Shown here: in pieces, positions 1 through 64,000 of the stretch
Position numbering within the stretch: the first letter of the stretch is position 1
Layout of the letters: each line of letters starts with the position of its first letter
Virus record (IMG/VR): IMGVR_UViG_3300045988_167643
DNA from: a virus
Length of the DNA stretch: 64,000 bases
Strand: one strand, 5' to 3'
Program-made: the position numbers and the translations under genes
The notes under the pieces: model-generated
The model's input: the letters and a program-made list of their open reading frames with translations, nothing else
What the model was told of the DNA's origin: nothing
Database searches by the model: none

Positions 1-12
1 TAGGTAACAAAA

Positions 13-405
13 ATGGGAGCAGCAGCAGAAGCTTTAAACTATGATTACGATGTTATTGACACACCAACCGAAACACCGACAACAGATAAAATTGTTCGGT
101 GTTTTACAGATAGTGAGCTTAACGATGAGCTTGCTAATCTGTTAAAAGATTCTTTATCTGGAGTACGCAAGGCAAACCTGGAATCTCACGGTTTAGAAAT
201 CCGTAAAAGAAACCGCGAATTAATCATCAGAGAGAAGAAGAAACAGAAACTTCTTTCCATGGTTGAATTATTTATGATGATCTTTATGTTATTACTGATT
301 CCGGTTTTAGGGACCGTAATTGTAAGAGAAGCTGTGTATTTATGGTTGTACATTATCACAGGACCAGTCGCAGCTTACTTGATAAACCAGTTAAGAAGAA
401 TGTAG
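13..405 (+). CDS. hypothetical protein with hydrophobic C-terminal segments
   Basis: 130-aa ORF at window edge; C-terminal MVELFMMIFMLLLIPVLGTVIV and LWLYIITGPVAAYLI hydrophobic stretches. Confidence 0.55.
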   Translation: MGAAAEALNYDYDVIDTPTETPTTDKIVRCFTDSELNDELANLLKDSLSGVRKANLESHGLEIRKRNRELIIREKKKQKLLSMVELFMMIFMLLLIPVLGTVIVREAVYLWLYIITGPVAAYLINQLRRM

Positions 406-417
406 GAGAATACAGAA

Positions 418-549
418 ATGGTAAAAAGATTTTACAAAGGGAAACCATATTCTTTAATGCTTGCAAAGCAGGATGAAAACGGTGTTCCGTATACATGGAC
501 AGTAAACGTTACTTTCAAGGAACGTGTAAAGGGGAGATCTTCTTTTTAA
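418..549 (+). CDS. small hypothetical protein (43 aa)
   Basis: ATG 9 nt after AGGAG; below ORF-track cutoff; fits the gap better than the SD-less 495..713 ORF. Confidence 0.4.
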   Translation: MVKRFYKGKPYSLMLAKQDENGVPYTWTVNVTFKERVKGRSSF

Positions 550-676
550 AGCATTCGAATTTTCCTACTTGGTTCATCCAGACAATTCTGTATATTATAC
601 AAATGGCTATTCTAACAATCGTTGCCACTGTGCAAATATTGTACAGGGATGGCAGTTCTAAAGGGAGGTATAATTT

Positions 677-859
677 ATGTATAAAAGAAAAACAGTTGAT
701 TGCTATGCCATAGAAAGTAACTGCGGATATGGCTGGGGCATTGAATGTAACTGTGAAGACTTGAAAGATGCAAAGATACAGTTAAAAACATATAGAGAAA
801 ACGTCAATTATCCAGTACGAATTAAAAAATGGCGTGAGAAAATCCAGGAGGAGGCATAA
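677..859 (+). CDS. hypothetical protein
   Basis: 60-aa ORF, AAAGGGAGG SD upstream. Confidence 0.6.
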   Translation: MYKRKTVDCYAIESNCGYGWGIECNCEDLKDAKIQLKTYRENVNYPVRIKKWREKIQEEA

Positions 860-864
860 GGCAA

Positions 865-1032
865 ATGGAACTGAAAAAGTATATTACCTACGAGGAACCA
901 TTGGAAGGAAAAAGTTTTACAATCAACCAGCTTCATGAGGTTTACCGTGATCTGGTTAATAAAGAAGAATATCAAGATTTTGATTGTTGGTTTACCGATA
1001 TGTTGAAATCGGGAGTATTTAAGGAGGTATAA
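865..1032 (+). CDS. small hypothetical protein (55 aa)
   Basis: ATG after GGAGGAGG; tiles exactly between neighbours. Confidence 0.5.
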   Translation: MELKKYITYEEPLEGKSFTINQLHEVYRDLVNKEEYQDFDCWFTDMLKSGVFKEV

Positions 1033-1034
1033 CA

Positions 1035-1286
1035 ATGGGAAAGAAAACAACTAAATCATGGGATAAGAGACAGGAGCGCAAACTCCGGTCTTATCTAAGG
1101 GCAAACGGATATTTATATGTATGCTCAAAAGGAGGTCACGATAAATACCGTTCACAGATTACCGGTAATAATATTGAGGTAAATAATCACATAAACAAAA
1201 TGGTCTGGCAACGGCTCATTAAAGAAGTCGCAGATGACCTAAAGTTAAAAGGCTACAATTACGTTCCATATGAGCGTGTTCGGTAG
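1035..1286 (+). CDS. HicA/YcfA-like small protein
   Basis: AAGGAGG SD; KLRSYLRANGYLYVCSKGGHDKY...IEVNNHINKMVWQRLIKEV resembles the HicA fold motif (L..L...G....r.kGsH). Confidence 0.5.
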   Translation: MGKKTTKSWDKRQERKLRSYLRANGYLYVCSKGGHDKYRSQITGNNIEVNNHINKMVWQRLIKEVADDLKLKGYNYVPYERVR

Positions 1287-1380
1287 TCTTTTTTTATTGG
1301 AAAATTTTAAAAACTGAATATTGGATGCCACAAGGCAAATTGAAAATAATAATATATGAAAATTTTGGAGGATAAATAAT

Positions 1381-2412
1381 ATGACAACAATTAATATGAA
1401 AGATTATGTAGAGGAAAACGCAAACAAAGGAAATGAAGCTGCAAGAGAAGTTATGGAAACAATTAGTACAATTGAACCTATCGTAGGAAATAAAAATAGA
1501 ACACCAGAAGAAAAAGCATCAGATATTGGCGAACTTAAAGGAATCCTTAAAGCTGCTATTGCGTCAGGAAAAAGCAAAGTAATAGTTAGTGTTCCAGTAA
1601 AGTTACTTGCAATTGATACGTCATATCAGATACCTGAGAGAACTGAAAGAAGTCTTAAAAAATTAATAAAAAACTGGGATGATGTTCAGTGTATGCCATT
1701 AATTGGTGTTCCACATTTTGAAGTCGGATATGTAGCTGTAGTTGATGGTACAGGTAGAGTGAGAGCAAGTCAGGTAATTGATAGTAAAAAATACGAAGAA
1801 CTTGATGTATTAATGGTTTTAAATGTACCAAGCGAACCTAAGGACAGACAGTTGTTTGAGGCAAAGCAGTATGAAAATCAGAACATAGGTAATGAGCCTT
1901 TGAGAGAATATCAGAAACATGGAGCAAGATTGATCAGAAGTGACAAAGCAACACTTTTATTTAGTAAAATGCAAAAGAAATACGGATTTAACTATAGTGT
2001 AAAAACTGGACAACGCCCAGAAGAAATGTTGGGATCATATAATGACGTACTTGATATTTGCAGAATTCAAGGAGAAGAATGTATGGATTATATTTTTGGA
2101 ATTTGTACTAAAAGTGGTTTTTGCAAATTATCCAATGGGTATTCTCTTGGTATTATTAGAGCGTTAAGAGATATGTGGAAATACTATGCAAACGACAGAG
2201 AAAGAACAAAAGCATTTTTTGAAGAGAAATTAAGAAATACAACTCCTGCATTATTAAAAGCAGAGGCACGTTCTACATATAAATATCTCAGTGAAAAATC
2301 TGCAATTAGTTTTTATCTTGAAGATATGGCTGTTAAAGAGCTTGGTGTTGAACAGTCAAGAGAAATTACAAATAATGGCACAAGATTAATCCCAGTTCGC
2401 AAATTTGCATAA
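1381..2412 (+). CDS. ParB-like nuclease/NTPase domain protein
   Basis: GGAGG SD; N-terminal ParB/Srx-type motifs (LLAIDTSYQIPER ... VAVVDGTGRVRA, a DGxxR box). Confidence 0.65.
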   Translation: MTTINMKDYVEENANKGNEAAREVMETISTIEPIVGNKNRTPEEKASDIGELKGILKAAIASGKSKVIVSVPVKLLAIDTSYQIPERTERSLKKLIKNWDDVQCMPLIGVPHFEVGYVAVVDGTGRVRASQVIDSKKYEELDVLMVLNVPSEPKDRQLFEAKQYENQNIGNEPLREYQKHGARLIRSDKATLLFSKMQKKYGFNYSVKTGQRPEEMLGSYNDVLDICRIQGEECMDYIFGICTKSGFCKLSNGYSLGIIRALRDMWKYYANDRERTKAFFEEKLRNTTPALLKAEARSTYKYLSEKSAISFYLEDMAVKELGVEQSREITNNGTRLIPVRKFA

Positions 2413-2439
2413 CAAACTTCACACAAATTAAGAAGTAAA

Positions 2440-2474
2440 GAGGGTAGCAAGCGAAATTAAAACTTGCTGCCCTC
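2440..2474 (+). terminator. 12-bp hairpin after ParB-like gene (no clear U-tract)
   Basis: GAGGGTAGCAAG / CTTGCTGCCCTC inverted repeat, one G-T pair. Confidence 0.35.
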
Positions 2475-2507
2475 AAATTATATAAGCAAAAAAAGGAGAT
2501 TAAAATT

Positions 2508-2786
2508 ATGGTATCAACAATTGAAGCAACACCACAGATTTATAAAAATGTTCGGTCTTACTTTTCAGCTGGACATGGAGTTGAAAATTATAATCTTGTA
2601 TCAGTTCGACAAAAATTAACTGAAACCTATATTTATAGGGTAATGGCACAGCACAAGATAACTGGAGAATATGCAGTGTGGACCTGCTGGAACGAAACCA
2701 CACAGTCACTAAACTTTGGACATTACGATCTTACAAAAGAAACTGCGATTGACATTTTATTTTGTAAAGGAGAGTGGGATTTTTGA
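2508..2786 (+). CDS. hypothetical protein
   Basis: 92-aa ORF, AAGGAG SD. Confidence 0.6.
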   Translation: MVSTIEATPQIYKNVRSYFSAGHGVENYNLVSVRQKLTETYIYRVMAQHKITGEYAVWTCWNETTQSLNFGHYDLTKETAIDILFCKGEWDF

Positions 2787-2965
2787 TCAACAATATGAGA
2801 ATGCAAGAGATTGCAGAGGTACTTGCAAGTAGAATTGCAGAGCATGATCAAGATTTTGCGAGAGAAGTTCTTATTGATGAGCTTGATATGGAAGATGAAG
2901 AGCTGGATTATTTCGGAATCTCTAAGGCAGATTTAGGAATTGAAGAAGATGATGATGATCTGTAA
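2774..2965 (+). CDS. hypothetical acidic protein
   Basis: 63-aa ORF; start ambiguous (GTG 2774 / TTG 2783 / ATG 2795) after AGGAG. Confidence 0.5.
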   Translation: MGFLINNMRMQEIAEVLASRIAEHDQDFAREVLIDELDMEDEELDYFGISKADLGIEEDDDDL

Positions 2966-3004
2966 AGAGCAGATAAAATGAAACTTTTAAGGGAGGAAAG
3001 TAAA

Positions 3005-3514
3005 ATGAAGAAATATGAACTTACAACAGAAACTAAAATTAATGCTTTTGGTAAAAAACTTTTTAGAATTAAGGCACTTGTTTCTTTTGGATCTGTATCT
3101 GCTGGAGAAAAAGGAGGATGGGTGGAAAAAGAAGAAAATCTAAGTCAGTCTGGCAATGCATTGGTACGTGACAATGCAGAGGTATCTGGTAATGCATTGG
3201 TATATGGCAATGCGAAGGTATCTGGCAATGCATGGGTACATGGTAATGCGAAGGTACGTGACAATGCAGAGGTATCTGGCAATGCAGTGGTTTCTGGTAA
3301 TGCAGATTACGCTACTATTCACGGTTTTGGTACGTGCTTCCGCACAACAACATTTTTTAGATGTGATGATGAAGAAGTCAGAGTTTCATGCGGATGCTTT
3401 TTCGGAACAATTTCAAAATTTAGAGAACAAGTAAAAAGAACAAGAAAAGGTAAAATTGCAGAAGAATATTTAATGATTGCAGATCTTATGGAAAAACATT
3501 TTAAAGAAGAATAA
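3005..3514 (+). CDS. hexapeptide-repeat (left-handed beta-helix type) protein, paralog of 27446..28543
   Basis: GGGAGG SD 8 nt before ATG 3005; nine or more consecutive NAxVxG hexads (GNALVRDNAEVSGNALVYGNAKVSGNAWVHGNAKV...). Confidence 0.7.
   Translation: MKKYELTTETKINAFGKKLFRIKALVSFGSVSAGEKGGWVEKEENLSQSGNALVRDNAEVSGNALVYGNAKVSGNAWVHGNAKVRDNAEVSGNAVVSGNADYATIHGFGTCFRTTTFFRCDDEEVRVSCGCFFGTISKFREQVKRTRKGKIAEEYLMIADLMEKHFKEE
3152..3305 (+). repeat. 18-bp periodic tandem repeat encoding the hexapeptide array
   Basis: GGYAATGCRNNGGTAYNT units repeated about 8 times in the DNA. Confidence 0.7.
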
Positions 3515-3529
3515 CGGAGGTAAAGGAAA

Positions 3530-3928
3530 ATGAAAAAAGATAAACCGAGATGGAAAAATCTTTCAATGTATGAACGTTTGGCCAGACGCTGCAAACAGCA
3601 TGGAGTATCAGAAGAAATGTGTGAACATTTAAGAAATAAGGGAAAAGAGAAAGAAGCAAAAGAAGAAAAACAAGAGAAATGGAGGATTAAAAATATGTGT
3701 ATTGAAAAATTAATTGAATTACTTCCAACCAGTGTTAAATGTGACACTGTAGATTTTAAAGATGTTCGGTTGAAGGATGGTCGAAATGCCATCCGTGTTA
3801 CTATTGACAGGCTTCTTACCCAGGAAGAGAAAGATAAAATGACCAGCAAAAGATTTGTTGGTCTTGACTGTGTTGGCCTTTACAAGTATGCACCGGAAGT
3901 CAAGAAATCATATTTCTATGTGGTTTAG
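3530..3928 (+). CDS. hypothetical protein
   Basis: 132-aa ORF, CGGAGG SD. Confidence 0.6.
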   Translation: MKKDKPRWKNLSMYERLARRCKQHGVSEEMCEHLRNKGKEKEAKEEKQEKWRIKNMCIEKLIELLPTSVKCDTVDFKDVRLKDGRNAIRVTIDRLLTQEEKDKMTSKRFVGLDCVGLYKYAPEVKKSYFYVV

Positions 3929-3942
3929 TGAGGTAAGAAAAA

Positions 3943-4545
3943 ATGAGAGAAACAGCAGAAGAAATTATTACGCAGTTCCCATTATGGGAAAAGCGAAAAG
4001 ATATTATTGTAGCTGTTCGATATGCAGATATTCCGGATAGAGAATATACCGAAAAGGATCATGAATTTTATAAATCACTTCCGGAAGGTACAATGAGAAA
4101 TGTTTGCTTTGCAGATGAATGGATTTGGTTAGTCAATGGTGATTATCAGATTTATTATCCATGCTGTGGAAAAATCTACATCCACAAGGCAACTCAAAAA
4201 GTAATGCATGGCGACATCAATATCCACCACAGAGGAAAGTGTTATTCTGTAATGCTTAACTTGATGTATGGTTACACAATACTTAGAGTTGATAAATTCT
4301 TACATGATTCCGGTTCAGGTAAATCTGTTGGATTTTGTACAAAAGATTCTTTTGGAAGTACACAGTACGCAAATCACACAGAAGAAATGGAACGTGATGA
4401 GATTTTAAGGATCTTAAATGATCCAATGGCAGACTTTGGATATGGCGTACAGAAATTTTTAGAAACTGCAAGAGAAGTATATAAAGATAATCCTGAGAAC
4501 TATTATTTAAAAAATTGCTGGGGATCTGGAGGTAAGGGAAAATGA
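3943..4545 (+). CDS. hypothetical protein
   Basis: 200-aa ORF, GTGAGG SD. Confidence 0.6.
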   Translation: MRETAEEIITQFPLWEKRKDIIVAVRYADIPDREYTEKDHEFYKSLPEGTMRNVCFADEWIWLVNGDYQIYYPCCGKIYIHKATQKVMHGDINIHHRGKCYSVMLNLMYGYTILRVDKFLHDSGSGKSVGFCTKDSFGSTQYANHTEEMERDEILRILNDPMADFGYGVQKFLETAREVYKDNPENYYLKNCWGSGGKGK

Positions 4546-4796
4546 AATACTACGGAAAAATTACATATGAAATAGATAAGAATCATCCGGATGTAAATTA
4601 TGTTGCTGGTGGTTGGTACAAAGGGAAAGTATTTAAGTACGAAGATACTTACGGATTTGACGAACGATTGTATTCACCAGAAGATCATTATATACTTGTC
4701 AATTCCATTAAAAAGGATTTAAAACTTGTCGCAGGTGGTGGATATAATACAAACCATATTCACAATGTAAAATTTGAAATCCGAAGAATAGCGTAG
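4542..4796 (+). CDS. hypothetical protein
   Basis: 84-aa ORF, ATGA overlap with upstream gene, GGAGG SD. Confidence 0.6.
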   Translation: MKYYGKITYEIDKNHPDVNYVAGGWYKGKVFKYEDTYGFDERLYSPEDHYILVNSIKKDLKLVAGGGYNTNHIHNVKFEIRRIA

Positions 4797-4809
4797 GGGA
4801 GTAGGTAAA

Positions 4810-4965
4810 ATGAAAGATTATACAGTGATGGTTAAAAAATACGGTTTTATTACCATTGAAGCAGAAGATGATGAGGATGCTCTGGAACAGGTAGATGGAC
4901 TATCATCTTCTGATTTTGATTGGTCAGATTTTGGTGAAGCTCAAATTGTTGAAGATAAAGATTAA
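4810..4965 (+). CDS. small acidic hypothetical protein (51 aa)
   Basis: GGGGAG SD 9 nt upstream; fills gap. Confidence 0.5.
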   Translation: MKDYTVMVKKYGFITIEAEDDEDALEQVDGLSSSDFDWSDFGEAQIVEDKD

Positions 4966-4995
4966 GATAAAACGGAAATTTTAAGGGGAATCAGA

Positions 4996-5151
4996 ATGAG
5001 TAGAGGTAAAGATATTTCGACTATGTATACGAAAGAAGAAAATAAAAAGAATGGAAGACTTGGGTATTATAATGCTACCAGAGAAAAGAAAGACATTATA
5101 AGCCCTGCGCAGTATGGAGCATTTCTGCAAAAAAGAGGTAAAAGGAAATAA
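4996..5151 (+). CDS. small basic hypothetical protein (51 aa)
   Basis: AAGGGG SD 7 nt upstream; fills gap. Confidence 0.5.
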   Translation: MSRGKDISTMYTKEENKKNGRLGYYNATREKKDIISPAQYGAFLQKRGKRK

Positions 5152-5176
5152 AAGAAATTTTAAGGGAGATGAAAAT

Positions 5177-5554
5177 ATGTATAAGGTAAAATATGAAAAA
5201 TATTATGACTATTATATAAACTCTCAGGAAGTAAAAACCTTTTATTCACTTAAAGAACTGGCAGATTGGTTATTTGAAATGGTGAACGGAGAATATAATA
5301 ATTCTTCATTCTATTTTGTTAATCCAGATGAAAAACATGAGAGAGAAGATGGAAGACTTTATCTTGACGATTCGTTTATTCAGTCATGTGATGGAACATT
5401 TCACTACTGGATTGAACAGATTGAAAGAGATGGGGAAATTATTTACTCATGTGGAACATTTACGAATGGTATTTGCCATTGGAATGAAGAAATTAAACAG
5501 TGGTTAAGAGAATGTAGGGAACGAAAAAACAATCCAACATTCAATTTTGGTTGA
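5177..5554 (+). CDS. hypothetical protein
   Basis: Track ORF 5114..5554 trimmed to the ATG 8 nt after AGGGAG. Confidence 0.6.
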   Translation: MYKVKYEKYYDYYINSQEVKTFYSLKELADWLFEMVNGEYNNSSFYFVNPDEKHEREDGRLYLDDSFIQSCDGTFHYWIEQIERDGEIIYSCGTFTNGICHWNEEIKQWLRECRERKNNPTFNFG

Positions 5555-5571
5555 TGGAGGTAAAGAGAAAT

Positions 5572-5739
5572 ATGAAAAAGTATAGTGTAACTTACCACGA
5601 AACCTACGAAGAAAATTATGAAGTCGAAGCTAATTCACCGGAAGAAGCAGAAGAAATTCTTCGAGAACGAATTAGAGACGGCAAAGAAGATGGTCCAGAG
5701 CAGTGCTGTGACAGTTGGTGTGATGTAACAGAACTATAA
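5572..5739 (+). CDS. hypothetical acidic protein
   Basis: ATG after GGAGG within track ORF 5551..5739. Confidence 0.55.
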   Translation: MKKYSVTYHETYEENYEVEANSPEEAEEILRERIRDGKEDGPEQCCDSWCDVTEL

Positions 5740-5765
5740 AATCAACATTTATAGGGAGACACAAA

Positions 5766-6002
5766 ATGGATATTAATTTTGATAAATTAGCAATTGTTAT
5801 TATTGACGAGTTTGAATCTGACAGAGAATGTTCTGGTCGAGATGAAATTGTTAAAGGAATGAAGTATGTACTTAATAAATATACTTCAGGACATGATCGA
5901 GAAATTATTGACCAGATGCTTATGACATTTACTGGATGGACTCTACAAACACTGCTTGGGAAGGCAAATAAAGTGTCAGATGAAGAAATTGAAGAACTAT
6001 AA
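5766..6002 (+). CDS. hypothetical protein
   Basis: 78-aa ORF, GGGAG SD. Confidence 0.6.
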   Translation: MDINFDKLAIVIIDEFESDRECSGRDEIVKGMKYVLNKYTSGHDREIIDQMLMTFTGWTLQTLLGKANKVSDEEIEEL

Positions 6003-6031
6003 AATCCGCATTTTGTAAGGGAGATGAAAAC

Positions 6032-6442
6032 ATGACATTCGAGGAAGCGAAAAAGAGACCAGACTATAAGTTTGTGCTTAATGGAATTGAAAGTGATATT
6101 GAAGATATTCGAAATAACTACATGAAGAGGTTATATGAGAATGGTGATCCGGAAAGAGGAATTGCTATTCTTGAAATCGGTTATGTAGACATTGAGGTAA
6201 ATTTAATGACATACGAACAGGTTGGAGAGCATCCTGGAGATAAACGTCCGATTATCAATTATTTTTCATGTATTAAATGTGGAGATAATGAAGATGATTG
6301 GAGATCTGATGATTATGTCGATCATGATATTAATGTAAATTGGGTTTTAGACAACTGGGCAGAACAGCTTGAAAGGGATATGTTTGAAGCTCTTAATAAA
6401 TATGTTGTCCAAAAAGGTTATAGTTATGATCACGCTAATTAG
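6032..6442 (+). CDS. hypothetical protein
   Basis: 136-aa ORF, AGGGAG SD. Confidence 0.6.
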   Translation: MTFEEAKKRPDYKFVLNGIESDIEDIRNNYMKRLYENGDPERGIAILEIGYVDIEVNLMTYEQVGEHPGDKRPIINYFSCIKCGDNEDDWRSDDYVDHDINVNWVLDNWAEQLERDMFEALNKYVVQKGYSYDHAN

Positions 6443-6459
6443 TAAAGGAGATAAAAATT

Positions 6460-6615
6460 ATGACAGTAGATCAGTTGGTTAAATCTTTAATGCATTACGA
6501 TCCGGATGCAGAAATAGTTATTTTTGATAGACACACCGGCGAACCATATGAATATTGTTTTTCTTTTGAAAATGAAAATGAAGGAAAAAAACAAATAATG
6601 ATTGAGGTTGAATAA
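6460..6615 (+). CDS. small hypothetical protein (51 aa)
   Basis: AAGGAG SD 9 nt upstream. Confidence 0.5.
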   Translation: MTVDQLVKSLMHYDPDAEIVIFDRHTGEPYEYCFSFENENEGKKQIMIEVE

Positions 6616-6644
6616 TAAAATTCGTATTTGATCGGAGGAGAAAA

Positions 6645-7013
6645 ATGGAATATTCAAAAATTGTAAAAAAAGAATGCCCAATGTGCGGTAAAACATATTT
6701 TGTTAAATTAACAGAAGTTGAATATGATCAGTACAAAAAATATATTGCATACGGAAGCTTGATTCAGAATGCCCTTTCAAACACAAGTCCAACAGTAAGG
6801 GAATTTTTGAAAACTGGGTATTGTCCAGACTGCCAGAAATTATTGTTTGGAAAATGTGAGCAGAAAGAATTGTTCTTTTCTTATGACGATATTAGAGAAG
6901 ATGTTACAAAAGAGTTCTGTGAAAGGCATGAAAATATATTAGATGCTCTCACGTCTGATGATGCTGATGTTTTGACAGAAGAAGAGTGGCTATTACTAAT
7001 GTATGAGTTTTAG
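6645..7013 (+). CDS. hypothetical zinc-ribbon protein
   Basis: GGAGG SD; CPMCG...CPDCQ cysteine pairs. Confidence 0.6.
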   Translation: MEYSKIVKKECPMCGKTYFVKLTEVEYDQYKKYIAYGSLIQNALSNTSPTVREFLKTGYCPDCQKLLFGKCEQKELFFSYDDIREDVTKEFCERHENILDALTSDDADVLTEEEWLLLMYEF

Positions 7014-7213
7014 TGAAAGGAGCAATGGAAATGGCATATTATCATAGTCCAAAAGAGTATGAAGCAAAAACAGGAAAACGTTTTTCTGATAAAGGAGCAT
7101 CAATTCACAGAACTGGATCTGTAAAGGGAATGGTTAAGTTAGGATACTGGGATAAAGATGCAGACAAGGTAAGATGTGGAAGCTACATTTATCTGCAAAA
7201 TAATTTTAGGTAA
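7013..7213 (+). CDS. hypothetical protein
   Basis: 66-aa ORF; true start probably ATG 7025/7031 after AAGGAG. Confidence 0.5.
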   Translation: MKGAMEMAYYHSPKEYEAKTGKRFSDKGASIHRTGSVKGMVKLGYWDKDADKVRCGSYIYLQNNFR

Positions 7214-7239
7214 AAATTATAATCTACGGAGGTATTTTA

Positions 7240-7398
7240 ATGTATAGAGTAGAGTGGATCGATGATGAAGGAAATCTTAAAATTAAAAGAGGTTTTAAAA
7301 AATCAGAACTGGCGCATCTGTGGATTGAAAAGATGCATTTAAAAATAGACAGTTTCCCAATGGTATTTTATGAGGGAGAGGGAGAAAACGATGACTAA
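7240..7398 (+). CDS. small hypothetical protein (52 aa)
   Basis: CGGAGG SD 9 nt upstream. Confidence 0.5.
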   Translation: MYRVEWIDDEGNLKIKRGFKKSELAHLWIEKMHLKIDSFPMVFYEGEGENDD

Positions 7399-7549
7399 AT
7401 TAGAAAATATGGCAGCTGATGAATTTAAAAAGTTGCCGAAAAAGAAACAGAAAGAGATTAACAAGGCAAAACGCATTCCGGTAGCAAAACCTGGACATGA
7501 GTTTAATAAAAGTAATGTTCGGTGTAAACGCTGGAATACGGATGAGTGA
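7391..7549 (+). CDS. small basic hypothetical protein (52 aa)
   Basis: GGGAGA SD; overlaps upstream stop. Confidence 0.5.
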   Translation: MTKLENMAADEFKKLPKKKQKEINKAKRIPVAKPGHEFNKSNVRCKRWNTDE

Positions 7550-7561
7550 TGGAGGTACTAC

Positions 7562-7822
7562 ATGAAAGGATTTGATTTACCTGTAATGGATGGAACACGA
7601 AAAAGTTTTTATGGAAAGGCAAAAGTAATTGAACACGATAATGGAGATATATGTCTGATAAGTTATTCAACATTGGTTGCTAGAATACATAATGGAAATT
7701 TTGAGAAGTTATGGGATGGATATAGTGCTACAACAATGCGGCATATAAATTCATTCCTTTTATTTTACAATCTTCCAGGTGGTGGAAAGTTGTGGTGGAA
7801 TAAATTAGAGGTGGTGGCATGA
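7562..7822 (+). CDS. hypothetical protein
   Basis: 86-aa ORF, GGAGG SD. Confidence 0.6.
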   Translation: MKGFDLPVMDGTRKSFYGKAKVIEHDNGDICLISYSTLVARIHNGNFEKLWDGYSATTMRHINSFLLFYNLPGGGKLWWNKLEVVA

Positions 7823-8064
7823 CTGAAAGAGAGAGAAATCTAATTAAAAGTAACCTAAAAGCTTTCGTACATAATTTTGGAACAGTTCGTATTGAGAAAG
7901 AAAATTGTGGTAAAGGCTTTTATGTGTTTTATCCAGAGGATAGTGATTCATATATCCAGTATTGCTATAGCATTGAGTACCTGGATGGTTGGCTTTATGG
8001 ATGTGTTCAAGGAAAACTAAGATTAAAATTAAATGATGAAAGAGAGCGTGAGTTGTATGGTTAA
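7819..8064 (+). CDS. hypothetical protein
   Basis: 81-aa ORF, ATGA overlap, GAGGTGG SD. Confidence 0.6.
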   Translation: MTERERNLIKSNLKAFVHNFGTVRIEKENCGKGFYVFYPEDSDSYIQYCYSIEYLDGWLYGCVQGKLRLKLNDERERELYG

Positions 8065-8263
8065 AAGATTTAGAAAACCAGATACGGTTGAAGCATACAA
8101 TACTGCCGGATTCAGAGAGAGATACGCAATGGAAAATGGAAATAAAAGTACAGTGTATCTAAATGGACATAAATGTTACAAGTTTACATATTCAAAAGAT
8201 GTTGATTATCAGGATGCTAATGGAGCCTTATATGATACTGTCGAGAAAAGATGGAGGGCTTAA
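8057..8263 (+). CDS. hypothetical protein
   Basis: Track ORF 8033..8263; ATG 8057 gives the minimal overlap. Confidence 0.5.
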   Translation: MVKRFRKPDTVEAYNTAGFRERYAMENGNKSTVYLNGHKCYKFTYSKDVDYQDANGALYDTVEKRWRA

Positions 8264-8264
8264 T

Positions 8265-8591
8265 ATGTTAAAAGATATTAAAGATGCAAAAGAAATTAGC
8301 TGCTATGACGCACTGACAGGAAGATATACTGGTGAAGAGGACGGTTGGCAGAAATGGAAAGATTTAGATGAAGATACAAGTTATGAAGTGTTTTGCTTAT
8401 GTCGTGAATTTGTAGCAAAAACAGCTAGGGGAAATCGGAGAACAAGAATTATGAATAAAGGAAAAAATTATGTTGAGCCTTGTGGAATTCTCAGAAGACT
8501 TGCATATAACTTTAAGAGAGGTGAAATTGAGTATACTGCTGGCCAAGATTACAATGAAGAAATGAAAACATTAAGAGGAATTTTTGATTAA
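8265..8591 (+). CDS. hypothetical protein
   Basis: Track ORF 8163..8591 trimmed to the ATG after GGAGGG. Confidence 0.55.
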   Translation: MLKDIKDAKEISCYDALTGRYTGEEDGWQKWKDLDEDTSYEVFCLCREFVAKTARGNRRTRIMNKGKNYVEPCGILRRLAYNFKRGEIEYTAGQDYNEEMKTLRGIFD

Positions 8592-8605
8592 AGGAGGATA
8601 AAAAT

Positions 8606-8803
8606 ATGTTTAAACTTACAATTAATACAGGTAATGCAGCTTTTCACGATGAGTATAATGATGATAAGGCTTATGACAAATACTGTGAGGCAGAAGAAAT
8701 TTCCAGAATTTTAAAAGAAGTCATTGATAAACTTGAGTATGGTTGTGAGTCAGGCGTTTTAATTGATATCAATGGAAATAAAGTTGGAGAATGGAGCCGG
8801 TAA
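8606..8803 (+). CDS. hypothetical protein
   Basis: 65-aa ORF, AAGGAGG SD. Confidence 0.6.
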   Translation: MFKLTINTGNAAFHDEYNDDKAYDKYCEAEEISRILKEVIDKLEYGCESGVLIDINGNKVGEWSR

Positions 8804-8819
8804 AAGGGAGGTACATAAA

Positions 8820-9044
8820 ATGACAATAGAAGAAATGTGTGATTATTTGTCATCACATAGGACTTATAAAGAAGATGATGATTTATATTACGAGAAAAAA
8901 ATGATGGAAAGTAAAAAAACTATTCCAATAAGTGAACTTGTAGAGCGATTCATTGAAGTTGATAAAGAATTTAGAGGAGAACCTTGGAACATTTTACAAA
9001 TTCTTGCAAATATCAATATAATTGTGCCAGTAGAGGATCGATAA
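8820..9044 (+). CDS. hypothetical protein
   Basis: Track ORF 8763..9044 trimmed to the ATG after AGGGAGG. Confidence 0.55.
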   Translation: MTIEEMCDYLSSHRTYKEDDDLYYEKKMMESKKTIPISELVERFIEVDKEFRGEPWNILQILANINIIVPVEDR

Positions 9045-9059
9045 AAGGGAGGTTTTACG

Positions 9060-9692
9060 ATGAGAGAGATAATTAAAAAATTCAATGTTTATCAGTATTC
9101 TGAACTATCTGATGAAGCGAAAGCAAAAGTTCGGAGTTGGTATGTTGATGATCCAGTAAGATCAGAAGAACTAACCTTTCTAATTAACCAAGATTTGGAG
9201 AATTTATTTCCAAACAGTAAACTTAAAGTTGAATGGAGCTTATCATATTGCCAGGGTGACGGAGTAAATGTCTATGGTGATTTATGCTTTATGGATTTAG
9301 TAAATATGGTACAAAATCATTTATGCGGAGATTACTACAAAGCTTTTGAGAATTTCTTTTCACCAAAGGAAATTAAAACTGCAAAGTTTTATTCTGAATA
9401 TTGTGGTGATGTAAAATTACCTGTTAACAGAAGGAGTTATGCATATTGCTATGTTAGTCAAATTGATCTTGAGTCCGATTTTACATACGAGATGTCACAT
9501 TTTAGGAATATTAATTTAGATTTACTAGGCAAAATGGAAACTTATGTCAAGAGGGTAATTAGGAAATACTGTTTAGATTGGGAAGAAACAGGTTATAAAT
9601 ATTTGTACGAACCTGATGAAGAAGAAGTTGAAGAATCTTGTAACATAAACGAATGGGAGTTCCTGGAAGATGGAACATATTATGCAGCATAA
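9060..9692 (+). CDS. hypothetical protein
   Basis: 210-aa ORF, AGGGAGG SD; followed by a terminator. Confidence 0.65.
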   Translation: MREIIKKFNVYQYSELSDEAKAKVRSWYVDDPVRSEELTFLINQDLENLFPNSKLKVEWSLSYCQGDGVNVYGDLCFMDLVNMVQNHLCGDYYKAFENFFSPKEIKTAKFYSEYCGDVKLPVNRRSYAYCYVSQIDLESDFTYEMSHFRNINLDLLGKMETYVKRVIRKYCLDWEETGYKYLYEPDEEEVEESCNINEWEFLEDGTYYAA

Positions 9693-9700
9693 ATTATAAG

Positions 9701-9737
9701 GCAACTGGGAAGTACATAGTACCAGTTGTCTTTTTTT
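9701..9737 (+). terminator. rho-independent terminator
   Basis: CAACTGG / CCAGTTG stem followed by TCTTTTTTT. Confidence 0.7.
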
Positions 9738-9764
9738 AGTACAAAAAAATGGAGATAAGAGAAC

Positions 9765-10028
9765 ATGATAAAAATTCTTGTAAGATTAGATTTTTTCTAT
9801 GACGGTGAAGATACAATTGATCAATTTATATTGATGGTAAAAAGTGGAACATCGTTTGATGACGTAGAAGAGGAGTTATTGAAAGCTCATAAATATCTTT
9901 GCGAAGAAGATGAAACAGATTTATATGGAAAACATGGAAGAATACCACTTACATTAATTAACTATGTTTGTGAAAAAAATGGATGGAAATATTATGATTT
10001 AGAATATGATATTGACTTAAATCTTTGA
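9765..10028 (+). CDS. hypothetical protein
   Basis: 87-aa ORF, GGAG SD. Confidence 0.6.
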   Translation: MIKILVRLDFFYDGEDTIDQFILMVKSGTSFDDVEEELLKAHKYLCEEDETDLYGKHGRIPLTLINYVCEKNGWKYYDLEYDIDLNL

Positions 10029-10047
10029 CTGAAAGGCGGTAAGAGAA

Positions 10048-10404
10048 ATGGAAAAAACATTAGATATTACTCTTGATGAGTTATTAAACAAACTTGGCAA
10101 GACAAAAGAAGATTTAGTAATGGAGTTGGATGAACTTAATAAATGGATGGAAACAACTAACTATAGACATGGTTTTACCGGAATGGAAGGGTTCGTTTCA
10201 TTAGGCTATATGTTTTATAAGAAAAAAGTTTTCGAAGGTAAGGTTGATGATGTATTGACTCGTGCAGATGATTGGGGTTATGACATCAGTTGGGAAGAAG
10301 CTGAAGAAGTTGTTATATTGTTTCAAAGAATTTATGACTGTAACTTAAGTGAGAATGACCAGATTGAGAACTGTATCAAAACTGTTATACAGAAAGGAAA
10401 CTGA
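10048..10404 (+). CDS. hypothetical protein
   Basis: 118-aa ORF, weak AAAGG SD. Confidence 0.55.
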   Translation: MEKTLDITLDELLNKLGKTKEDLVMELDELNKWMETTNYRHGFTGMEGFVSLGYMFYKKKVFEGKVDDVLTRADDWGYDISWEEAEEVVILFQRIYDCNLSENDQIENCIKTVIQKGN

Positions 10405-10407
10405 AAA

Positions 10408-10704
10408 ATGGCAGAAATTATTAATACGATTAACATAAGTGCAAATAGTTTTAGTGATTTGAAAACATATTTGGATAAAAAGCCTGAGTATCTATTATTC
10501 TCAAGCCCATCAGGTGCAGCATTAAAAGTTGATTTAAAGCAAGAAAAAGAGGAAAAGGATAGTGCAGAAAACATTGTAGTTCGGTGGATGAATGATATTA
10601 GAAAGAAAACAATCAGCTTTACTGATTATTCGAGTGCAACAAAAGTGTTAGGAGAAATTAAGTCTTATTGTGATGCAGTAATTGTGGCAGTAACTTCAAA
10701 ATAA
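10408..10704 (+). CDS. hypothetical protein
   Basis: 98-aa ORF, AAAGGA SD. Confidence 0.6.
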   Translation: MAEIINTINISANSFSDLKTYLDKKPEYLLFSSPSGAALKVDLKQEKEEKDSAENIVVRWMNDIRKKTISFTDYSSATKVLGEIKSYCDAVIVAVTSK

Positions 10705-10730
10705 AATGTAGATTTTATGGAGGAAGAGAA

Positions 10731-10910
10731 ATGATAACTAAAGTTGAATTTTATAACAAAGAGAATGGAATAAAAATTATTATTCCAATGAATTTTGATA
10801 TAAATACTGATAGTTTAAATATTGATCAAAGATGTCTTGCATATGAAGAATTATCAAACTATGTTAGTGACGATTTTATTCACAATACAGTAATTGCAAG
10901 TGCAGAATAA
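10731..10910 (+). CDS. small hypothetical protein (59 aa)
   Basis: GGAGG SD 8 nt upstream. Confidence 0.5.
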   Translation: MITKVEFYNKENGIKIIIPMNFDINTDSLNIDQRCLAYEELSNYVSDDFIHNTVIASAE

Positions 10911-10923
10911 TGGAGGTAGGAAA

Positions 10924-11313
10924 ATGAAGATATTAGCATTTTGTGATGTTGACAAGGGAATCTTAAAAGATGCAGCAGGTCACACTTACATAGACGATGA
11001 CGATTATAGTGTAGATGATATTCTTAGTGACTTTGACAACGAATTTAACTGGCTTAATCAGTCCGGTGTAAATCTTGATGGATTTACAGAGTTTGATTCT
11101 TACGAAGAAGACGAAGAATACCAGGCGTATATATTTAGATATGGATCTGGATATGTGCCAAGTGGAAAAGCTACACTCAACAAAATGTTATGTGAAGAGA
11201 GATTGATGAAACGTCTGCATGAGCTGTCAGAAGAGAAATACGATGTAACTCGGTATAAAATCTTGAAGAGAACAGTGTACACGGTTTGTACAAAATACGA
11301 GGAGGTGTGCTGA
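10924..11313 (+). CDS. hypothetical acidic protein
   Basis: Track ORF 10894..11313 trimmed to the ATG after GGAGG. Confidence 0.6.
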   Translation: MKILAFCDVDKGILKDAAGHTYIDDDDYSVDDILSDFDNEFNWLNQSGVNLDGFTEFDSYEEDEEYQAYIFRYGSGYVPSGKATLNKMLCEERLMKRLHELSEEKYDVTRYKILKRTVYTVCTKYEEVC

Positions 11314-11315
11314 AT

Positions 11316-11690
11316 ATGAAAATTATTCCAAAACCAGAAATATATGAAAGCGAAGACATTGTACAGTTTGCAACAGATATGGACATGGATATGAATACAT
11401 ATTTTATAGAAAAAGAAAGTGTTATAGAAAAAGATGATGCACATAGAGGTTATAAAAGTGCTTTTATCAATCCTGATTTGTTTACTTTCTTTATTCAAGA
11501 AGAATATTTTGAAAACTACGATGATGATGAGAATGAAGAGGATGAAGAGGATGAGTGGCAGATTTGTTGTGAGTTAAAGCACATGCCTGGAGCTGGTTGT
11601 ATAGTTATCGAAAGATTTAGTATGAATAATACTACAAGAGAAGAAGTAGTTAAGGAAATGGAAAGAATTATTATTGAAGGGAGACTTTAA
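11316..11690 (+). CDS. hypothetical acidic protein
   Basis: Track ORF 11286..11690 trimmed to the ATG after GAGGAGG. Confidence 0.6.
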   Translation: MKIIPKPEIYESEDIVQFATDMDMDMNTYFIEKESVIEKDDAHRGYKSAFINPDLFTFFIQEEYFENYDDDENEEDEEDEWQICCELKHMPGAGCIVIERFSMNNTTREEVVKEMERIIIEGRL

Positions 11691-11746
11691 AATGAATAAG
11701 ACAAACATGTATGAGAGGATAATTTATTTTTATAAGGAGAAATAAT

Positions 11747-12010
11747 ATGACGACAAGAGAAAAGATAAGACAAATAGAGCTGTTAAATAGCAGTACTCCG
11801 AATGGAATGATTATTGATTCAGATACAATTTTGGCTGATTTGTTATTGAATGTAGATAATGAAATCTCAGGTTTTTCGCAAGACATTTTTAACATCTACA
11901 AGAGAAGCAAAGATAAGGATGCGGTAAAACAAATGTTCTTTGAATTTACCGATACGGAATTTGATGATTACTTGGATAAATGTATGAAAGAGATTACGAG
12001 AGGTAACTAA
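11747..12010 (+). CDS. hypothetical protein
   Basis: 87-aa ORF, AAGGAG SD. Confidence 0.6.
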   Translation: MTTREKIRQIELLNSSTPNGMIIDSDTILADLLLNVDNEISGFSQDIFNIYKRSKDKDAVKQMFFEFTDTEFDDYLDKCMKEITRGN

Positions 12011-12103
12011 TATGAGAAGAACGCCACGGATTATAGTTAAACAGACAGAGGAATGGAGATGGGTGAAAATTAATTTGACTTAAAATTTTGAGGTAAATAA
12101 AGT

Positions 12104-12274
12104 ATGAATTTTAAAATATATAATGAAAACGGAGTTGTAAAAATCACAAAAATATTAGGTCCTGAAAAAGAAGAAATAACTATGTTTTCAAATCTTAAAG
12201 ATGGAGAGGTTGCTACTATTGAAGTTAATACTCATATTTCTAGCAATGGAAAGAAAAACAGTATAGATAAATAA
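12104..12274 (+). CDS. small hypothetical protein (56 aa)
   Basis: GAGGT SD 9 nt upstream. Confidence 0.5.
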   Translation: MNFKIYNENGVVKITKILGPEKEEITMFSNLKDGEVATIEVNTHISSNGKKNSIDK

Positions 12275-12301
12275 AAGAGATATTTGATCGGAGGTGATTT
12301 T

Positions 12302-12520
12302 ATGAAGCAGCGTTTGTGGACCGGCGAAGAGCTTGAACCATGGGGCTATAAAACATCACTCAATAATGGAATTGCAGTTGGAATTTTTGATAGTATGTGT
12401 TGTAAAACAAAAGCATTGGTAAATATTGAAAATTTTGATGCAGGAAAAACTTTTGATAAAAGAATCGTTATTAATAAAGAACTTGCTGAAAAATATGGAT
12501 TCAAAATAGTGATTAGATAG
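12302..12520 (+). CDS. hypothetical protein
   Basis: ATG after CGGAGGTG within track ORF 12284..12520. Confidence 0.6.
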   Translation: MKQRLWTGEELEPWGYKTSLNNGIAVGIFDSMCCKTKALVNIENFDAGKTFDKRIVINKELAEKYGFKIVIR

Positions 12521-12531
12521 GGGGCAGAATT

Positions 12532-12756
12532 ATGGCAAAGGAATTCGTTTACACAAAAGTACAGGATCTTGGTAAGATTGGTGATAAAACTGTTGAGATT
12601 GGTCACTACATAGTAGATGGTAAAGTAATGCCTGATAAAGTTTATATGGTAAATCACTTTACAAGAAAGAATGGAAGCGAGGACAGTAAGGCAACTGCAA
12701 TTTGTGCTATTGGTGAAGCAAAGGAAATCGGAAAGCTGCTTATTGAAATAAAATAG
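12532..12756 (+). CDS. hypothetical protein
   Basis: 74-aa ORF, AGGGGG SD. Confidence 0.6.
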   Translation: MAKEFVYTKVQDLGKIGDKTVEIGHYIVDGKVMPDKVYMVNHFTRKNGSEDSKATAICAIGEAKEIGKLLIEIK

Positions 12757-12784
12757 CAATTTGTTTAGAAGGAAGATTGAAAAT

Positions 12785-13255
12785 ATGAGAATAGAAAAAA
12801 GAAAAAAGACGGTATACGAAGAAATTTATATTGCAGATGATGGAACACAATTTGATACCAAACGTCACTGTTTAGAATATGAGAAAGAAATTGAAATGTG
12901 TAAAAAGGCGAAGGATGCAGAAAAGCTTAGAATACGTGAACTTGATGATGTGATGCCATTAATTAATGTTGAAACATATGAAAATCATGAGTATGTTTGG
13001 TATAAATTGGAAAACGAAAAAGATTTTAATACTTTAAAAGAAACGTTTGAACATTCAAAAGATTTTACTGTTCCAGATGGTTATCCGACACTTTATTGTG
13101 TAGAATCTTTTGGTTATGACAATATATACGAGGACGATAATACATGGACATGTACGCTTGATGAATGTAAAGATGCAGCGGTGGAGTTTTGGGAAAGATT
13201 TGGGTATAAGTTGACATTTGAAAAGGCTGGTGATATTAATGCAGGTACTATTTAG
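12785..13255 (+). CDS. hypothetical protein
   Basis: ATG 12785 within track ORF 12761..13255. Confidence 0.6.
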   Translation: MRIEKRKKTVYEEIYIADDGTQFDTKRHCLEYEKEIEMCKKAKDAEKLRIRELDDVMPLINVETYENHEYVWYKLENEKDFNTLKETFEHSKDFTVPDGYPTLYCVESFGYDNIYEDDNTWTCTLDECKDAAVEFWERFGYKLTFEKAGDINAGTI

Positions 13256-13502
13256 AAAAGATAAGTATACAAATGAAGTAATTGCGTTTCTTCCTGAGAT
13301 ACCAGTAAACACCGGCATGATAATGAGTTATATGCACATAGGGCAGCACGATGAGGCTGCTCTTTCTTATTATTGGGATACAGTTAAAGCAAATAAGGAA
13401 GAATATAATGATCTGTATGATGAGCTATGTGAAATATACGAAGAGAAATTACGAATAAAGCAAAGGATCAATTATGATTTGTTGAGAGATTCCTGGAGGT
13501 GA
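13239..13502 (+). CDS. hypothetical protein
   Basis: Track ORF 13218..13502; start uncertain (TTG 13218 or ATG 13239). Confidence 0.5.
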   Translation: MQVLFRKDKYTNEVIAFLPEIPVNTGMIMSYMHIGQHDEAALSYYWDTVKANKEEYNDLYDELCEIYEEKLRIKQRINYDLLRDSWR

Positions 13503-13506
13503 AAAT

Positions 13507-13758
13507 ATGACCTTTGATGAAACTGATTTTGCAAAACGCGTTCCAAAGAAAATATTAGATCGTACAAAAGAAAATATGGAAGTGTACAACATGGGTTTAT
13601 ACGACTCATTTAAAGAAGCAGTAAGAGAATTTTCAAAGACAGGGACTAAATTATGGAAAGCGTGGTACTATGATGATTTTAGAGAATACATACCATGCGT
13701 TTATAATTCGGAATATTTGAATTTTAAGAAATACCCACTGAAATATAAGGGGAAGTAG
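13507..13758 (+). CDS. hypothetical protein
   Basis: 83-aa ORF, GGAGGTG SD. Confidence 0.6.
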   Translation: MTFDETDFAKRVPKKILDRTKENMEVYNMGLYDSFKEAVREFSKTGTKLWKAWYYDDFREYIPCVYNSEYLNFKKYPLKYKGK

Positions 13759-13800
13759 AATAATAGTTTTATTTCTAGTTGTAAGGAGGCAGAAAATCTT

Positions 13801-13983
13801 ATGGATAAGACACAAGAAAAAATATTTGATTTATTGGAAAATTATTTTGAGTACTGTAAGACAAATGGTTTTACAGATTTTGAAATATGGTGTGAGGATA
13901 ATATTAACAATATCAATGAAAATAAATTAGTGGAAAGTATTTACATGGAAGTAAATTATATAGCCGATAAACTGTTTATATAA
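13801..13983 (+). CDS. hypothetical protein
   Basis: 60-aa ORF, AAGGAGG SD. Confidence 0.6.
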   Translation: MDKTQEKIFDLLENYFEYCKTNGFTDFEIWCEDNINNINENKLVESIYMEVNYIADKLFI

Positions 13984-14018
13984 AACAAGAATTTTATAAG
14001 AGAAAGTGAGGTGGGACT

Positions 14019-14351
14019 GTGACAAAAGAATTTGCAAGAGAAATAGCAGATAAATTTATAAAGGAGCATAATCCGGATTTGTGGGACGGATTAGGCAACA
14101 TACCTTTAAATTTTTCAAGCAAAATAGATGTATATAATATATTTGATAAAGAAGTATATATGACAATTCAGTTTGAAATTGATGCAGACGAGGGCGGACG
14201 TTGGGCACATATTGTAAAATTATACAGTAATAAAGATGGATGCAATGATGAATTAATTGATGGTTATTTTGGAAACGGAATTAATTTAGCGGATTCTTTA
14301 GCAGAAACAATTGTGGACCTATGTGATGATTATAAAGAGCTTTACGAATAA
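14019..14351 (+). CDS. hypothetical protein
   Basis: 110-aa ORF, GTG start after GTGAGGTGGG. Confidence 0.6.
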   Translation: MTKEFAREIADKFIKEHNPDLWDGLGNIPLNFSSKIDVYNIFDKEVYMTIQFEIDADEGGRWAHIVKLYSNKDGCNDELIDGYFGNGINLADSLAETIVDLCDDYKELYE

Positions 14352-14362
14352 AGGAGTTTGTT

Positions 14363-14515
14363 ATGTTTGAAAGTTATGAAGAATATCTAAACAGGACAAA
14401 TCAAGAAGATAATCGGACCGCTTGGAAATGGTGGAAAATCGAAGTATGTGGAATGAGTGAAAAAGAGGCAATAAAGGCAAGTATAACCGAATATAAATCA
14501 ATAAATTTTAAATAG
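14363..14515 (+). CDS. small hypothetical protein (50 aa)
   Basis: AAGGAG SD 7 nt upstream. Confidence 0.5.
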   Translation: MFESYEEYLNRTNQEDNRTAWKWWKIEVCGMSEKEAIKASITEYKSINFK

Positions 14516-14530
14516 AATGAGGTAAAAAAT

Positions 14531-14812
14531 ATGGCATTAATTAAATCTAGTGTTTTATTTCATGTAAAAGGAGCAAAGACTGTATCCAAGCAAAAAGTTA
14601 GCTTACGTCCGGTTGAGCATCACTATGAGACTGAAGGTGAAGTAGAATATATCAAATATAGCTGTCAATTATGTGAGAGTATTGCAAAATCATACCCTAA
14701 TAAGCTTATGGACGAAGACAAGCAGTTTATTCAGTTTTCATTGCCAAAAGGAATTGATCGATGTCCTTGTTGTGGTGTATATATTAACTGGAATTATAAG
14801 GAGATAAGGTAA
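14531..14812 (+). CDS. hypothetical zinc-ribbon protein
   Basis: GAGG SD; CQLC...CPCCG cysteine pairs. Confidence 0.6.
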   Translation: MALIKSSVLFHVKGAKTVSKQKVSLRPVEHHYETEGEVEYIKYSCQLCESIAKSYPNKLMDEDKQFIQFSLPKGIDRCPCCGVYINWNYKEIR

Positions 14813-14813
14813 A

Positions 14814-15020
14814 ATGAATAATGTGAATGTAAGAATAAAATATAGAACAGGTAAGTATACACCAATTAATGAAAATGTAGAAGAAGTTGTTTCGTGTTCT
14901 GAGTCACAAGCAATTCATGATTTAGTTTCAAAATTTCTATATTTCAATCCAAACTACAAAATTGAAATTATAGAGTCTGAAATTATAAAAAATAAAACAA
15001 GATTTTCAACGGAGGTATAA
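14814..15020 (+). CDS. hypothetical protein
   Basis: 68-aa ORF, AAGGAG SD. Confidence 0.6.
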   Translation: MNNVNVRIKYRTGKYTPINENVEEVVSCSESQAIHDLVSKFLYFNPNYKIEIIESEIIKNKTRFSTEV

Positions 15021-15022
15021 AA

Positions 15023-15262
15023 ATGTCAAAATTAAATTGGAATATAGTTCATGAATGTGATGATGAAGATGGAAATCCAACTCAGTGGTATTCAGAAATT
15101 AATCATCCAAAATACGGAAAATATTGTTGGATTAATGATATGGGTGATTATTTTGGAGTAGAAGTTGATTATGGAGGCTTTACAGAATTTACAGAACTAG
15201 TTGAATGTAAGTCGCTTATAAGTGCAAAAAGATGGGTGGCTACACAGTTAAAGAAACGATGA
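15023..15262 (+). CDS. hypothetical protein, paralog of 26925..27149
   Basis: CGGAGG SD; shares LNWNIVHECDDEDGNPTQW...ECKSLxSAKRWVAT with the 26925 ORF. Confidence 0.65.
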   Translation: MSKLNWNIVHECDDEDGNPTQWYSEINHPKYGKYCWINDMGDYFGVEVDYGGFTEFTELVECKSLISAKRWVATQLKKR

Positions 15263-15279
15263 TTTGAAAGGAGGATAAT

Positions 15280-15516
15280 ATGGTTAAGGACGCAACATTT
15301 ATTTCAGTTTGGGATGGTGGTTTCGAATTACTTAGCAGCTGTAAGGTAAACACAGAAACAAGAGAAGTATTTAATATTGAACAATTTGAAGATGCAGTTG
15401 ACGATGATGGAGATGAGTTAGAAAACCTCATTAGAGAATATATAATTGTGAATGGTACAGAATACTGTGTTGAAAGTGCTGATTCTAAAACAGATAAAGA
15501 TTATTGGTATAAATAA
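15280..15516 (+). CDS. hypothetical protein
   Basis: 78-aa ORF, AAGGAGG SD. Confidence 0.6.
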   Translation: MVKDATFISVWDGGFELLSSCKVNTETREVFNIEQFEDAVDDDGDELENLIREYIIVNGTEYCVESADSKTDKDYWYK

Positions 15517-15628
15517 ATTATAATATAAAGTGAATGATTGGAGTAGAATAATATACAGAGAATACAAATTTGAAAGAGCTGCTTGAAGATTATGAATTAT
15601 GGCAAATTAAGTAGTCTGGAGGTGTGGT

Positions 15629-16057
15629 ATGAAATATTATGAAACAACAGAAAAAATATATGAATTTTGCAAATCTTACATAGATGAACATGGTTATGCT
15701 CCAACAATAAGAGAAATCGGAAGTGGGGTTGGGCTTAAAAGTACATCAACAGTGTATACACATATGCAACGGTTGTTTAAAAATGGTAGGTTTGAAACAG
15801 AACATCCTGGAGAAGCAAGGGCATTTAGGGTTATATCACAAAACAGTAAATCAACAAATAAATCAATTGATAAAGATGGATTACTAGATTATATAAAGGA
15901 AGAATTTCCAGGAGTAATTGATACACATTGGAACTGGGATGTATTAGAAAATATTATTGATTATGCAAAATCCAAATATAATGGAGAAGAGTTAATAAAA
16001 TTTTTAATAAATATAATCCCAGAAGTTACATATGAAGAATATCTGATGTTTATGTAG
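15629..16057 (+). CDS. LexA N-terminal DNA-binding domain protein lacking the S24 peptidase domain
   Basis: GGAGG SD; IDEHGYAPTIREIGSGVGLKSTSTVYTHMQRLFKNGRF...ARAFRV parallels the LexA winged-helix (GYPPSxREIG..vGL.S.STV..HL..L..KG...R...pRAI); no Ser-Lys peptidase domain in the 142-aa product. Confidence 0.75.
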   Translation: MKYYETTEKIYEFCKSYIDEHGYAPTIREIGSGVGLKSTSTVYTHMQRLFKNGRFETEHPGEARAFRVISQNSKSTNKSIDKDGLLDYIKEEFPGVIDTHWNWDVLENIIDYAKSKYNGEELIKFLINIIPEVTYEEYLMFM

Positions 16058-16090
16058 AAATAAAAGTCGTATTTGATTGGAGGAAAAGTT

Positions 16091-16651
16091 ATGACGAAAG
16101 ATGAATTGCGGAAAGAATTAAAAACTGGTGTGAAATTAGAGGATATATTTGAATTCACAGATGGTCAGGATTGTCTAATCTACAAAGGGAAATTTCTTCC
16201 TGGTATTATTGGAGATGATATTTGTTATATTTCTGATCTTTCTTTAGTTGATATCCCAGTTAATAAGAGTATTGTCAAAAGTTATGAAATTGATAGCGTT
16301 ATGGGTCGGTGTTATACAACAAACGACTTTATAAAAGAATGCAATGGGCATGAAAATATTGCAGAAGATTTATTTAATTATGTTGATTGGCAAACTCCTG
16401 ATATTGATGATTTTATGGAAGGGTACGATGATAAGGAGCAGTTTTTTAAAGAATATAGATTTCCTATGGACGATTTGTTTGTAACAAAAGAAATGAAAGA
16501 TTTATTATCCAGAGTTGCAGATTTAGCAGCACAGGCTTCAGATGAGGTCTATGACGATGACGATGATAATGGAACCTATGGAATTCTTTCTCTTTGCGAC
16601 CAGCTATATGAGAAAATTAATAGATACTTGGAGCGTGATAGCGATGACTAA
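16091..16651 (+). CDS. hypothetical acidic protein
   Basis: ATG after GGAGG within track ORF 16073..16651. Confidence 0.6.
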   Translation: MTKDELRKELKTGVKLEDIFEFTDGQDCLIYKGKFLPGIIGDDICYISDLSLVDIPVNKSIVKSYEIDSVMGRCYTTNDFIKECNGHENIAEDLFNYVDWQTPDIDDFMEGYDDKEQFFKEYRFPMDDLFVTKEMKDLLSRVADLAAQASDEVYDDDDDNGTYGILSLCDQLYEKINRYLERDSDD

Positions 16652-16820
16652 ATATCAGCAAGCGAAAAATAAAATACGTGATCTGGCTGCAGACTGGCAG
16701 TCGGATTTTGGAAACAACAATTACTCATGGTTGGAATTACTCCAATGGCAGAAGTTTTTTAGTACAAAGGCAAAACGATATGGATTGGTAAATGAATTTC
16801 GTGAGAATGGAATTATTTGA
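16644..16820 (+). CDS. small hypothetical protein (58 aa)
   Basis: Track ORF 16542..16820 trimmed to the ATG overlapping the upstream stop. Confidence 0.5.
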   Translation: MTKYQQAKNKIRDLAADWQSDFGNNNYSWLELLQWQKFFSTKAKRYGLVNEFRENGII

Positions 16821-16835
16821 AAGGAGAAGATATAA

Positions 16836-17162
16836 ATGAAAGAGACAATTGAATATTTAAAAAAGGACCGGAAAGTAAATGACACTTTTATGAAAAAGCT
16901 TCAGAAAGTAGGATTTGAAATTGATTATACACGATATGGTTATTGGAATAATGTAGAATGCGTTCGGATTGGAAGAAGCTGCATACCCTTGTATGAAACA
17001 CACTTTTCTGATAATGGAAATTCAGAGTCACTTGATTACAGGTATCAAAATGATGTAATTAAAGATATCTACAACGCACTTGAAAAAGAAAAGAAAAAAG
17101 CAGAAGAATCAGATAAGATGGTTGACGATTTCTTTGCAAAACTTGGATTAAAGGAGGATTAG
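16836..17162 (+). CDS. hypothetical protein
   Basis: 108-aa ORF, AAGGAG SD. Confidence 0.6.
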   Translation: MKETIEYLKKDRKVNDTFMKKLQKVGFEIDYTRYGYWNNVECVRIGRSCIPLYETHFSDNGNSESLDYRYQNDVIKDIYNALEKEKKKAEESDKMVDDFFAKLGLKED

Positions 17163-17164
17163 CG

Positions 17165-17446
17165 ATGGAAATTGCAAGAATGTGGACACTGAGTACAGCG
17201 CATATTTCAAGAGAAACAGACAAATGGTTAATAGGGCAAGTAAAAGAACCGACTGAGGGATTATGCGTGTATAAAAAAACTGGTGGATATTTTGTTTATG
17301 TGCCAGATGATTTTGATTATGAAGAAATGAATCTTCCGGAAGATATTGAAACAATAATTGCTTTTGCAATTGGATGTGGAGTAGATTGGATCTGTCTTGA
17401 TTCCGATGGTCCGATTGAGAATGGATTTAAAACATATGAATGGTGA
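17165..17446 (+). CDS. hypothetical protein
   Basis: 93-aa ORF, AAGGAGG SD. Confidence 0.6.
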   Translation: MEIARMWTLSTAHISRETDKWLIGQVKEPTEGLCVYKKTGGYFVYVPDDFDYEEMNLPEDIETIIAFAIGCGVDWICLDSDGPIENGFKTYEW

Positions 17447-17455
17447 GGATAAATT

Positions 17456-17671
17456 ATGACTGAAATAGAAAAACAGAAATGCAACAAACTTATGTGGGAA
17501 GGAATCAGGAACGGAAAGGAAGCCCAAGAAGTTTTCAGGCGAACCAATATATCTGCTACACAGATGAGGTTTGCCGATCAGAAACAAGGCTATGCCCAAG
17601 GAATTAACCAGGCACTTGCTTACATTGGTTATAGCCATCCAGATATGAAAATGTTATGGGATGTAATTTGA
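17456..17671 (+). CDS. hypothetical protein
   Basis: 71-aa ORF, GTGAGG SD. Confidence 0.6.
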   Translation: MTEIEKQKCNKLMWEGIRNGKEAQEVFRRTNISATQMRFADQKQGYAQGINQALAYIGYSHPDMKMLWDVI

Positions 17672-17684
17672 AAAAGGTGATTAA

Positions 17685-18059
17685 ATGAGAGAAGAATGGG
17701 TTTGTACAGATTCAGATAGCAGTCAATATTCTAAGATAAATTCAGATGGAACATATAGTTTCATAGAAAAGGTATGGTTAGATATTTGTAAGGGAGATCC
17801 TGGATATCCGGATAAAAAATATACAGTAAAAACTGCTTTGGTCGATCTCGATGATTATACAGAGCATGAAAAGGAATGTAATATTTCTGGATATTACGAT
17901 TCTATTGAATCATTAAGAGAAATTTATGATGATTATTCTGATCAGATTATTGCGGAATGTATTTTTGAAGAAATGACAGATGGCAGCGCTTCAACTACTG
18001 AAATGATGACAGAAAAAGAAGCAGATGATTATATTCAGAAATATATTTCAGAAAGATAA
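17685..18059 (+). CDS. hypothetical acidic protein
   Basis: 124-aa ORF, AAGGTG SD. Confidence 0.6.
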   Translation: MREEWVCTDSDSSQYSKINSDGTYSFIEKVWLDICKGDPGYPDKKYTVKTALVDLDDYTEHEKECNISGYYDSIESLREIYDDYSDQIIAECIFEEMTDGSASTTEMMTEKEADDYIQKYISER

Positions 18060-18086
18060 AATCGAGTTTTTACGGAGGTAAGGTAA

Positions 18087-18227
18087 ATGGATAATACAAG
18101 TAGGGTGGCAGCGTGGATAGCAACTGCTATAGGTGTGGTTGCAGCAATATATTTTAGTCACGATCCAGAATGTTTATTTGGTTTTCTGATTCCATTTGGA
18201 TTAGAGGTTTGGTATATTGTCAGTTAA
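18087..18227 (+). CDS. small membrane peptide (46 aa)
   Basis: CGGAGG SD 8 nt upstream; AAWIATAIGVVAAIYF hydrophobic helix. Confidence 0.5.
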   Translation: MDNTSRVAAWIATAIGVVAAIYFSHDPECLFGFLIPFGLEVWYIVS

Positions 18228-18243
18228 AAATAGAGGTGGAAAA

Positions 18244-18426
18244 ATGGGAACGACAGTTGGAGATTTACTTTCATTACAAGATGATTCTTTTGGAAGAGTA
18301 AGAATATACAACGGAATGGAAATATTTTCAGGATCTGTTGAAAAAGCTATAGAATTATATTCTAACTACAATGTGATGAGCTTTGGAACAAATTGGTATG
18401 AAGATTTGTGTATATATTTAAAATAG
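18244..18426 (+). CDS. hypothetical protein
   Basis: ATG after GAGGTGG within track ORF 18217..18426. Confidence 0.55.
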   Translation: MGTTVGDLLSLQDDSFGRVRIYNGMEIFSGSVEKAIELYSNYNVMSFGTNWYEDLCIYLK

Positions 18427-18463
18427 ATTAATACGAAATCAACTTTTTATCGGAGGTGCTAAA

Positions 18464-18784
18464 ATGTTTAGTTTTGATTGGACTGATTTTACAGAAAAAG
18501 ATTTAATAGAATTGAATAAAAGTAAAAATCCAATGGTTTATGGATATATATACATAGAAAAAAATAACAAAAAGTATATTGCAGATATTCAATGGAGTAC
18601 AGTTTCAGCATTTGGGTTTCATGGATTTTCAATTAATATATATGAATCCAACGAGTTTTATAGTCACTGTAAATGGATTAATGATATACAACTAATTAAA
18701 TCTGCCAAAAATTATAAAAGATTTAAAACCAGAGTGGAAAGTGAAATTAAAAAAATGTTGGAGGGATCAAATGAAGATAGGTGA
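18464..18784 (+). CDS. hypothetical protein
   Basis: 106-aa ORF, CGGAGGTG SD. Confidence 0.6.
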   Translation: MFSFDWTDFTEKDLIELNKSKNPMVYGYIYIEKNNKKYIADIQWSTVSAFGFHGFSINIYESNEFYSHCKWINDIQLIKSAKNYKRFKTRVESEIKKMLEGSNEDR

Positions 18785-18950
18785 CAAGGTTTGTGTAACA
18801 ATGCTACCAAGTAAAGATATTAATGGAAAGGATTATGATGAAAAAGGAGCAGGTGGTGTTGTATTGAAAATAAAAGAAAATAGTACAATCATTAAATTAT
18901 TTGATGGTGCCGTTATAGAGGCAGAAGGAACTGATTTTGATGAATATTAA
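18771..18950 (+). CDS. small hypothetical protein (59 aa)
   Basis: ATG after GGAGGG within track ORF 18741..18950. Confidence 0.55.
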   Translation: MKIGDKVCVTMLPSKDINGKDYDEKGAGGVVLKIKENSTIIKLFDGAVIEAEGTDFDEY

Positions 18951-18968
18951 ACACAGAGGTAAGCGAAA

Positions 18969-19241
18969 ATGAATTATAAATACGAAATTAAAATAAAAAG
19001 TGGAACGAGCCAATATTATGACTATGATAATTGTGATTTGTTGCTAAAAAAATGCGAAACACCATTTCTTCCGAGAGTAGGTGAAACCATTCAAATTAAT
19101 TTTAATGAGATAAATCAAAAAACAGGAAAGAAATGTATGCAATATTATAAATTCTTAGTTCGTGATATTCAGTATTGGATTAATGAAGATAAAAATGGAA
19201 TTTATGTTTATGTAATTCCAATTGATGGATATAAATGTTAA
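18969..19241 (+). CDS. hypothetical protein
   Basis: 90-aa ORF, GAGGT SD. Confidence 0.6.
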   Translation: MNYKYEIKIKSGTSQYYDYDNCDLLLKKCETPFLPRVGETIQINFNEINQKTGKKCMQYYKFLVRDIQYWINEDKNGIYVYVIPIDGYKC

Positions 19242-19266
19242 TGGTGAAGATTGGAGGTAAGCGAAA

Positions 19267-19464
19267 ATGGCAGAAATTACGGTATTTGATTTATGTAGTT
19301 TATATATAGAACATGATGAAGAAGTGGTTATATGGAATGTTCAGGAAGAGAAAGAAGTATTTAGAGGGGCATTTACAGAAGCTATGTATAGTAGCGAGTT
19401 TGCAGATTATGTTGTAGGTAGTTTTGGAATTGAAAATGGAATTATATGCATCAATATTGACTGA
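19267..19464 (+). CDS. hypothetical protein
   Basis: 65-aa ORF, GGAGGT SD. Confidence 0.6.
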   Translation: MAEITVFDLCSLYIEHDEEVVIWNVQEEKEVFRGAFTEAMYSSEFADYVVGSFGIENGIICINID

Positions 19465-19494
19465 TAAAATACATGTTCTACGGAGGAATTGATA

Positions 19495-19758
19495 ATGAAA
19501 GAAATTAAGGTTTATTTATTCACAGAAGATGAAGCAACTGAAATTTTACAAAATATATTAGATAATAAAACTTTGGTATTAACACAATATTTAGATTGTT
19601 TTGTAGCAGAGACATCAGAGCAGGAACTTGATGCCTCTCAAATTGATGAGAGAATGGCACAATATTTAGAAATTGATTCTTGTGAACATCATGCGTTTAT
19701 TAGTTATAATGGGAAAACTTATATGTGTGTTATTCCTACAAACGAAATTGGAGATTAA
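19495..19758 (+). CDS. hypothetical protein
   Basis: ATG after CGGAGG within track ORF 19489..19758. Confidence 0.6.
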   Translation: MKEIKVYLFTEDEATEILQNILDNKTLVLTQYLDCFVAETSEQELDASQIDERMAQYLEIDSCEHHAFISYNGKTYMCVIPTNEIGD

Positions 19759-19760
19759 AA

Positions 19761-20315
19761 ATGACTAGAAGAGAATGGACTGCTGAAGAAGAGAAATACA
19801 TGAATAAGTATTATTTACGCCAGCCTACCAAGCGAACTGCGAAAGTTCTTAATCGAAGTATTGAGTCTGTTCGTAAAAAAGCTGTACAAATGGGAATTAA
19901 TACATATTATGATGGTTATTTAAGTGCTCATGTACTTGCAGAATGTTTTAGCACTAACACTCAAGTGATAAAACGATGGATAGAAAAATTCAATCTCCCA
20001 GCTATTAAGATAAATGATTCAAAACATAGAACTAGATATCAGATAGATCCAGAGAATTTTTGGAAATGGGCAGATGGTCACCGAGACGTAATTAATTGGT
20101 CTGGCTATGATTTATGCTCAATACTTCCGGAGCCACAATGGGTAGAATTTGAACAATCAAGATATAAAACAAAACGGCATTGTAGAAAATTTACTGCAAA
20201 TGAAATAGTGCAAATTAAACACATGCTGCGTAGATGTATGACATATAAAGAGATAGCTGAAAAGCTTGGACGGACTGAGAGGAGTATTGAAGCAAAAGTA
20301 AGAAAAATTGCATGA
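19761..20315 (+). CDS. putative DNA-binding protein with several HTH-like segments
   Basis: GGAGA SD; WTAEEEKYM...RSIESVRKKAVQMGI (Myb/SANT-like) and MTYKEIAEKLGRTERSIEAKVRKI (HTH-like). Confidence 0.5.
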   Translation: MTRREWTAEEEKYMNKYYLRQPTKRTAKVLNRSIESVRKKAVQMGINTYYDGYLSAHVLAECFSTNTQVIKRWIEKFNLPAIKINDSKHRTRYQIDPENFWKWADGHRDVINWSGYDLCSILPEPQWVEFEQSRYKTKRHCRKFTANEIVQIKHMLRRCMTYKEIAEKLGRTERSIEAKVRKIA

Positions 20316-20327
20316 GGTGATGAATGC

Positions 20328-20606
20328 ATGATAACTATTAAAGTACATCGTAAAAGCTTTTTAAATGAGATATTTTTAAACTTATGTGAAAATTTCTGTG
20401 ATAGTGGTTATTATGATTTTGATAATAAAAAGGCATACGCAGAAACTGATAGTGAAATTGCTGCAGATGCACTTGAAGAAGTTTTATATGATCTTGGATA
20501 TATAAAACTTGAAGATACATCTGTGGAAGAAAGCGAAATAAGACATTACTCACGTAAGGACGTTATTGAAAATGGAGCTTGGAAAGCAGTATTTAAAGAG
20601 CTTTGA
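20328..20606 (+). CDS. hypothetical protein
   Basis: 92-aa ORF, GAGGTG SD. Confidence 0.6.
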   Translation: MITIKVHRKSFLNEIFLNLCENFCDSGYYDFDNKKAYAETDSEIAADALEEVLYDLGYIKLEDTSVEESEIRHYSRKDVIENGAWKAVFKEL

Positions 20607-20620
20607 TGGAGGTAAGTAAA

Positions 20621-20833
20621 ATGGACCGGCTTGATAAGGTAATTGGTTATTTAAAAAGTAACACAACATCAGAGAGATCTGACGGAGATCAGCTTATTCA
20701 ATTAGCATGTAATTGTATTAAATATGCAGATTTTTATACAGGACGTAGTTCTAAAAATTGGACAGCAAGGGAACTGTTTGATGGAGTATTAACAGAGGAC
20801 CAGATAAAAGAAGTTTTTGATTCGGAGGTATAA
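20621..20833 (+). CDS. hypothetical protein
   Basis: ATG after GGAGGT within track ORF 20603..20833. Confidence 0.55.
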   Translation: MDRLDKVIGYLKSNTTSERSDGDQLIQLACNCIKYADFYTGRSSKNWTARELFDGVLTEDQIKEVFDSEV

Positions 20834-20834
20834 A

Positions 20835-21353
20835 ATGGATAATAAGAGAAATGGAAATAAAAAATATGTAATGATAGTAACGAGTGAAGATGATAGATAC
20901 AATCCAAATGCTCCATACGATGGTGTTGGTGTACAGCTTGGATTTTTTGCAGATAATCCTTGGGAAGGCAGATTTGAATGTTGTATAGATGGAGATAGTT
21001 TTGGAGAATTATGCGAAGAAATGGAAAGAACTGATGTAGGAGGTCTTTTTTATCAGCTTTACGAGAATAAATATGGAAACCGCATTAGTTATGGTACTAT
21101 CGATTATGATGCTATTCAGGATGAAATTGATGAATATGAAATTAAGAATGTAGATGATATTGATGCATCATCATATGACGTTCAGTATAGAGATGAAATA
21201 CTTTTAAAAGCATATAACTTAGAATATGCAAAAATGTGTAAAAAATATTTCCAGGAAAAAATACTTAATGGTGCATTTGATGAGAAATGGAGTATTAGAC
21301 CAGAAGAAAGAAGAGTTGTTGCAGATGAAATTGTCATTATTCCTGTAAACTAA
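20835..21353 (+). CDS. hypothetical protein
   Basis: ATG after CGGAGG within track ORF 20817..21353. Confidence 0.6.
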   Translation: MDNKRNGNKKYVMIVTSEDDRYNPNAPYDGVGVQLGFFADNPWEGRFECCIDGDSFGELCEEMERTDVGGLFYQLYENKYGNRISYGTIDYDAIQDEIDEYEIKNVDDIDASSYDVQYRDEILLKAYNLEYAKMCKKYFQEKILNGAFDEKWSIRPEERRVVADEIVIIPVN

Positions 21354-21591
21354 TGAAGAATATAAAATTGGTGTTATATTTATAAAAGGAATTTATAGAT
21401 GATGCATGAATTAAGAAAACTTTATATTGATTATAATTCAATATTCCGTCCATCAAAAGAAATAATACATAGAAATAAAAAAGCTATGGATAATATAGAA
21501 CAGAATGTTTAAATAAGAAGACTGGAAAATGGATTTGAAGCAAAAATTAAAGATTTAGATTTATCATTTATAGATAAGATGAAGGAATAAA

Positions 21592-21792
21592 ATGAAAAAT
21601 TATTATAAACGAACTTTTGATGGAGCGGTTTTCTCAGAAGAAACATTAAAAGAATTTTTTGCACAGATATTACTTAAAGAAGAAAAATTTCATGCGTGGC
21701 TTAATGAAAATTTGACTAAGGGAAACATTACAATTATTTCCAGAACTGAATATACGAGAAAATTAATAAATGATTATAATCGGATGAAATAA
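21592..21792 (+). CDS. hypothetical protein
   Basis: 66-aa ORF, AAGGA SD. Confidence 0.55.
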   Translation: MKNYYKRTFDGAVFSEETLKEFFAQILLKEEKFHAWLNENLTKGNITIISRTEYTRKLINDYNRMK

Positions 21793-21805
21793 ACGGAGGT
21801 ATAAT

Positions 21806-22255
21806 ATGGGCAGTTTTAGTTGGTTAAGAGCAGATAAGACAACAAAGCGAAAAAATCTCACTGAAGGAGATCGCTACAAGATACTTATTCCAAAGGAATT
21901 TGGTGGTGGATTTATTAAAGACACATATTATGATTATGGATATGTTTTTCATGGAACAGAAAATGAAGCAGATCTATATGGGATTCTGGCATATTGGAAT
22001 GGTTGTGAAGGAATGGATTATTCGTATGAGTGTGGACATTATCCAAAAACAATGGAAGAAATCCTTAAATATGGAAATACATGCAAGCAGTCAAATCGCA
22101 GTCAAGGAATTAATGTTGGATGTGGTAAGGAATGCATTGATAAACTAAAATATCCTTTAAAGCTTGTTTCGGCTTCTTATAAGGGAACTTATGAAGATTG
22201 TAAAGGTCGCAGTTATAATGATCCTGAACAGGGATTTATAAAGACTTACTGGTAA
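21806..22255 (+). CDS. hypothetical protein
   Basis: 149-aa ORF, CGGAGG SD. Confidence 0.6.
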   Translation: MGSFSWLRADKTTKRKNLTEGDRYKILIPKEFGGGFIKDTYYDYGYVFHGTENEADLYGILAYWNGCEGMDYSYECGHYPKTMEEILKYGNTCKQSNRSQGINVGCGKECIDKLKYPLKLVSASYKGTYEDCKGRSYNDPEQGFIKTYW

Positions 22256-22284
22256 TAAAATGAGAGTTTCAAAGAGGTGACATA

Positions 22285-22680
22285 ATGGAAATAATCATTA
22301 TTACAGGTCAACGAAATGGAAGTTTATATCTTGCAGGAAATTATGAACATGTAAAGTATTTTCCAGAACAAAGCACATTACATCCTTATAAACTATCTGA
22401 AAAAATTTTGAAATTATGTGATACGTATTTTAAAGCAAATGAAGATTTGATTATAACCACATACTCTGAAATTGTATTAGATTCTGTCAGGTTATGGGGA
22501 GCAAGAACTGGACACTGTGATATTTTGAAATGTATTAACTGCATGGATAATGGAGAAATTCGCACAGCTGGATTTAATGAATACGGAGAGATGGATGTTT
22601 GGGAGAACGGAATATTTGACATTAAAAAAATTATCCTAAAAGAATTGTTTGATATTAAAAAAGGGAAAATGAATAATTGA
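22285..22680 (+). CDS. hypothetical protein
   Basis: 131-aa ORF, GAGGTG SD. Confidence 0.6.
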   Translation: MEIIIITGQRNGSLYLAGNYEHVKYFPEQSTLHPYKLSEKILKLCDTYFKANEDLIITTYSEIVLDSVRLWGARTGHCDILKCINCMDNGEIRTAGFNEYGEMDVWENGIFDIKKIILKELFDIKKGKMNN

Positions 22681-22716
22681 AAAATTGCTTTCAAGGTGAA
22701 GAATGGAGATGACAAT

Positions 22717-22909
22717 ATGACATTAAGGGAATTAGAATTTTTTAAAAATGTAAATAAGATCGCGGAATTGCGTTGATAGCTTTATTGTCAACCAAGCAAA
22801 AGAATTTTTCGATTGGTTAAAATTATGGTTCAAAGAGAAATATAAAATAGAGCTTAATTGCAATAATACAGGAAGCGTTATGTGGAGTAATAATTTTAGC
22901 GAGGATTAA
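22717..22909 (+). pseudogene. possible frameshifted small gene
   Basis: SD+ATG ORF stops after 19 codons (22776); the -1 frame continues open, protein-like, to 22909 (NCVDSFIVNQAKEFFDWLKLWFKEKYKIELNC...). Confidence 0.3.
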
Positions 22910-22912
22910 TAC

Positions 22913-23008
22913 ATGGATGACATAGATATTATCATAGAAGTTGATGGATGGATTATTAAGGCAAACACAGATATGATTGAAGAAGATGTGATTCGGCAGC
23001 GAATGTGA
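22913..23008 (+). CDS. small hypothetical protein (31 aa)
   Basis: GAGGA SD 8 nt upstream. Confidence 0.35.
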   Translation: MDDIDIIIEVDGWIIKANTDMIEEDVIRQRM

Positions 23009-23032
23009 TTGAAACCTAAAAACGAGTAGATA

Positions 23033-23063
23033 AGCGATCAGATTAATTTCTGGTCGCTTTTGT
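23033..23063 (+). terminator. rho-independent terminator
   Basis: AGCGATCAG / CTGGTCGCT stem followed by TTTTG. Confidence 0.6.
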
Positions 23064-23111
23064 AAAAGTTGGATTTTACAAGAGAATTTTACTGACAATA
23101 CAAGATAAATG

Positions 23112-23120
23112 TGGTATGAT
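23112..23120 (+). promoter_or_regulatory. extended -10 promoter (TGGTATGAT) with TGACAA -35
   Basis: TGnTATGAT; TGACAA 16 nt upstream; sits just after a terminator. Confidence 0.5.
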
Positions 23121-23166
23121 TTAAGAAATTAATTGTACGTGAAATAATTGAAATGGAGGAAAGAAA

Positions 23167-23928
23167 ATGGCACATTATGGAAATGATGATCGGTTTGATC
23201 ATATCTTTTTTTACGATGCTGATGATTTTTTGAGTAGTAATAAGAAAATATTAGCAACTCAACTGGAACAATTTGCAGAAGTATTTGAAAAAGGTAGAAA
23301 AAGAGAGTTTGGGTACTCAAAGTTTAGGCTTATTTATGGCTGCACAACAGACGACTATGAGATGGACATTTTAAAGCATGAATGTTTAGAATTCAATAAA
23401 GGTGTCATGACAAATGAAGAGAAAGAGTTTTTTAAGGAACTTTTATTTGTAAAAAATGCACAACCATACATAGATGCAGGTTATCTTGTATACGATGGAA
23501 AAAAGACTAAGCCACCTATACATGCATATGCTCCAGCAACAACAGATGATTACTGGTTTCCAACGGAAAAATGTAAAATTGACTACGAAAAATATGTAGA
23601 GGAAAAGAAGCAGAAAAAATACAATGAAGCTTTGAGGAAAGCAGCTATAGAAGCCGGTGTATTGTCAACGGATGGAACAGGAAAACCAGCGGAATTTTGT
23701 AACCCAGATTGTTATACAAATATTCCTATTTTTACAACCGATCAGATTAAAATAGGATTAGGATTACTTGTTGTATCCGGAATACTTCTTATTACAATAT
23801 TTGCACCTTTTATTGTATTAATTTGGGTTTGGTATCTTTGTGACGTTTATAAAGATTATAAACAAAGGCAATTTGCAGCAGAGCGATATTATAGAGCCAC
23901 ACATGGACTTCCATATAATAAAAAATAA
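23167..23928 (+). CDS. hypothetical protein with C-terminal transmembrane segment
   Basis: GGAGG SD; IGLGLLVVSGILLITIFAPFIVLIWVWYL hydrophobic stretch. Confidence 0.6.
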   Translation: MAHYGNDDRFDHIFFYDADDFLSSNKKILATQLEQFAEVFEKGRKREFGYSKFRLIYGCTTDDYEMDILKHECLEFNKGVMTNEEKEFFKELLFVKNAQPYIDAGYLVYDGKKTKPPIHAYAPATTDDYWFPTEKCKIDYEKYVEEKKQKKYNEALRKAAIEAGVLSTDGTGKPAEFCNPDCYTNIPIFTTDQIKIGLGLLVVSGILLITIFAPFIVLIWVWYLCDVYKDYKQRQFAAERYYRATHGLPYNKK

Positions 23929-23941
23929 TATTTACAATAGA

Positions 23942-23972
23942 AACAGCTTACATAAATGTAGGCTGTTTTTGT
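23942..23972 (+). terminator. rho-independent terminator
   Basis: ACAGCTTACA / TGTAGGCTGT stem followed by TTTTTGTATTT. Confidence 0.6.
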
Positions 23973-24000
23973 ATTTAAGAAAACCGGAGGTATAAGCAAA

Positions 24001-24309
24001 ATGAAGAATATAAGATTATTACAGGCTGCCAATTCAGAATGCACAAATAAAGATTTCATAATAAGAATGTGTGAATGTGTAAAGGATAGATTACTGGAAC
24101 TACAAATGCGTACAACATTTCGTCCTACAAGTGTTAATGAAGAAACGCTTAGTGAATGGGAAGAAGTTGCTGATGTAGCAAATGATATTATGAAAAAATA
24201 TAAGGAGGATGAAATTGATGATGAATTAGAAGATATGATTGTAGATATGAAAGAAAAAATATTGGATTACCATATGAACTACCAGGGAATAAGCAAATTG
24301 GTAATATAA
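24001..24309 (+). CDS. hypothetical protein
   Basis: 102-aa ORF, CGGAGG SD. Confidence 0.6.
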   Translation: MKNIRLLQAANSECTNKDFIIRMCECVKDRLLELQMRTTFRPTSVNEETLSEWEEVADVANDIMKKYKEDEIDDELEDMIVDMKEKILDYHMNYQGISKLVI

Positions 24310-24324
24310 AGTGAGGTGATAAAG

Positions 24325-25353
24325 ATGACAGGTAGAATGGAGATAGAAGTCAAATATACAAACAATATAGATCGGCTCCTAAAAAATGAGCCAGAATATA
24401 TGGATCTGTTTAATGTGTTTATGATCGCAGATGATAAAACGGTAAAGACAAGATTAAACTACATTAACAATGTAGTAAGGTTTATACATTATCTAAAAGA
24501 TTCTGGATATCCAACGGAAACTATAGATGATATTGGAAAATTAAATGTAGAAACTATAAGAAAATATATTGTAGACGATGATAATCGTGTAATTATAGAT
24601 AATGGAAGAATTTCTGATTCTTATAAGTACATTAGATATTTTTCTTTAAATTGCTTTTTTAAGTTTTTGGAAGATGGGGATCATATTAATAAAAATCCAA
24701 TGAGAAAAATTAAAACTCCAAACAATAAAAGAATGAAGAAAAAAGTATATTTGGATGTTAATGAAGTAAGGGAAATTGAGAAAAATGTGTCTTCTGGAAA
24801 TACTAAAAGAAGCAAATCATATCTTTCTCAGTGGCATGAGAGAGATGAGGCTATAATTAATCTTGGATTCCATAAGGCACTACGAGTTTCTGCGATAATC
24901 TCAATTAATCTTGAAGATATTAACTGGGAAGGTAAATCTTTAAGTGTTATTGAAAAAGGAAATGACCCACGGCATATTCATCTCAGTGACGGTACAATCA
25001 AAATACTTCAGTGTTGGGTCCAGAAGCGAAATGAATATACTAAAGTAAATGGGGTGGAAAGTCCTGCATTATTTATTTCAAACAAATCTGGCAGAATTTC
25101 ACAAAAAACAGTTGGAAGGATATTAAGATCATATGCCGGTGACATCAATAAAGAAAAAAGAATTGTACCACATACAATGCGAAGCTCTACCGGTACAAAC
25201 TATTATTTGAAAACAGGTAATGCTAGAGCGGTACAGCAATTACTTGGCCAAAAGAGTTTAGCAGCAACACAAAAATATCTGGATGACACAGTTCAGCAGA
25301 GAAGAGAAATTACTGATACAGTAGAAGATTTGTATGGAGATGATAATGAATGA
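24325..25353 (+). CDS. tyrosine recombinase / integrase (XerC/D-like)
   Basis: Catalytic-domain motifs: ALRVSAI (Arg), HTMRSS (HxxR), LLGQKSLAATQKYL (terminal Tyr). Confidence 0.8.
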   Translation: MTGRMEIEVKYTNNIDRLLKNEPEYMDLFNVFMIADDKTVKTRLNYINNVVRFIHYLKDSGYPTETIDDIGKLNVETIRKYIVDDDNRVIIDNGRISDSYKYIRYFSLNCFFKFLEDGDHINKNPMRKIKTPNNKRMKKKVYLDVNEVREIEKNVSSGNTKRSKSYLSQWHERDEAIINLGFHKALRVSAIISINLEDINWEGKSLSVIEKGNDPRHIHLSDGTIKILQCWVQKRNEYTKVNGVESPALFISNKSGRISQKTVGRILRSYAGDINKEKRIVPHTMRSSTGTNYYLKTGNARAVQQLLGQKSLAATQKYLDDTVQQRREITDTVEDLYGDDNE

Positions 25354-25568
25354 GTAAGAGTTTAGATGATATATTAAGAAACAAGGGAGACTTGAAACCA
25401 CGCCAGGTTGAAAAGATATTTAATGCAAATGGATGGTACATAGTCAGAACAAATAATCATAATATATATAAGAAGGAAGGTAGATCGGAGTTGGTAATAG
25501 CTCCGATTGGAAATATGAATTGGAAAACATTTCGTGATACTTGCAAGAGATGCGGTATGGCAATGTAA
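25350..25568 (+). CDS. HicA/YcfA-like small protein
   Basis: ATGA overlap with the integrase; KIFNANGWYIVRTNNHNIYKKEGRSELVIAP resembles the HicA core. Confidence 0.45.
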   Translation: MSKSLDDILRNKGDLKPRQVEKIFNANGWYIVRTNNHNIYKKEGRSELVIAPIGNMNWKTFRDTCKRCGMAM

Positions 25569-25577
25569 GGGAAATTG

Positions 25578-25586
25578 TGGTATGAT
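25578..25586 (+). promoter_or_regulatory. extended -10 promoter (TGGTATGAT)
   Basis: AATTGTGGTATGAT, same motif as at 23110 and 54169. Confidence 0.45.
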
Positions 25587-25635
25587 GGAAGTAATTTTAA
25601 GTTGGAAAAGTTAAAGTTTATGAGGATATAATATT

Positions 25636-25920
25636 ATGGAAATCATTAAGTTAAAAGTTGGTAGAGATATACTGGAAATTAATAAAAATGATTTAATTCT
25701 TGATAATGGAGTATGTTATCAGATCATCACTAAAGAAGTTGGTAAAATAGATTGTAGACACTCGCCAGTAATGAGCAAAAAACTATTCAGTGATTTAAGA
25801 AAATATGAATTAATCTTTACAAACGAAGAATTAAGACAGATGGCAATCAGAAAATATAATACTGATAAATTTTCGCTATGGAAGTTTGATATTGATTGGA
25901 TGAAGAAAATAGGGTATTAA
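25636..25920 (+). CDS. hypothetical protein
   Basis: 94-aa ORF, GAGGA SD. Confidence 0.6.
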   Translation: MEIIKLKVGRDILEINKNDLILDNGVCYQIITKEVGKIDCRHSPVMSKKLFSDLRKYELIFTNEELRQMAIRKYNTDKFSLWKFDIDWMKKIGY

Positions 25921-26154
25921 ATGAAAAAAATAGAACTATCAGATGTGCAAAAATTAGAAAATGGAACAAAAGTATATGTTGAATGCGTTGGAGATGAATG
26001 GTATTTTTCAGATAAGAAAAATTACAAAACGTGGAATGTAAAACAAGAAAATGGGCTTCATTATGAGGTCGAAACTGAGGACAACACTATAAGCTTTCCA
26101 TATGATTTTGACTATAATGGATATAATATGGAAATTGCCTGTTACATTGATTAA
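25921..26154 (+). CDS. hypothetical protein
   Basis: 77-aa ORF abutting the upstream stop. Confidence 0.55.
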   Translation: MKKIELSDVQKLENGTKVYVECVGDEWYFSDKKNYKTWNVKQENGLHYEVETEDNTISFPYDFDYNGYNMEIACYID

Positions 26155-26185
26155 ATATAAAATTAAACTTCTATGGAGGTAGAAA

Positions 26186-26437
26186 ATGTATTTAAAGTCA
26201 AATAGAGTTGGTGTGATTGTTGAACGAATTGGGAGTAAGAGACAGCACAAATATAAACTTACAGAAAAGTCAATCACAATGGTTTCTGCAGGAACATTGG
26301 TTATACCAGTACATTTTCTCAGTGACAATTTCCAACTGTATAACCAGAATTGTGATGAGTTAATACAACCAGAAGGGAATTTCTGGATTACTGCTGAGAC
26401 TATTGATCCTTATCATGTGGTAATTGATATGTTTTAA
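26186..26437 (+). CDS. hypothetical protein
   Basis: 83-aa ORF, GGAGGT SD. Confidence 0.6.
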   Translation: MYLKSNRVGVIVERIGSKRQHKYKLTEKSITMVSAGTLVIPVHFLSDNFQLYNQNCDELIQPEGNFWITAETIDPYHVVIDMF

Positions 26438-26450
26438 GGAGATGAATATA

Positions 26451-26606
26451 ATGTATGATTCTGAAGAAATTAGAGAAATAATTAACGAAGCCGTAGCAGA
26501 GGAGATATTTTTACTTAAAGAAGAGGAACAAGAAAAATATCTTGTAATCCAATCATTAAAATCAAGGTTATATGACGCATTTGGACTTGAAGATGATGTT
26601 ATATAA
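26451..26606 (+). CDS. small acidic hypothetical protein (51 aa)
   Basis: ATG after AAGGAG within track ORF 26424..26606. Confidence 0.55.
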   Translation: MYDSEEIREIINEAVAEEIFLLKEEEQEKYLVIQSLKSRLYDAFGLEDDVI

Positions 26607-26670
26607 CTTGCAAAACAAGTTATTGTAATGCATAAGTGAATTTTAACTTTTTATGGAGGTAGAAAATAAT

Positions 26671-26898
26671 ATGACATACGGAAAATATAAAAAAACAAAA
26701 GAATATCTTAATGCAGAAGACATTTATTTATGTGTAAATGGAGAAGACCCAGTTAACGAAATGTATTATCCATATCAATTAGATAATGTTCCAATAATTG
26801 GAATTGGTTATTTACAAAATAACATAATTCAAATTGATTTAGTTGTTTTAAATTGGAAAGACAGATTTGATCCAGAATGGTATGCTGAATGTAAATAA
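26671..26898 (+). CDS. hypothetical protein
   Basis: ATG after GGAGGT within track ORF 26653..26898. Confidence 0.6.
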   Translation: MTYGKYKKTKEYLNAEDIYLCVNGEDPVNEMYYPYQLDNVPIIGIGYLQNNIIQIDLVVLNWKDRFDPEWYAECK

Positions 26899-26924
26899 AA
26901 TGACGATTTGAAGGGAGATATAAG

Positions 26925-27149
26925 ATGGCAAGATTAAAATGGAACATAGTTCACGAGTGTGACGATGACAACGGAAATCCAACTCAATGGGCTGCTGAAA
27001 TAAATCATCCGGATTATGGAAGATTCGTTTGGATCGACGATGAAGGTGAGAAGTTTGGAGTATACAGTGGAAAGAACTGTAATACAAAATTGGCGGAATG
27101 TAAATCTCTTGCAAGTGCGAAGAGATGGGTTGCGACATATATATTTTGA
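26925..27149 (+). CDS. hypothetical protein, paralog of 15023..15262
   Basis: AGGGAG SD; LKWNIVHECDDDNGNPTQW...ECKSLASAKRWVAT shared with the 15023 ORF. Confidence 0.65.
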   Translation: MARLKWNIVHECDDDNGNPTQWAAEINHPDYGRFVWIDDEGEKFGVYSGKNCNTKLAECKSLASAKRWVATYIF

Positions 27150-27162
27150 ACGGAGGCGACAT

Positions 27163-27426
27163 ATGAGAACATTATATGATGAATACACATCTGGCATATT
27201 AGCAGAATATGCATATTGCATTCAGTTAGGGCATGATATGCATATTGGAGACACATATCCTATTGGTAAAATTTGGAATGGCGTTGGAAACATTTCTGAA
27301 ATTTTAAGAAACCGAAAAATTTCAGTAGAAGATGAGGACGGAGAAATATATACATTGTTTTTTAGAATTATCAAGAAAAAATCGCAAATATTAAGAACTA
27401 CGGTAGAAATTATTGATGCAGATTGA
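27163..27426 (+). CDS. hypothetical protein
   Basis: Track ORF 27016..27426 trimmed to the ATG after CGGAGG. Confidence 0.6.
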   Translation: MRTLYDEYTSGILAEYAYCIQLGHDMHIGDTYPIGKIWNGVGNISEILRNRKISVEDEDGEIYTLFFRIIKKKSQILRTTVEIIDAD

Positions 27427-27445
27427 TTAATAAAACAGATATTTT

Positions 27446-28543
27446 ATGGAGGATAAATGCGTATTGGAACATGGGTTATTATACTATAAAGATGCAATTC
27501 CCAAATATGAATTAACAGAAGATAGTATGGAAATTAAAATAGATGAAAAAATAATTAAGTTGCACCGAATTAGGGCATTAGAAGATTTTGGTGATGTAAA
27601 AAAAGGAGATATAGGTGGATGGGTAGAAAGTGAAGATAATTTGGATATATTCTGTGGCCATAGCTGGATATACGATGATGCAATAGTATGTGGTAACGCT
27701 ATAGCATCAGGTTATTGTCAAATTAGAGAAAATGCGATAATTACAGATAATGTTGAAATTAGAGATTTTGCAAAAATATCAGGAAATGTAAAAATATTTG
27801 ATAATTGCATGATATGTGAACATGCAGAAATTACAGATAATGTTATTATATCTGGAAAATGTTGCATAAGTGGAGAGACAGAAATAAATAAAAATGTAAG
27901 AATATCAGGAAATGTATTTATTCATGGATATTCAAGTATCATAACTGACAATGTGCAAATAATGGATAACGTTGAAATTTATGCGTGTAGTAGCCCAGGA
28001 ACAAAAGAAAAGTTAAAAATTGAAGAGAGTGTTGTACTTGCCGAAAATTGCAAAATTTTTGGTACAGTAAATATTTGTTGTAGAGCATATATTCACGGTT
28101 ATGCAAAAATTGATGGCAACGCTTATATATCTGGGGATAGTGAAGTATATGATTGTGTAAAAATATCTGACGATTGCAAGGTTAAAGGAAAATCTAAAAT
28201 ATATGGAAGAGCTGTCTTAAAAGATTTTGCAAAGGTTATTGATGCAAGTGTCTCTGGTAAAGCAATATTACATGATAATACAGGGGCTTTTGATGGAGCA
28301 AATGTCTGTGGTACTTTTTTAATGTTTGGTGACCAATGGGTAGATAATGGTCGTTGTGTAAGTAATAATGAAACTCAAAAAGCAACAGACTGGGATATGG
28401 AAAATAGAGCGTATCTTAGATATGATCAAATTCATAATCCTGAAAAAATAAGAAAACTTATAAAATATATAGAAGATAGAGAAAATGCAAAGAAAAGTAG
28501 AGAAATAGACTTTATTAATAGTATGAGGTTTAATTTAGACTAA
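27446..28543 (+). CDS. hexapeptide-repeat (left-handed beta-helix type) protein, paralog of 3005..3514
   Basis: N-terminus KYELTEDS...HRIRALEDFGDVKKGDIGGWVESEDNL matches the 3005 ORF, then a long run of [IV]xGN/D hexads. Start uncertain: ATG 27446 has no SD, TTG 27464 is 10 nt after GGAGGA. Confidence 0.7.
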   Translation: MEDKCVLEHGLLYYKDAIPKYELTEDSMEIKIDEKIIKLHRIRALEDFGDVKKGDIGGWVESEDNLDIFCGHSWIYDDAIVCGNAIASGYCQIRENAIITDNVEIRDFAKISGNVKIFDNCMICEHAEITDNVIISGKCCISGETEINKNVRISGNVFIHGYSSIITDNVQIMDNVEIYACSSPGTKEKLKIEESVVLAENCKIFGTVNICCRAYIHGYAKIDGNAYISGDSEVYDCVKISDDCKVKGKSKIYGRAVLKDFAKVIDASVSGKAILHDNTGAFDGANVCGTFLMFGDQWVDNGRCVSNNETQKATDWDMENRAYLRYDQIHNPEKIRKLIKYIEDRENAKKSREIDFINSMRFNLD

Positions 28544-28565
28544 TGATGGGTATGAATTATTAATT

Positions 28566-28593
28566 GAGACACTAATTACAGTGTCTCTTTTTT
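28566..28593 (+). terminator. rho-independent terminator
   Basis: GAGACACT / AGTGTCTC perfect stem followed by TTTTTT. Confidence 0.75.
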
Positions 28594-28622
28594 ATACTAA
28601 AAATGAAAGGAAGTGAGAAGTA

Positions 28623-29063
28623 GTGGACGAATACAAACAGTTTGATATTGTTTACGCTGATCTTTCTGGTAAAGGAACTATAGGATCTGAGCAGAAAGGT
28701 ATACGACCTGTGATAATCATTCAAAATGATACCGGCAACATTCACAGTCCAACTGTTCTTGTAATGGCGCTTACAAAGGAACTTAAGAAAGCAAATCAGC
28801 CAACCCATTACATAATTAGGAAGAATAATGCGAATGGGTTGAAATTTGATTCGATGGTATTAGGGGAGACTATTACACAGATCTCAAAGCAGCGTATTAA
28901 ACAGAAAATTGGTGTAGTAGATAATACCGCAGATAAAGATGGAATTATTGGAACATATATGGCTAATCTTACTGGAAAAAGTAGATATGGAAATCCATTA
29001 TGGACCAAGATTACACAGCTTTTCTGTAAATTGGTTAAGGAGGGGCAAATATGTGCGAATTGA
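28623..29063 (+). CDS. mazF: MazF/PemK-family endoribonuclease toxin-like protein
   Basis: GTG start; FDIVYADLSGKGTIGSEQKGIRPVIIIQND...PTVLVMALT...SMVLGETITQISKQRI follows the PemK/MazF pattern (DFsp..G.EqgG.RPalVvs.d...v.v.PiT....s.v...Qi.tid..Rl). Confidence 0.7.
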   Translation: MDEYKQFDIVYADLSGKGTIGSEQKGIRPVIIIQNDTGNIHSPTVLVMALTKELKKANQPTHYIIRKNNANGLKFDSMVLGETITQISKQRIKQKIGVVDNTADKDGIIGTYMANLTGKSRYGNPLWTKITQLFCKLVKEGQICAN

Positions 29064-29311
29064 ATAAGGTGGAGGCAATGGAACTTATAAAAGGGATTGT
29101 AGGAAGTAAAGTTTGTGCAATGTACTATAACAAGAAGAAAGGTATATCTTCAAAATCTAAGAAAATTGGCAAGAGGAGGGTGGAGAAAAATATTCAGAAT
29201 GCAAAGACTATTACTTATAGCGGTTCTGAATATATCAGGAAGATAGAGCTTCATGGAATCAAAGGGAAATTCAAATTTTCTCCATGCAGCTCTATTGTTA
29301 TTCTGTTCTGA
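29051..29311 (+). CDS. small basic protein translationally coupled to the MazF-like gene (candidate cognate partner)
   Basis: AAGGAGGGG SD 7 nt before the ATG; 13-nt overlap with the toxin gene 3' end. Confidence 0.5.
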   Translation: MCELNKVEAMELIKGIVGSKVCAMYYNKKKGISSKSKKIGKRRVEKNIQNAKTITYSGSEYIRKIELHGIKGKFKFSPCSSIVILF

Positions 29312-29321
29312 TCGAAAAAAT

Positions 29322-29335
29322 CGAACAAAAGTTCG
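29322..29335. promoter_or_regulatory. Cheo (Gram-positive LexA/SOS) box 1
   Basis: CGAACAAAAGTTCG, a perfect match to CGAAC-N4-GTTCG. Confidence 0.6.
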
Positions 29336-29373
29336 AAAATGTTAAATTATACCTTTTTATTGGTACGATAAAG

Positions 29374-29382
29374 TGGTATAAT
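29374..29382 (+). promoter_or_regulatory. extended -10 promoter (TGGTATAAT)
   Basis: TGnTATAAT consensus between two LexA-type boxes. Confidence 0.55.
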
Positions 29383-29394
29383 CAAATACATAAA

Positions 29395-29408
29395 AGAACA
29401 AATGTTCT
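29395..29408. promoter_or_regulatory. Cheo (LexA) box 2
   Basis: AGAACAAATGTTCT, GAAC-N4-GTTC palindrome 13 nt after the -10. Confidence 0.55.
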
Positions 29409-29443
29409 GATTTTTAATCGACATTGATCTTATAAAGAAAAAT

Positions 29444-29494
29444 GCCCTACCAGCAGAAAGTTTGGCGACCGTCGGCTGATAGGACAGGGTTTTC
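29444..29494 (+). terminator. GC-rich imperfect hairpin plus TTTTCT in the sigma leader (attenuator or sRNA 3' end?)
   Basis: GCCCTACCAGC ... GCTGATAGGACAGGG then TTTTCT; locally GC-rich in an AT-rich genome. Confidence 0.35.
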
Positions 29495-29732
29495 TGTACC
29501 CACGGATGGATACATACATATTATGTAGCAATTTAATGGAAATGTCAATATTTTCCAATTCTAATCTCTTGCCATTCTGTAAGAGAAATTCCGTGAGTAT
29601 AACTGTATATTAAATATGCTATTTGCTAAAAATGGAATTGTTATCTTTTTAAGAATAATTTCATTCTCTTTTTAGAAGCAAATGGTGTATTTAGTATACG
29701 AAAATTTAAAATATAAAGGGAGAATGAAAATT

Positions 29733-30401
29733 ATGGGATCAGAGAAATGGAGCAAGAATGAGAAACTTACAGAAGATGAGGTAAATAACATAGTTGACTT
29801 TTTCTACAAAGACAAGAGAAAGGAACTTAAAAAAATTTGCAACCAGATACTTCATATAATTTGGAATGATATTCCAGATTATTACAGAGATGATTTTGAA
29901 TCTTTGGCAGGATATATTATTACATTTTGCTTAGAATCTTATGATCCAACTACTGGTCCATTTAGAGCGTATGTATATCCATATATGCAAAAGAAATTTA
30001 TCAGTTATATTTATGGAATTAATTCTCTTAAACGTGGTGGTGATGGAAATTGGGATTCTGAAAAACGTGATGAAAATGGTAAAAAAGTTAAGAAAAGCGT
30101 GAAAGTAAAATTTGTCAATATAGATGACAAGGTAAAGGAAGATTCAGACTCTACATATGCAGATATTATCAAAGGTGGTAAATCTGTTGAAGAAATTATT
30201 TTTGAGGATAAAAAAGATTCAAAACTAGAAGCATGTATTAACAAGCTTAATAAAACACAAAAGAAAATAGTTTCTCTGATGATTGATGGCTACAAGCCGA
30301 ACGAGATTCAAGAGGAATTGCAACTTACTAACAAACAGTACTTTGATTATGTAACCGACATGAGAACTTCAGAATTTAGATTAGCATTGGAGGAAGACTA
30401 A
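29733..30401 (+). CDS. sigma-70 family (small/ECF-like) RNA polymerase sigma factor
   Basis: Region-2-like DDFESLAGYIITFCLESYDPTTGPFRAYVYPYMQKKFISYI and region-4 HTH LNKTQKKIVSLMIDGYKPNEIQEELQLTNKQY; ATG 10 nt after AAGGGAG. Confidence 0.65.
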   Translation: MGSEKWSKNEKLTEDEVNNIVDFFYKDKRKELKKICNQILHIIWNDIPDYYRDDFESLAGYIITFCLESYDPTTGPFRAYVYPYMQKKFISYIYGINSLKRGGDGNWDSEKRDENGKKVKKSVKVKFVNIDDKVKEDSDSTYADIIKGGKSVEEIIFEDKKDSKLEACINKLNKTQKKIVSLMIDGYKPNEIQEELQLTNKQYFDYVTDMRTSEFRLALEED

Positions 30402-30403
30402 TT

Positions 30404-32005
30404 ATGTTATGCATCAGACCAAACAAAAACGAAAAGATGGTAAGAGACCAGAAGTTTCTTAAAACTCTTCTTGGTAAGTTGGATAGAGGTGAAATTAGAA
30501 GAGACTTTTGGCTGCAGAGAAAATCTACTCAGTGGAATAATCAGATTCGTGACCAGGCAATTGTAACAACTGTACAGGGTGAAGATATTGATCCAGTAAA
30601 AATCTGTGAAGAAATTCGAGAAGGCAAACCATCTCAAAAGTGGATTGTAGATGGTGGAAACAGATTTGAAACATGGAATAATTTCTATAATAATGTGTTT
30701 GCTCTTGGGAAAAATCTTGAAAATTACATTGTTCCATACGAGTCAACAAAAAAGGATGAAAACGGAAATGTAGTTAAAGATGAAGATGGCTATCCAATTA
30801 TGGAAGAGCTTGAGTTTGATCTTCGTGGAAAACGCTATAAAGATCTTCCTATGGAGCTTAAGGAAAGATTTAATAACTACAAAGTAATTTATGTAGAGCA
30901 TTCAAACTGTACAGAAAGTAGAATGGGGTATCATATTCGAAGATATAACAACCAGAAGAGTATGAATAAAAATCAGAAATCTGTTACATATATGGAGCAG
31001 ACTGCAAAATGGACAAAGGAAATTATGAATTCCAATCCATTCTTTAAAGAGCTTCCGTGTTATCATGGAGCTTCTGAAAAGAACAGTGATCCAGAGAGAG
31101 TAATGCTTGATACTGTAATGATTATCTTTTTTAAAGATGAATGGAAAAGTAATGCAGAGAAAAATGCTTTATATGTGGAAACAAATGGAGAAAAAGAGCA
31201 GTTTAATCTCCTTGATAACTATCTTGGAAGAATGTATGCATTAGTTGAAGACAACGATGAACTTTCAAAACTTTTTGAGAAAAAAGATGCGCCAATGTGG
31301 ATTGCTTTATTCGATAAATTCTCAAAACTTGAAATGGATGATTCTAAGTTTAAAGAGTTTTTAGAGGCATTTATTGGTGGGTTAAGAGAAACCAAAATTA
31401 ATGGAGAATCTTTCGATGAAATTAAGGGAAATAAATCTACAAAGAACAGAAATACAATCTTTGGAAAATTAGAGTATCTTGAATCTCTTATGATGGATTT
31501 CTTCTCTATTAATAAGGAAGATATTGTTGAATCTTTTGGTACTACAGACAGATTTGATGCATTTGCAACAAAATTTGAGAACACAGAGTTAATGGAAGCA
31601 CTTGGCATTCCAATGGGAAGTGATATTGATCGTATTGCTGCACAGACACTTATGACAGTATGTGGGAAGACAGATTTTTCTGATAAGGCAATTCAAGAAT
31701 TTATTACTGCTGATGAATATACAGAAGATAACATTGAGGATGTAGACCTGTACCTGGATGAAGTTAATGAATGGAGTCTTGAGCTTCCAGCCGGTACTAC
31801 ACTTCTCAAGGCAAAATACGTTCCTGCAATGGTAGGATTCGTAAAATATACATATGATAACGATACAAATACAGATGCTCTTAATTGGTTTAAAGATTAT
31901 GCTTTCCAGTGTACAAAACCAGAAAACGATGTTCAGAAACTTCTCAACGATATGAAGGAAGATTTTAATTCATATTTGACATACAAAGAAAATAAGACAG
32001 CGTAA
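30404..32005 (+). CDS. DUF262/ParB-superfamily-like protein
   Basis: GGAGGA SD; N-terminal LQRKSTQWNNQIRDQAIV...WIVDGGNRFET resembles the DUF262 FQR..vW ... DGQQR motifs. Confidence 0.5.
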   Translation: MLCIRPNKNEKMVRDQKFLKTLLGKLDRGEIRRDFWLQRKSTQWNNQIRDQAIVTTVQGEDIDPVKICEEIREGKPSQKWIVDGGNRFETWNNFYNNVFALGKNLENYIVPYESTKKDENGNVVKDEDGYPIMEELEFDLRGKRYKDLPMELKERFNNYKVIYVEHSNCTESRMGYHIRRYNNQKSMNKNQKSVTYMEQTAKWTKEIMNSNPFFKELPCYHGASEKNSDPERVMLDTVMIIFFKDEWKSNAEKNALYVETNGEKEQFNLLDNYLGRMYALVEDNDELSKLFEKKDAPMWIALFDKFSKLEMDDSKFKEFLEAFIGGLRETKINGESFDEIKGNKSTKNRNTIFGKLEYLESLMMDFFSINKEDIVESFGTTDRFDAFATKFENTELMEALGIPMGSDIDRIAAQTLMTVCGKTDFSDKAIQEFITADEYTEDNIEDVDLYLDEVNEWSLELPAGTTLLKAKYVPAMVGFVKYTYDNDTNTDALNWFKDYAFQCTKPENDVQKLLNDMKEDFNSYLTYKENKTA

Positions 32006-32022
32006 GGCAGGTGGTGATAAAT

Positions 32023-32235
32023 ATGGCTATATTTTGTAGACATCCAAAAAGTGTAATTGTCGCAAAATCTAACGTAATTCAGTTTGATCAAAGTGGATTT
32101 CCTATGAGACTGGAGACTATGGAGTGTTTGGTTTGCGGCAAAAGATATTATGCTTGGAATTATATTAAGAAAAGTGAACTTGATGAACTGAGCACAGGAA
32201 AATCTGTGCTCTGTAAATGGGAGAACGTGGAATAA
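32023..32235 (+). CDS. hypothetical protein
   Basis: ATG within track ORF 32011..32235; one CxxC pair. Confidence 0.5.
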   Translation: MAIFCRHPKSVIVAKSNVIQFDQSGFPMRLETMECLVCGKRYYAWNYIKKSELDELSTGKSVLCKWENVE

Positions 32236-32249
32236 TTTGAGGTGATTTT

Positions 32250-32660
32250 ATGATTATTATATGTCTATTGATTATTATATTATGTACAACATTTACACTT
32301 CTGGGAACTATAGATGATATAAGTAGTAAATGGATATTCTCTATTTGTGTTATTGGATTTGCCATATCAATTGTAGGAATGATTATTTGTGTACCTGATA
32401 TGATAATTACACATTGTAATACAAATAAAAAAATTTATACAAAACAACTTGAATATGAATCACTTGTAAAACAATGTCAGACTGTTTCAAGTAATTATGA
32501 GGACGTTTCAAAGGCAAACGTAATCCAAAAAGTATACGAATGGAACGTAGAAGTATATGATGAAAAATATTGGGGAAATAACATTTGGACAAATTGGTTT
32601 TTTAACAAAAAGGTCGTAGATTCATTAGAATATATTAATTTGGAAGATTATGGATTATAA
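32250..32660 (+). CDS. hypothetical membrane protein
   Basis: GAGGTG SD; two N-terminal hydrophobic helices. Confidence 0.6.
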   Translation: MIIICLLIIILCTTFTLLGTIDDISSKWIFSICVIGFAISIVGMIICVPDMIITHCNTNKKIYTKQLEYESLVKQCQTVSSNYEDVSKANVIQKVYEWNVEVYDEKYWGNNIWTNWFFNKKVVDSLEYINLEDYGL

Positions 32661-32677
32661 GATAAAAGGAGAATTTT

Positions 32678-33475
32678 ATGGGTAAATTTAAAATTGGAGA
32701 CAAAGTTATTGTAGCTGCACATAAAGACGAGATGGAATGTCCATACGTTTTGGGAATAAAAGATCCTTTTAATTTGACTGGAATAATATGTAGTATACAT
32801 TCTACTTATGGGGACGGAAGTACATCTTATGGAGTTAAATTTGAAAAAAATATTGGTGGGCATGACTGTGCTGGAAATTGTAAATTTGGTTATGGACAGT
32901 ATATAAATGAAAAATATTTAAAATTATACGATGAAAAGAAAAGTGAGGATAAAACTATGCAGAAAGAGAAACATGAAAAGAAACCACTGGAGCAGCAGAT
33001 TAAAGAGAAATACGAAAGTAAGAGAAATGTATTAAATGCAAGAATTGGATTTACATGTGGATGCGAACAAACTTTAGTTCCTAAAAAAGTTTATCACGAT
33101 CCAATAACAAGTACAATTGTAATTGATTTTGGAGATGTTGTTGGAAAAATTAAAGCAAAACCAATTGCTAATGATAAGTATGATCCAAGTGTAGCATTCA
33201 ATATTATTGCTGCCAAGGCAATTTATAAAAGATTTAGTTTTCCGTTTGAGTCTGATATGAGTTCTTTTGAAGCAAAAATAACTGCAAAATATTTATTACA
33301 TAAAAATGCCGGTATTGCACTTGATAAATACATTAAGTATCTTAAAAATATGGTGCAGACATTTTTACAGGAGGATGCAGAATTAGAAAAGGCAGAACAG
33401 ATTCGTAAAAATCAGAAAGCTAAAAACAAAATTCGAAAAGAAAGACAGAAACAGAAAAGACAGAATAGAAAATGA
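32678..33475 (+). CDS. hypothetical protein with Lys-rich C-terminus
   Basis: 265-aa ORF, AAGGAG SD. Confidence 0.6.
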   Translation: MGKFKIGDKVIVAAHKDEMECPYVLGIKDPFNLTGIICSIHSTYGDGSTSYGVKFEKNIGGHDCAGNCKFGYGQYINEKYLKLYDEKKSEDKTMQKEKHEKKPLEQQIKEKYESKRNVLNARIGFTCGCEQTLVPKKVYHDPITSTIVIDFGDVVGKIKAKPIANDKYDPSVAFNIIAAKAIYKRFSFPFESDMSSFEAKITAKYLLHKNAGIALDKYIKYLKNMVQTFLQEDAELEKAEQIRKNQKAKNKIRKERQKQKRQNRK

Positions 33476-33504
33476 GATTAAATTAAATATTAAATAAGAA
33501 GAGT

Positions 33505-33540
33505 AGAGTGTCAGGTAATAAACTTGGCACTCTATTTTTA
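33505..33540 (+). terminator. rho-independent terminator
   Basis: AGAGTGTCAG / TTGGCACTCT stem (two G-T pairs) followed by ATTTTTA. Confidence 0.6.
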
Positions 33541-33560
33541 TATAAGGTAGGTGAGAATAT

Positions 33561-34301
33561 GTGAGTTGCTTAATTAGATGTGGTGAACAGTATGTTCATT
33601 TTGATAGAAAAAGCAAAATAAAACTTGGTCCTAAAATATGTGCAAAAACTTTTGAAGAACAAAAAGCAAAAAATCTCATTAAAAATCCTCCAAACAACCT
33701 AAAGAAATATAAGTTTGAAATTGAGCCATTATTTGAAGGAAAAACAGAATGTGAGATTAAGCAAGAGCAAATACTTCAAAGAGCTGCAGAACATGCAAAG
33801 AAAACTGGATGTTATACAGAGTTGAAAGAAAATCTGATCGTAGAAGCGAAACCTGAAGTAAAACAAGAGGAAAAAATTGAGAATAAGTCAACTATTAAAG
33901 AAGAAGATCATAACAACAACATAGATAATTGGCTTAAAAAGTTACATAGCTGTAATGAAATTAAAGAGGAAGCAAGAGAGCGAATGGAATATCTCTATAA
34001 GAAACTAAGCCTAATAGATCAGGCACAGGATGTTTTCTTGCATGTTATTGAAAGTAATGAGCATCCAAATGCATCTATGGCATATAAGGAGAGAATGAAA
34101 TTATCTGAGATAAGGAGAAAAAGAAGGCAAATTAAAAATGAGTTAGCCGTTGTACAAATGATCATATCTCATAATATATCCTCTAAATTATATGAACGAA
34201 TGGTTGCAGTGTCAGAAAGTATACAAAATCCTCAGAATATTAATATTAAATATACGAATGAGTTAACAGATGACTTATTGAATCAATTTGAAAGGATGTG
34301 A
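33561..34301 (+). CDS. hypothetical protein
   Basis: 246-aa ORF, GTG start after AGGTAGGTGAG. Confidence 0.55.
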   Translation: MSCLIRCGEQYVHFDRKSKIKLGPKICAKTFEEQKAKNLIKNPPNNLKKYKFEIEPLFEGKTECEIKQEQILQRAAEHAKKTGCYTELKENLIVEAKPEVKQEEKIENKSTIKEEDHNNNIDNWLKKLHSCNEIKEEARERMEYLYKKLSLIDQAQDVFLHVIESNEHPNASMAYKERMKLSEIRRKRRQIKNELAVVQMIISHNISSKLYERMVAVSESIQNPQNINIKYTNELTDDLLNQFERM

Positions 34302-34305
34302 CGTA

Positions 34306-34956
34306 TTGAGCAGGAAATTTAAAATTATCCGAAACTATTGGGAAGAAGATCAAATATTATACCGGAAGGCAAATATAGAAATTGATCCTGGATTAACAGT
34401 CCTGGTTGGATGTAATGGATCTGGTAAAACAACATTGATCAATCAATTAAAAAGGCTATTAGACAAGGAAAAAATTACATATACAAGTTTTGATAATCTT
34501 TTTGATGGTGGAGAAAACGCGCGAAGCTGGGCTGGTTATACAGGAGATTTTTCATTTTTAGCTGCTGCAGTAATGTCAAGTGAAGGTGAAAATATTCTAA
34601 TGAATATTGGAAACTATGCTGCAAAAATTGGTAAAGCGGTAACAAGTGTATTAACAAAAGAAAATAAAGAGTTATGGGCTTTCTTTGATGCAGCAGATAG
34701 TGGATTGAGCATTGATGGTATAAAAGAAATTAAGAATAAACTGTTTTCAATAATAGAAAAAGATTGTAAGACAAAGGGAATTGAACTTTATATTGTGGTT
34801 TCAACAAATGCTTATGAATTTACAAATGGAGAGCAGTGTTTTGATGTCTATAACTGCAAGTACAGAACATTTGAAAACTACGATGAATACTCAAAATTCA
34901 TTTGTAAATCAAGGGAAATTAAAGATAAAAGATATGGTGTAAAGAAAGGAGAATGA
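34306..34956 (+). CDS. minimal ABC/SMC-type P-loop ATPase
   Basis: Walker A GCNGSGKTT, signature-like MSSEGEN, Walker B-like LWAFFDAADSGL; start TTG 34306 (or 34288). Confidence 0.6.
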   Translation: MSRKFKIIRNYWEEDQILYRKANIEIDPGLTVLVGCNGSGKTTLINQLKRLLDKEKITYTSFDNLFDGGENARSWAGYTGDFSFLAAAVMSSEGENILMNIGNYAAKIGKAVTSVLTKENKELWAFFDAADSGLSIDGIKEIKNKLFSIIEKDCKTKGIELYIVVSTNAYEFTNGEQCFDVYNCKYRTFENYDEYSKFICKSREIKDKRYGVKKGE

Positions 34957-34958
34957 TT

Positions 34959-35255
34959 ATGTTTGTTAGAACACAAGAGGGAGATAAAATTATCAACCTA
35001 AATAACGTAACAAATGTTCATTTTGGAAGAATAATTGATAACGGAAAACAGAAATATATATTGTACTTTGATAATTTTTCTGTGGGTGTATTCAAAAAGC
35101 AGGAAGATGTTGAAAAAATTCTCATGATTCTTGAAAGAAAAATTGGTGAAAGCTGCAGTGCACAAATTGTAGATGGCGATGGAGACGAACCACCTAAGAT
35201 TATTTACTATACAGATAGAGTATTCAAGATTCCAGGCGAGGATGAAATTGCATGA
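34959..35255 (+). CDS. hypothetical protein
   Basis: ATG 8 nt after AAAGGAGA within track ORF 34953..35255. Confidence 0.6.
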   Translation: MFVRTQEGDKIINLNNVTNVHFGRIIDNGKQKYILYFDNFSVGVFKKQEDVEKILMILERKIGESCSAQIVDGDGDEPPKIIYYTDRVFKIPGEDEIA

Positions 35256-35416
35256 GAAAGAATAGAGCAATTGTATACATAATGATGTGGATCTGCTGCA
35301 GTATTGTTACCGCAATATCTATAGCAGCTACAAAGCAATATTGTTGTTTAAACACGATGGTAGTACCGTTGGCATTTATATTAATGGATTATATGTTTTT
35401 TGGAGGTGGAAAATGA
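35252..35416 (+). CDS. small membrane protein (54 aa)
   Basis: ATGA overlap with upstream stop; two hydrophobic stretches; preferred over the SD-less GTG 35287 ORF. Confidence 0.45.
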   Translation: MRKNRAIVYIMMWICCSIVTAISIAATKQYCCLNTMVVPLAFILMDYMFFGGGK

Positions 35417-35565
35417 GATCTATAGCATGTGCAATTATTAGTTTTGTTATTTTCTATATGGAAAATAATGTAAAAAGTACAGAAATAAAACTTAGGGCGA
35501 TTTATTTAATTACATCTCATATATTTTTGATTGCTGCAATTATCTTAATGATGTTGGGGAGGTAG
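35413..35565 (+). CDS. small membrane protein (50 aa)
   Basis: GGAGGTGG SD 6 nt upstream; ATGA overlap; two hydrophobic helices. Confidence 0.5.
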   Translation: MRSIACAIISFVIFYMENNVKSTEIKLRAIYLITSHIFLIAAIILMMLGR

Positions 35566-35570
35566 AAAAG

Positions 35571-35783
35571 ATGAGATTGATTAGTTCTAAGGAAATTTGG
35601 TACGAAGAAGAATGTGTTGAATATGAAAATGAAGAAGAGTATAAGTCGGATCTTGATAAGCGAAAACATGAATATTGGATGCAGATGAAAATACCTGATT
35701 TTGAGAATGGAAAGATGAAACTACTTCAAAAAAAGACAAACAAAGGATTTTGTCAATTTTATAGAAAATATCATAGAATGTAA
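35571..35783 (+). CDS. hypothetical protein
   Basis: 70-aa ORF, GGGAGG SD. Confidence 0.6.
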   Translation: MRLISSKEIWYEEECVEYENEEEYKSDLDKRKHEYWMQMKIPDFENGKMKLLQKKTNKGFCQFYRKYHRM

Positions 35784-35797
35784 ATCGGAGATAGAAA

Positions 35798-36364
35798 ATG
35801 AGAGATCCAAAGAGAATTGATAAATTTTGTGATGAATTTAAAAGCATATGGAAAGGAAATGTTCCTGATTGGAGATTTGGACAGCTGATAGGTAATTTTG
35901 AATACTGGCTCAAAGGCAAAGGAATTGATATGTTCTTTCCGGAAGAAAAAGAAATGCTTAGATTATTTAAAGAATTTCTTGGCGTAAATGATACAGGAAA
36001 TGAAAAAAAGATATGGGACGAAATGATGTTTTGTTCGCCACTTGATTTCAAAGATCTTGATGGAAATAAATATGACCAATGGCCAGAGGGTGTCATTTAT
36101 ACTCCTGGAATAAAATTAACTGGAATATTAAAAAAGAAAGCGAGAACAGGTTATTGTGGAGTGACTACAAAAGATGCAAAAAAGATAATTGACAATATAT
36201 CTGATAAGCGAAAACAAAATGTAAAAGTTGTTATTGGAAATAGAGCAGAAGTCTGTGATGCAATTTTATATATTATCAAATCTAATTACGGATTAATTGT
36301 ATCTGTCGATGATGCTGAAGAAATTAAATTCTGTGAAGAACTTTTTGAAAAGGCAACAACTTAA
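35798..36364 (+). CDS. hypothetical protein
   Basis: 188-aa ORF, CGGAGA SD. Confidence 0.6.
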   Translation: MRDPKRIDKFCDEFKSIWKGNVPDWRFGQLIGNFEYWLKGKGIDMFFPEEKEMLRLFKEFLGVNDTGNEKKIWDEMMFCSPLDFKDLDGNKYDQWPEGVIYTPGIKLTGILKKKARTGYCGVTTKDAKKIIDNISDKRKQNVKVVIGNRAEVCDAILYIIKSNYGLIVSVDDAEEIKFCEELFEKATT

Positions 36365-36410
36365 AATTGGAGTTTTATCGGAAAATAATTTTATAAAAGG
36401 AGAATGGTAA

Positions 36411-36575
36411 ATGAGTAATTTAGTTGTTAAAAAATATGATTGCCAAAAATGTGTAAAAGATAATGGTTGTGTATATAAGAAACGTTATGACAAATTCAAA
36501 AGTAATGTAGAAGGGCGTGAATATGGAAAGACGATAATATTGAAAATAAGTTGTCCATTTTATAAAGAAGTATAA
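36411..36575 (+). CDS. small Cys-containing hypothetical protein (54 aa)
   Basis: AAGGAG SD 9 nt upstream. Confidence 0.5.
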   Translation: MSNLVVKKYDCQKCVKDNGCVYKKRYDKFKSNVEGREYGKTIILKISCPFYKEV

Positions 36576-36669
36576 GTTGAATTTCTGGAATAAGTGATAA
36601 TGAAAAATGGAAGTAGTAATTGTGAGGTGATGATAGATATGATTGATCGAGATTTAAATAAAAACGTTG

Positions 36670-36968
36670 TTTATTACAAAATGTAAATTAATAGGTATAC
36701 AAAACCAATTACCAGATTATCATAAATACCTACTGTTTTGTAACCATGTAAATTAAGAGGTATACAAAACCAGATCCCCTTACACGACTGACACGGCGTT
36801 GTTTTGTAGTCATGTAAATTAAGAGGTATACAAAAATATGGATGGACGATCACAAGTCCTACAGAAGTTTTGTAACCATGTAAATTAAGAGGTATACAAA
36901 ACCAAACGAAAAACTCAAAGTTGATACCAAATGTTTTGTAACCATATAAATTAAGAGGCATACAAAAC
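36670..36968 (+). CRISPR. CRISPR array: 5 x 36-nt repeats, 4 spacers of 29-30 nt
   Basis: Repeats at 36670 (degenerate), 36735, 36801, 36867, 36933; consensus GTTTTGTAACCATGTAAATTAAGAGGTATACAAAAC; spacers unique. Strand inferred only from co-orientation with the nuclease gene. Confidence 0.9.
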
Positions 36969-37150
36969 CTCAAAGTATAGTTTTATACCTCTTATTTTAA
37001 GGCACTTCTATGAAATAGACTAAGAGAAATCTACGTTATAAAAAGATAATATGTTATGGTGTCGCTCTAGCTGTAATTATATCGTTTGTACCTAAACATA
37101 CACTGTGCCGAACATGATTGGTGTAAGTGATACAAACATGTAACTTTTTA
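36969..37150 (+). ncRNA. putative tracrRNA / omega-RNA-like scaffold
   Basis: Anti-repeat GTTTTATACCTCTTATTTTA (36980-36999) complementary to the 3' 22 nt of the repeat; downstream stems (GTTTGTA 37084-90 / TACAAAC 37131-37); T5 run at 37145-49. Ends are guesses. Confidence 0.55.
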
Positions 37151-37212
37151 TAACATTGTCGAAGAGCATGACCAATTTTAAATTGAGATTATATTATAAA
37201 GGAAATAAAAAT

Positions 37213-38952
37213 ATGAATTATATGGATTTTGTATTAATTGTGGATAAAAATAGTAAACCATGTATACCAATAAAAAATGGTAAAGCAGGTTATTTATTAA
37301 GAGAACATAAAGCAGAAATTATAAATCACGAGCCATTAGTTATCAAAAGAACTGATGATTATAATTCGGATTTAGAAAATAGAGATATATTTGAATTAAA
37401 AGTAGATAGTGGATATTTAAATATCGGATTTTCTGTAAGCGATAATGAGCATGAATATATTGCAGGTCAAGTTGAAATGCTAAACGGAATGAGTAATAGA
37501 TTGTTAGAAAGAAAATCTATGCGTAGTTTCAGAAGAAATCGTTTACGTTATAGAAAAAATAAGAACATTGATTATAAAACAGTACATAATCCTACTTATA
37601 AAAATGGAAATGAAGATGGATGGTTTGCACCGTCTATTGTACATAAAATGGAAACGCATATCAGAATCATTGAGCAATTAAAACAATGGGTTCCAATCGA
37701 TAAAGTTATTGTAGAGGTGGCAAATTTTGACATTGCTGCAATGGATGCATATTTAAAGGACGGAACTATTTTAAATGGAAAAGATTATCAAAATGGTGAA
37801 ATGAAAGGATATGAGAATGTTGTATCTTATGTAAGAGCCAGAGATAATTATTCTTGTTACTTTTGCAATAAGAAAAAGAAAAAAGATGGTACACTAAAAG
37901 AGAAACCAAAAAGAATAGAAGTGCACCATAAAATACCAAGATCCTGGGGTGGTACTAATAATCCAGGAAATTTGATTTGCGTATGTCAAGGATGTCATCA
38001 GAAAATACATTCGAATAATAATAACAACAAATATTTTAAAGAATTATTAGAACAAGCTTTACAAGAAAATACATTTAAAGATTCTACATATATGAATATT
38101 GTTAGATGGGAATTATTAAACAGACTTACTGAAAAATATCCAGAGCTTGATATTGAAGCTGAATATGGTTATAACACAAAAATTAATAGAAAAGAAGCAG
38201 GTTTGAGAAAATTCCATTATAATGATGCAGTTTGTATAAAAGAATTTAAGAATATAACTTTATCTAAAAAAGTATTTATTGTCGAACAAAAACGTTGTAA
38301 TGATAGAAAAATGGAAAGTTTTGCAGATGCAAAATATATAGATTCAAGAGATGGTAAAAAGAAAAAAGGAAATGATCTAAAAGTAATTAGGCATAGTACT
38401 AAATCAAAACGCTCTACAAATAAAGAACATATTGATAATGAAAGAATCTTTAGAAAAGAGAAAGTATCTAAGGGTAAAATACAATTTGAGTGTCATTCAT
38501 ATTGCGTAAAACCAGGAGATTTAATATACATAAAAGAAGGTAAACATAAAGGGAAAATTGCAGAAGTTTCTACAATACAGATTGTAGGCGAAAAAATTCC
38601 TAATCCGATAATTGATATTAATGAGATAAATAATAAAAAAATTGATTTCAACAGAGAGTTGAAAAAAAGAAAAACAACTTCTAATATGACTGATTATCAA
38701 AAACGTTTTGCAAAATATCAAATTAGATTTACATATAAAGAATCTGATGCAGATGGACCATCTATAACGCTTACGCAAAAAGAATATGAAAAGCTTAAAG
38801 AGAATAAATCAGATAGAGTAAAAATTATTCGTACCAGACGTGGATTAGTTTGGAGAGAGTACGACAGACTTACATATGAAGCCGAAAATATGGATCAGGA
38901 AGAAAAGAAATTAGAAGTAAAAAATAAGAAACAAGAATTAAAAGCTGCATAA
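37213..38952 (+). CDS. iscB: IscB-like RNA-guided nuclease (PLMP-like, RuvC-I, bridge helix, RuvC-II, HNH, RuvC-III, C-terminal domain), CRISPR-associated
   Basis: FVLIVDKNSKPCIPIKNGKAGYLLREHKAEII; ELKVDSGYLNIGFSV; RKSMRSFRRNRLRYRKNK; KVIVEVANFD; CYFC..EVHHKIPRSWGGTNNPGNLICVCQGCHQKIH; KFHYNDAVCI. ATG 37213 follows AAAGGA; the track start TTG 37156 probably lies inside the RNA scaffold. Confidence 0.85.
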   Translation: MNYMDFVLIVDKNSKPCIPIKNGKAGYLLREHKAEIINHEPLVIKRTDDYNSDLENRDIFELKVDSGYLNIGFSVSDNEHEYIAGQVEMLNGMSNRLLERKSMRSFRRNRLRYRKNKNIDYKTVHNPTYKNGNEDGWFAPSIVHKMETHIRIIEQLKQWVPIDKVIVEVANFDIAAMDAYLKDGTILNGKDYQNGEMKGYENVVSYVRARDNYSCYFCNKKKKKDGTLKEKPKRIEVHHKIPRSWGGTNNPGNLICVCQGCHQKIHSNNNNNKYFKELLEQALQENTFKDSTYMNIVRWELLNRLTEKYPELDIEAEYGYNTKINRKEAGLRKFHYNDAVCIKEFKNITLSKKVFIVEQKRCNDRKMESFADAKYIDSRDGKKKKGNDLKVIRHSTKSKRSTNKEHIDNERIFRKEKVSKGKIQFECHSYCVKPGDLIYIKEGKHKGKIAEVSTIQIVGEKIPNPIIDINEINNKKIDFNRELKKRKTTSNMTDYQKRFAKYQIRFTYKESDADGPSITLTQKEYEKLKENKSDRVKIIRTRRGLVWREYDRLTYEAENMDQEEKKLEVKNKKQELKAA

Positions 38953-38961
38953 AAAAAGGAG

Positions 38962-40785
38962 ATGATCATTATAGACTCAGAAGAGAAAAATACTCAACAG
39001 TCCATTCTGCGCAAGCATTTTGAGATGCTATATCCGGATAAACTAAAGGATGATGAATGGATAAGACTGGTACGGATAAATAAAATAAGCAATGAAACTT
39101 TTGTCGATTACATAAAAACTTATGATGAATATTACAATTATATTCAAACTTATAAATGGAATTTTGATTTATATAATCAACTTGCAACAAATATTGGACG
39201 TGATAAAGGAACAGAAAGTCAACAGAGAACAAGAAGAGTTTTGTTCCTGGATTTTGATCAGAAAGATTACGAACGATTATCTGGGGCAAAAGCATTTACA
39301 GGCTTCATAAAAAGTAAAATAAAAAAATTGTTTCTACATGCATGTATAAATTCAGGACATGGGTATCACTATTATATATGTATTGATGAAAAAGCTAATA
39401 ATGCAAAAGAAGTTGTAGAGCTTAATAAAACACTTGCAGATATCTTTAGAGCAGATCTTAAGGCAACATTATCAACGCAAATCGCGCGAATTCCATGCTC
39501 TTTTAATCACAAAACAGAAGATGGAGAATATGACTATCAAGATCCAGGTAAGTGGGAATATGTGAGAGTTGTCAATAATGCATATAAAAATGGACCACAG
39601 TATAGAGCATATCCATTATCTGAAATTAGAAGTTACATATCAGATTATTACAAAAATCTGGATAAAGAGGTAAATATTTTTGCCCTGAAAGAATGGAAAG
39701 AAGCGAAAAGCGGAAAAGAATTTAATTATTTCTGTATTGAGCGTGTTAAACATGAAGGAGCGGTTAAGGGACAGCGTAACTTCTGGCATGGTCGAATTGT
39801 TAAAAGTATGCAGAAACAGGGTTATAGTGAGCAAGAAATTTTTGCGGCATGTAAAGAATATAATGCAGCCTGTATTCCACCAAAATCTGATAGTGTAATT
39901 TTAGATGACACGGCAAGATTTTTGAAAAAGAAATATAACTTAACAGGATGTTATGGCGCTTTTCCAGAAAATGATGAAAGACATTGGTGGGTCGCTATGC
40001 AGTGTGATGAAGCAAAATGTAAGACTTTTAATTGTGGGCTTTGTATAACGGAAATGGATACCGATGAAAAACACAATCCACAAAGGGCTGCTGGAGCAAA
40101 AATAAATAAGAAGATTTTGAAGAATAGTACCATTAGAAAGATGACAGGAAACGATTATTTGGTCATAACTCTTATTGATGTTTATGAAGTATTATACGGA
40201 AGAAAAGGGTTTAGAGTAAGAGATTTAATTGACAAATTAAAATCAAAATATGCTAAGAGAAGATGTATTGGAGATAAAACGTTAAAGCCTCTTTTACTTA
40301 ATTTACAAGAAAAGAAATGGATTCAGATTGTCGAAGATAAAAAGAAACCAGGAGTATTTCTTGATTCCAGACTTGTACTGAACAGAAGATTAAAAGAAAT
40401 CCAGCAAGGCTATATTGAATTTTATTTTAATATAGCGAGAGCATTAATTGATGGTCGAATTGTTGCTAATGAATATTTAGTCTACATTACATTACTAAGA
40501 AATCTTGATAACGGAAGACCTGTTACATATGATGAACTAGCTTACGATTTAGATTTTTCGAGACAAAATGTTGCTAAGTATATTAAAAATTTGGAAGATG
40601 CAGGATGTATTTTTATCAGTAAAGGAACAACCGATAAAGGATTTGAATGTAATAAATATCGTGTAACTAATCCTCAATTATTTGACGAGATTGATAGAAA
40701 GAGAAGAAAAGAATTTGAGAAAGCATCAGTTACTCTTGCAGATGAACAGAGTAATGAGCTTAGTGAAGCAATATTAATAGCGTAG
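38962..40785 (+). CDS. replication initiator: AEP primase-polymerase domain + PriCT-like + C-terminal winged-helix
   Basis: AEP motifs VLFLDFDQ (DxD), NSGHGYHYY (sGxGxH), IARIPCSFNHK; then FWHGRIVKSMQKQGYSEQEIFAACKEYN; C-terminal wHTH YDELAYDLDFSRQNVAKYIKNLEDAGCIF. Start codon uncertain (SD abuts the ATG). Confidence 0.7.
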   Translation: MIIIDSEEKNTQQSILRKHFEMLYPDKLKDDEWIRLVRINKISNETFVDYIKTYDEYYNYIQTYKWNFDLYNQLATNIGRDKGTESQQRTRRVLFLDFDQKDYERLSGAKAFTGFIKSKIKKLFLHACINSGHGYHYYICIDEKANNAKEVVELNKTLADIFRADLKATLSTQIARIPCSFNHKTEDGEYDYQDPGKWEYVRVVNNAYKNGPQYRAYPLSEIRSYISDYYKNLDKEVNIFALKEWKEAKSGKEFNYFCIERVKHEGAVKGQRNFWHGRIVKSMQKQGYSEQEIFAACKEYNAACIPPKSDSVILDDTARFLKKKYNLTGCYGAFPENDERHWWVAMQCDEAKCKTFNCGLCITEMDTDEKHNPQRAAGAKINKKILKNSTIRKMTGNDYLVITLIDVYEVLYGRKGFRVRDLIDKLKSKYAKRRCIGDKTLKPLLLNLQEKKWIQIVEDKKKPGVFLDSRLVLNRRLKEIQQGYIEFYFNIARALIDGRIVANEYLVYITLLRNLDNGRPVTYDELAYDLDFSRQNVAKYIKNLEDAGCIFISKGTTDKGFECNKYRVTNPQLFDEIDRKRRKEFEKASVTLADEQSNELSEAILIA

Positions 40786-41274
40786 TATCTAATCTATATG
40801 ACCTATAGGGAATATATATGGGGATTACCCTATATGCCCTGTAGTCATATATTATACATTCTATACAATGGTACTACTAACGGCAGGTAGAAAAATGAGC
40901 TACGTCTTATTTTCTATAGCATCTAAGCCAGTCGAAGTATGCAGTTTTTTGTACTACTAACGGCATGTACAAAAACGGCTTAAAGCCTTATTTTATAAGG
41001 GATCTAAGGCGATTTTTCGATTTATTTTATGAATGTTGTATAGGATTTGAGGGGTCAAAATTCCCGATGGCGATTTGCGATTAAGTCAATGTTTATAAGG
41101 GTTTAAAGCCATTTTTGACGTGCAGTAGAAAATCCGGTCAACCGATTTTTATCAGTCATAGTGACCAAATCGATTTCATACAAAACGCTTTTTAGCCTTA
41201 TAAAATAAGGGAAAGGTGCTTCGTATGACAGTATGTAGTACGGTACGACATTTGAACGACATACAGGAGTAGTT
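40786..41274. repeat. iteron-rich non-coding region, probable replication origin
   Basis: GTACTACTAACGGCAKGTA twice, 80 bp apart (40870, 40950); CCTTAT-N4-ATAAGG palindromes (40985, 41196); six or more (G/T)CGATTT repeats; nested inverted repeat at 40796-40850. Confidence 0.6.
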
Positions 41275-41622
41275 ATGGCAGATATATTTGATTGTGTAAA
41301 AGTATCGGACAATATACGTCCAAGATATACATCATATGAAATTATTTATATGATAAGAGAAAAACAAAAGCAGAGTGGATTATCACTTGAAGAATTTTGT
41401 GTAAAATACAATTTAACTTTAGAAGGATATGAAAAACTAATATCTTATAAAGGAGTATTTAATTGGAAAATATATTATAAGTGTGCAGAAATTTTAGAAG
41501 TGAATGTTGCTGAGTTATTAGAAGAACTTGCTGATGATATTCCTGCTTCTGACGATAGGACATTTCTTTTAGCAAATAAATTGTTTAATGAAATTATTAT
41601 GCAGGAAAAAATAGCTAAGTAA
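41275..41622 (+). CDS. XRE/Cro-type helix-turn-helix regulator
   Basis: AGGAG SD; QKQSGLSLEEFCVKYNLTLEGYEKLISYK...AEILEVNVAELL is the HTH_XRE pattern. Confidence 0.65.
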   Translation: MADIFDCVKVSDNIRPRYTSYEIIYMIREKQKQSGLSLEEFCVKYNLTLEGYEKLISYKGVFNWKIYYKCAEILEVNVAELLEELADDIPASDDRTFLLANKLFNEIIMQEKIAK

Positions 41623-41732
41623 TTAGCAACGATAAAACAACAGTTTTATGGGGAAATGACCCTCGTGAATCCCTTATTTTTAAAGGGATTGCGAAAATGG
41701 AATTTTGAGAAAATTCATAAAAAGGAGAAAAA

Positions 41733-42233
41733 ATGTTAGTTGCTATTATATTAACAATTATTTTTACAGTATCATTTAGGTTTTGCTTAAATGAAACAGA
41801 AATATCAGATCGAATTGTAATATTTAGCTTTAGCTATTTTGTATTATTTATTATAGGTATTTCTATTTTTATGATTATAGGAAATTCTGTCTTTTCTGGA
41901 ACTGCTAATCAAGAAATGATTACAAAAGAAGAATCTATTGTGTCGTTTATAGACAATAAGGATAACCCAGTTTACGTTAAATATTCATTTAAGTGGAATG
42001 GTGGAAGTACATATAGATATGTAGAACAGAACGGAAAATATCTTGAGTATAAAGAAATCCCAATTAGTGCAGACGTAAATATAGTAGAAGGAAATTATGA
42101 ACCGGTGTTAATTACTCATAGTTATAAAGCAAATAAAAATTGTGATCTATTATTTGGTCAAACTGCAAATAAGTTTACACATGATACTTGGTATGAATTT
42201 TATATACCGGAGGGGACTTTTATTACATATTAA
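41733..42233 (+). CDS. hypothetical membrane protein
   Basis: AAGGAG SD; two N-terminal TM helices. Confidence 0.6.
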   Translation: MLVAIILTIIFTVSFRFCLNETEISDRIVIFSFSYFVLFIIGISIFMIIGNSVFSGTANQEMITKEESIVSFIDNKDNPVYVKYSFKWNGGSTYRYVEQNGKYLEYKEIPISADVNIVEGNYEPVLITHSYKANKNCDLLFGQTANKFTHDTWYEFYIPEGTFITY

Positions 42234-42247
42234 TGGAGGATAAGAAA

Positions 42248-42715
42248 ATGTTATATGGGCTTAAACATCGTGATTATAGAACGATTAATTATACAGAAGA
42301 TTTGGATGAAGCATATAAATTTTGTGCAACGCATCCTGGATATGAGATTATAGCAGCTGAAAAGTTAAAAAAAGACATTGATTATAATGAAACTGAGTTT
42401 ATTTATAGATATATTGTTTCTTTTAATTTATCAATGGATGAAAAGTCTTATGTCATGATAAAACACTTAGAGAATGAACCAGAATTTAATTATTGTAATT
42501 GTTATACTAAAAATTTTGAATTCCATGATTCAGTAGGTGCTTATAGAGAAGGACGGCGTGTCTACTTCAATATTTTTATTGGAGAAAGAAATTATAGCAT
42601 TGCTTGTAAAATTGCTGAAGAGTATTTAAATAAATTAATTAATATGGGCAATGGAAAAGTTACAAAAGAAAACATTGAGTTGATGAATGAAGAATTACGA
42701 ATTGCTAAAAAATAA
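42248..42715 (+). CDS. hypothetical protein (possible -1 frame C-terminal extension to 42840)
   Basis: ATG 7 nt after GGAGGA; stop follows an A6 run; the -1 frame stays open for 44 more codons. Confidence 0.6.
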   Translation: MLYGLKHRDYRTINYTEDLDEAYKFCATHPGYEIIAAEKLKKDIDYNETEFIYRYIVSFNLSMDEKSYVMIKHLENEPEFNYCNCYTKNFEFHDSVGAYREGRRVYFNIFIGERNYSIACKIAEEYLNKLINMGNGKVTKENIELMNEELRIAKK

Positions 42716-42894
42716 AGTATTTATATAAGGTTAGATATTTTGAAGATGCAATTCGCAAATCGAAAGTTTATATAAAAAATAAAGAAAACGATTTACAGAA
42801 ATTAAAAGAAGAATATGAAAAAGAAATTGGAAGTAAATAATAGCTGAAAAGCATTATAAAAAATATATAAATAAAAAAAGGAGAAAAGATAATT

Positions 42895-43500
42895 ATGATG
42901 AACAATTTTTTAAACGGTATGTTTGGTAAAGTAGGTAACGGAATGTGCAGACTTTCTATGAGTGGCGGTATTGCAGTAAAAACATCTAATGGTTATAAAA
43001 GTTATAATGTGAAGACTGGTAGACTTACAAATTGTGACAATTTTGCATTTGATATTGGACAGGATTTCTTCTTTATTATTCCAACAAACAAAGTTAGTGC
43101 AGGTGATATTATATTTGCAAATGGAAAGCCTAAATGTGTTATTAAAGTAGAGAAGAATATGATTACTGCAATCAATTATGAAGATTCTACTGTAGAGAAT
43201 ATTATTCCAGAGCGACACGTATTCATGGGAAATACATATTTTTATGGAAAGATTGTTTCTTTACTTGGAAGTAATATTACTAAGGGAAAAAACGGAATGA
43301 ACAATATTTTCAAATATATGATGCTATCTCAGATGATGAATGGAAATGGTTCTACCGGAACAGCGAACAATATAAACTCAATGCTTCCGTTTATGATGAT
43401 GGGCGGTAATATGGGTGATATGTTTGATGGTATGTTTGATTTTGATGAAGTAGACGATACTAATGAATTTAATGAAGTAGATACAGAGGAGGAAGAATAA
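42895..43500 (+). CDS. hypothetical protein with Met/Gly/Asn-rich and acidic C-terminus
   Basis: 201-aa ORF, AAGGAG SD. Confidence 0.6.
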   Translation: MMNNFLNGMFGKVGNGMCRLSMSGGIAVKTSNGYKSYNVKTGRLTNCDNFAFDIGQDFFFIIPTNKVSAGDIIFANGKPKCVIKVEKNMITAINYEDSTVENIIPERHVFMGNTYFYGKIVSLLGSNITKGKNGMNNIFKYMMLSQMMNGNGSTGTANNINSMLPFMMMGGNMGDMFDGMFDFDEVDDTNEFNEVDTEEEE

Positions 43501-43502
43501 TT

Positions 43503-44406
43503 ATGGGATGGGGGAGAATGGAATGCAAATAGTTTTATAAGATATTCAACATCAAAGGGATTAGCGACAGATTCATTAGGGTTTGTTACTTCAAGTGTTT
43601 CTAATCAGGAAATGTTTAAGGCAAGATCTCTTGATCCAGTACTTGATCCAAAGAATGTTATTAGAGAATGTTGCGATTCAGAAGATCATCCAAACACATT
43701 ACCAGTTGTGATTGCACTTGATGTAACTGGATCTATGGGGCAAGCTGCAGTTGAGGTAGCAAAAAAACTTAATGGAATTATGACAAAACTTTATGAAAAA
43801 ATTGCAGATGTTGAATTTATGATTATGGGCATTGGAGATTTATCATATGATTATAATCCAATTCAAGCATCTCAATTTGAATCAGATATAAGGATTGCAG
43901 AGCAACTTGATAAAATTTACTTTGAATTTGGCGGTGGTGGAAATGGATTTGAGTCATATAGTGCTGCATGGTATTTTGGAACTCATCATAGTAAACTTGA
44001 TTGCTGGAATCGTGGTAAACGAGGAATTATTATTACAATCGGTGACGAGAGATTGAATCCTTATCTTCCAATCCGAAGTAGATGTTCTGGTTTAATTGCA
44101 ACACTTGGAGATAATTTAGAAAAAGATGTGGAAACTCCAGAGCTATTTGAAGAAGCTTCTAAGAAATTCGACATTTATCATATTCATGTAAATCATGGTA
44201 GTAACTATGACAAAGAAGGTATTGAAAAATCCTTTAAGTCTATTATTGAAGAAAATCATTTCAAAGAAGCGACTTTAGACAATATTGCAGAGACTATTGT
44301 AAATATTATTGTTGATGCAGCTGAGAACGATGTTAATACAATTATAACACCTGCGACAACACCTACTCAGGTAAGTACAAATGAGAATGGTGAAATTGTT
44401 TGGTAA
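43503..44406 (+). CDS. von Willebrand factor A (vWA) domain protein; 5' end interrupted by a +1 frameshift in a G5 run
   Basis: MIDAS motif VVIALDVTGSMG; the uninterrupted part starts at 43612 without an SD, while GAGGAGG+ATG at 43503 joins the same frame only by skipping 1 nt near 43510-43515. Confidence 0.65.
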
Positions 44407-44428
44407 AATAAAATAGGAGATAAAAACG

Positions 44429-45526
44429 ATGAAAGACATTAAGATTGTGGCTGGAGCAAACTGGGGAGACGAAGGAAAAGGACTAATGACTGATTACTTT
44501 TCACAGAAACCTAATAGTATTGTAGTATGTTCTAATGGTGGAAGTCAAAGAGGACATACTGTGGTAACACCGGACGGAATCAGACATGTCTTTCATCATT
44601 TTGGTTCTGGAACTTTTAATGGTGCTGCTACATATTTACCAAAAGAATTTATTGTAAATCCACTTATTTTTGCTCAAGAATATAAAGAACTGATAAATAA
44701 GAGAATTATTCCTAATATTTATGTTCATGGAGATTGTATGGTTTCGACTCCGTATGATATGATGGCAAACCAGGTCATCGAAGAGAGTCGTGGAAAACAA
44801 AAGCATGGTAGTTGTGGATTTGGAATTTTTGAAACCATTAAGAGATATAAAAATGGTATAACCGATTTTGATAAAGCAAAGGACTATTATCTTGAAAAAT
44901 TTGAACGAGATAAAATTCTACTATCAGACGACTGGAAAAGAATATTTAATGATCCAGGAATAAATGATCATTTTATAGAAGATTTGGATTTTATGAATGA
45001 TCACATTAAATCAATTAGAGATGAAAGCTTTCTAAATATGTTTGACCATATTATTTTTGAAGCTGCTCAAGGACTACTACTCGATCAGAATAATCTAAAA
45101 TATTTCCCATATCTTACACCATCTAATACAGGTCTGAAAAATCCTAAAAAAATTATTGAAAGAATTGATTGGTATGATGAATTAAATATAGAAGTATGTT
45201 ATGTGACACGTACATATTTAACGAGACATGGTGTCGGTCCGTTTCCAACAGAGTGTGATAAAGACGAAATTAATTCTGAAATGCACGATAATACAAATGT
45301 ACCTAATCCTCATCAGGATACTTTACGTTACGGAAAGTTAGATTTAAATGAGTTATATCAAAGAGTGATGGAAGATGTTGGAAATTTTAAATGTAAAAAA
45401 TCTATTGCCATTACACACTGTAATGAATTTAGAATGGATGAAGATAAGTTTGAGAAGTTATTTTTAGGATGGAATATTTATAAATCAGATGGTGAAACAC
45501 ATAATAGCATAAAGGAGACAAAATAA
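44429..45526 (+). CDS. divergent adenylosuccinate synthetase (PurA)-like protein
   Basis: NWGDEGKG P-loop, QRGHTV, FEAAQGLLLD, TRTYLTRHGVGPFPTE all present; only 365 aa, and the GxTTGRxRRxGW segment is replaced by NVPNPHQDTLRYGKL. Confidence 0.7.
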   Translation: MKDIKIVAGANWGDEGKGLMTDYFSQKPNSIVVCSNGGSQRGHTVVTPDGIRHVFHHFGSGTFNGAATYLPKEFIVNPLIFAQEYKELINKRIIPNIYVHGDCMVSTPYDMMANQVIEESRGKQKHGSCGFGIFETIKRYKNGITDFDKAKDYYLEKFERDKILLSDDWKRIFNDPGINDHFIEDLDFMNDHIKSIRDESFLNMFDHIIFEAAQGLLLDQNNLKYFPYLTPSNTGLKNPKKIIERIDWYDELNIEVCYVTRTYLTRHGVGPFPTECDKDEINSEMHDNTNVPNPHQDTLRYGKLDLNELYQRVMEDVGNFKCKKSIAITHCNEFRMDEDKFEKLFLGWNIYKSDGETHNSIKETK

Positions 45527-45528
45527 AA

Positions 45529-46092
45529 ATGAAAACCAAAAATTCAACCTGGAAAGTAGTATTAATCGTAATTGCAATTATTATTGCTGTCGCTCTTATG
45601 GCTGTATTTGGAGTCCAGAGTTACATGAATAGGGCAATCAGTATGGAAGAACAGGTATCAACCGCTAAGTCGGATGTAAATGTCCAGGAAAAAAGACGAG
45701 TGGATCTACTTGGAAATTTGGTTGATTGCGTAAAGAACTATGACAAACATGAATATGACACATTAAATGAAATTGTAGACGGTCGCTCATCTAATGATGA
45801 TAAGGCTGCAGAAATCAAAACTTCTATTAAGGCAGTATCTGAAGCATATCCGGAATTAAAATCCAACGAGAATTATAAACAGCTTATGAATGATCTGGCA
45901 ACAACCGAAAATCTGATTGCAAACTATAGGGAAAATTATAATAAACAGGTGAAAATTTATAATGCGTATGTGAGAAAATTTCCGCAGAGACTATTTCTTA
46001 ATTTCTTAGGTTACGAAGAACAGGATTATAAATTGTTAGACTTTGGTGACGACCTTCAGGACGCACCACAGGATTTGTTTGGAGAGGATTAA
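45529..46092 (+). CDS. lemA: LemA family membrane protein
   Basis: N-terminal TM then EEQVSTAKSDVNVQEKRRVDLLGNLV...ENLIANYRENYNKQVKIYNAYVRKFP, typical LemA. Confidence 0.75.
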   Translation: MKTKNSTWKVVLIVIAIIIAVALMAVFGVQSYMNRAISMEEQVSTAKSDVNVQEKRRVDLLGNLVDCVKNYDKHEYDTLNEIVDGRSSNDDKAAEIKTSIKAVSEAYPELKSNENYKQLMNDLATTENLIANYRENYNKQVKIYNAYVRKFPQRLFLNFLGYEEQDYKLLDFGDDLQDAPQDLFGED

Positions 46093-46095
46093 TTT

Positions 46096-46410
46096 ATGAA
46101 AAAGAAGCAAAAATGTGATAGGCATTTTTATGTGGCACTTGGTTGTGGTAAATATTATGCAGTAATAGAAGAAAATGATTGTCATAAAATTTACATAATT
46201 TTACCTTGCATATGTGAAAAATGTAAAGATTTTGAATTTGGATCTTTGAATCCAAGCATATTTCCTCACACACAAGAAGGCTACGAAAATTACAAAAATG
46301 CGATTCAAGTTCTTAAGGATTGTAAGTATAAACCATTTGAAGAATTTGAAAAGGAATGCCCTGAATATTACGAAAAAATTGTAGATAAATTGAGGATTGA
46401 AAATGAATAA
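46096..46410 (+). CDS. hypothetical Cys-rich protein
   Basis: 104-aa ORF, GGAGAGG SD. Confidence 0.55.
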   Translation: MKKKQKCDRHFYVALGCGKYYAVIEENDCHKIYIILPCICEKCKDFEFGSLNPSIFPHTQEGYENYKNAIQVLKDCKYKPFEEFEKECPEYYEKIVDKLRIENE

Positions 46411-47143
46411 CATAAAGTTTCGGAACTTTACGATTACTAAAAGAGAAATTCTTGTAAGTATTGTAATCGCAGCCTTAATGATTATGTTTGGCTTTCTGAT
46501 CAGCACAAAATGGTCAGAGAGCCAACAGGAATCTGATATTAAATATAACAAGGCAATTCAAATAGATAATGATACAGATCTGTTCCAATATGGAATGGAT
46601 ACAAATGTTGGTAATGCATTTGTTTATGGGGAGCTGAAAGCAGTAGATTCAGTTACATATCCGGAAATTGGTGGAGAATACATGTATGTTCGAAAAGTAG
46701 AAGAACATTATAATATGCATACTCGAACTGTTACGACTACTGACTCAAAAGGGAAAAAACATACAAGAACAGAAACATATTGGACCTGGGATTATGCCGG
46801 AGAAGAAGATAAAAGTTGTAAAACAATTAATTTTTGTGGAATTGATTTTGATAGCAGTAAAATTCCATTTCCTGGTAAAGACTACATTGATACATTGAGT
46901 GGCGGTTATCATATCAGATTTGAATATTACGGTGTTCCTGCAGTTAATAAAGGGACTATATTTACGGATCTAAGGGGAAAAACCATAAATAATACAAAGT
47001 ACTATAACAATATGGATTTAGAAGAAGCTTTTAGATATGCTACAACTCATTTTCCAATGTGGTTATTTTGGGTACTATGGATTATGTTGATAGGAGCTGC
47101 CGTGTTCGGGTTTTGTTATTTAGAAAATAAATGGTTGGAGTAA
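46403..47143 (+). CDS. hypothetical protein with N- and C-terminal transmembrane helices
   Basis: ATG 6 nt after GAGGA; ILVSIVIAALMIMFGFLI and MWLFWVLWIMLIGAAVFGFCYL. Confidence 0.6.
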   Translation: MNNIKFRNFTITKREILVSIVIAALMIMFGFLISTKWSESQQESDIKYNKAIQIDNDTDLFQYGMDTNVGNAFVYGELKAVDSVTYPEIGGEYMYVRKVEEHYNMHTRTVTTTDSKGKKHTRTETYWTWDYAGEEDKSCKTINFCGIDFDSSKIPFPGKDYIDTLSGGYHIRFEYYGVPAVNKGTIFTDLRGKTINNTKYYNNMDLEEAFRYATTHFPMWLFWVLWIMLIGAAVFGFCYLENKWLE

Positions 47144-47148
47144 AAAAT

Positions 47149-47499
47149 ATGGATAAAATTAATAACTTAGAATATAGAGGATTCCATGCAAAGCTTAATC
47201 ACGATTTAAATCAAGAAAAGATAACAGGATGTATTGCTGACATTGAGGATCTAGTAACATTTGAAGCCGAGCATAGCAGTGATATTGAGTTCGAATTTCA
47301 CAAAGCAGTAGATGATTACATGGCATTTTGTAAAGAAATTGGCAAAAAGAGAATTAAAAATTGTCCTGGTATTGCAATACAGTGTCGTGGAAAAATTGTA
47401 ATGGCAGAACCACATCCGAGGTTTAAAGGAGCTTGGAGATTTGAACTAAATGGTGAAACTTGGGTTTGTAGTAGTTGGGCGTTTGAAGAGGGTTATTGA
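47149..47499 (+). CDS. hicB: HicB-like antitoxin N-terminal domain protein
   Basis: YRGFHAKLNHDLNQEKITGCIADIEDLVTFEAEHSSDIEFEFHKAVDDYMAFCKEIGKK matches the HicB-like pattern (YkGy.g.v.....d..f.G.v.gi.d.i.feg.s..el...F..avDdYl..C...g). Confidence 0.65.
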   Translation: MDKINNLEYRGFHAKLNHDLNQEKITGCIADIEDLVTFEAEHSSDIEFEFHKAVDDYMAFCKEIGKKRIKNCPGIAIQCRGKIVMAEPHPRFKGAWRFELNGETWVCSSWAFEEGY

Positions 47500-47780
47500 T
47501 GGATATTTTTAATGATAAGAATGTATATGTTTACACAGAAAATGACACAGTGTTTATTCTTCCTAAAGGTCAAGATAAGCCAGTGAAAATTTGTTATGAA
47601 GATCCTAATAGACGAATTATTGCAAACAATGATGGCTCTATAACAATTGAAGATACAGTATCATTGGAATGGCTTACAAATCATATTGTCGATAAGGAAG
47701 ATTATGAAAAAATAGAAAATGCTTTAAAAGAAGCTATAAGTAAAACAAAGTTTACTGTGTATGAAGTACAAGTACGATAA
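47496..47780 (+). CDS. hypothetical protein
   Basis: 94-aa ORF, overlaps upstream stop. Confidence 0.6.
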   Translation: MMDIFNDKNVYVYTENDTVFILPKGQDKPVKICYEDPNRRIIANNDGSITIEDTVSLEWLTNHIVDKEDYEKIENALKEAISKTKFTVYEVQVR

Positions 47781-47840
47781 AAGATATGTTTTACGAAAGT
47801 GTATATACTTATGGTTAAATTACAAAATATGGGGGTAAAA

Positions 47841-48131
47841 ATGGGCTGTACAGATATCAGTTATAAAATTATGTGCCAACGCTTTGATAAGCTGATTTAT
47901 AGTCGAAAGGATATTGATTTATCGGCTGATATAAAAGAGTTGGAAAACAGAATTCAAAGTAAAGAACATACGCCGGAATATTATTTTAATGCCGGAGTGA
48001 TTGCCAGAGGATATTTAGACGAAATACATGAGAATGGTGATGCTGTTAATGCTTACATTGGTGGATTAAATCAATTCTGTTGGCTAATTGGTTTAGATAA
48101 TGAAGAGGATGATAATGATGAGAATAACTAA
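47841..48131 (+). CDS. hypothetical protein
   Basis: ATG after the GGGGGT purine run within track ORF 47799..48131. Confidence 0.55.
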   Translation: MGCTDISYKIMCQRFDKLIYSRKDIDLSADIKELENRIQSKEHTPEYYFNAGVIARGYLDEIHENGDAVNAYIGGLNQFCWLIGLDNEEDDNDENN

Positions 48132-48450
48132 ATTTCCAGATAAATGTGATCCAAATAAAATAATGATGGATACAATTATAAAAAGAAATAGTGTGTGTCC
48201 ATGCTGTGGAGAGAATAGACTTTGTACATTTAAAGACGAATTAAATGCAATAAAGGAAGGTAAAAAAGCATCTGGTGTCAGACAAATTTGTGGTGTTTCC
48301 CATAGAAGATTAGGATTTCAAAAGCCTTGGTATAAACATATTTTCCAAGGAGAGAAGTGGTGGAATTCATTAAGTTTTAAATGTGAAACTTGCGGAGCAG
48401 AATGGGAATCGGAAGAGTTTCCGGATATTGAATGTTGTATTGAGGAATAA
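48115..48450 (+). CDS. hypothetical zinc-ribbon protein
   Basis: CPCCGE...CETCG cysteine pairs; ATG after GAGGATG. Confidence 0.55.
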   Translation: MMRITKFPDKCDPNKIMMDTIIKRNSVCPCCGENRLCTFKDELNAIKEGKKASGVRQICGVSHRRLGFQKPWYKHIFQGEKWWNSLSFKCETCGAEWESEEFPDIECCIEE

Positions 48451-48451
48451 G

Positions 48452-48814
48452 ATGGATAAGATTATATATTTTGAACTAAATAATTGGATTCCTGGAATAT
48501 TCTATCCAGACGATGAACCGTTTAGATTATGGATGAAAAATGATTTACAAATCAAATTTGATGATGAGACTTGGGTAAAGAAAAGCAGATTATGTGTAGT
48601 TAGAGAATTAATTGATATGTCTTCAAATTATTGTATTACTGCTACACGAGAATGGGTCGTGAATAATTGTCCAAAACTGCTTACTGATTATGCAGAGTTT
48701 ATTAGATATAAAGAAGATGATGGTAAGGTATATGGACGGTTTGGGACGGAATTTAAAGAATACAGAGAAGAAAATATTGGTATATGGGATTTGGAGGAAA
48801 ACTATGAGCGATAA
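48452..48814 (+). CDS. hypothetical protein
   Basis: Track ORF 48383..48814 trimmed to the ATG after GAGGAA. Confidence 0.55.
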   Translation: MDKIIYFELNNWIPGIFYPDDEPFRLWMKNDLQIKFDDETWVKKSRLCVVRELIDMSSNYCITATREWVVNNCPKLLTDYAEFIRYKEDDGKVYGRFGTEFKEYREENIGIWDLEENYER

Positions 48815-49181
48815 AAATTTTTTGGTTGGAGATACTGTTTGGTTTTATATTAGAAAACACGATTTTATGTCTAAGGGAATTATAAAAGAAATATTTATTT
48901 TAGATGAAATTCCTTTTGCACTTATTAGAAATGGACATATGGAAACTAAAATGCCTATTTCTCAAATATTTCATGACGATCTTGAACTTATTGCTTGGAT
49001 TGAAAAAGAAGAGAAAGCAAATGTAAAACGCATAAAAGATAATATTCATGATGCGAAAGAGCTGGTTGAACTTATGTATTCTGTAATTGAAGACTGTGAA
49101 TTCATGCCAGTAGCAGATTTAAATGATAAGAAGATTGCTATTAAAGAAAGAGCAAAAGAAATTTTTGATGTAAAAATTTAA
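48804..49181 (+). CDS. hypothetical protein (KNFxVGDxVWF N-terminus)
   Basis: ATG after GGAGGA; N-terminus paralogous to the next ORF. Confidence 0.55.
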   Translation: MSDKNFLVGDTVWFYIRKHDFMSKGIIKEIFILDEIPFALIRNGHMETKMPISQIFHDDLELIAWIEKEEKANVKRIKDNIHDAKELVELMYSVIEDCEFMPVADLNDKKIAIKERAKEIFDVKI

Positions 49182-49193
49182 AGGACATTGATT

Positions 49194-49406
49194 ATGGATA
49201 GTAAAAATTTTAAAGTTGGCGATAAAGTTTGGTTTTGGGAGCGATGGCCAGAAAGACCTGTATTTGGTACTATTGAAAAAATTTATATTACTGGATCAAA
49301 ATTATGGGCCGAGTTAAATTATGATAATGGAAGACCTGCTGGACGATTTTTTGATTATTTATTTGAAACGAAAGAAGATTTATTGGAGTTTAAAAAAAAA
49401 GAATAA
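49194..49406 (+). CDS. hypothetical protein (KNFxVGDxVWF N-terminus)
   Basis: ATG 8 nt after AAAGGA. Confidence 0.55.
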   Translation: MDSKNFKVGDKVWFWERWPERPVFGTIEKIYITGSKLWAELNYDNGRPAGRFFDYLFETKEDLLEFKKKE

Positions 49407-49437
49407 AAGAAAAATTTGATTGGAGTGATTTCAAAGA

Positions 49438-49767
49438 ATGAAGAAGAAAATTTTAGCTGCGATTGTGGCCGGATTAATTTGTGTTTCTGCAGTTGGTTGT
49501 GATGATGGTAATACAACATATCAAGAAGCTACAAATACATTTGAAGATGATAATGAACTAGCACACATTGAAGGACATATTGAAGGTGATCTTTGTAATG
49601 GTTATTTTTCAAGATTGACTAAATGGAAAGACGAAGGCGCAACTTATTATATTGTTTATGCTAATGATACAAAAGTAAAATATTTTATGTATTTCGGTAT
49701 TAAGAGATTCGGTATCACTCCGCTTTACAACGCAGACGGAACATTGCAAATTTATGATGGAGAATAA
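49438..49767 (+). CDS. putative lipoprotein
   Basis: MKKKILAAIVAGLICVSAVGC signal peptide with a lipobox Cys. Confidence 0.7.
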   Translation: MKKKILAAIVAGLICVSAVGCDDGNTTYQEATNTFEDDNELAHIEGHIEGDLCNGYFSRLTKWKDEGATYYIVYANDTKVKYFMYFGIKRFGITPLYNADGTLQIYDGE

Positions 49768-49770
49768 ATT

Positions 49771-50094
49771 ATGGAACTAAAGAGAAGAAAAATACATGGT
49801 GAAGTGCGCAAAGCATGGACCTGTGAAATTACATGGTTCTTGGATCAAGTTGCTGGACTGGATGAACGTCTTCACTATATTGTAATAAACGACCTAATAT
49901 TGTTCGATGACGAAGACGAGGGTCCTGCAACATATTATATTAGAGTTCCTGGTGGAATAGTCGGAAGCATCTTTTTGGATGATGATCATAATATTAAAGA
50001 GATTTTTATTGATCCGAATGATGTGGTAGAAAGTTATCCGGCGAACATTAATAAGCAGGTGAAAAAATTTATTGGTGAAAGGATGATTGAATAA
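49771..50094 (+). CDS. hypothetical protein
   Basis: 107-aa ORF, GGAGA SD. Confidence 0.6.
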   Translation: MELKRRKIHGEVRKAWTCEITWFLDQVAGLDERLHYIVINDLILFDDEDEGPATYYIRVPGGIVGSIFLDDDHNIKEIFIDPNDVVESYPANINKQVKKFIGERMIE

Positions 50095-50676
50095 ATGGAA
50101 TTTAAACCAGGTAATATTGTAAAAATGATTGATACATATTGGCATGGATCGTTAAACGAATCAAGAGAAGATATTGGTAAGTTATTTGTAATAGAATATT
50201 CTTATGGAGAAAGATTCGGTAACGGAAAATGTTACGGAGGATATTCAATTCTTAGTATGGAAAACGGATCTAGTTCTTCGTGGTGGGATGATAGTCAATT
50301 AGAGTTTGTAGAAGATGGAAGTGTCAATCTTATATACGAATTAAAAAGGAAATATGAAGAGATTACTAACCAAACAAAAGACATTAAATGGATAAAAGAA
50401 CATTTTTCAGAAAGTTTACCTACAAATTCTATATTGACATTATTTCATAAAATTGGATACGAGTCAGCATTTGAACGGAATGGCGAATTCTGTTGTTTAA
50501 CCCTGGATTGGTTATCTTTTTATTCTGTATTTTTTTTATTATTTAACAAAGAATTTGATTTAATGATAAAAATTCTTAAAACTGGAACAAATGAGAAATA
50601 TATAGATAAATATTTAAGAAATTTTACTGCCTTATATAATGAAATTCATGGCACAGATAAAAAGGTTGATGAGTAA
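50095..50676 (+). CDS. hypothetical protein
   Basis: 193-aa ORF abutting the upstream stop. Confidence 0.6.
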   Translation: MEFKPGNIVKMIDTYWHGSLNESREDIGKLFVIEYSYGERFGNGKCYGGYSILSMENGSSSSWWDDSQLEFVEDGSVNLIYELKRKYEEITNQTKDIKWIKEHFSESLPTNSILTLFHKIGYESAFERNGEFCCLTLDWLSFYSVFFLLFNKEFDLMIKILKTGTNEKYIDKYLRNFTALYNEIHGTDKKVDE

Positions 50677-50908
50677 ATGGAGCTGTTAAAATGTCCCTTT
50701 TGTGGGAGCGATAAACTAAAAGTTGGACACAAAACAAAATTCAAAGATCCATGGAAGAAAATTGTAAGGATGATTTTTTATGTAATGTGTAATAGATGCC
50801 ACAAAAGGAAGTACGATTACAAAAGATATTTCGTATAGTGATGAGACTATAGAAATTTCCAAAGCAAAGAATGAAGCTATTGAAAAATGGAATATGAGGG
50901 CAGAATAA
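50677..50908 (+). pseudogene. lar: Lar-like restriction-alleviation protein, split by a +1 frameshift at an A4 run
   Basis: MELLKCPFCGS...YVMCNRCHK (frame 1, stop 50836-38), then the +1 frame gives ...SKAKNEAIEKWNMRAE (stop 50906-08). Together this matches the Lar pattern CPFCG...C..C...eAi..WN.R. Confidence 0.55.
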
Positions 50909-50931
50909 AAACGATATTTTAAGGAGATCTT

Positions 50932-51141
50932 ATGAAAGAAATTAGAAGTTTTTTATGTGATAAGAGACCGGATTTGTTTGACTATATTGCATCCAGGGAT
51001 ATTGCACAAAAAGACAATTGTGTTATATGTCTTCAATGGATTGTCCCATATTCTGGTACATATAGTGAAGTGATTTATGGTAATGAAAGTGATGAAGACT
51101 TAGAAGCAATGGACAAGAAACACTATGTATATCCAGTGTAA
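50932..51141 (+). CDS. hypothetical protein
   Basis: 69-aa ORF, AAGGAG SD. Confidence 0.6.
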   Translation: MKEIRSFLCDKRPDLFDYIASRDIAQKDNCVICLQWIVPYSGTYSEVIYGNESDEDLEAMDKKHYVYPV

Positions 51142-51157
51142 GAAGGGAGAAAATAAT

Positions 51158-51460
51158 ATGCCAGTAAGCAGTGATAAATATTATAAACCTGAAGAAGCTC
51201 TACAGGATCTACAGGTACAGGAAACGATTTTAAATGTGGCAATAGACGTACAGGTGTTACTTAGAATTTTAGTTGATAAAGAAATTATCACTAGAGATGA
51301 AGTAGCAGAATATAGAGAAGAAGTTAGAAATTCACCCAAGTACAAAGTGGTAGCAGATGATATTCAAAGACAAAAAACTGGGTTTCAGGCTGCTAAAGAT
51401 AATCCACAGGAATATCTGAAAGCAATACTTAAAGCTAAAATGGATGGAAAAATTAATTAA
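51158..51460 (+). CDS. hypothetical protein
   Basis: Track ORF 51125..51460 trimmed to the ATG after AGGGAG. Confidence 0.6.
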   Translation: MPVSSDKYYKPEEALQDLQVQETILNVAIDVQVLLRILVDKEIITRDEVAEYREEVRNSPKYKVVADDIQRQKTGFQAAKDNPQEYLKAILKAKMDGKIN

Positions 51461-51522
51461 GAAAGGATAAGTTCGAGTCCCATGGGTTAAAATGCGCGCA
51501 GCTCTTACGATGGTAAGATAGG

Positions 51523-64000: not shown

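Follow-up and report, generated by a model that had tools for sequence, protein, structure and literature searches.

The locus described here lies within a window of 64,000 nt (64 kb), the whole stretch of viral DNA that was analysed. A toxin cassette is followed by a non-coding stretch of 420 nt, which runs from 29312 to the ribosome-binding site and ATG of a sigma-like gene, the first of a two-gene operon. A truncated LexA homologue is encoded elsewhere in the window. The features are:

15629–16057, plus strand: truncated LexA homologue, whose LexA winged-HTH N-terminal domain is joined to an unrelated small helical C-terminal domain; no S24 peptidase
28623–29311, plus strand: upstream cassette, with a MazF/PemK-like toxin gene (28623–29063, PF02452 1.5e-23) and an overlapping 86-aa ORF (29051–29311)
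29322–29335, no strand: box 1, CGAACAAAAGTTCG, perfect match to the Bacillota-type LexA operator (14/14 positions)
29354–29382, plus strand: P_box, predicted sigma-A-type promoter, with a weak -35 TTTTTA (29354–29359), a 17-nt spacer and an extended -10 TGGTATAAT (29374–29382)
29395–29408, no strand: box 2, AGAACAAATGTTCT, core operator with the full 12-bp core
29436–29513, minus strand: predicted antisense sRNA of about 75–80 nt, with a 5' hairpin, a GC-rich terminator hairpin and a U-run
29520–29548, minus strand: predicted antisense sRNA promoter, TTGACA (29548–29543), 17 nt, CATAAT (29525–29520)
29566–29700, plus strand: conserved structured part of the 5' leader, with a small hairpin, a long-range stem (29605–29627 with 29677–29699) and an inner hairpin
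29733–30401, plus strand: first operon gene, encoding a 222-aa probable divergent ECF-like sigma-70-family protein; ribosome-binding site AAGGGAG at 29716–29722
30404–32005, plus strand: second operon gene, encoding a ParB/DUF262-like protein of 533 aa; a DGGNR motif is visible in the translation

The LexA operator of the Bacillota type (Cheo box or dinBox) is a palindrome of 12–14 bp with a GAAC-N4-GTTC core and the consensus CGAAC-N4-GTTCG. GAACN4GTTC is the operator of B. subtilis and clostridial LexA, and the recA operator of C. difficile, AGAACAAATGTTTG (PMC4234289), is identical to box 2 at all but 2 of 14 bases. Each clade has its own LexA motifs, and those of Bacteroidetes differ from GAACN4GTTC (PMC8565304). 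A preliminary description of this DNA had reported a perfect consensus box at 29322–29335, a second box keeping the core at 29395–29408 and an extended -10 at 29374–29382, with the two boxes bracketing the promoter. We found these coordinates to be exact and both motif assignments to be correct, and the two boxes, which flank P_box, are the sole GAAC-N4-GTTC sites in the 64 kb. The same description had called for a pattern search against a background expectation; this gave the two sites where about 0.32 were expected. At least two sites occurred in 5 of 100 shuffles of the 64 kb. Windows simulated with a first-order Markov model (n = 2,000) held a mean of 0.38 boxes, and a pair within 100 bp appeared in 0 of 2,000. 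Looser sites, with up to two mismatches to CGAACN4GTTCG, were at chance level elsewhere in the window (8 versus 6.5 expected). The -10 is similarly distinctive, as TGNTATAAT occurs once on the plus (coding) strand of the 64 kb, at P_box.

Promoter consensus places the predicted P_box start at about 29388–29390, roughly 340 nt from the downstream gene. Relative to this start, box 1 is centred at about -61.5, just after a conserved A-tract, and box 2 covers about +6 to +19 and is followed by a conserved T-run. Between the cassette and box 1 there is no plus-strand terminator; the nearest, at 28566–28587, lies upstream of the cassette. We considered a mirrored TATAAT on the minus strand (29351–29346) as a divergent promoter and rejected it, as it is absent in lineage L024 and its transcript would enter the box-1 hairpin and U-run. 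Three short ORFs were likewise rejected as genes: a 47-aa ORF across the boxes (29284–29427), a 28-codon ORF from 29443 and a minus-strand ORF at 29430–29558. These were broken by indels or sequence replacement across lineages, or started outside the predicted transcripts.

We compared the locus across six diverged lineages of a gut-phage family (the window clade, L022, L024, L025, L122 and L123). Across about 165 kb of related loci, matches to GAAC-N4-GTTC were confined to this same intergenic region. The half-site arms were 98–100% conserved across the six lineages, compared with 75–80% for the surrounding 130 nt, and they were kept in L022, L024, L122, L123 and L025 while the flanks dropped to about 55–75% identity. 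Box 2 is found in every lineage, with arms 98% conserved and spacers that vary (AAAT, AAAC, GAAT, AGAC or AAAA). Its distance to the -10 is 9–12 nt throughout, that is, from +3/+6 to +16/+19 of the predicted start. Box 1 is present in five of the six lineages, as CGAACAAAAGTTCG/T or CGAACAACCGTTCT, with arms 100% conserved in those five, and is absent from L025. Four lineages have retained the extended -10, in the form TGGTATAAT or TGATATAAT. In L024 the promoter has been replaced by TTGACA-17-TAATAT, yet box 2 is in place, and box 1 is shifted by exactly 10 bp. The spacing between the boxes is 73, 73, 72 or 63 bp, which keeps them on the same helix face. The boxes thus behave as LexA-family operators positioned to control the promoter: there are no other copies in the window, the arms stay the same while the spacers change, and both the helical phase and the location relative to the promoter are conserved.

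The whole 420-nt region is about 94–99% identical within the main clade, so this footprint rests on five or six independent lineages. The loss of box 1 in L025, the degradation of both the -10 and box 2 in L122 and the insertion of an IS (TnpB) between the leader and the downstream gene in L003, L005 and L010 indicate that the arrangement is dispensable or plastic. A metagenome scan produced no further lineage. Searching IMG/VR with a degenerate leader-motif pattern returned only known relatives and chance or coding matches (for example, L133), and a DNA similarity search with 27–33 kb found no match among GenBank phages or PLSDB plasmids.

The gene pair that follows the leader is conserved in all relatives, and the second gene starts 3 nt after the stop of the first. 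For the sigma-like gene, the true start is most likely the ATG at 29733 rather than 29682. The preliminary description had named its product a sigma factor. Sigma-70 signals lend this name weak support, all of them below threshold: TIGR02937 matched at 6e-7 (29 bits, below the cut-off of 43), PF08281 at 2e-3 (18 bits versus 25.7) and phrog_1740, a PHROG sigma family, at 1e-4. The top Foldseek matches in the PDB to its AF2 model (pLDDT 69) were almost all ECF sigma factors, with E values of 5.6e-3 to 0.1 and a TM score of about 0.3, and phmmer against the PDB found no sigma match. Nor is it the only sigma-like ORF of the window, as a second lies at 19725–20315. No match to the protein was found by tblastn against phages, or against PLSDB plasmids at E <= 1, a collection that possibly leaves out pIP404-type records; filing the protein in the TcdR/UviA group is therefore not supported. 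The label DUF262, given to the second gene, fared similarly. A Pfam scan of the 533-aa protein found no DUF262, and no match even at E <= 10, but a weak PADLOC match to NsnA (ParB-DUF262, PMC12065111; 2.4e-5, over most of the profile) and the DGGNR motif hint at a relationship. The sole phage match to this ORF, MT835469 (29% identity), has no boxes nearby and was set aside.

Two further elements, a convergent antisense sRNA and a structured leader, had been missed in the preliminary description. The predicted sRNA could base-pair with the P_box transcript from about +50 to +125, to which it is complementary. Its region (29436–29513) folds far better on the minus strand (-33.7 kcal/mol, z -5.9) than on the plus strand (-19.1 kcal/mol, z -0.45), and the minus strand is the more stable in six of seven lineages. 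The consensus structure has 18 pairs, of which 8 show compensatory changes, and the G-U pairs and U-run place it on the minus strand; in L022, L024 and L025 the T-run is restricted to that strand. The antisense promoter matches the consensus at 11 of 12 positions. Its hexamers are kept in every lineage while the spacer diverges, and the -10 is TATAAT in L022, L024, L025 and L122. A convergent promoter and a strand-specific structured RNA are the marks of a cis-antisense RNA, and we regard expression of the sRNA and repression by it as candidate activities. A match to the sRNA loop at 54212 (AGTTTGGCGAT), a possible trans target, is only a weak lead, as about 0.36 such matches are expected by chance.

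In the leader, the alignment fold of 29566–29700 contains 45 pairs, 13 of them with compensatory changes, and the leader as a whole has a z score of -5.7. Rfam at gathering thresholds assigned no family, and the 600-nt region gave chance-level matches only. Pairing that would mask the Shine–Dalgarno site (29659–29674 with 29714–29729) is not conserved in L022 and was rejected. As the antisense sRNA and the structured leader lie between the promoter and the gene, control of the operon would be at least two-layered.

The phage family consists of human-gut phages of 120–220 kb, whose host is probably a member of the Bacillota. Signs of such a host are strong Shine–Dalgarno sites, TTGACA/TATAAT promoters and a GC content of 31%. 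In addition, the TnpB/IS elements of three relatives have their best genome matches, at 76–77%, almost all in Bacillota and mostly in Clostridia, which informs on the phylum or class level only. No relative of the sigma-like protein was found in 185,579 species genomes; a prophage state or lysogeny, the usual setting of LexA control, is thus unsupported. The window does encode a tyrosine recombinase (PF00589), a weak ParB-like match and the MazF toxin, and relatives also carry a HicA toxin, but as signs of a temperate lifestyle the recombinase, the ParB-like match and the toxin genes are only suggestive. The window also contains a PurA/PurZ-like gene (44429–45526), which raises the possibility of modified adenine in the phage DNA; such a modification could alter operator recognition.

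From the sites, their non-random pairing, their conservation pattern and the promoter elements between them, we infer a repressor of the LexA family. We think it reasonably probable that the palindromes are operators for a LexA-family winged-HTH repressor that controls P_box in phages of probable Bacillota hosts; the binder could be host LexA, the non-cleavable LexA-like protein of the phage, or both. A dimer on box 2 (+6 to +19) would prevent RNA polymerase from forming an open complex or from escaping the promoter. Box 1, at about -61 (-51 in one lineage) and on the same helix face, would take a second dimer, which would stabilise repression and might also stop read-through from the upstream MazF cassette. 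Removal of the repressor, most likely through RecA*-stimulated self-cleavage of host LexA on DNA damage or replication stress, would let P_box fire and yield a transcript in which the sigma-like and ParB/DUF262-like genes come after a leader of about 340 nt. Meanwhile, the convergent near-consensus promoter would act constitutively and produce an antisense sRNA of about 75 nt over the first part of the leader. Leaky or read-through transcripts could then be neutralised by duplex formation or transcriptional interference, such that the switch would flip under strong derepression only.

Several of these components have a counterpart in GIL01, a tectivirus of Bacillus thuringiensis whose lysis–lysogeny switch uses host LexA and gp7 at dinBoxes in promoters P1 and P3, and which encodes a truncated LexA homologue, gp6 (PMC6182141). 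Both phages have more than one host-type GAAC-N4-GTTC box per promoter, inside or just downstream of phage promoters, a phage-encoded LexA homologue that lacks the cleavage domain, and a Gram-positive host (presumed in the present case). They differ in that GIL01 is a 15-kb linear plasmid prophage, whereas the present phages are 120–220 kb in size. In GIL01 the boxes stand in tandem downstream of the -35, with about two turns between them; those described here bracket the promoter and are 6–7 turns apart. No gp7-like co-repressor has so far been assigned in the window, which has many small ORFs without an assigned function. GIL01 lacks an antisense sRNA and a long structured leader, both of which are predicted here. 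The regulated genes also differ: GIL01 controls its replication and late genes in this way, and the present phage would control a sigma-like gene.

The preliminary description had noted a protein at 15629 that has only the N-terminal domain of LexA, and our searches bore this out. The protein matched PF01726 (1.4e-13) and, in its N-terminal part only, TIGR00498 (4.3e-13), as well as the LexA structure 8s7g in the PDB (1.8e-5), and it has no S24 peptidase domain. Its recognition helix, STSTVYTHM, aligns with SSSTVHGHL of B. subtilis LexA. The N-terminal domain is modelled by AF2 with a pLDDT of about 85; confidence in the C-terminal domain is low, and a fold search with this model was dropped because that domain is too uncertain. 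No boxes were found in a more distant phage family that carries the 15629-type C-terminal domain. We regard the 15629 product as a candidate second ligand of the boxes.

It is possible, though on balance unlikely, that the boxes serve mainly this non-cleavable phage protein, in which case the phage programme would set the timing of P_box, or the promoter would be activated from -61.5, and DNA damage would not switch it. The activation of P3 by gp6 in GIL01 offers a model, and the 15629 product could also occupy host SOS boxes and so mute the SOS response of the host during infection. Several observations fit such a role. The winged-HTH assignment is confident and the recognition helix closely resembles its counterpart in Gram-positive LexA, and the protein's own C-terminal domain could mediate dimerisation or looping. 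The two boxes are spaced in phase, at 63, 72 or 73 bp, as is usual for looping repressors but not for classical LexA regulation, and box 1 at -61.5 occupies a class I activator position. A lytic programme would agree with the absence of prophage copies from the species genomes searched. In one relative, P0064, the same N-terminus belongs to a full-length protein that includes the S24 domain, which indicates that the phage family has LexA-type regulators of its own. However, the 15629 gene lies 13.7 kb from the boxes and has no GAAC-N4-GTTC site near it. Its locus is mosaic, and some relatives have different N-termini or the C-terminal domain alone. In IMG/VR contigs 166581 and 161588, which carry the boxes and a sigma-like protein that is 100% identical, we found no match to the 15629 product, although this reading is indirect. 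Finally, the binding site of GIL01 gp6 differs from LexA boxes (PMC6182141), and box 1 is a perfect host-type consensus.

That the palindromes act instead as RNA hairpins seems improbable to us. Box 2 would then be a 5'-terminal stem-loop that stabilises the mRNA, and box 1, with its minus-strand T-run, a weak terminator that keeps minus-strand read-through out of the MazF cassette. In favour of this, a terminator scan of the minus strand did pick up TCGAACTTTTGTTCGA with TTTTTTCGAT directly behind it, every lineage retains the A-run ahead of box 1 and the T-run that follows box 2, and in the window clade the boxes lie inside a 115-bp dyad with a z score of about -6 on either strand. However, the box stems are only 4–6 bp long and their arms never covary: GAAC and GTTC are invariant, the sole arm change (in L122) breaks pairing and the outer sixth pair is lost in L122, L123 and L024 (C..T, A..G). 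Outside the window clade the covariation term of the dyad is unfavourable and its z scores are -1.2 to -2.6 in L122, L024 and L022 and -3.4 in L123; as it is not conserved there, we also rejected the dyad as a cruciform or RNA element. Under a hairpin reading, it would be fortuitous that both copies carry the exact LexA consensus. That the boxes arose by chance as palindromes of AT-rich intergenic DNA, kept only by conservation of the whole region, is scarcely credible: the 94–99% identity of the intergenic region in most relatives makes conservation there uninformative, and some shuffles did contain at least two boxes somewhere in 64 kb, but no simulation placed a pair within 100 bp, the arms outlasted the divergence of their flanks and even promoter replacement, and the position of the boxes relative to the -10 is conserved.

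Operators for a LexA-family repressor upstream of a sigma gene also have a plasmid precedent. The uviA gene of the C. perfringens bacteriocin plasmids pIP404 and pBCNF5603 encodes a UV/SOS-inducible alternative sigma factor, and its regulatory region contains a site for LexA (PMC4459074, PMC10467148). As in uviA, the candidate LexA sites described here lie upstream of a probable ECF-like sigma gene on a mobile element of presumably low-GC Gram-positive bacteria, and DNA damage would feed a sigma cascade. Unlike uviA, the element is a phage rather than a small plasmid, an additional antisense RNA layer is predicted, and the sigma-like protein has no detectable similarity to plasmid-borne proteins (PLSDB tblastn, E <= 1).

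The antisense arrangement has parallels as well. In E. coli tisB/istR-1, a LexA-repressed gene is paired with a constitutive antisense sRNA, and the sar/ant pair of P22 is an example of antisense control in a phage. The predicted logic here is that of tisB/istR-1, an SOS-repressed promoter combined with a constitutive sRNA that is complementary to the 5' part of the transcript and sets a threshold against leakiness. The two differ in that our leader contains no conserved toxin-like small ORF and the protected product would be a regulator, not a membrane toxin. Moreover, the sRNA is fully convergent and overlapping, and we found no sequence or Rfam relationship between the systems.

A more far-reaching interpretation, which we put forward as quite doubtful, sees the 420 nt as a decision module with three layers, in a family of gut phages of about 200 kb that has not been described before. 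A phage sigma factor would be gated jointly by a pair of helically phased LexA-type operators, a convergent antisense sRNA and a conserved structured leader of no known RNA family. Two proteins would compete for the operators, the cleavable host LexA and a non-cleavable phage mimic, and the phage would thereby both sense and rewrite the host SOS response.

The principle itself is known, from SOS boxes on mobile-element promoters and from the LexA-controlled sigma gene uviA of pIP404; the value of the present locus is that it extends this principle to a new and ecologically relevant group of phages, rather than that it reveals a new mechanism. Hardly anything is known about the large phages of gut Firmicutes, including how they time their gene expression. 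The locus provides a testable entry point, as a short stretch of DNA combines a pair of candidate LexA operators with a candidate antisense sRNA, ahead of a candidate phage sigma factor. Were host LexA to bind the boxes, a regulatory cascade of these abundant phages would be switched directly by antibiotics and by other conditions that damage DNA in the gut. Should the truncated LexA of the phage bind them instead, it would be the second example, after gp6 of GIL01, of a phage LexA homologue with a regulatory role of its own, and it might also serve the phage in silencing the SOS response of its host.

The boxes and promoter described preliminarily were found with exactly the sequences and positions given there. 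Both boxes and the predicted sigma-A-type promoter between them (P_box) lie in the non-coding stretch that runs from the end of an 86-amino-acid open reading frame (ORF; end at 29311), which overlaps the MazF-like gene, to the next gene. The control region contains the following features.

29322-29335, box 1, CGAACAAAAGTTCG
29374-29382, plus strand, extended -10 of P_box, TGGTATAAT
29395-29408, box 2, AGAACAAATGTTCT
29513-29436, minus strand, predicted antisense sRNA with a 5' hairpin, a GC-rich terminator hairpin and a U-run
29548-29520, minus strand, near-consensus convergent promoter TTGACA-17-CATAAT
29716-22, plus strand, ribosome-binding site (RBS) AAGGGAG of the sigma-like gene
29733, plus strand, ATG, most likely start of the sigma-like gene

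A pattern search of the 64-kb window against background expectation, as the preliminary description had suggested, found GAAC-N4-GTTC twice, both times at the boxes, compared with about 0.32 expected occurrences. Two boxes no more than 100 bp apart arose in none of 2,000 first-order Markov simulations of the window, and degenerate matches elsewhere in the window were at background level only. On the plus strand, which carries all genes, TGNTATAAT occurs once in the window, at P_box. Related elements of the form TGGTATGAT are also present in a small number of further intergenic regions (23112, 25578 and 54171), and the boxes are absent at these.

Homologues of the downstream protein (58-94% identity) led to relatives, whose upstream regions were then compared. 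In most relatives, the 420-nt region shares 94-99% identity, also next to a protein that shares only 74%. For example, window positions 29290-29745 differ from L026-L031 by a handful of substitutions, and the sigma-like proteins there are 74% identical. That the non-coding 420 nt are far better conserved than the following gene reflects either strong constraint or mosaic recombination. Because the whole region is nearly identical in these relatives, the boxes are not singled out there, and five further, more diverged lineages are the informative ones.

Boxes and promoter in the five diverged lineages (spacing, box 1 to box 2)
L022/L023: box 1 kept (CGAACAAAAGTTCG); promoter TGGTATAAT; box 2 kept (AGAACAAATGTTCT); 73 bp
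L123/L124: box 1 CGAACAAAAGTTCT; promoter TGATATAAT; box 2 AGAACGAATGTTCG; 72 bp
L024: box 1 unchanged; promoter now TTGACA-17-TAATAT; box 2 AGAACAGACGTTCG; 63 bp
L122: box 1 CGAACAACCGTTCT; -10 degraded; box 2 with one arm mismatch (AAAAC); 73 bp
L025: box 1 absent (upstream gene different); promoter TTGTCA-17-TGGTATAAT; box 2 AGAACAAAAGTTCT; spacing not applicable

In a six-lineage alignment, the box arms had an identity of 0.98-1.00, compared with 0.75-0.80 for the region, and the best-conserved 4+4 windows were the box arms, along with the A-tract flanking box 1 on its outer side and the T-tract on the outer side of box 2. The box-2 spacer took five forms, and the stretch separating box 1 from the -10 diverged strongly in L123/L124. 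In L024, box 2 kept its distance from the -10 despite replacement of the promoter, and in L025 it lies 9 nt past the -10. Spacings of 73, 73, 72 and 63 bp place both boxes on one face of the helix. Beyond the boxes, no further GAAC-N4-GTTC was found in about 165 kb of compared loci. Constant half-sites, freely varying spacers, a position fixed with respect to the -10 and turnover of the promoter around the sites are the signature of a protein operator. The pattern is not that of chance; nor is it that of an RNA hairpin, as compensatory changes are absent and the outer base pair has not been kept. At the sequence level, we classify the boxes as LexA operators of the Bacillota type.

Within the window clade, the two boxes also form symmetric parts of a 115-bp imperfect dyad (29308-29426, centre about 29364), which folds equally well on either strand (z about -6) and has a minus-strand mirror of the -10, TATAAT (29351-29346). 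We excluded this dyad from the core of the control region because L122, L024 and L022 do not conserve it.

The bracketed promoter of the preliminary description stands, but that picture lacked a convergent antisense RNA and a structured leader. Both hexamers of the convergent promoter are retained in every lineage, whereas its spacer diverges. The region 29513-29436 folds at -33.7 kcal/mol (z -5.9) on the minus strand compared with -19.1 (z -0.45) on the plus strand, an asymmetry seen in six of seven lineages, and 8 of the 18 pairs of its consensus structure show compensatory changes. It very likely encodes an antisense sRNA of about 75-80 nt, whose predicted complement in the P_box transcript is about +50 to +125. 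In L022, L024 and L025, the plus strand has no T-run behind this hairpin, and transcription from P_box therefore probably continues past it. The remainder of the leader (about 29566-29700, plus strand) also has a conserved structure; of its 45 consensus pairs, 13 show compensatory changes, and no Rfam family matched it. An invariant block, GAAG..(A/G)T.GTGTATT.A.T.TAC, lies directly 5' of the RBS of the sigma-like gene. An insertion sequence (IS) encoding an 84-amino-acid MerR-like ORF and a 390-amino-acid TnpB sits exactly between leader/RBS and sigma-like gene in at least three relatives (L003 at 1460-2825, L005, L010 and probably L151), indicating that P_box need not be tightly coupled to the gene.

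In the terminator hairpin of the sRNA, the 13-nt loop (GGTCGCCAAACTT, within window 29455-29475) is conserved although the stems diverge. Its orientation is common to the window, L024, L122 and L123 and is inverted in L022 (about 3700-3720) and L025 (about 3590-3610), a small hairpin-loop inversion. A near copy, AGTTTGGCGAT, at 54212-54222 may be a trans target of the sRNA or a chance match. It lies in the leader after the TGGTATGAT promoter-like element (54171-79), within 300 non-coding nt (54146-54443) that are higher in GC than their surroundings, precede a ClpP-type protease gene (54444-55040) and may form a structured leader or non-coding RNA.

The sigma factor proposed downstream of the promoter carries sigma-70/ECF signals, all of them sub-threshold (TIGR02937, 6e-7; PF08281, 2e-3; PHROG sigma, 1e-4). 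Its AlphaFold model (pLDDT 69) matched almost only ECF sigma factors in the PDB, with E values of at least 5.6e-3 and low TM-scores. We consider it a probable, divergent ECF-like sigma factor and do not assign it to the TcdR/UviA group. Nor is it the sole candidate sigma/HTH regulator in the window, as an ORF at 19725-20315 (196 amino acids) matches Sigma70_r4_2 above the Pfam cut-off (4.4e-6). The 533-amino-acid protein encoded directly after the sigma-like gene, labelled DUF262 in the preliminary description, has a DGGNR motif and a weak match to PADLOC NsnA, but no Pfam match at all. NsnA is the ParB-DUF262 sensor of the Menshen system (PMC12065111). Genes after this pair (34288-34956; same region in L026-L031) vary between relatives. 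Their variable set, with an AAA_15/AriA/GajA-like ATPase fragment in it, points to a hotspot of defence or counter-defence after the boxed promoter.

GC content is 31% in the window, the GC skew is strong and a single strand carries all genes. Among these are a tyrosine recombinase, a weak ParB-like hit, a MazF toxin, a primase/DnaD-like protein, a Pnkp/RNA ligase, a ClpP-type protease, DNA methyltransferases, a PurA/PurZ-like enzyme and an IscB-like nuclease. Its close relatives are human-gut contigs of 120-220 kb (IMG/VR, ENA), identifying the element as a large gut phage; at the DNA level, neither GenBank phages nor PLSDB plasmids showed similarity to it. A Bacillota host is suggested by Shine-Dalgarno sites, promoters of the TTGACA/TATAAT type and the GC content. 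The IS of three relatives had best genomic matches of 76-77%, almost all in Bacillota and mostly in Clostridia. No relatives of the gene downstream of the boxes were found in 185,579 species genomes, leaving a prophage or plasmid state without support. We do not class the phage as GIL01-like.

Elsewhere in the window, a CRISPR-like array within 36661-38952 has five copies of an approximately 36-nt repeat (GTTTTGTAACCATGTAAATTAAGAGGTATACAAAAC), at a period of 65-66 nt and separated by unique spacers of about 30 nt. Next come an anti-repeat-like stretch (36976-36999), with 83% complementarity to the repeat, and a 598-amino-acid RRXRR+HNH (IscB-like) ORF (37156-38952), similar ORFs being present in L029 and L165; together these may form a phage-borne, CRISPR-associated IscB/compact Cas9-like system. 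Adjoining the end of the primase/DnaD-like ORF (38962-40785), a repeat-rich non-coding stretch (40786-41280) with two copies of GTACTACTAACGGCA and several TTATAAGGG motifs may be a replication origin.

Judged by sequence, the boxes have the LexA operator motif of Bacillus and clostridia. In C. difficile, the operator of recA is AGAACAAATGTTTG (PMC4234289), and LexA motifs are clade-specific, with GGA-N5-TCC or CTAA-N5-TTAG in Bacteroidetes (PMC8565304). The phage encodes a LexA-like protein of its own at 15629-16057 (142 amino acids). As previously proposed, its LexA part is the N-terminal domain only, a winged HTH. The C-terminal domain is helical and unrelated to LexA, and the recognition helix (STSTVYTHM) resembles that of B. 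subtilis (SSSTVHGHL). Among related proteins, P0064 has the same N terminus fused to a full S24 LexA body, P0056 and P0057 have unrelated N termini, P0055 has a different C terminus, P0060, from a more distant phage family, is the C-terminal domain alone, and many proteins of about 85 amino acids are the LexA N-terminal domain only. The gene thus appears to be a recombination mosaic, and no boxes lie near it. Host LexA is modestly favoured as the putative ligand, at slightly better than an even chance, because box 1 matches the host consensus perfectly and the phage gene lies far off and has a mosaic make-up. The same points weigh against the phage protein, which we retain as a possible ligand, alone or alongside host LexA, in view of the phased pair of operators and the position of box 1 at -61.5. 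A PurA-like ORF (44429-45526; 365 amino acids) matched phrog_1211 (PurZ-type, aminoadenine-pathway annotation) at 1.9e-69, with weak NCBIfam PurZ and PurA scores and no DatZ- or MazZ-like neighbours detected; 2-aminoadenine in the phage DNA, if present, could affect operator recognition.

Beyond the existence and conservation of the sites and promoters, we infer a mechanism in which a LexA-family dimer at box 2 would block initiation at P_box and a second dimer at box 1, on the same helical face, would reinforce repression. As there is no plus-strand terminator between the MazF cassette and box 1, the latter dimer might also act as a roadblock to read-through from that cassette. Loss of the repressor would allow P_box to fire, with the predicted constitutive antisense sRNA setting a threshold by pairing or colliding with weak sense transcription, and the sigma-like protein and its ParB/DUF262-like partner would then redirect transcription.

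The boxes are thus confirmed and their interpretation is partly supported, to be widened by the antisense RNA and structured leader; its sigma, DUF262, SOS and lysogeny parts are to be put more cautiously. In tisB/istR-1, a LexA-repressed gene is buffered by a constitutive antisense sRNA, the same logic as proposed for the present locus. Also among the closest systems are GIL01, in which host LexA acts at dinBoxes in phage promoters alongside a truncated LexA homologue, gp6 (PMC6182141), and uviA of C. perfringens bacteriocin plasmids, in which a LexA site precedes an alternative sigma factor (PMC4459074, PMC10467148). The principle is not new; the locus unites features of GIL01, uviA and tisB/istR-1 in a new phage group.

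Follow-up and report, generated by a model that had tools for sequence, protein, structure and literature searches.

A CRISPR-associated IscB in a human-gut jumbo phage with a putative natural single-guide RNA and probable spacer acquisition in trans

Organisation of the locus

The window, a 64-kb stretch of DNA, is part of the genome of a human-gut jumbo phage of roughly 216 kb. At 36670–36968 it carries a CRISPR array of five 36-nt repeats and four unique spacers with a periodicity of 65–66 nt; the spacers measure, in order, 29, 30, 30 and 30 nt. An iscB gene follows on the same strand. The gap between the last repeat and iscB (243 nt) holds an anti-repeat and then a structured scaffold. The initial annotation had described the five repeats, four unique spacers of 29–30 nt, a degenerate outermost copy, substitutions in copies 3 and 5 and a same-strand reading frame for ~579 amino acids about 245 nt downstream. 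All of this was confirmed, with 8, 3 and 2 mismatches in copies 1, 3 and 5, respectively. The anti-repeat (36976–37003) and the scaffold (to ~37190) were absent from it. The features of the locus are:

36670–36705, + strand: repeat 1, degenerate, 8 of 36 positions mismatched to the consensus, all but one in the 5′ third
36706–36734, + strand: spacer 1, 29 nt, the oldest
36735–36770, + strand: repeat 2, no mismatches, identical to the consensus GTTTTGTAACCATGTAAATTAAGAGGTATACAAAAC
36771–36800, + strand: spacer 2, 30 nt, 57% GC, no match in any search
36801–36836, + strand: repeat 3, three substitutions
36837–36866, + strand: spacer 3, 30 nt, no match in the searches
36867–36902, + strand: repeat 4, no mismatches, identical to the consensus
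36903–36932, + strand: spacer 4, 30 nt, newest by position, the guide cis-linked to the scaffold
36933–36968, + strand: repeat 5, two substitutions, positions ~15–36 pair with the anti-repeat
36969–36975, no strand assigned: junction CTCAAAG, loop of the repeat:anti-repeat hairpin; the minus strand reads CTTTGAG/G
36976–37003, + strand: anti-repeat (tracrRNA-like), complementary to the 3′ two-thirds of the repeat, with covariation across lineages
36981–37190, + strand: omega-RNA-like scaffold with five covarying helices (HEARO and RNAalifold)
37035–45/37144–54, + strand: scaffold helix 1, covarying
37054–60/37070–76, + strand: scaffold helix 2, covarying
37084–92/37129–37, + strand: scaffold helix 3, covarying
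37096–102/37122–28, + strand: scaffold helix 4, covarying
37173–76/37182–85, + strand: scaffold helix 5, covarying
37213–38952, + strand: iscB, 579 aa, starts 243 nt after the last repeat
38962–40785, + strand: open reading frame of 607 aa, begins 9 nt after iscB

Repeat 1 is the trailer, the old end of the array, and the iscB-distal repeat is 5′-degenerate in most lineages. The repeats start with GTTTT and end with AAAAC. A length of 30 nt was found for 42 of 55 spacers. In sense orientation, 24–29 of 36 positions of the phage repeats are identical to a Planococcus type II repeat. No identical repeat is present in the GTDB species representatives; the closest cellular repeats share 29–30 of 36 positions and come from Planococcus and a Ruminococcus MAG. 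A scan of GTDB with the repeat pattern matched only the Planococcus type II locus and one array of a Ruminococcus MAG. The initial annotation had allowed for a generic repeat that occurs elsewhere without the nuclease, which was not observed in the window or in the related loci examined. The window has no other copies (up to 10 mismatches, both strands); the search returned only reverse-strand self-matches at three array repeats, because the array repeats are partly palindromic.

The homolog search placed the relatives of the locus, which are located on IMG/VR viral contigs of ~190–220 kb, in ~40 protein clusters. In every related locus examined, iscB was accompanied by array, junction, anti-repeat and scaffold. 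This arrangement is kept across at least 12 diverged lineages, and array and iscB were not found apart in any related locus. Phage and plasmid collections contain no near-identical annotated record. The former description as phage or phage-plasmid stands for the viral element; nothing specific supports a phage-plasmid, the relatives being viral contigs.

The Pfam scan covered 118 open reading frames of the window (≥70 aa, E ≤ 1e-5) and found 23 families. Cas1, Cas2, Cas4, Csn2 and the Y1 transposase TnpA were not among them, in agreement with the initial annotation. This covers 36 kb upstream and 25 kb downstream of the array. Adaptation genes are also absent within ±10 kb of the array in about a dozen related phages, and tblastn with Cas1, Cas2, Cas4, Csn2 and TnpA had no match in 0.8 Mb of phage loci. 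The PADLOC summary was dominated by methyltransferase models, and the Cas screen was based on Pfam.

The 607-aa open reading frame behind iscB weakly resembles primase/polymerase proteins as well as wHTH proteins of the DnaD-like or replication-initiator type. L001, L003 and L062 also carry it; other genes take its place in L004–L009 and L066–L075, and phages with an IscB in the same 90% cluster have a different gene after iscB. It is a neighbour and not a conserved part of the module, which leaves the formerly suggested link to a Rep gene and origin weak.

The nuclease

The iscB gene starts with the ATG at 37213, as do its homologs; the TTG at 37156 is the mechanical start of the open reading frame. 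The protein comprises a PLMP domain, RuvC-I, a bridge helix, an 11-aa insert, RuvC-II, HNH, RuvC-III and an enlarged C-terminal domain, the domain of the TAM-interaction region. The order of the motifs from PLMP to RuvC-III had been read correctly in the initial annotation. Bridge helix (93–112) and RuvC-II (164–169) are separated by ~50 residues, with only the clade-specific 11-aa insert between them. The catalytic residues are invariant in an alignment of 43 sequences including the window protein (D65, E168, H238/H239, N253, H262, H335 and D338). Judged by these residues, the RuvC and HNH active site is intact. The nucleases of the clade are compact (515–580 aa).

The NCBIfam model NF040563 (guided_IscB equivalog) matches residues 7–342 with 250.2 bits at a cutoff of 175, and the NCBIfam models of Cas9 and Cas9d do not match. 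Pfam recognised RRXRR (PF14239, 3e-32) and HNH (PF01844), and the best PDB sequence matches are all IscB. An AlphaFold model (pLDDT 76) has its best Foldseek matches in IscB–omegaRNA complexes (5e-23 to 4e-16); the match to type II-D Cas9 has 2e-9, and other Cas9s have 7e-6 or higher. By profile and predicted structure, the nuclease is a member of the IscB family and not a Cas9, as proposed before. The protein as query found no relative in GTDB genomes, and BFVD offers only HNH-domain matches and no full-length viral IscB-like model.

Anti-repeat, scaffold and junction

The Rfam model HEARO (RF02033) aligns in full (1–211) with 36981–37172 on the + strand, with a score of 56.4 bits (E 1e-10) that lies below the Rfam gathering cutoff of 83. 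The nearest non-CRISPR relatives have HEARO scores of 86–133 bits, above the cutoff. By its score, the scaffold is a divergent HEARO homolog below the curated threshold of membership. RNAalifold predicted 36 consensus pairs, 21 of them with compensatory changes. In the covariation analysis, 97.4% of the cells were paired, compared with 30–46% in slid controls, and the observed covariation was reached by 0 of 500 shuffles. Invariant G:U pairs fit the + strand only. The strand was assigned from covariation and G:U pairs because the single-sequence folding z-scores of the region are insignificant for both strands. Consensus scans for promoters and terminators were uninformative.

A hairpin of 12–22 bp between repeat and anti-repeat is predicted in 11 of the 12 folded lineages, with a different sequence in each. 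It is not predicted on folding for L018, in which the anti-repeat has diverged. Since anti-repeat and scaffold are located directly 3′ of the array, the last spacer, the last repeat, the anti-repeat and the scaffold may form a natural single-guide RNA. These features support the proposal of the initial annotation that the array is functionally coupled to the IscB-family RuvC–HNH nuclease on the same strand.

The junction is highly conserved. T38, C39, A40 and A41 do not vary across 12 lineages; conservation at C37 and at A42 is at least 90%. The type II-A leader–repeat junction was defined as ATTTGAG/GTTT (PMC5382924), and the Planococcus cas9-cas1-cas2 locus shows this canonical sequence. The minus strand of the phage junction matches the motif ATTTGAG/G over 6–7 nt, including the GAG/G boundary. 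The motif adjoins the variable end of the array, on the strand opposite to the canonical orientation of the repeat. Due to this inversion, a II-A machinery that chooses spacers via the Cas9 PAM would not pre-select the TAM of IscB. The conservation could instead reflect a role at the RNA level. In part, the junction is similar to the sequence with which classical omega-RNAs begin (GUCAA), with a HEARO match of only 4 nt. Pairing of the junction CCUC with the repeat GAGG was rejected as a cause of the conservation; the pairing partner is missing in several lineages, e.g., L014 and L051.

The array may also be read as a viral mini-array for a host Cas9, beside an IscB that uses a fixed omega-RNA only. 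Both would then be neighbours and not partners. Exploitation of host effectors is known for viral mini-arrays, and the repeats belong to the type II-A family in crRNA sense with a leader motif of the II-A type. This reading is very unlikely in view of an anti-repeat that pairs with the repeat, covaries with it in 11 of the 12 folded lineages and is fused to a HEARO-like scaffold directly upstream of iscB. The spacer–repeat occupies the guide position of classical omega-RNAs, array and iscB stay together in all related loci examined and the GTDB species representatives include no host with an identical repeat. Cas9 and IscB may also both use the array.

Array turnover and spacer acquisition

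Spacer content varies between close relatives, with a polarity between leader end and trailer end. From one human-gut sample to another, dozens of near-identical phages are distinguished by their iscB-proximal spacers alone. Arrays of phages with the same IscB read a-b-c-d-e, a-b-c-f-g, a-b-h and a-f-g, and every gain among them is at the iscB-proximal end. Of 15 array pairs, 14 have the iscB-distal spacer in common and 2 the proximal one; 55 private spacers are on the proximal side and 3 on the distal. Three lineages together show at least nine independent terminal spacer gains. Spacer 1 of the window is common to the phages L011, L040 and L054 with one mismatch, and the remaining spacers there are all different. 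The comparison shows array turnover: spacers in common are located throughout at the iscB-distal end with the degenerate repeat, and new ones beside the anti-repeat. That the arrays are live and still gain spacers at one end appears to be new. The term 'adaptation-free' of the initial annotation holds for the absence of adaptation genes in the 64 kb, but is misleading because adaptation does take place, as the polarised spacer gain of the sister phages shows.

Recombination and deletion among the arrays of co-circulating phages would be another source of spacer differences, with the junction as an RNA element, either a hairpin loop or a 5′ remnant of an omega-RNA. Internal deletion (a-f-g versus a-b-c-f-g) and array collapse (the single-repeat loci L019 and L055) were seen, and the HEARO start GUCAA resembles CUCAA. 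However, reshuffling does not create the many private spacers, and their distribution to the two sides and the independent terminal gains also speak against it. Some spacers form variant pairs that encode alleles of a single protein-coding gene, with a homolog on another viral contig; sampling the alleles of one gene is typical of repeated acquisition. The HEARO resemblance of 4 nt lacks a P1 pairing partner and is shorter than the match to the II-A motif. Recombination as the full explanation is quite unlikely.

The variation between strains also bears on an ordinary IS200/IS605 OMEGA element, IscB with an omega-RNA, beside an unrelated repeat block. The protein is an IscB and the scaffold is HEARO-like, as such an element requires. 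Yet the repeats recur at regular intervals around unique spacers that differ from strain to strain, the 5′ end of the scaffold pairs with the repeat and a Y1 transposase is missing in the 64 kb. The nearest non-CRISPR relatives differ: they are chromosomal, have a canonical HEARO above the cutoff and have no array. The ordinary OMEGA element is effectively refuted by transposase absence, repeat–scaffold pairing and array variation, and its remaining probability is negligible.

Polarised spacer gain requires an integrase from some source. The absence of cas1, cas2, cas4, csn2 and tnpA in the 64 kb indicates that spacers are probably acquired in trans. The phage may instead encode its own adaptation module in the ~150 kb outside the window and thus possess a complete, self-sufficient CRISPR system. 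The window covers 64 of ~216 kb, and some jumbo phages carry complete CRISPR systems (2024 review). Adaptation genes, however, normally adjoin the array, and neither the flanks of the array in the window nor those in the related phages contain them. Repeats, spacer length and junction motif match the cellular type II-A family. An own module is unlikely, with a small chance left to it.

Spacer targets

The spacers have an average GC content of 41%, compared with 32% for the phages (p 1.6e-12). For ~60 spacers, no protospacer was found in GenBank phages, PLSDB plasmids or 0.8 Mb of related loci. BLAST had no match in GenBank phages (8, then ~51 spacers) or in PLSDB plasmids (8, then ~41 spacers). 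Five exact-pattern scans of IMG/VR derived from six spacers detected only the arrays themselves and one partial allele match. The latter is the sole partial target match, 21 of 30 nt to the homologous allele on another viral contig. Self-targeting was rejected, as no spacer matches beyond chance in the window or in 0.7 Mb of related loci. The best match, of the oldest spacer a to the 3′ end of iscB of another lineage (23 nt, two mismatches, E 0.011) is insignificant across 55 queries.

Proposed mechanism

Guide coupling in the manner of a single-guide RNA and adaptation in trans, taken together for a CasIscB of a gut jumbo phage, are a likely explanation of the locus as a whole. The + strand would be transcribed through array and scaffold. 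The terminal spacer–repeat may fold back onto the anti-repeat, and newest spacer, last repeat and scaffold would constitute the natural single-guide RNA. IscB would bind this RNA and cut complementary dsDNA next to a TAM with its RuvC and HNH domains. The use of older spacers would depend on RNA processing or on repeat:anti-repeat pairing in trans. Spacer integration may be directed by the conserved junction, on the opposite strand the type II-A leader-anchoring motif (A)TTTGAG/GTTTT, and catalysed by Cas1–Cas2 in trans, most likely from a type II-A host. Such a host is suggested because the 36-nt repeats and 30-nt spacers are of that family and the window has no adaptation gene. The likely role would be to attack foreign DNA richer in GC than the phage, be it from rival phages, from other mobile elements or from the host. 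The initial annotation had proposed inter-element competition or host targeting, which is likewise a putative use.

A more specific version is held tentatively, with considerable doubt. The fusion of the inverted II-A leader motif to the anti-repeat might cause the Cas1–Cas2(–Csn2) of the host to insert the newest spacer as a cis-linked guide. IscB would parasitise cellular adaptation, with priority for the newest spacer. The locus could then be a living intermediate on the way from a one-piece omega-RNA to crRNA and tracrRNA, and from IscB to Cas9.

Comparison with known systems

Short arrays without an own integrase are known from virus mini-arrays, jumbo-phage CRISPR without adaptation modules and plasmid type IV-A3 (PMC6858448; PMC11656645). 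As here, the array resembles a cellular repeat family, and inter-element conflict is the presumed role. Plasmid type IV-A3 acquires spacers in trans, an experimental precedent for the use of host Cas1–Cas2 (PMC6858448; PMC11656645 and references therein). The phage differs by bringing its own effector, an IscB; a 2024 review of CRISPR in mobile elements mentions IscB 0 times. A further difference is that no phage spacers matching related viruses were found. The clade adds IscB to the short list of phage-carried CRISPR effectors.

Type II-D (Cas9d) has a compact HNH–RuvC effector near the boundary of IscB and Cas9. Altae-Tran et al. in 2021 reportedly found that type II-D systems have large structured guide RNAs and lack associated adaptation genes. 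Cas9d, in contrast, has a REC lobe and ~650–1000 aa; the phage protein has no match to the NCBIfam Cas9d model and a Foldseek value of 2e-9 to II-D Cas9 versus 5e-23 to IscB.

The locus shares with type II-A the 36-nt GTTTT...AAAAC repeats, 30-nt spacers, an (A)TTTGAG/GTTTT junction (here on the opposite strand), repeat:anti-repeat pairing and the position of the newest spacers beside this putative leader motif. Unlike type II-A, the effector is IscB and not Cas9 (no REC lobe, no Cas9 HMM match), and the window has no cas1, cas2 or csn2. In crRNA sense, the putative leader motif of the phage follows the array on its 3′ side, in inverted orientation and fused to the anti-repeat, and guides would therefore be transcribed towards the leader and not away from it.

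OMEGA IscBs with HEARO of IS200/IS605 (e.g., OgeuIscB, PDB 7xht/8csz) have the same protein family and fold, a homologous scaffold with the guide 5′ of it and the RNA upstream of the gene on the same strand. The phage locus differs by the lack of TnpA or IS context (Pfam, 64 kb), by a CRISPR array and repeat:anti-repeat duplex in place of a single fixed guide and by a HEARO score of 56 bits, below the cutoff of 83 and the 86–133 of the nearest non-CRISPR relatives.

CRISPR-associated IscBs are treated as snapshots of a transposon nuclease becoming Cas9. They were reportedly described by Altae-Tran et al. 2021 (Science), and with DelIscB also published the category is already known and not new. 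The initial annotation had regarded them as only rarely reported. In the DelIscB paper, 'CasIscBs' is an established term, and DelIscB, with an ncRNA of repeat, anti-repeat and scaffold upstream of the open reading frame, cleaves DNA at an NAC TAM with a guide of 16 nt (PMC12660989). The paper states the processing and use of multiple spacers as unresolved (PMC12660989). DelIscB is already an engineered genome editor.

Adjacency and co-orientation of iscB and CRISPR array, which define a CasIscB, were found in the window and in all related loci. Both systems have an IscB-family effector without REC lobe and, compared by description, an ncRNA upstream of the open reading frame with spacers, repeats, anti-repeat and omega-RNA-like scaffold. 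The phage clade differs from DelIscB by its location on ~190–220-kb contigs, type II-A-family repeats, 30-nt spacers, a II-A leader-type motif conserved in inverted form between repeat and anti-repeat, polarised spacer turnover, the 11-aa insert after the bridge helix and the enlarged C-terminal domain. It supplies a set of compact nucleases (515–580 aa) that have an unusual, enlarged domain on the TAM side and putative natural single-guide RNAs. The use of more than one spacer and the origin of spacers are questions for DelIscB, and the clade provides natural-history data on both. As the integration end coincides with the putative type II-A leader motif, adaptation in trans by an IscB system becomes directly testable by experiment.

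Array and nuclease gene

The window carries a CRISPR array at the position proposed in the initial annotation. Five repeats (36670-36968) enclose four spacers of 29, 30, 30 and 30 nt, in order, and are followed on the same strand by an iscB gene.

Features of the array and the iscB gene
36670-36705, + strand, repeat 1, 8 mismatches to the consensus GTTTTGTAACCATGTAAATTAAGAGGTATACAAAAC
36735-36770, + strand, repeat 2, no mismatches
36801-36836, + strand, repeat 3, 3 mismatches
36867-36902, + strand, repeat 4, no mismatches
36933-36968, + strand, repeat 5, 2 mismatches
36969-36975, junction CTCAAAG, 7 nt, directly after the last repeat
36976-37003, + strand, anti-repeat, pairs with the 3′ two-thirds of the repeat
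36981-37172, + strand, match to the full length of the HEARO model
37213 (ATG)-38952, + strand, iscB ORF, 579 aa

Beyond the array, the 64 kb contained no further repeat copy with up to 10 mismatches; the extra matches at this threshold were reverse-strand self-matches at three of the partly palindromic array repeats. A 99-aa minus-strand ORF across the array (36674-36973) was rejected as a repeat artefact, its translation repeating the peptide CIPLNLHGYKT. Just 5′ of the array lies a small ORF for a Cys-rich protein of 54 aa (36411-36575), which is kept in sister phages and interrupted by a stop in the related locus L011. The segment between this ORF and the array (~36590-36660), conserved across lineage A and the locus L003, is a candidate for the array promoter.

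The assignment of the protein to IscB rather than Cas9 was confirmed by profile and structure comparison. The ATG at 37213 is the preferred start because homologs start there; starting at the TTG at 37156 would give 598 aa, which is a mechanical maximum only. The NCBIfam equivalog model for the RNA-guided endonuclease IscB scored 250 bits (cutoff 175), and no Cas9 model matched in this search. Pfam detected RRXRR (3e-32) and HNH. Among sequences of solved structures, the best matches were all IscB (HfmIscB with 1e-24, OgeuIscB and TbaIscB); type II-D Cas9 reached only 5e-6. An AlphaFold2 model built from 43 homologs (pLDDT 76, pTM 0.67) was closest to IscB-ωRNA-DNA complexes (8csz with 4.6e-23, 9liq, 9nvu and 9k30), followed by IsrB, II-D Cas9 (2e-9) and other Cas9s (at least 7e-6). 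The RuvC residues D65, E168, H335 and D338 and the HNH residues H238/H239, N253 and H262 are invariant in the homolog alignment, and the active site of the window protein is intact. Classical IscBs have ~450 aa; by comparison, proteins of this clade gain 11 residues behind the bridge helix, where Cas9 carries its REC lobe insertion, and their C-terminal region is expanded. The sub-lineage of the window has an additional insert of ~30 residues within this C-terminal region. A REC lobe is absent from the window protein. Every public source calls the protein 'hypothetical'.

A predicted single-guide RNA between array and gene

The 243 nt between array and iscB are not a plain spacer region, and their contents had been missed. 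They include a match to HEARO (RF02033), the IscB ωRNA family in Rfam. The match covers the full model with an E-value of 1e-10; its 56 bits are below the curated cutoff of 83, and Rfam at the gathering threshold gave no match. Support for the structure came from an alignment of the array-to-gene region of 12 diverged relatives. RNAalifold predicted 36 base pairs, 21 of which keep pairing via changes on both sides. Explicit counting found 97.4% of the cells paired, compared with 30-46% after shifting the partners by 1-3 columns; the observed covariation was matched in none of 500 shuffles. At several positions, G:U pairs are invariant or predominate; on the opposite strand they would become C:A mismatches, and the functional RNA is therefore on the + strand. 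Of the 12 lineages folded, 11 gave a predicted repeat:anti-repeat hairpin of 12-22 bp, whose sequence differs from lineage to lineage. It was not formed in the related locus L018, where the anti-repeat has diverged.

The hairpin and the covarying scaffold therefore make the stretch from the last spacer through the scaffold one continuous predicted RNA. We infer from these sequence patterns that the last spacer, last repeat, junction loop, anti-repeat and scaffold form a natural single-guide RNA 5′ of iscB.

Spacer turnover

The initial annotation described the system as lacking adaptation genes and as adaptation-free. The first part held within the 64-kb window: Pfam detected no Cas1, Cas2, Cas4, Csn2 or Y1 transposase among its 118 ORFs. 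The type II Cas1 and Cas2 of Planococcus, used as tblastn queries, had no match in 0.8 Mb of the window and related loci. The second part did not hold, as related arrays differ from each other like living CRISPR arrays.

Phages with the same IscB protein have the arrays a-b-c-d-e, a-b-c-f-g, a-b-h and a-f-g, with letters for spacers and a as the oldest, iscB-distal one. The distal spacer is the sole spacer common to the window and the related loci L011, L040 and L054. In other lineages, some arrays are a relative's array with one or two extra iscB-proximal spacers. Polarity was counted in 15 array pairs with at least one common spacer, which are not phylogenetically independent. The distal spacer was common in 14 of these pairs and the proximal one in two. 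Private spacers were located on the proximal side (55), the distal side (3) or internally (2), and the pairs require a minimum of nine separate terminal gains. Spacer content thus varies among related genomes, with gains mostly next to iscB. The degenerate repeat is at the distal end, as expected of a trailer.

Mean GC content is 41% in the spacers and 32% in the phages (p 1.6e-12); a length of exactly 30 nt was counted for 42 of 55 spacers. Two arrays hold pairs of similar spacers (L036 9380-9465 and the L015 array, grouped with L061 237-256). The L036 pair reads in frame as MYPADEVQM and MYPADEAEM. A third allele, MYPADEVPAKK, is part of a large ORF (phrog_26822/17422, function unknown) on the unrelated 59.8-kb viral contig IMGVR_UViG_3300035499_000364. 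Judged by their sequences, such variant pairs bear the signature of repeated sampling of alleles of one diverging protein-coding phage gene.

Arrays also collapse. In L019 and L055 (lineage C), a single repeat is fused to the upstream flank, and in L022 a deletion takes away the end of the upstream ORF. These sequences indicate that the locus is prone to rearrangement and that an omega-RNA-like one-guide state exists in nature.

An inverted leader-type motif at the junction

The junction is the most conserved unpaired part of the region. Across the 12 lineages, T38, C39, A40 and A41 never vary, and conservation at C37 and A42 is at least 90%. The sequence AAAAC/CTCAAA(T), with a stroke at the repeat end, reads (A)TTTGAG/GTTTT on the opposite strand. 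It matches the leader-repeat junction ATTTGAG/GTTT, which was found in 87 of 167 type II-A loci (Van Orden et al., PMC5382924). In that paper, Wei et al. are cited for the II-A junction being essential for adaptation.

A GTDB genome scan for the repeat family yielded a Planococcus cas9-cas1-cas2 locus and an array in a Ruminococcus MAG, and no host with an identical repeat. The Planococcus array starts with ...AATTTGAG/GTTTTAGACC and has degenerate repeats at its other end. The fourth gene of this locus, in the csn2 position (Planococcus sp. ISL-109, L058 1619-2485), had no NCBIfam match and may encode a divergent Csn2. In each of the ten lineages tested, phage and cellular repeats agree better in the iscB sense (24-29 of 36 positions) than reversed (19-24), so the guide would be read in the usual crRNA sense. 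The leader-type motif is thus inverted at the 3′ end of the array, the site where new spacers appear. An integrase would still see a canonical junction sequence because the repeat ends themselves are inverted (GTTTT...AAAAC).

The conservation of the junction could have an RNA-level cause rather than a leader role; classical ωRNAs start with the similar GUCAA. With a leader role, a type II-A Cas1-Cas2 supplied in trans would insert spacers at the inverted junction, and as a consequence each newly gained spacer would take the position linked in cis to the scaffold. Such acquisition in trans is the reading we favour; the search for adaptation genes covered 64 kb of the ~216-kb genome. A plasmid type IV-A3 system that uses the host I-E adaptation machinery provides an experimental precedent (2024 review of CRISPR in mobile elements). 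In the inverted geometry, Cas9-coupled PAM selection would not pre-select the TAM of IscB.

Spacer 4 (36903-36932), the newest, contains AAAAACTCAAAGT, near-identical to the string AAAACCTCAAAGT of repeat end plus junction at 36964-36976. The resemblance could be coincidental, reflect a spacer derived from the junction of a rival, or be left over from aberrant integration.

Spacer targets

The spacers had no self-match in the window, nothing significant in related loci and no match in GenBank phages and PLSDB plasmids. Five IMG/VR scans with patterns of six spacers recovered the arrays themselves plus one partial allele match and nothing else. Spacer a of L012, the oldest in the lineage of the window, aligns over 23 nt, 2 of them mismatched, within the iscB 3′ end of another phage lineage (L013 11420-11442). 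This match is not significant (E 0.011 across 55 queries); if real, one phage would target the nuclease gene of a rival. By analogy and from the GC offset between spacers and phages, the system may act against rival phages, against other mobile elements or against the host.

The phage and its gene neighbourhood

The 118 non-overlapping ORFs chosen in the window are all on the + strand and cover 85%. GC content is 31-32%, and GC skew stays strongly positive along the whole window (+0.20 to +0.38) without switching. No tRNA genes were found in the window, and no virion genes were recognised in its 64 kb (Pfam, E≤1e-5). PHROG and Pfam matches include an integrase, a ParB-like protein, a PemK toxin, DNA methyltransferases, YopX and a Clp-type protease.

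IscB genes with 98-100% identity are located on viral contigs of 88-222 kb in IMG/VR. A human-gut contig of 216,510 bp (ERZ19653903 k119_16842) encodes the exact protein and shares all four spacers. A similar annotated phage or plasmid record was not found. More distant clade members (47-57% identity) occur in further large phage-like genomes of gut and rumen origin; DNA ligase, RNA ligases, PARP, thymidylate synthase and Thg1 are encoded there.

Genes downstream of iscB
starting 9 nt after iscB, 607-aa ORF, weak primase and replication-initiator similarity
44429-45526, PurZ-like adenylosuccinate synthetase (phrog_1211, 1.9e-69; Pfam Adenylsucc_synt)
51523-53721, 732-aa polynucleotide kinase/phosphatase/RNA-ligase fusion (phrog_8238, 3e-223)

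The linkage to a Rep gene stressed in the initial annotation is not a conserved feature, because phages with an IscB of the same 90% cluster have other genes at the position of the 607-aa ORF. A PurZ-like gene also lies a few kb downstream of iscB in the related phages L001, L003, L008, L009 and L034. It may indicate 2-aminoadenine (Z-base) DNA, which would bear on restriction and nuclease sensitivity. RNA-repair enzymes of the kinase/phosphatase/RNA-ligase kind are a phage answer to host tRNA-cleaving defences. In related phages (L036), RNA ligase genes near iscB are separate.

Comparison with known IscB systems

The nearest IscBs outside the clade share 36-41% identity, have 433-455 aa and are encoded in unremarkable chromosomal surroundings. 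A canonical HEARO RNA accompanies each of them (133 and 86 bits, above the Rfam cutoff); array and CTCAAA junction are absent at these loci. CRISPR-associated IscBs were reportedly described by Altae-Tran et al. in 2021. The term 'CasIscBs' is in use (PMC13180657), and both characterisation and engineering of DelIscB are published (PMC12660989). With these precedents, the category is already known. In the literature searched, a phage-borne CasIscB clade is not described; IscB goes unmentioned in a 2024 review of CRISPR in mobile elements, and full-length models of viral IscBs are absent from BFVD. Likewise not described there are comparative evidence pointing to polarised spacer acquisition in CasIscB arrays and the putative type II-A leader motif, in inverted form, where repeat and anti-repeat meet. 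The guide-RNA design predicted for the window locus is shared with the CRISPR-associated DelIscB (PMC12660989).

Follow-up and report, generated by a model that had tools for sequence, protein, structure and literature searches.

The window, by which we mean the whole stretch of 64,000 nt of viral DNA analysed here, contains a CRISPR array that adjoins an iscB gene and is oriented in the same direction, as expected of a CRISPR-associated IscB. An earlier note, made from the letters of the sequence, had the scaffold end at a nuclease gene, in the manner of IscB loci, and both an NCBIfam model and relatives of solved structure identify the open reading frame as an IscB. The protein matches NF040563 (guided_IscB) with 250.2 bits against a cut-off of 175, residues 7-342 covering positions 1-313 of the 314 in the model. 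Its best PDB relatives are IscB chains, namely HfmIscB (1e-24) and OgeuIscB (4e-21), and the alignment spans from the N-terminal PLMP region to RuvC-III. The domain organization is that of an IscB, with PLMP, a split RuvC with inserted HNH, an arginine-rich bridge helix and intact catalytic residues. RuvC residues D65, E168, H335 and D338 and HNH residues H238 and H239 are invariant in 22 family members, and the Pfam domains RRXRR and HNH are present in the relatives. A type II Cas9 identity is ruled out by the IscB size and the IscB equivalog match. Among the 72 ORFs of at least 100 aa in the 64-kb window, no Cas1, Cas2, Cas4 or Csn2 family was found. Pfam likewise gave no Y1 transposase (TnpA) family on these ORFs, so that an IS200/IS605 context is missing; TnpA is also absent from most IscBs (PMC9755519).

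Other ORFs of the window code for two DNA methyltransferases, a T4-type RNA ligase, an adenylosuccinate synthetase, ClpP, a phage integrase, a MazF/PemK-like toxin, a LexA-like DNA-binding protein and YopX, a gene content that would fit a large temperate phage or a similar mobile element. Just before the array lies a Cys-rich 54-aa ORF (36411-36575; CxxC...C...C), conserved in three of the loci described below (L001-L003). Directly 3′ of iscB is a 607-aa ORF (38962-40785) with a weak C-terminal winged-helix match (Sta1/Lrs14-like) below the cut-off. This neighbour is also found in L043 and L044, L042 has a 574-aa ORF at that position, and the more distant relatives L045, L046 and L049 carry, instead of it, an NAD-dependent DNA ligase a few genes 3′ of iscB. 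In L004, a skipping-rope RNA (RF02924; 71 bits versus a gathering threshold of 36.7) is located just 3′ of iscB (4761-4841), and clusters of tRNA genes flank iscB in L023 (1142-1684 and 4708-6523) and L030 (4314-4830).

The array is made up of five 36-nt repeats separated by spacers of 29-30 nt, and its last repeat ends 244 nt before the iscB ATG (Table 1). The repeat termini are palindromic, and most related arrays, too, have a degenerate distal repeat. Spacer 1 is common to the window and L002, while the remaining window spacers are unique. Repeat 5 carries two substitutions with respect to the consensus (36946 G>A and 36959 T>C), because of which it pairs less strongly with the anti-repeat than the internal consensus repeats do (-13.1 versus -18.7 kcal/mol). 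An omega-proximal repeat with private substitutions that weaken pairing was also observed in L001 (2721-2756).

Table 1. Array, omega RNA and iscB in the window (window positions)
Feature	Position	Strand	Remarks
Repeat 1	36670..36705	+	5′ half degenerate (TTTATTACAAAATG...); repeat most distant from omega RNA
Repeats 2-4	36735-70, 36801-36, 36867-902	+	Consensus repeats, alternating with spacers
Spacers 1-4	36706-34, 36771-800, 36837-66, 36903-32	+	Spacer 4 is the candidate cis guide
Repeat 5 (last)	36933..36968	+	Ascending strand of guide-adaptor stem
Parts of repeat 5	lower stem 36933-40, internal loop 36941-47, upper stem 36948-68	+	RNAduplex, MFE, covariation
Linker/apical loop CTCAAAGTATA	36969..36979	+	11 nt between repeat 5 and anti-repeat
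Anti-repeat	36980..36998	+	Descending strand of upper stem; 16 pairs, 92% paired, 9 compensatory
Internal-loop segment between upper and lower stem	36999..37008	+	Variable in the family; extra hairpin in L028
Descending strand of lower stem, UAUGAAAU	37009..37016	+	3′ strand of HEARO P1; pairs with repeat nt 1-8, GUUUUGUA
Omega-RNA (HEARO) core	37017..37172	+	HEARO match, covariation
Long-range helix	37018-20/37158-60	+	Omega-RNA core
Nexus-like hairpin	37023-25/37030-32	+	Omega-RNA core
Helix containing T5 run	37035-45/37144-54	+	Omega-RNA core; conserved, covarying
Hairpin	37054-60/37070-76	+	Omega-RNA core
Composite stem	37084-37102/37122-37137	+	Omega-RNA core
Terminal hairpin, CAAT/ATTG stem	37173..37185	+	Before ribosome-binding site; 3/4 pairs compensatory
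Ribosome-binding site AAGGA	37199-37203	+	Upstream of iscB
iscB	37213..38952	+	579 aa; guided_IscB match; invariant catalytic residues

The segment that the earlier note had placed 11 nt past the last repeat (36933-36968), complementary to the 3′ 22 nt of the repeat, was found exactly there. This 20-mer, GTTTTATACCTCTTATTTTA (36980-36999), forms with the 3′ 22 nt of the consensus repeat a duplex of 19 base pairs with one 2-nt bulge and one U-U mismatch, and inverted-repeat detection pairs 36976/81-36999 with repeats 2-4 at 83-89% complementarity. If as many as 3 mismatches are allowed, the 20-mer should occur 0.10 times in 64 kb, counting both strands; the only sites obtained were the 20-mer itself and the three consensus repeats on the - strand. 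RNAduplex gave -18.7 kcal/mol for the consensus repeat against 36969-37020 (z = -3.5), a value reached by 2 of 1000 dinucleotide shuffles. Since a few unrelated AT-rich windows elsewhere score equally, duplex energy alone is weak evidence. The fold of the 313-nt region is no more stable than those of shuffles (z = -0.95), and in its full-length MFE structure the repeat is paired with itself. A fold with a cis-only HEARO P1 (36981-87/37009-15) and a self-folded repeat reaches -3.9 kcal/mol, versus -9.4 to -14.1 kcal/mol for the repeat:anti-repeat structure, and is also disfavoured as the main fold by its absence from most relatives. The locus has the repeat/anti-repeat hairpin that links the guide to an omega-like scaffold in CRISPR-associated IscBs.

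HEARO is the RNA now recognised as the IscB omega RNA (PMC9755519). In comparison with its covariance model, Rfam HEARO (RF02033), the window aligns over the full length, positions 1-211 of the model corresponding to 36981-37172 (56.4 bits, E 1.3e-10), although below the gathering score of 83; the match is seen only in the E-value mode of Rfam, and at the gathering threshold nothing was matched in the whole window. Scores are 44-57 bits for the relatives and 108 bits for L030, a canonical phage IscB locus included as a control. P1 and the hairpins inside it, both replaced in the window, account for most of the missing score. In L030, the HEARO match ends 30 nt before the ORF, and the window scaffold has the same position and orientation, so that the scaffold indeed stands where IscB loci carry their omega RNA and with that polarity, as had been claimed. 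Helices that covary across the family are found upstream of, and co-oriented with, the ORF. The two stems noted earlier at 37084-90/37131-37 and 37099-103/37121-25 are real, coinciding with HEARO helices and covarying pairs. The T5 run (37145-49) was rejected as a terminator, being the 3′ strand of the covarying helix 37035-45/37144-54. A scan for sigma-70 promoters and terminators gave counts not above those of shuffles and no usable promoter on either strand.

We collected 36 related phage loci with 41-100% protein identity, of which 28 (48-100%) are located on IMG/VR phage contigs of 6-222 kb and 8 (41-86%) come from Logan and ENA assemblies. No member of the family was found in 185,579 GTDB species genomes, where only non-CRISPR IscBs of 34-38% identity were found, and GenBank phages showed no similarity to 36300-39000. 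None of the homologues lacks a repeat-complementary segment: all 36 keep repeat, anti-repeat, scaffold and iscB. They share a layout of 1-8 repeats, followed in most by CTCAA(A/T), the anti-repeat, an AUAGA-type HEARO core and iscB, with 232-292 nt between the end of the array and the start codon. The array arrangement is present in 35 of the 36. The exception, L007 (2723-2758), has one repeat and zero spacers and keeps the full hairpin, and its "guide" would be ordinary upstream sequence. The CTCAA(A/T) motif, directly past the last repeat (36969-36974 in the window), is unpaired and nearly invariant (L001-L028 and L042-L048; exceptions are GCCAAA in L017 and L018, GTCAAT in L046 and its absence from L049). 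A more distant IscB (33% identity), L029 (2201-2963), was observed on a 248-kb phage contig with a HEARO match of 57 bits; it has an unrelated 36-nt repeat, GTTGTAAATGGGTTTCAAAATAAGGTATTAAACAAC, with its own matching anti-repeat, ATACCTTATTTT, and may represent a second phage CRISPR-IscB lineage.

An alignment of 26 distinct homologous sequences, reaching from the last repeat to the ATG, shows covariation that supports the proposed repeat:anti-repeat duplex. Repeats vary by clade and the anti-repeat changes accordingly, for example TAAATTCATAAGAT (repeat segment) and ATCTTATGAATTTA (anti-repeat) in L005 against AAATTTATAGGTATC and GATGCCTATAAATTT in L006. RNAalifold recovers the repeat:anti-repeat helix de novo together with the HEARO helices, and 28 of the 42 pairs are compensatory. 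In the 16-pair upper stem, 92% of the cells are paired and 9/16 pairs show changes on both sides. Upper and lower stem together are 89.6% paired, compared with 40-58% when the partner is slid by 1-3 columns, and none of 500 shuffles equals this value. The best partner of a repeat is the region 3′ of it in the same locus, at -18 to -26 kcal/mol, as compared to medians of -7 to -13 kcal/mol with other loci. Both sides have changed in 24 of the 40 scaffold pairs (helices 3-10), and the scaffold helices are 91-100% paired, versus about 40% when the whole structure is slid. Over the whole RNA, 94.3% of the cells of 62 pairs are paired and 34/62 pairs are compensatory.

According to the earlier note, 14 nt of the repeat were left unpaired next to the spacer. 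This does not hold for repeat nt 1-8, which pair with 37009-37016, immediately 5′ of the AUAGAC core, in both RNAduplex and MFE structures; the oddity is thereby mostly, not entirely, explained. Folded as single sequences, the window and 10 of 11 other loci have an MFE structure in which lower stem, internal loop and upper stem follow one another. When clades are compared, a repeat 5′ end UUUUAG goes with the lower-stem partner CUAAAA or UUAAAA, UUUUGG with CCAAAA or UCAAAA, and UUUUGUA with UAUGAAA. Support for the lower stem is moderate, because the helix comprises few, mainly U/A, pairs, its register shifts from clade to clade and a clean double change is seen in one pair only. With repeat nt 1-8 paired in this way, the entire repeat is predicted to be the ascending strand of the omega-RNA 5′ stem.

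Taken with the protein family, the sequence features, the homology to omega RNA and the covariation of every helix in the + sense, these observations make it likely that the locus encodes a phage-borne CRISPR-associated IscB which, using a cis single guide and internal repeats paired as in crRNA:tracrRNA, would carry out guided cutting beside a TAM. A + strand transcript would run from the array through the scaffold toward iscB. The first 7-8 nt of the repeat would pair with 37009-37016 to give the lower stem directly 3′ of the guide, and repeat nt 15-30(36) would pair with the anti-repeat (36980-36998) to give the long upper stem. The 11-nt loop joins both strands at the last repeat, so that a natural single guide would be made up of spacer 4, repeat 5 and the omega RNA; the internal repeats could pair with the anti-repeat likewise, in the manner of crRNA:tracrRNA. 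IscB, whose RuvC and HNH sites are intact, would then cleave TAM-flanked DNA that corresponds to the 3′ portion of the spacer. We infer transcription and processing of the RNA, its loading and the cleavage of DNA, as well as the share that cis and trans guides each have.

The same hairpin could instead be a precursor, with RNase III or another nuclease cutting the upper stem so that the effector would always work with two RNAs, a crRNA and a tracr-like omega RNA, and spacer 4 would be unremarkable. We regard this as a possibility to be taken seriously, if somewhat doubtful. In type II systems, a long duplex is the substrate of RNase III, and the upper stem, of 16-22 bp, is such a duplex; moreover, the internal consensus repeats bind the anti-repeat better than the mutated last repeat does, and the DelIscB paper leaves processing open (PMC12660989). 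However, L007 retains the full hairpin with one repeat and no spacer, the loop is short, and a truncated single-guide form is functional for DelIscB (PMC12660989).

In the preferred reading, the single guide would be transcribed with the array from the + strand, and the earlier note had considered that the polarity of the array was not settled by sequence. The bias of G.U over A.C among cells that are not Watson-Crick pairs settles it as the + strand: the upper stem has a ratio of 26:5, the lower stem one of 13:0 and the scaffold one of 75:11. [quoted passage not shown] Both observations point to the + strand as the array RNA that matters. They make it very unlikely that the array is read from the - strand, with 36980-36999 as a copy of the repeat and crRNAs that serve a host Cas9 or replace the 5′ end of the omega RNA. 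For such a polarity speak the degenerate repeat at the far end, the palindromic repeat termini, promoter-like sites on the - strand (37217-37188 and 37244-37217), whose number is not above that in shuffles, and the junction between the last repeat and the loop. The reverse complement of this junction, (A)TTTGAG/GTTTT (the slash marks the repeat boundary), corresponds to the type II-A group 1 leader-repeat junction ATTTGAG/GTTT (PMC5382924). Besides the wobble bias and the partner tracking, a crRNA partner in the omega RNA would on this account comprise at most 8 bp, leaving 16 covarying pairs unexplained. Most improbable is that the inverted repeat is mainly a DNA or transcription signal outside the guide scaffold (an attenuator between array and iscB, or an integration site): the conserved loop CTCAA, which pairing does not explain, and a weak terminator-like hairpin on the - strand (36971-36955) would suit it, but the helix occupies exactly the site of the HEARO 5′ stem, its wobble pairs indicate selection at the RNA level, and no U-tract follows the hairpin.

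The leader-like junction may bear on how spacers are acquired. The type II-A leader-end motif plus the first repeat has been reported to be sufficient for integration. In close relatives, the distal spacers are common and the proximal ones different. Together with the degenerate far repeat, the shared distal spacers and the leader-like junction suggest that spacers might enter at the omega-proximal end, possibly by means of host type II-A adaptation proteins, an idea that we put forward as rather unlikely. If true, the array would be "inverted", with an acquisition polarity opposite to that of transcription, and new spacers would land directly 5′ of the cis-fused repeat. The newest spacer would then be a processing-independent single guide of a phage nuclease without adaptation genes of its own.

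The spacers of the window yielded no protospacer: spacers 2, 3 and 4 had no exact match in IMG/VR, and spacers 2 and 3 had none in JGI metagenomes. The 73 spacers of the family gave one marginal match against GenBank phages, in which L028 spacer 2 (2657-2686) is identical over 25/25 nt to Bacteroides phage BU2-1 (PQ571281, 26949-26973; E 0.08). Two degenerate patterns for recurrent spacers matched only the arrays themselves, plus one partial match of 21 nt. Therefore, no TAM was derived. Within the family, spacer 1 of L016 (2638-2667) matches the related phage L015 (1662-1691) in 27/30 positions with a perfect 3′ 12 nt; the matched sequence belongs to a 68-aa HTH-like ORF beside a Sir2-like gene and is flanked on its 3′ side by GAAAATGG. 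Such a match hints at targeting of phage by phage. Diverged spacer pairs for the same protospacer were observed in L027 (2380-2475), in L006 (2491-2585) and between L013 (2702-2731) and L017 (2702-2731), which suggests that spacers may have been acquired repeatedly from variants of one target.

CRISPR-associated IscBs were reportedly described by Altae-Tran et al. in Science in 2021, with 31 such loci. The CRISPR-IscB concept is thus already published and the window locus is a phage-borne example of it, so that its value lies in the example and its details and not in a new principle. The arrangement is the same as that of DelIscB, in which an ncRNA upstream of the ORF comprises spacer plus repeat, anti-repeat and omega-like scaffold, and whose DR/anti-repeat hairpin can be shortened to a single guide (PMC12660989). 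Whereas DelIscB has 457 aa and stems from an aquatic metagenome, the proteins of the window clade have 513-579 aa and were encountered exclusively on contigs of large phages (up to 222 kb). With canonical OMEGA IscBs (OgeuIscB, L030) the window shares the protein family, the scaffold core with its long-range helix, nexus-like hairpin and stems, and the upstream position and polarity of the scaffold. In a canonical omega RNA, however, both strands of P1 belong to a single molecule, two small hairpins lie inside P1, and there is one fixed guide. In the window family, a CRISPR repeat, found 1-8 times with different spacers, takes the place of the ascending strand, and no TnpA was found in the window.

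The likeness to the crRNA:tracrRNA of type II systems (II-A, II-C and II-D/Cas9d) extends to a spacer located 5′ and a repeat 3′, to the succession of lower stem, internal loop or bulge, upper stem and nexus-like element, and to the lengths of spacers (29-30 nt) and repeats (36 nt). The repeats of the window clade resemble type II-A repeats (SaCas9, SpCas9), and the window sequence ...UAAAAAUAGACU...CGUUAU resembles ...UAAAAUAAGGCUAGUCCGUUAU of the SpCas9 tracr. Unlike in type II systems, the place of Cas9 is taken by an IscB, which has a PLMP domain and lacks a REC lobe; the scaffold consists of an entire omega RNA, about 190 nt long, and last repeat and anti-repeat are joined in cis. Virus-borne mini-CRISPR arrays are likewise short and without nearby adaptation genes, and as with them one spacer (that of L016) matches a related phage; in contrast to mini-arrays that rely only on host Cas proteins, these phages carry both effector and scaffold RNA.

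The view of the earlier note that the first stem strand of an omega RNA had been duplicated into the array agrees with the published one of Hirano et al., in which the crRNA replaced the ascending strand of the omega-RNA 5′ stem during Cas9 evolution (PMC9581776). The locus exemplifies in nature the step that leads from an omega RNA in one piece to crRNA plus tracrRNA: a loop still closes the guide-adaptor stem at the last repeat, while the ascending strand of that stem already occurs in several copies with different spacers. With approximately 26 distinct sequences and heavy covariation, the family supplies a secondary-structure model that can be used as it stands for the nuclease, which is compact and programmable, and its guide. 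Systems of this kind, with spacers that vary, are carried by large phages and probably serve in conflicts with other mobile elements.
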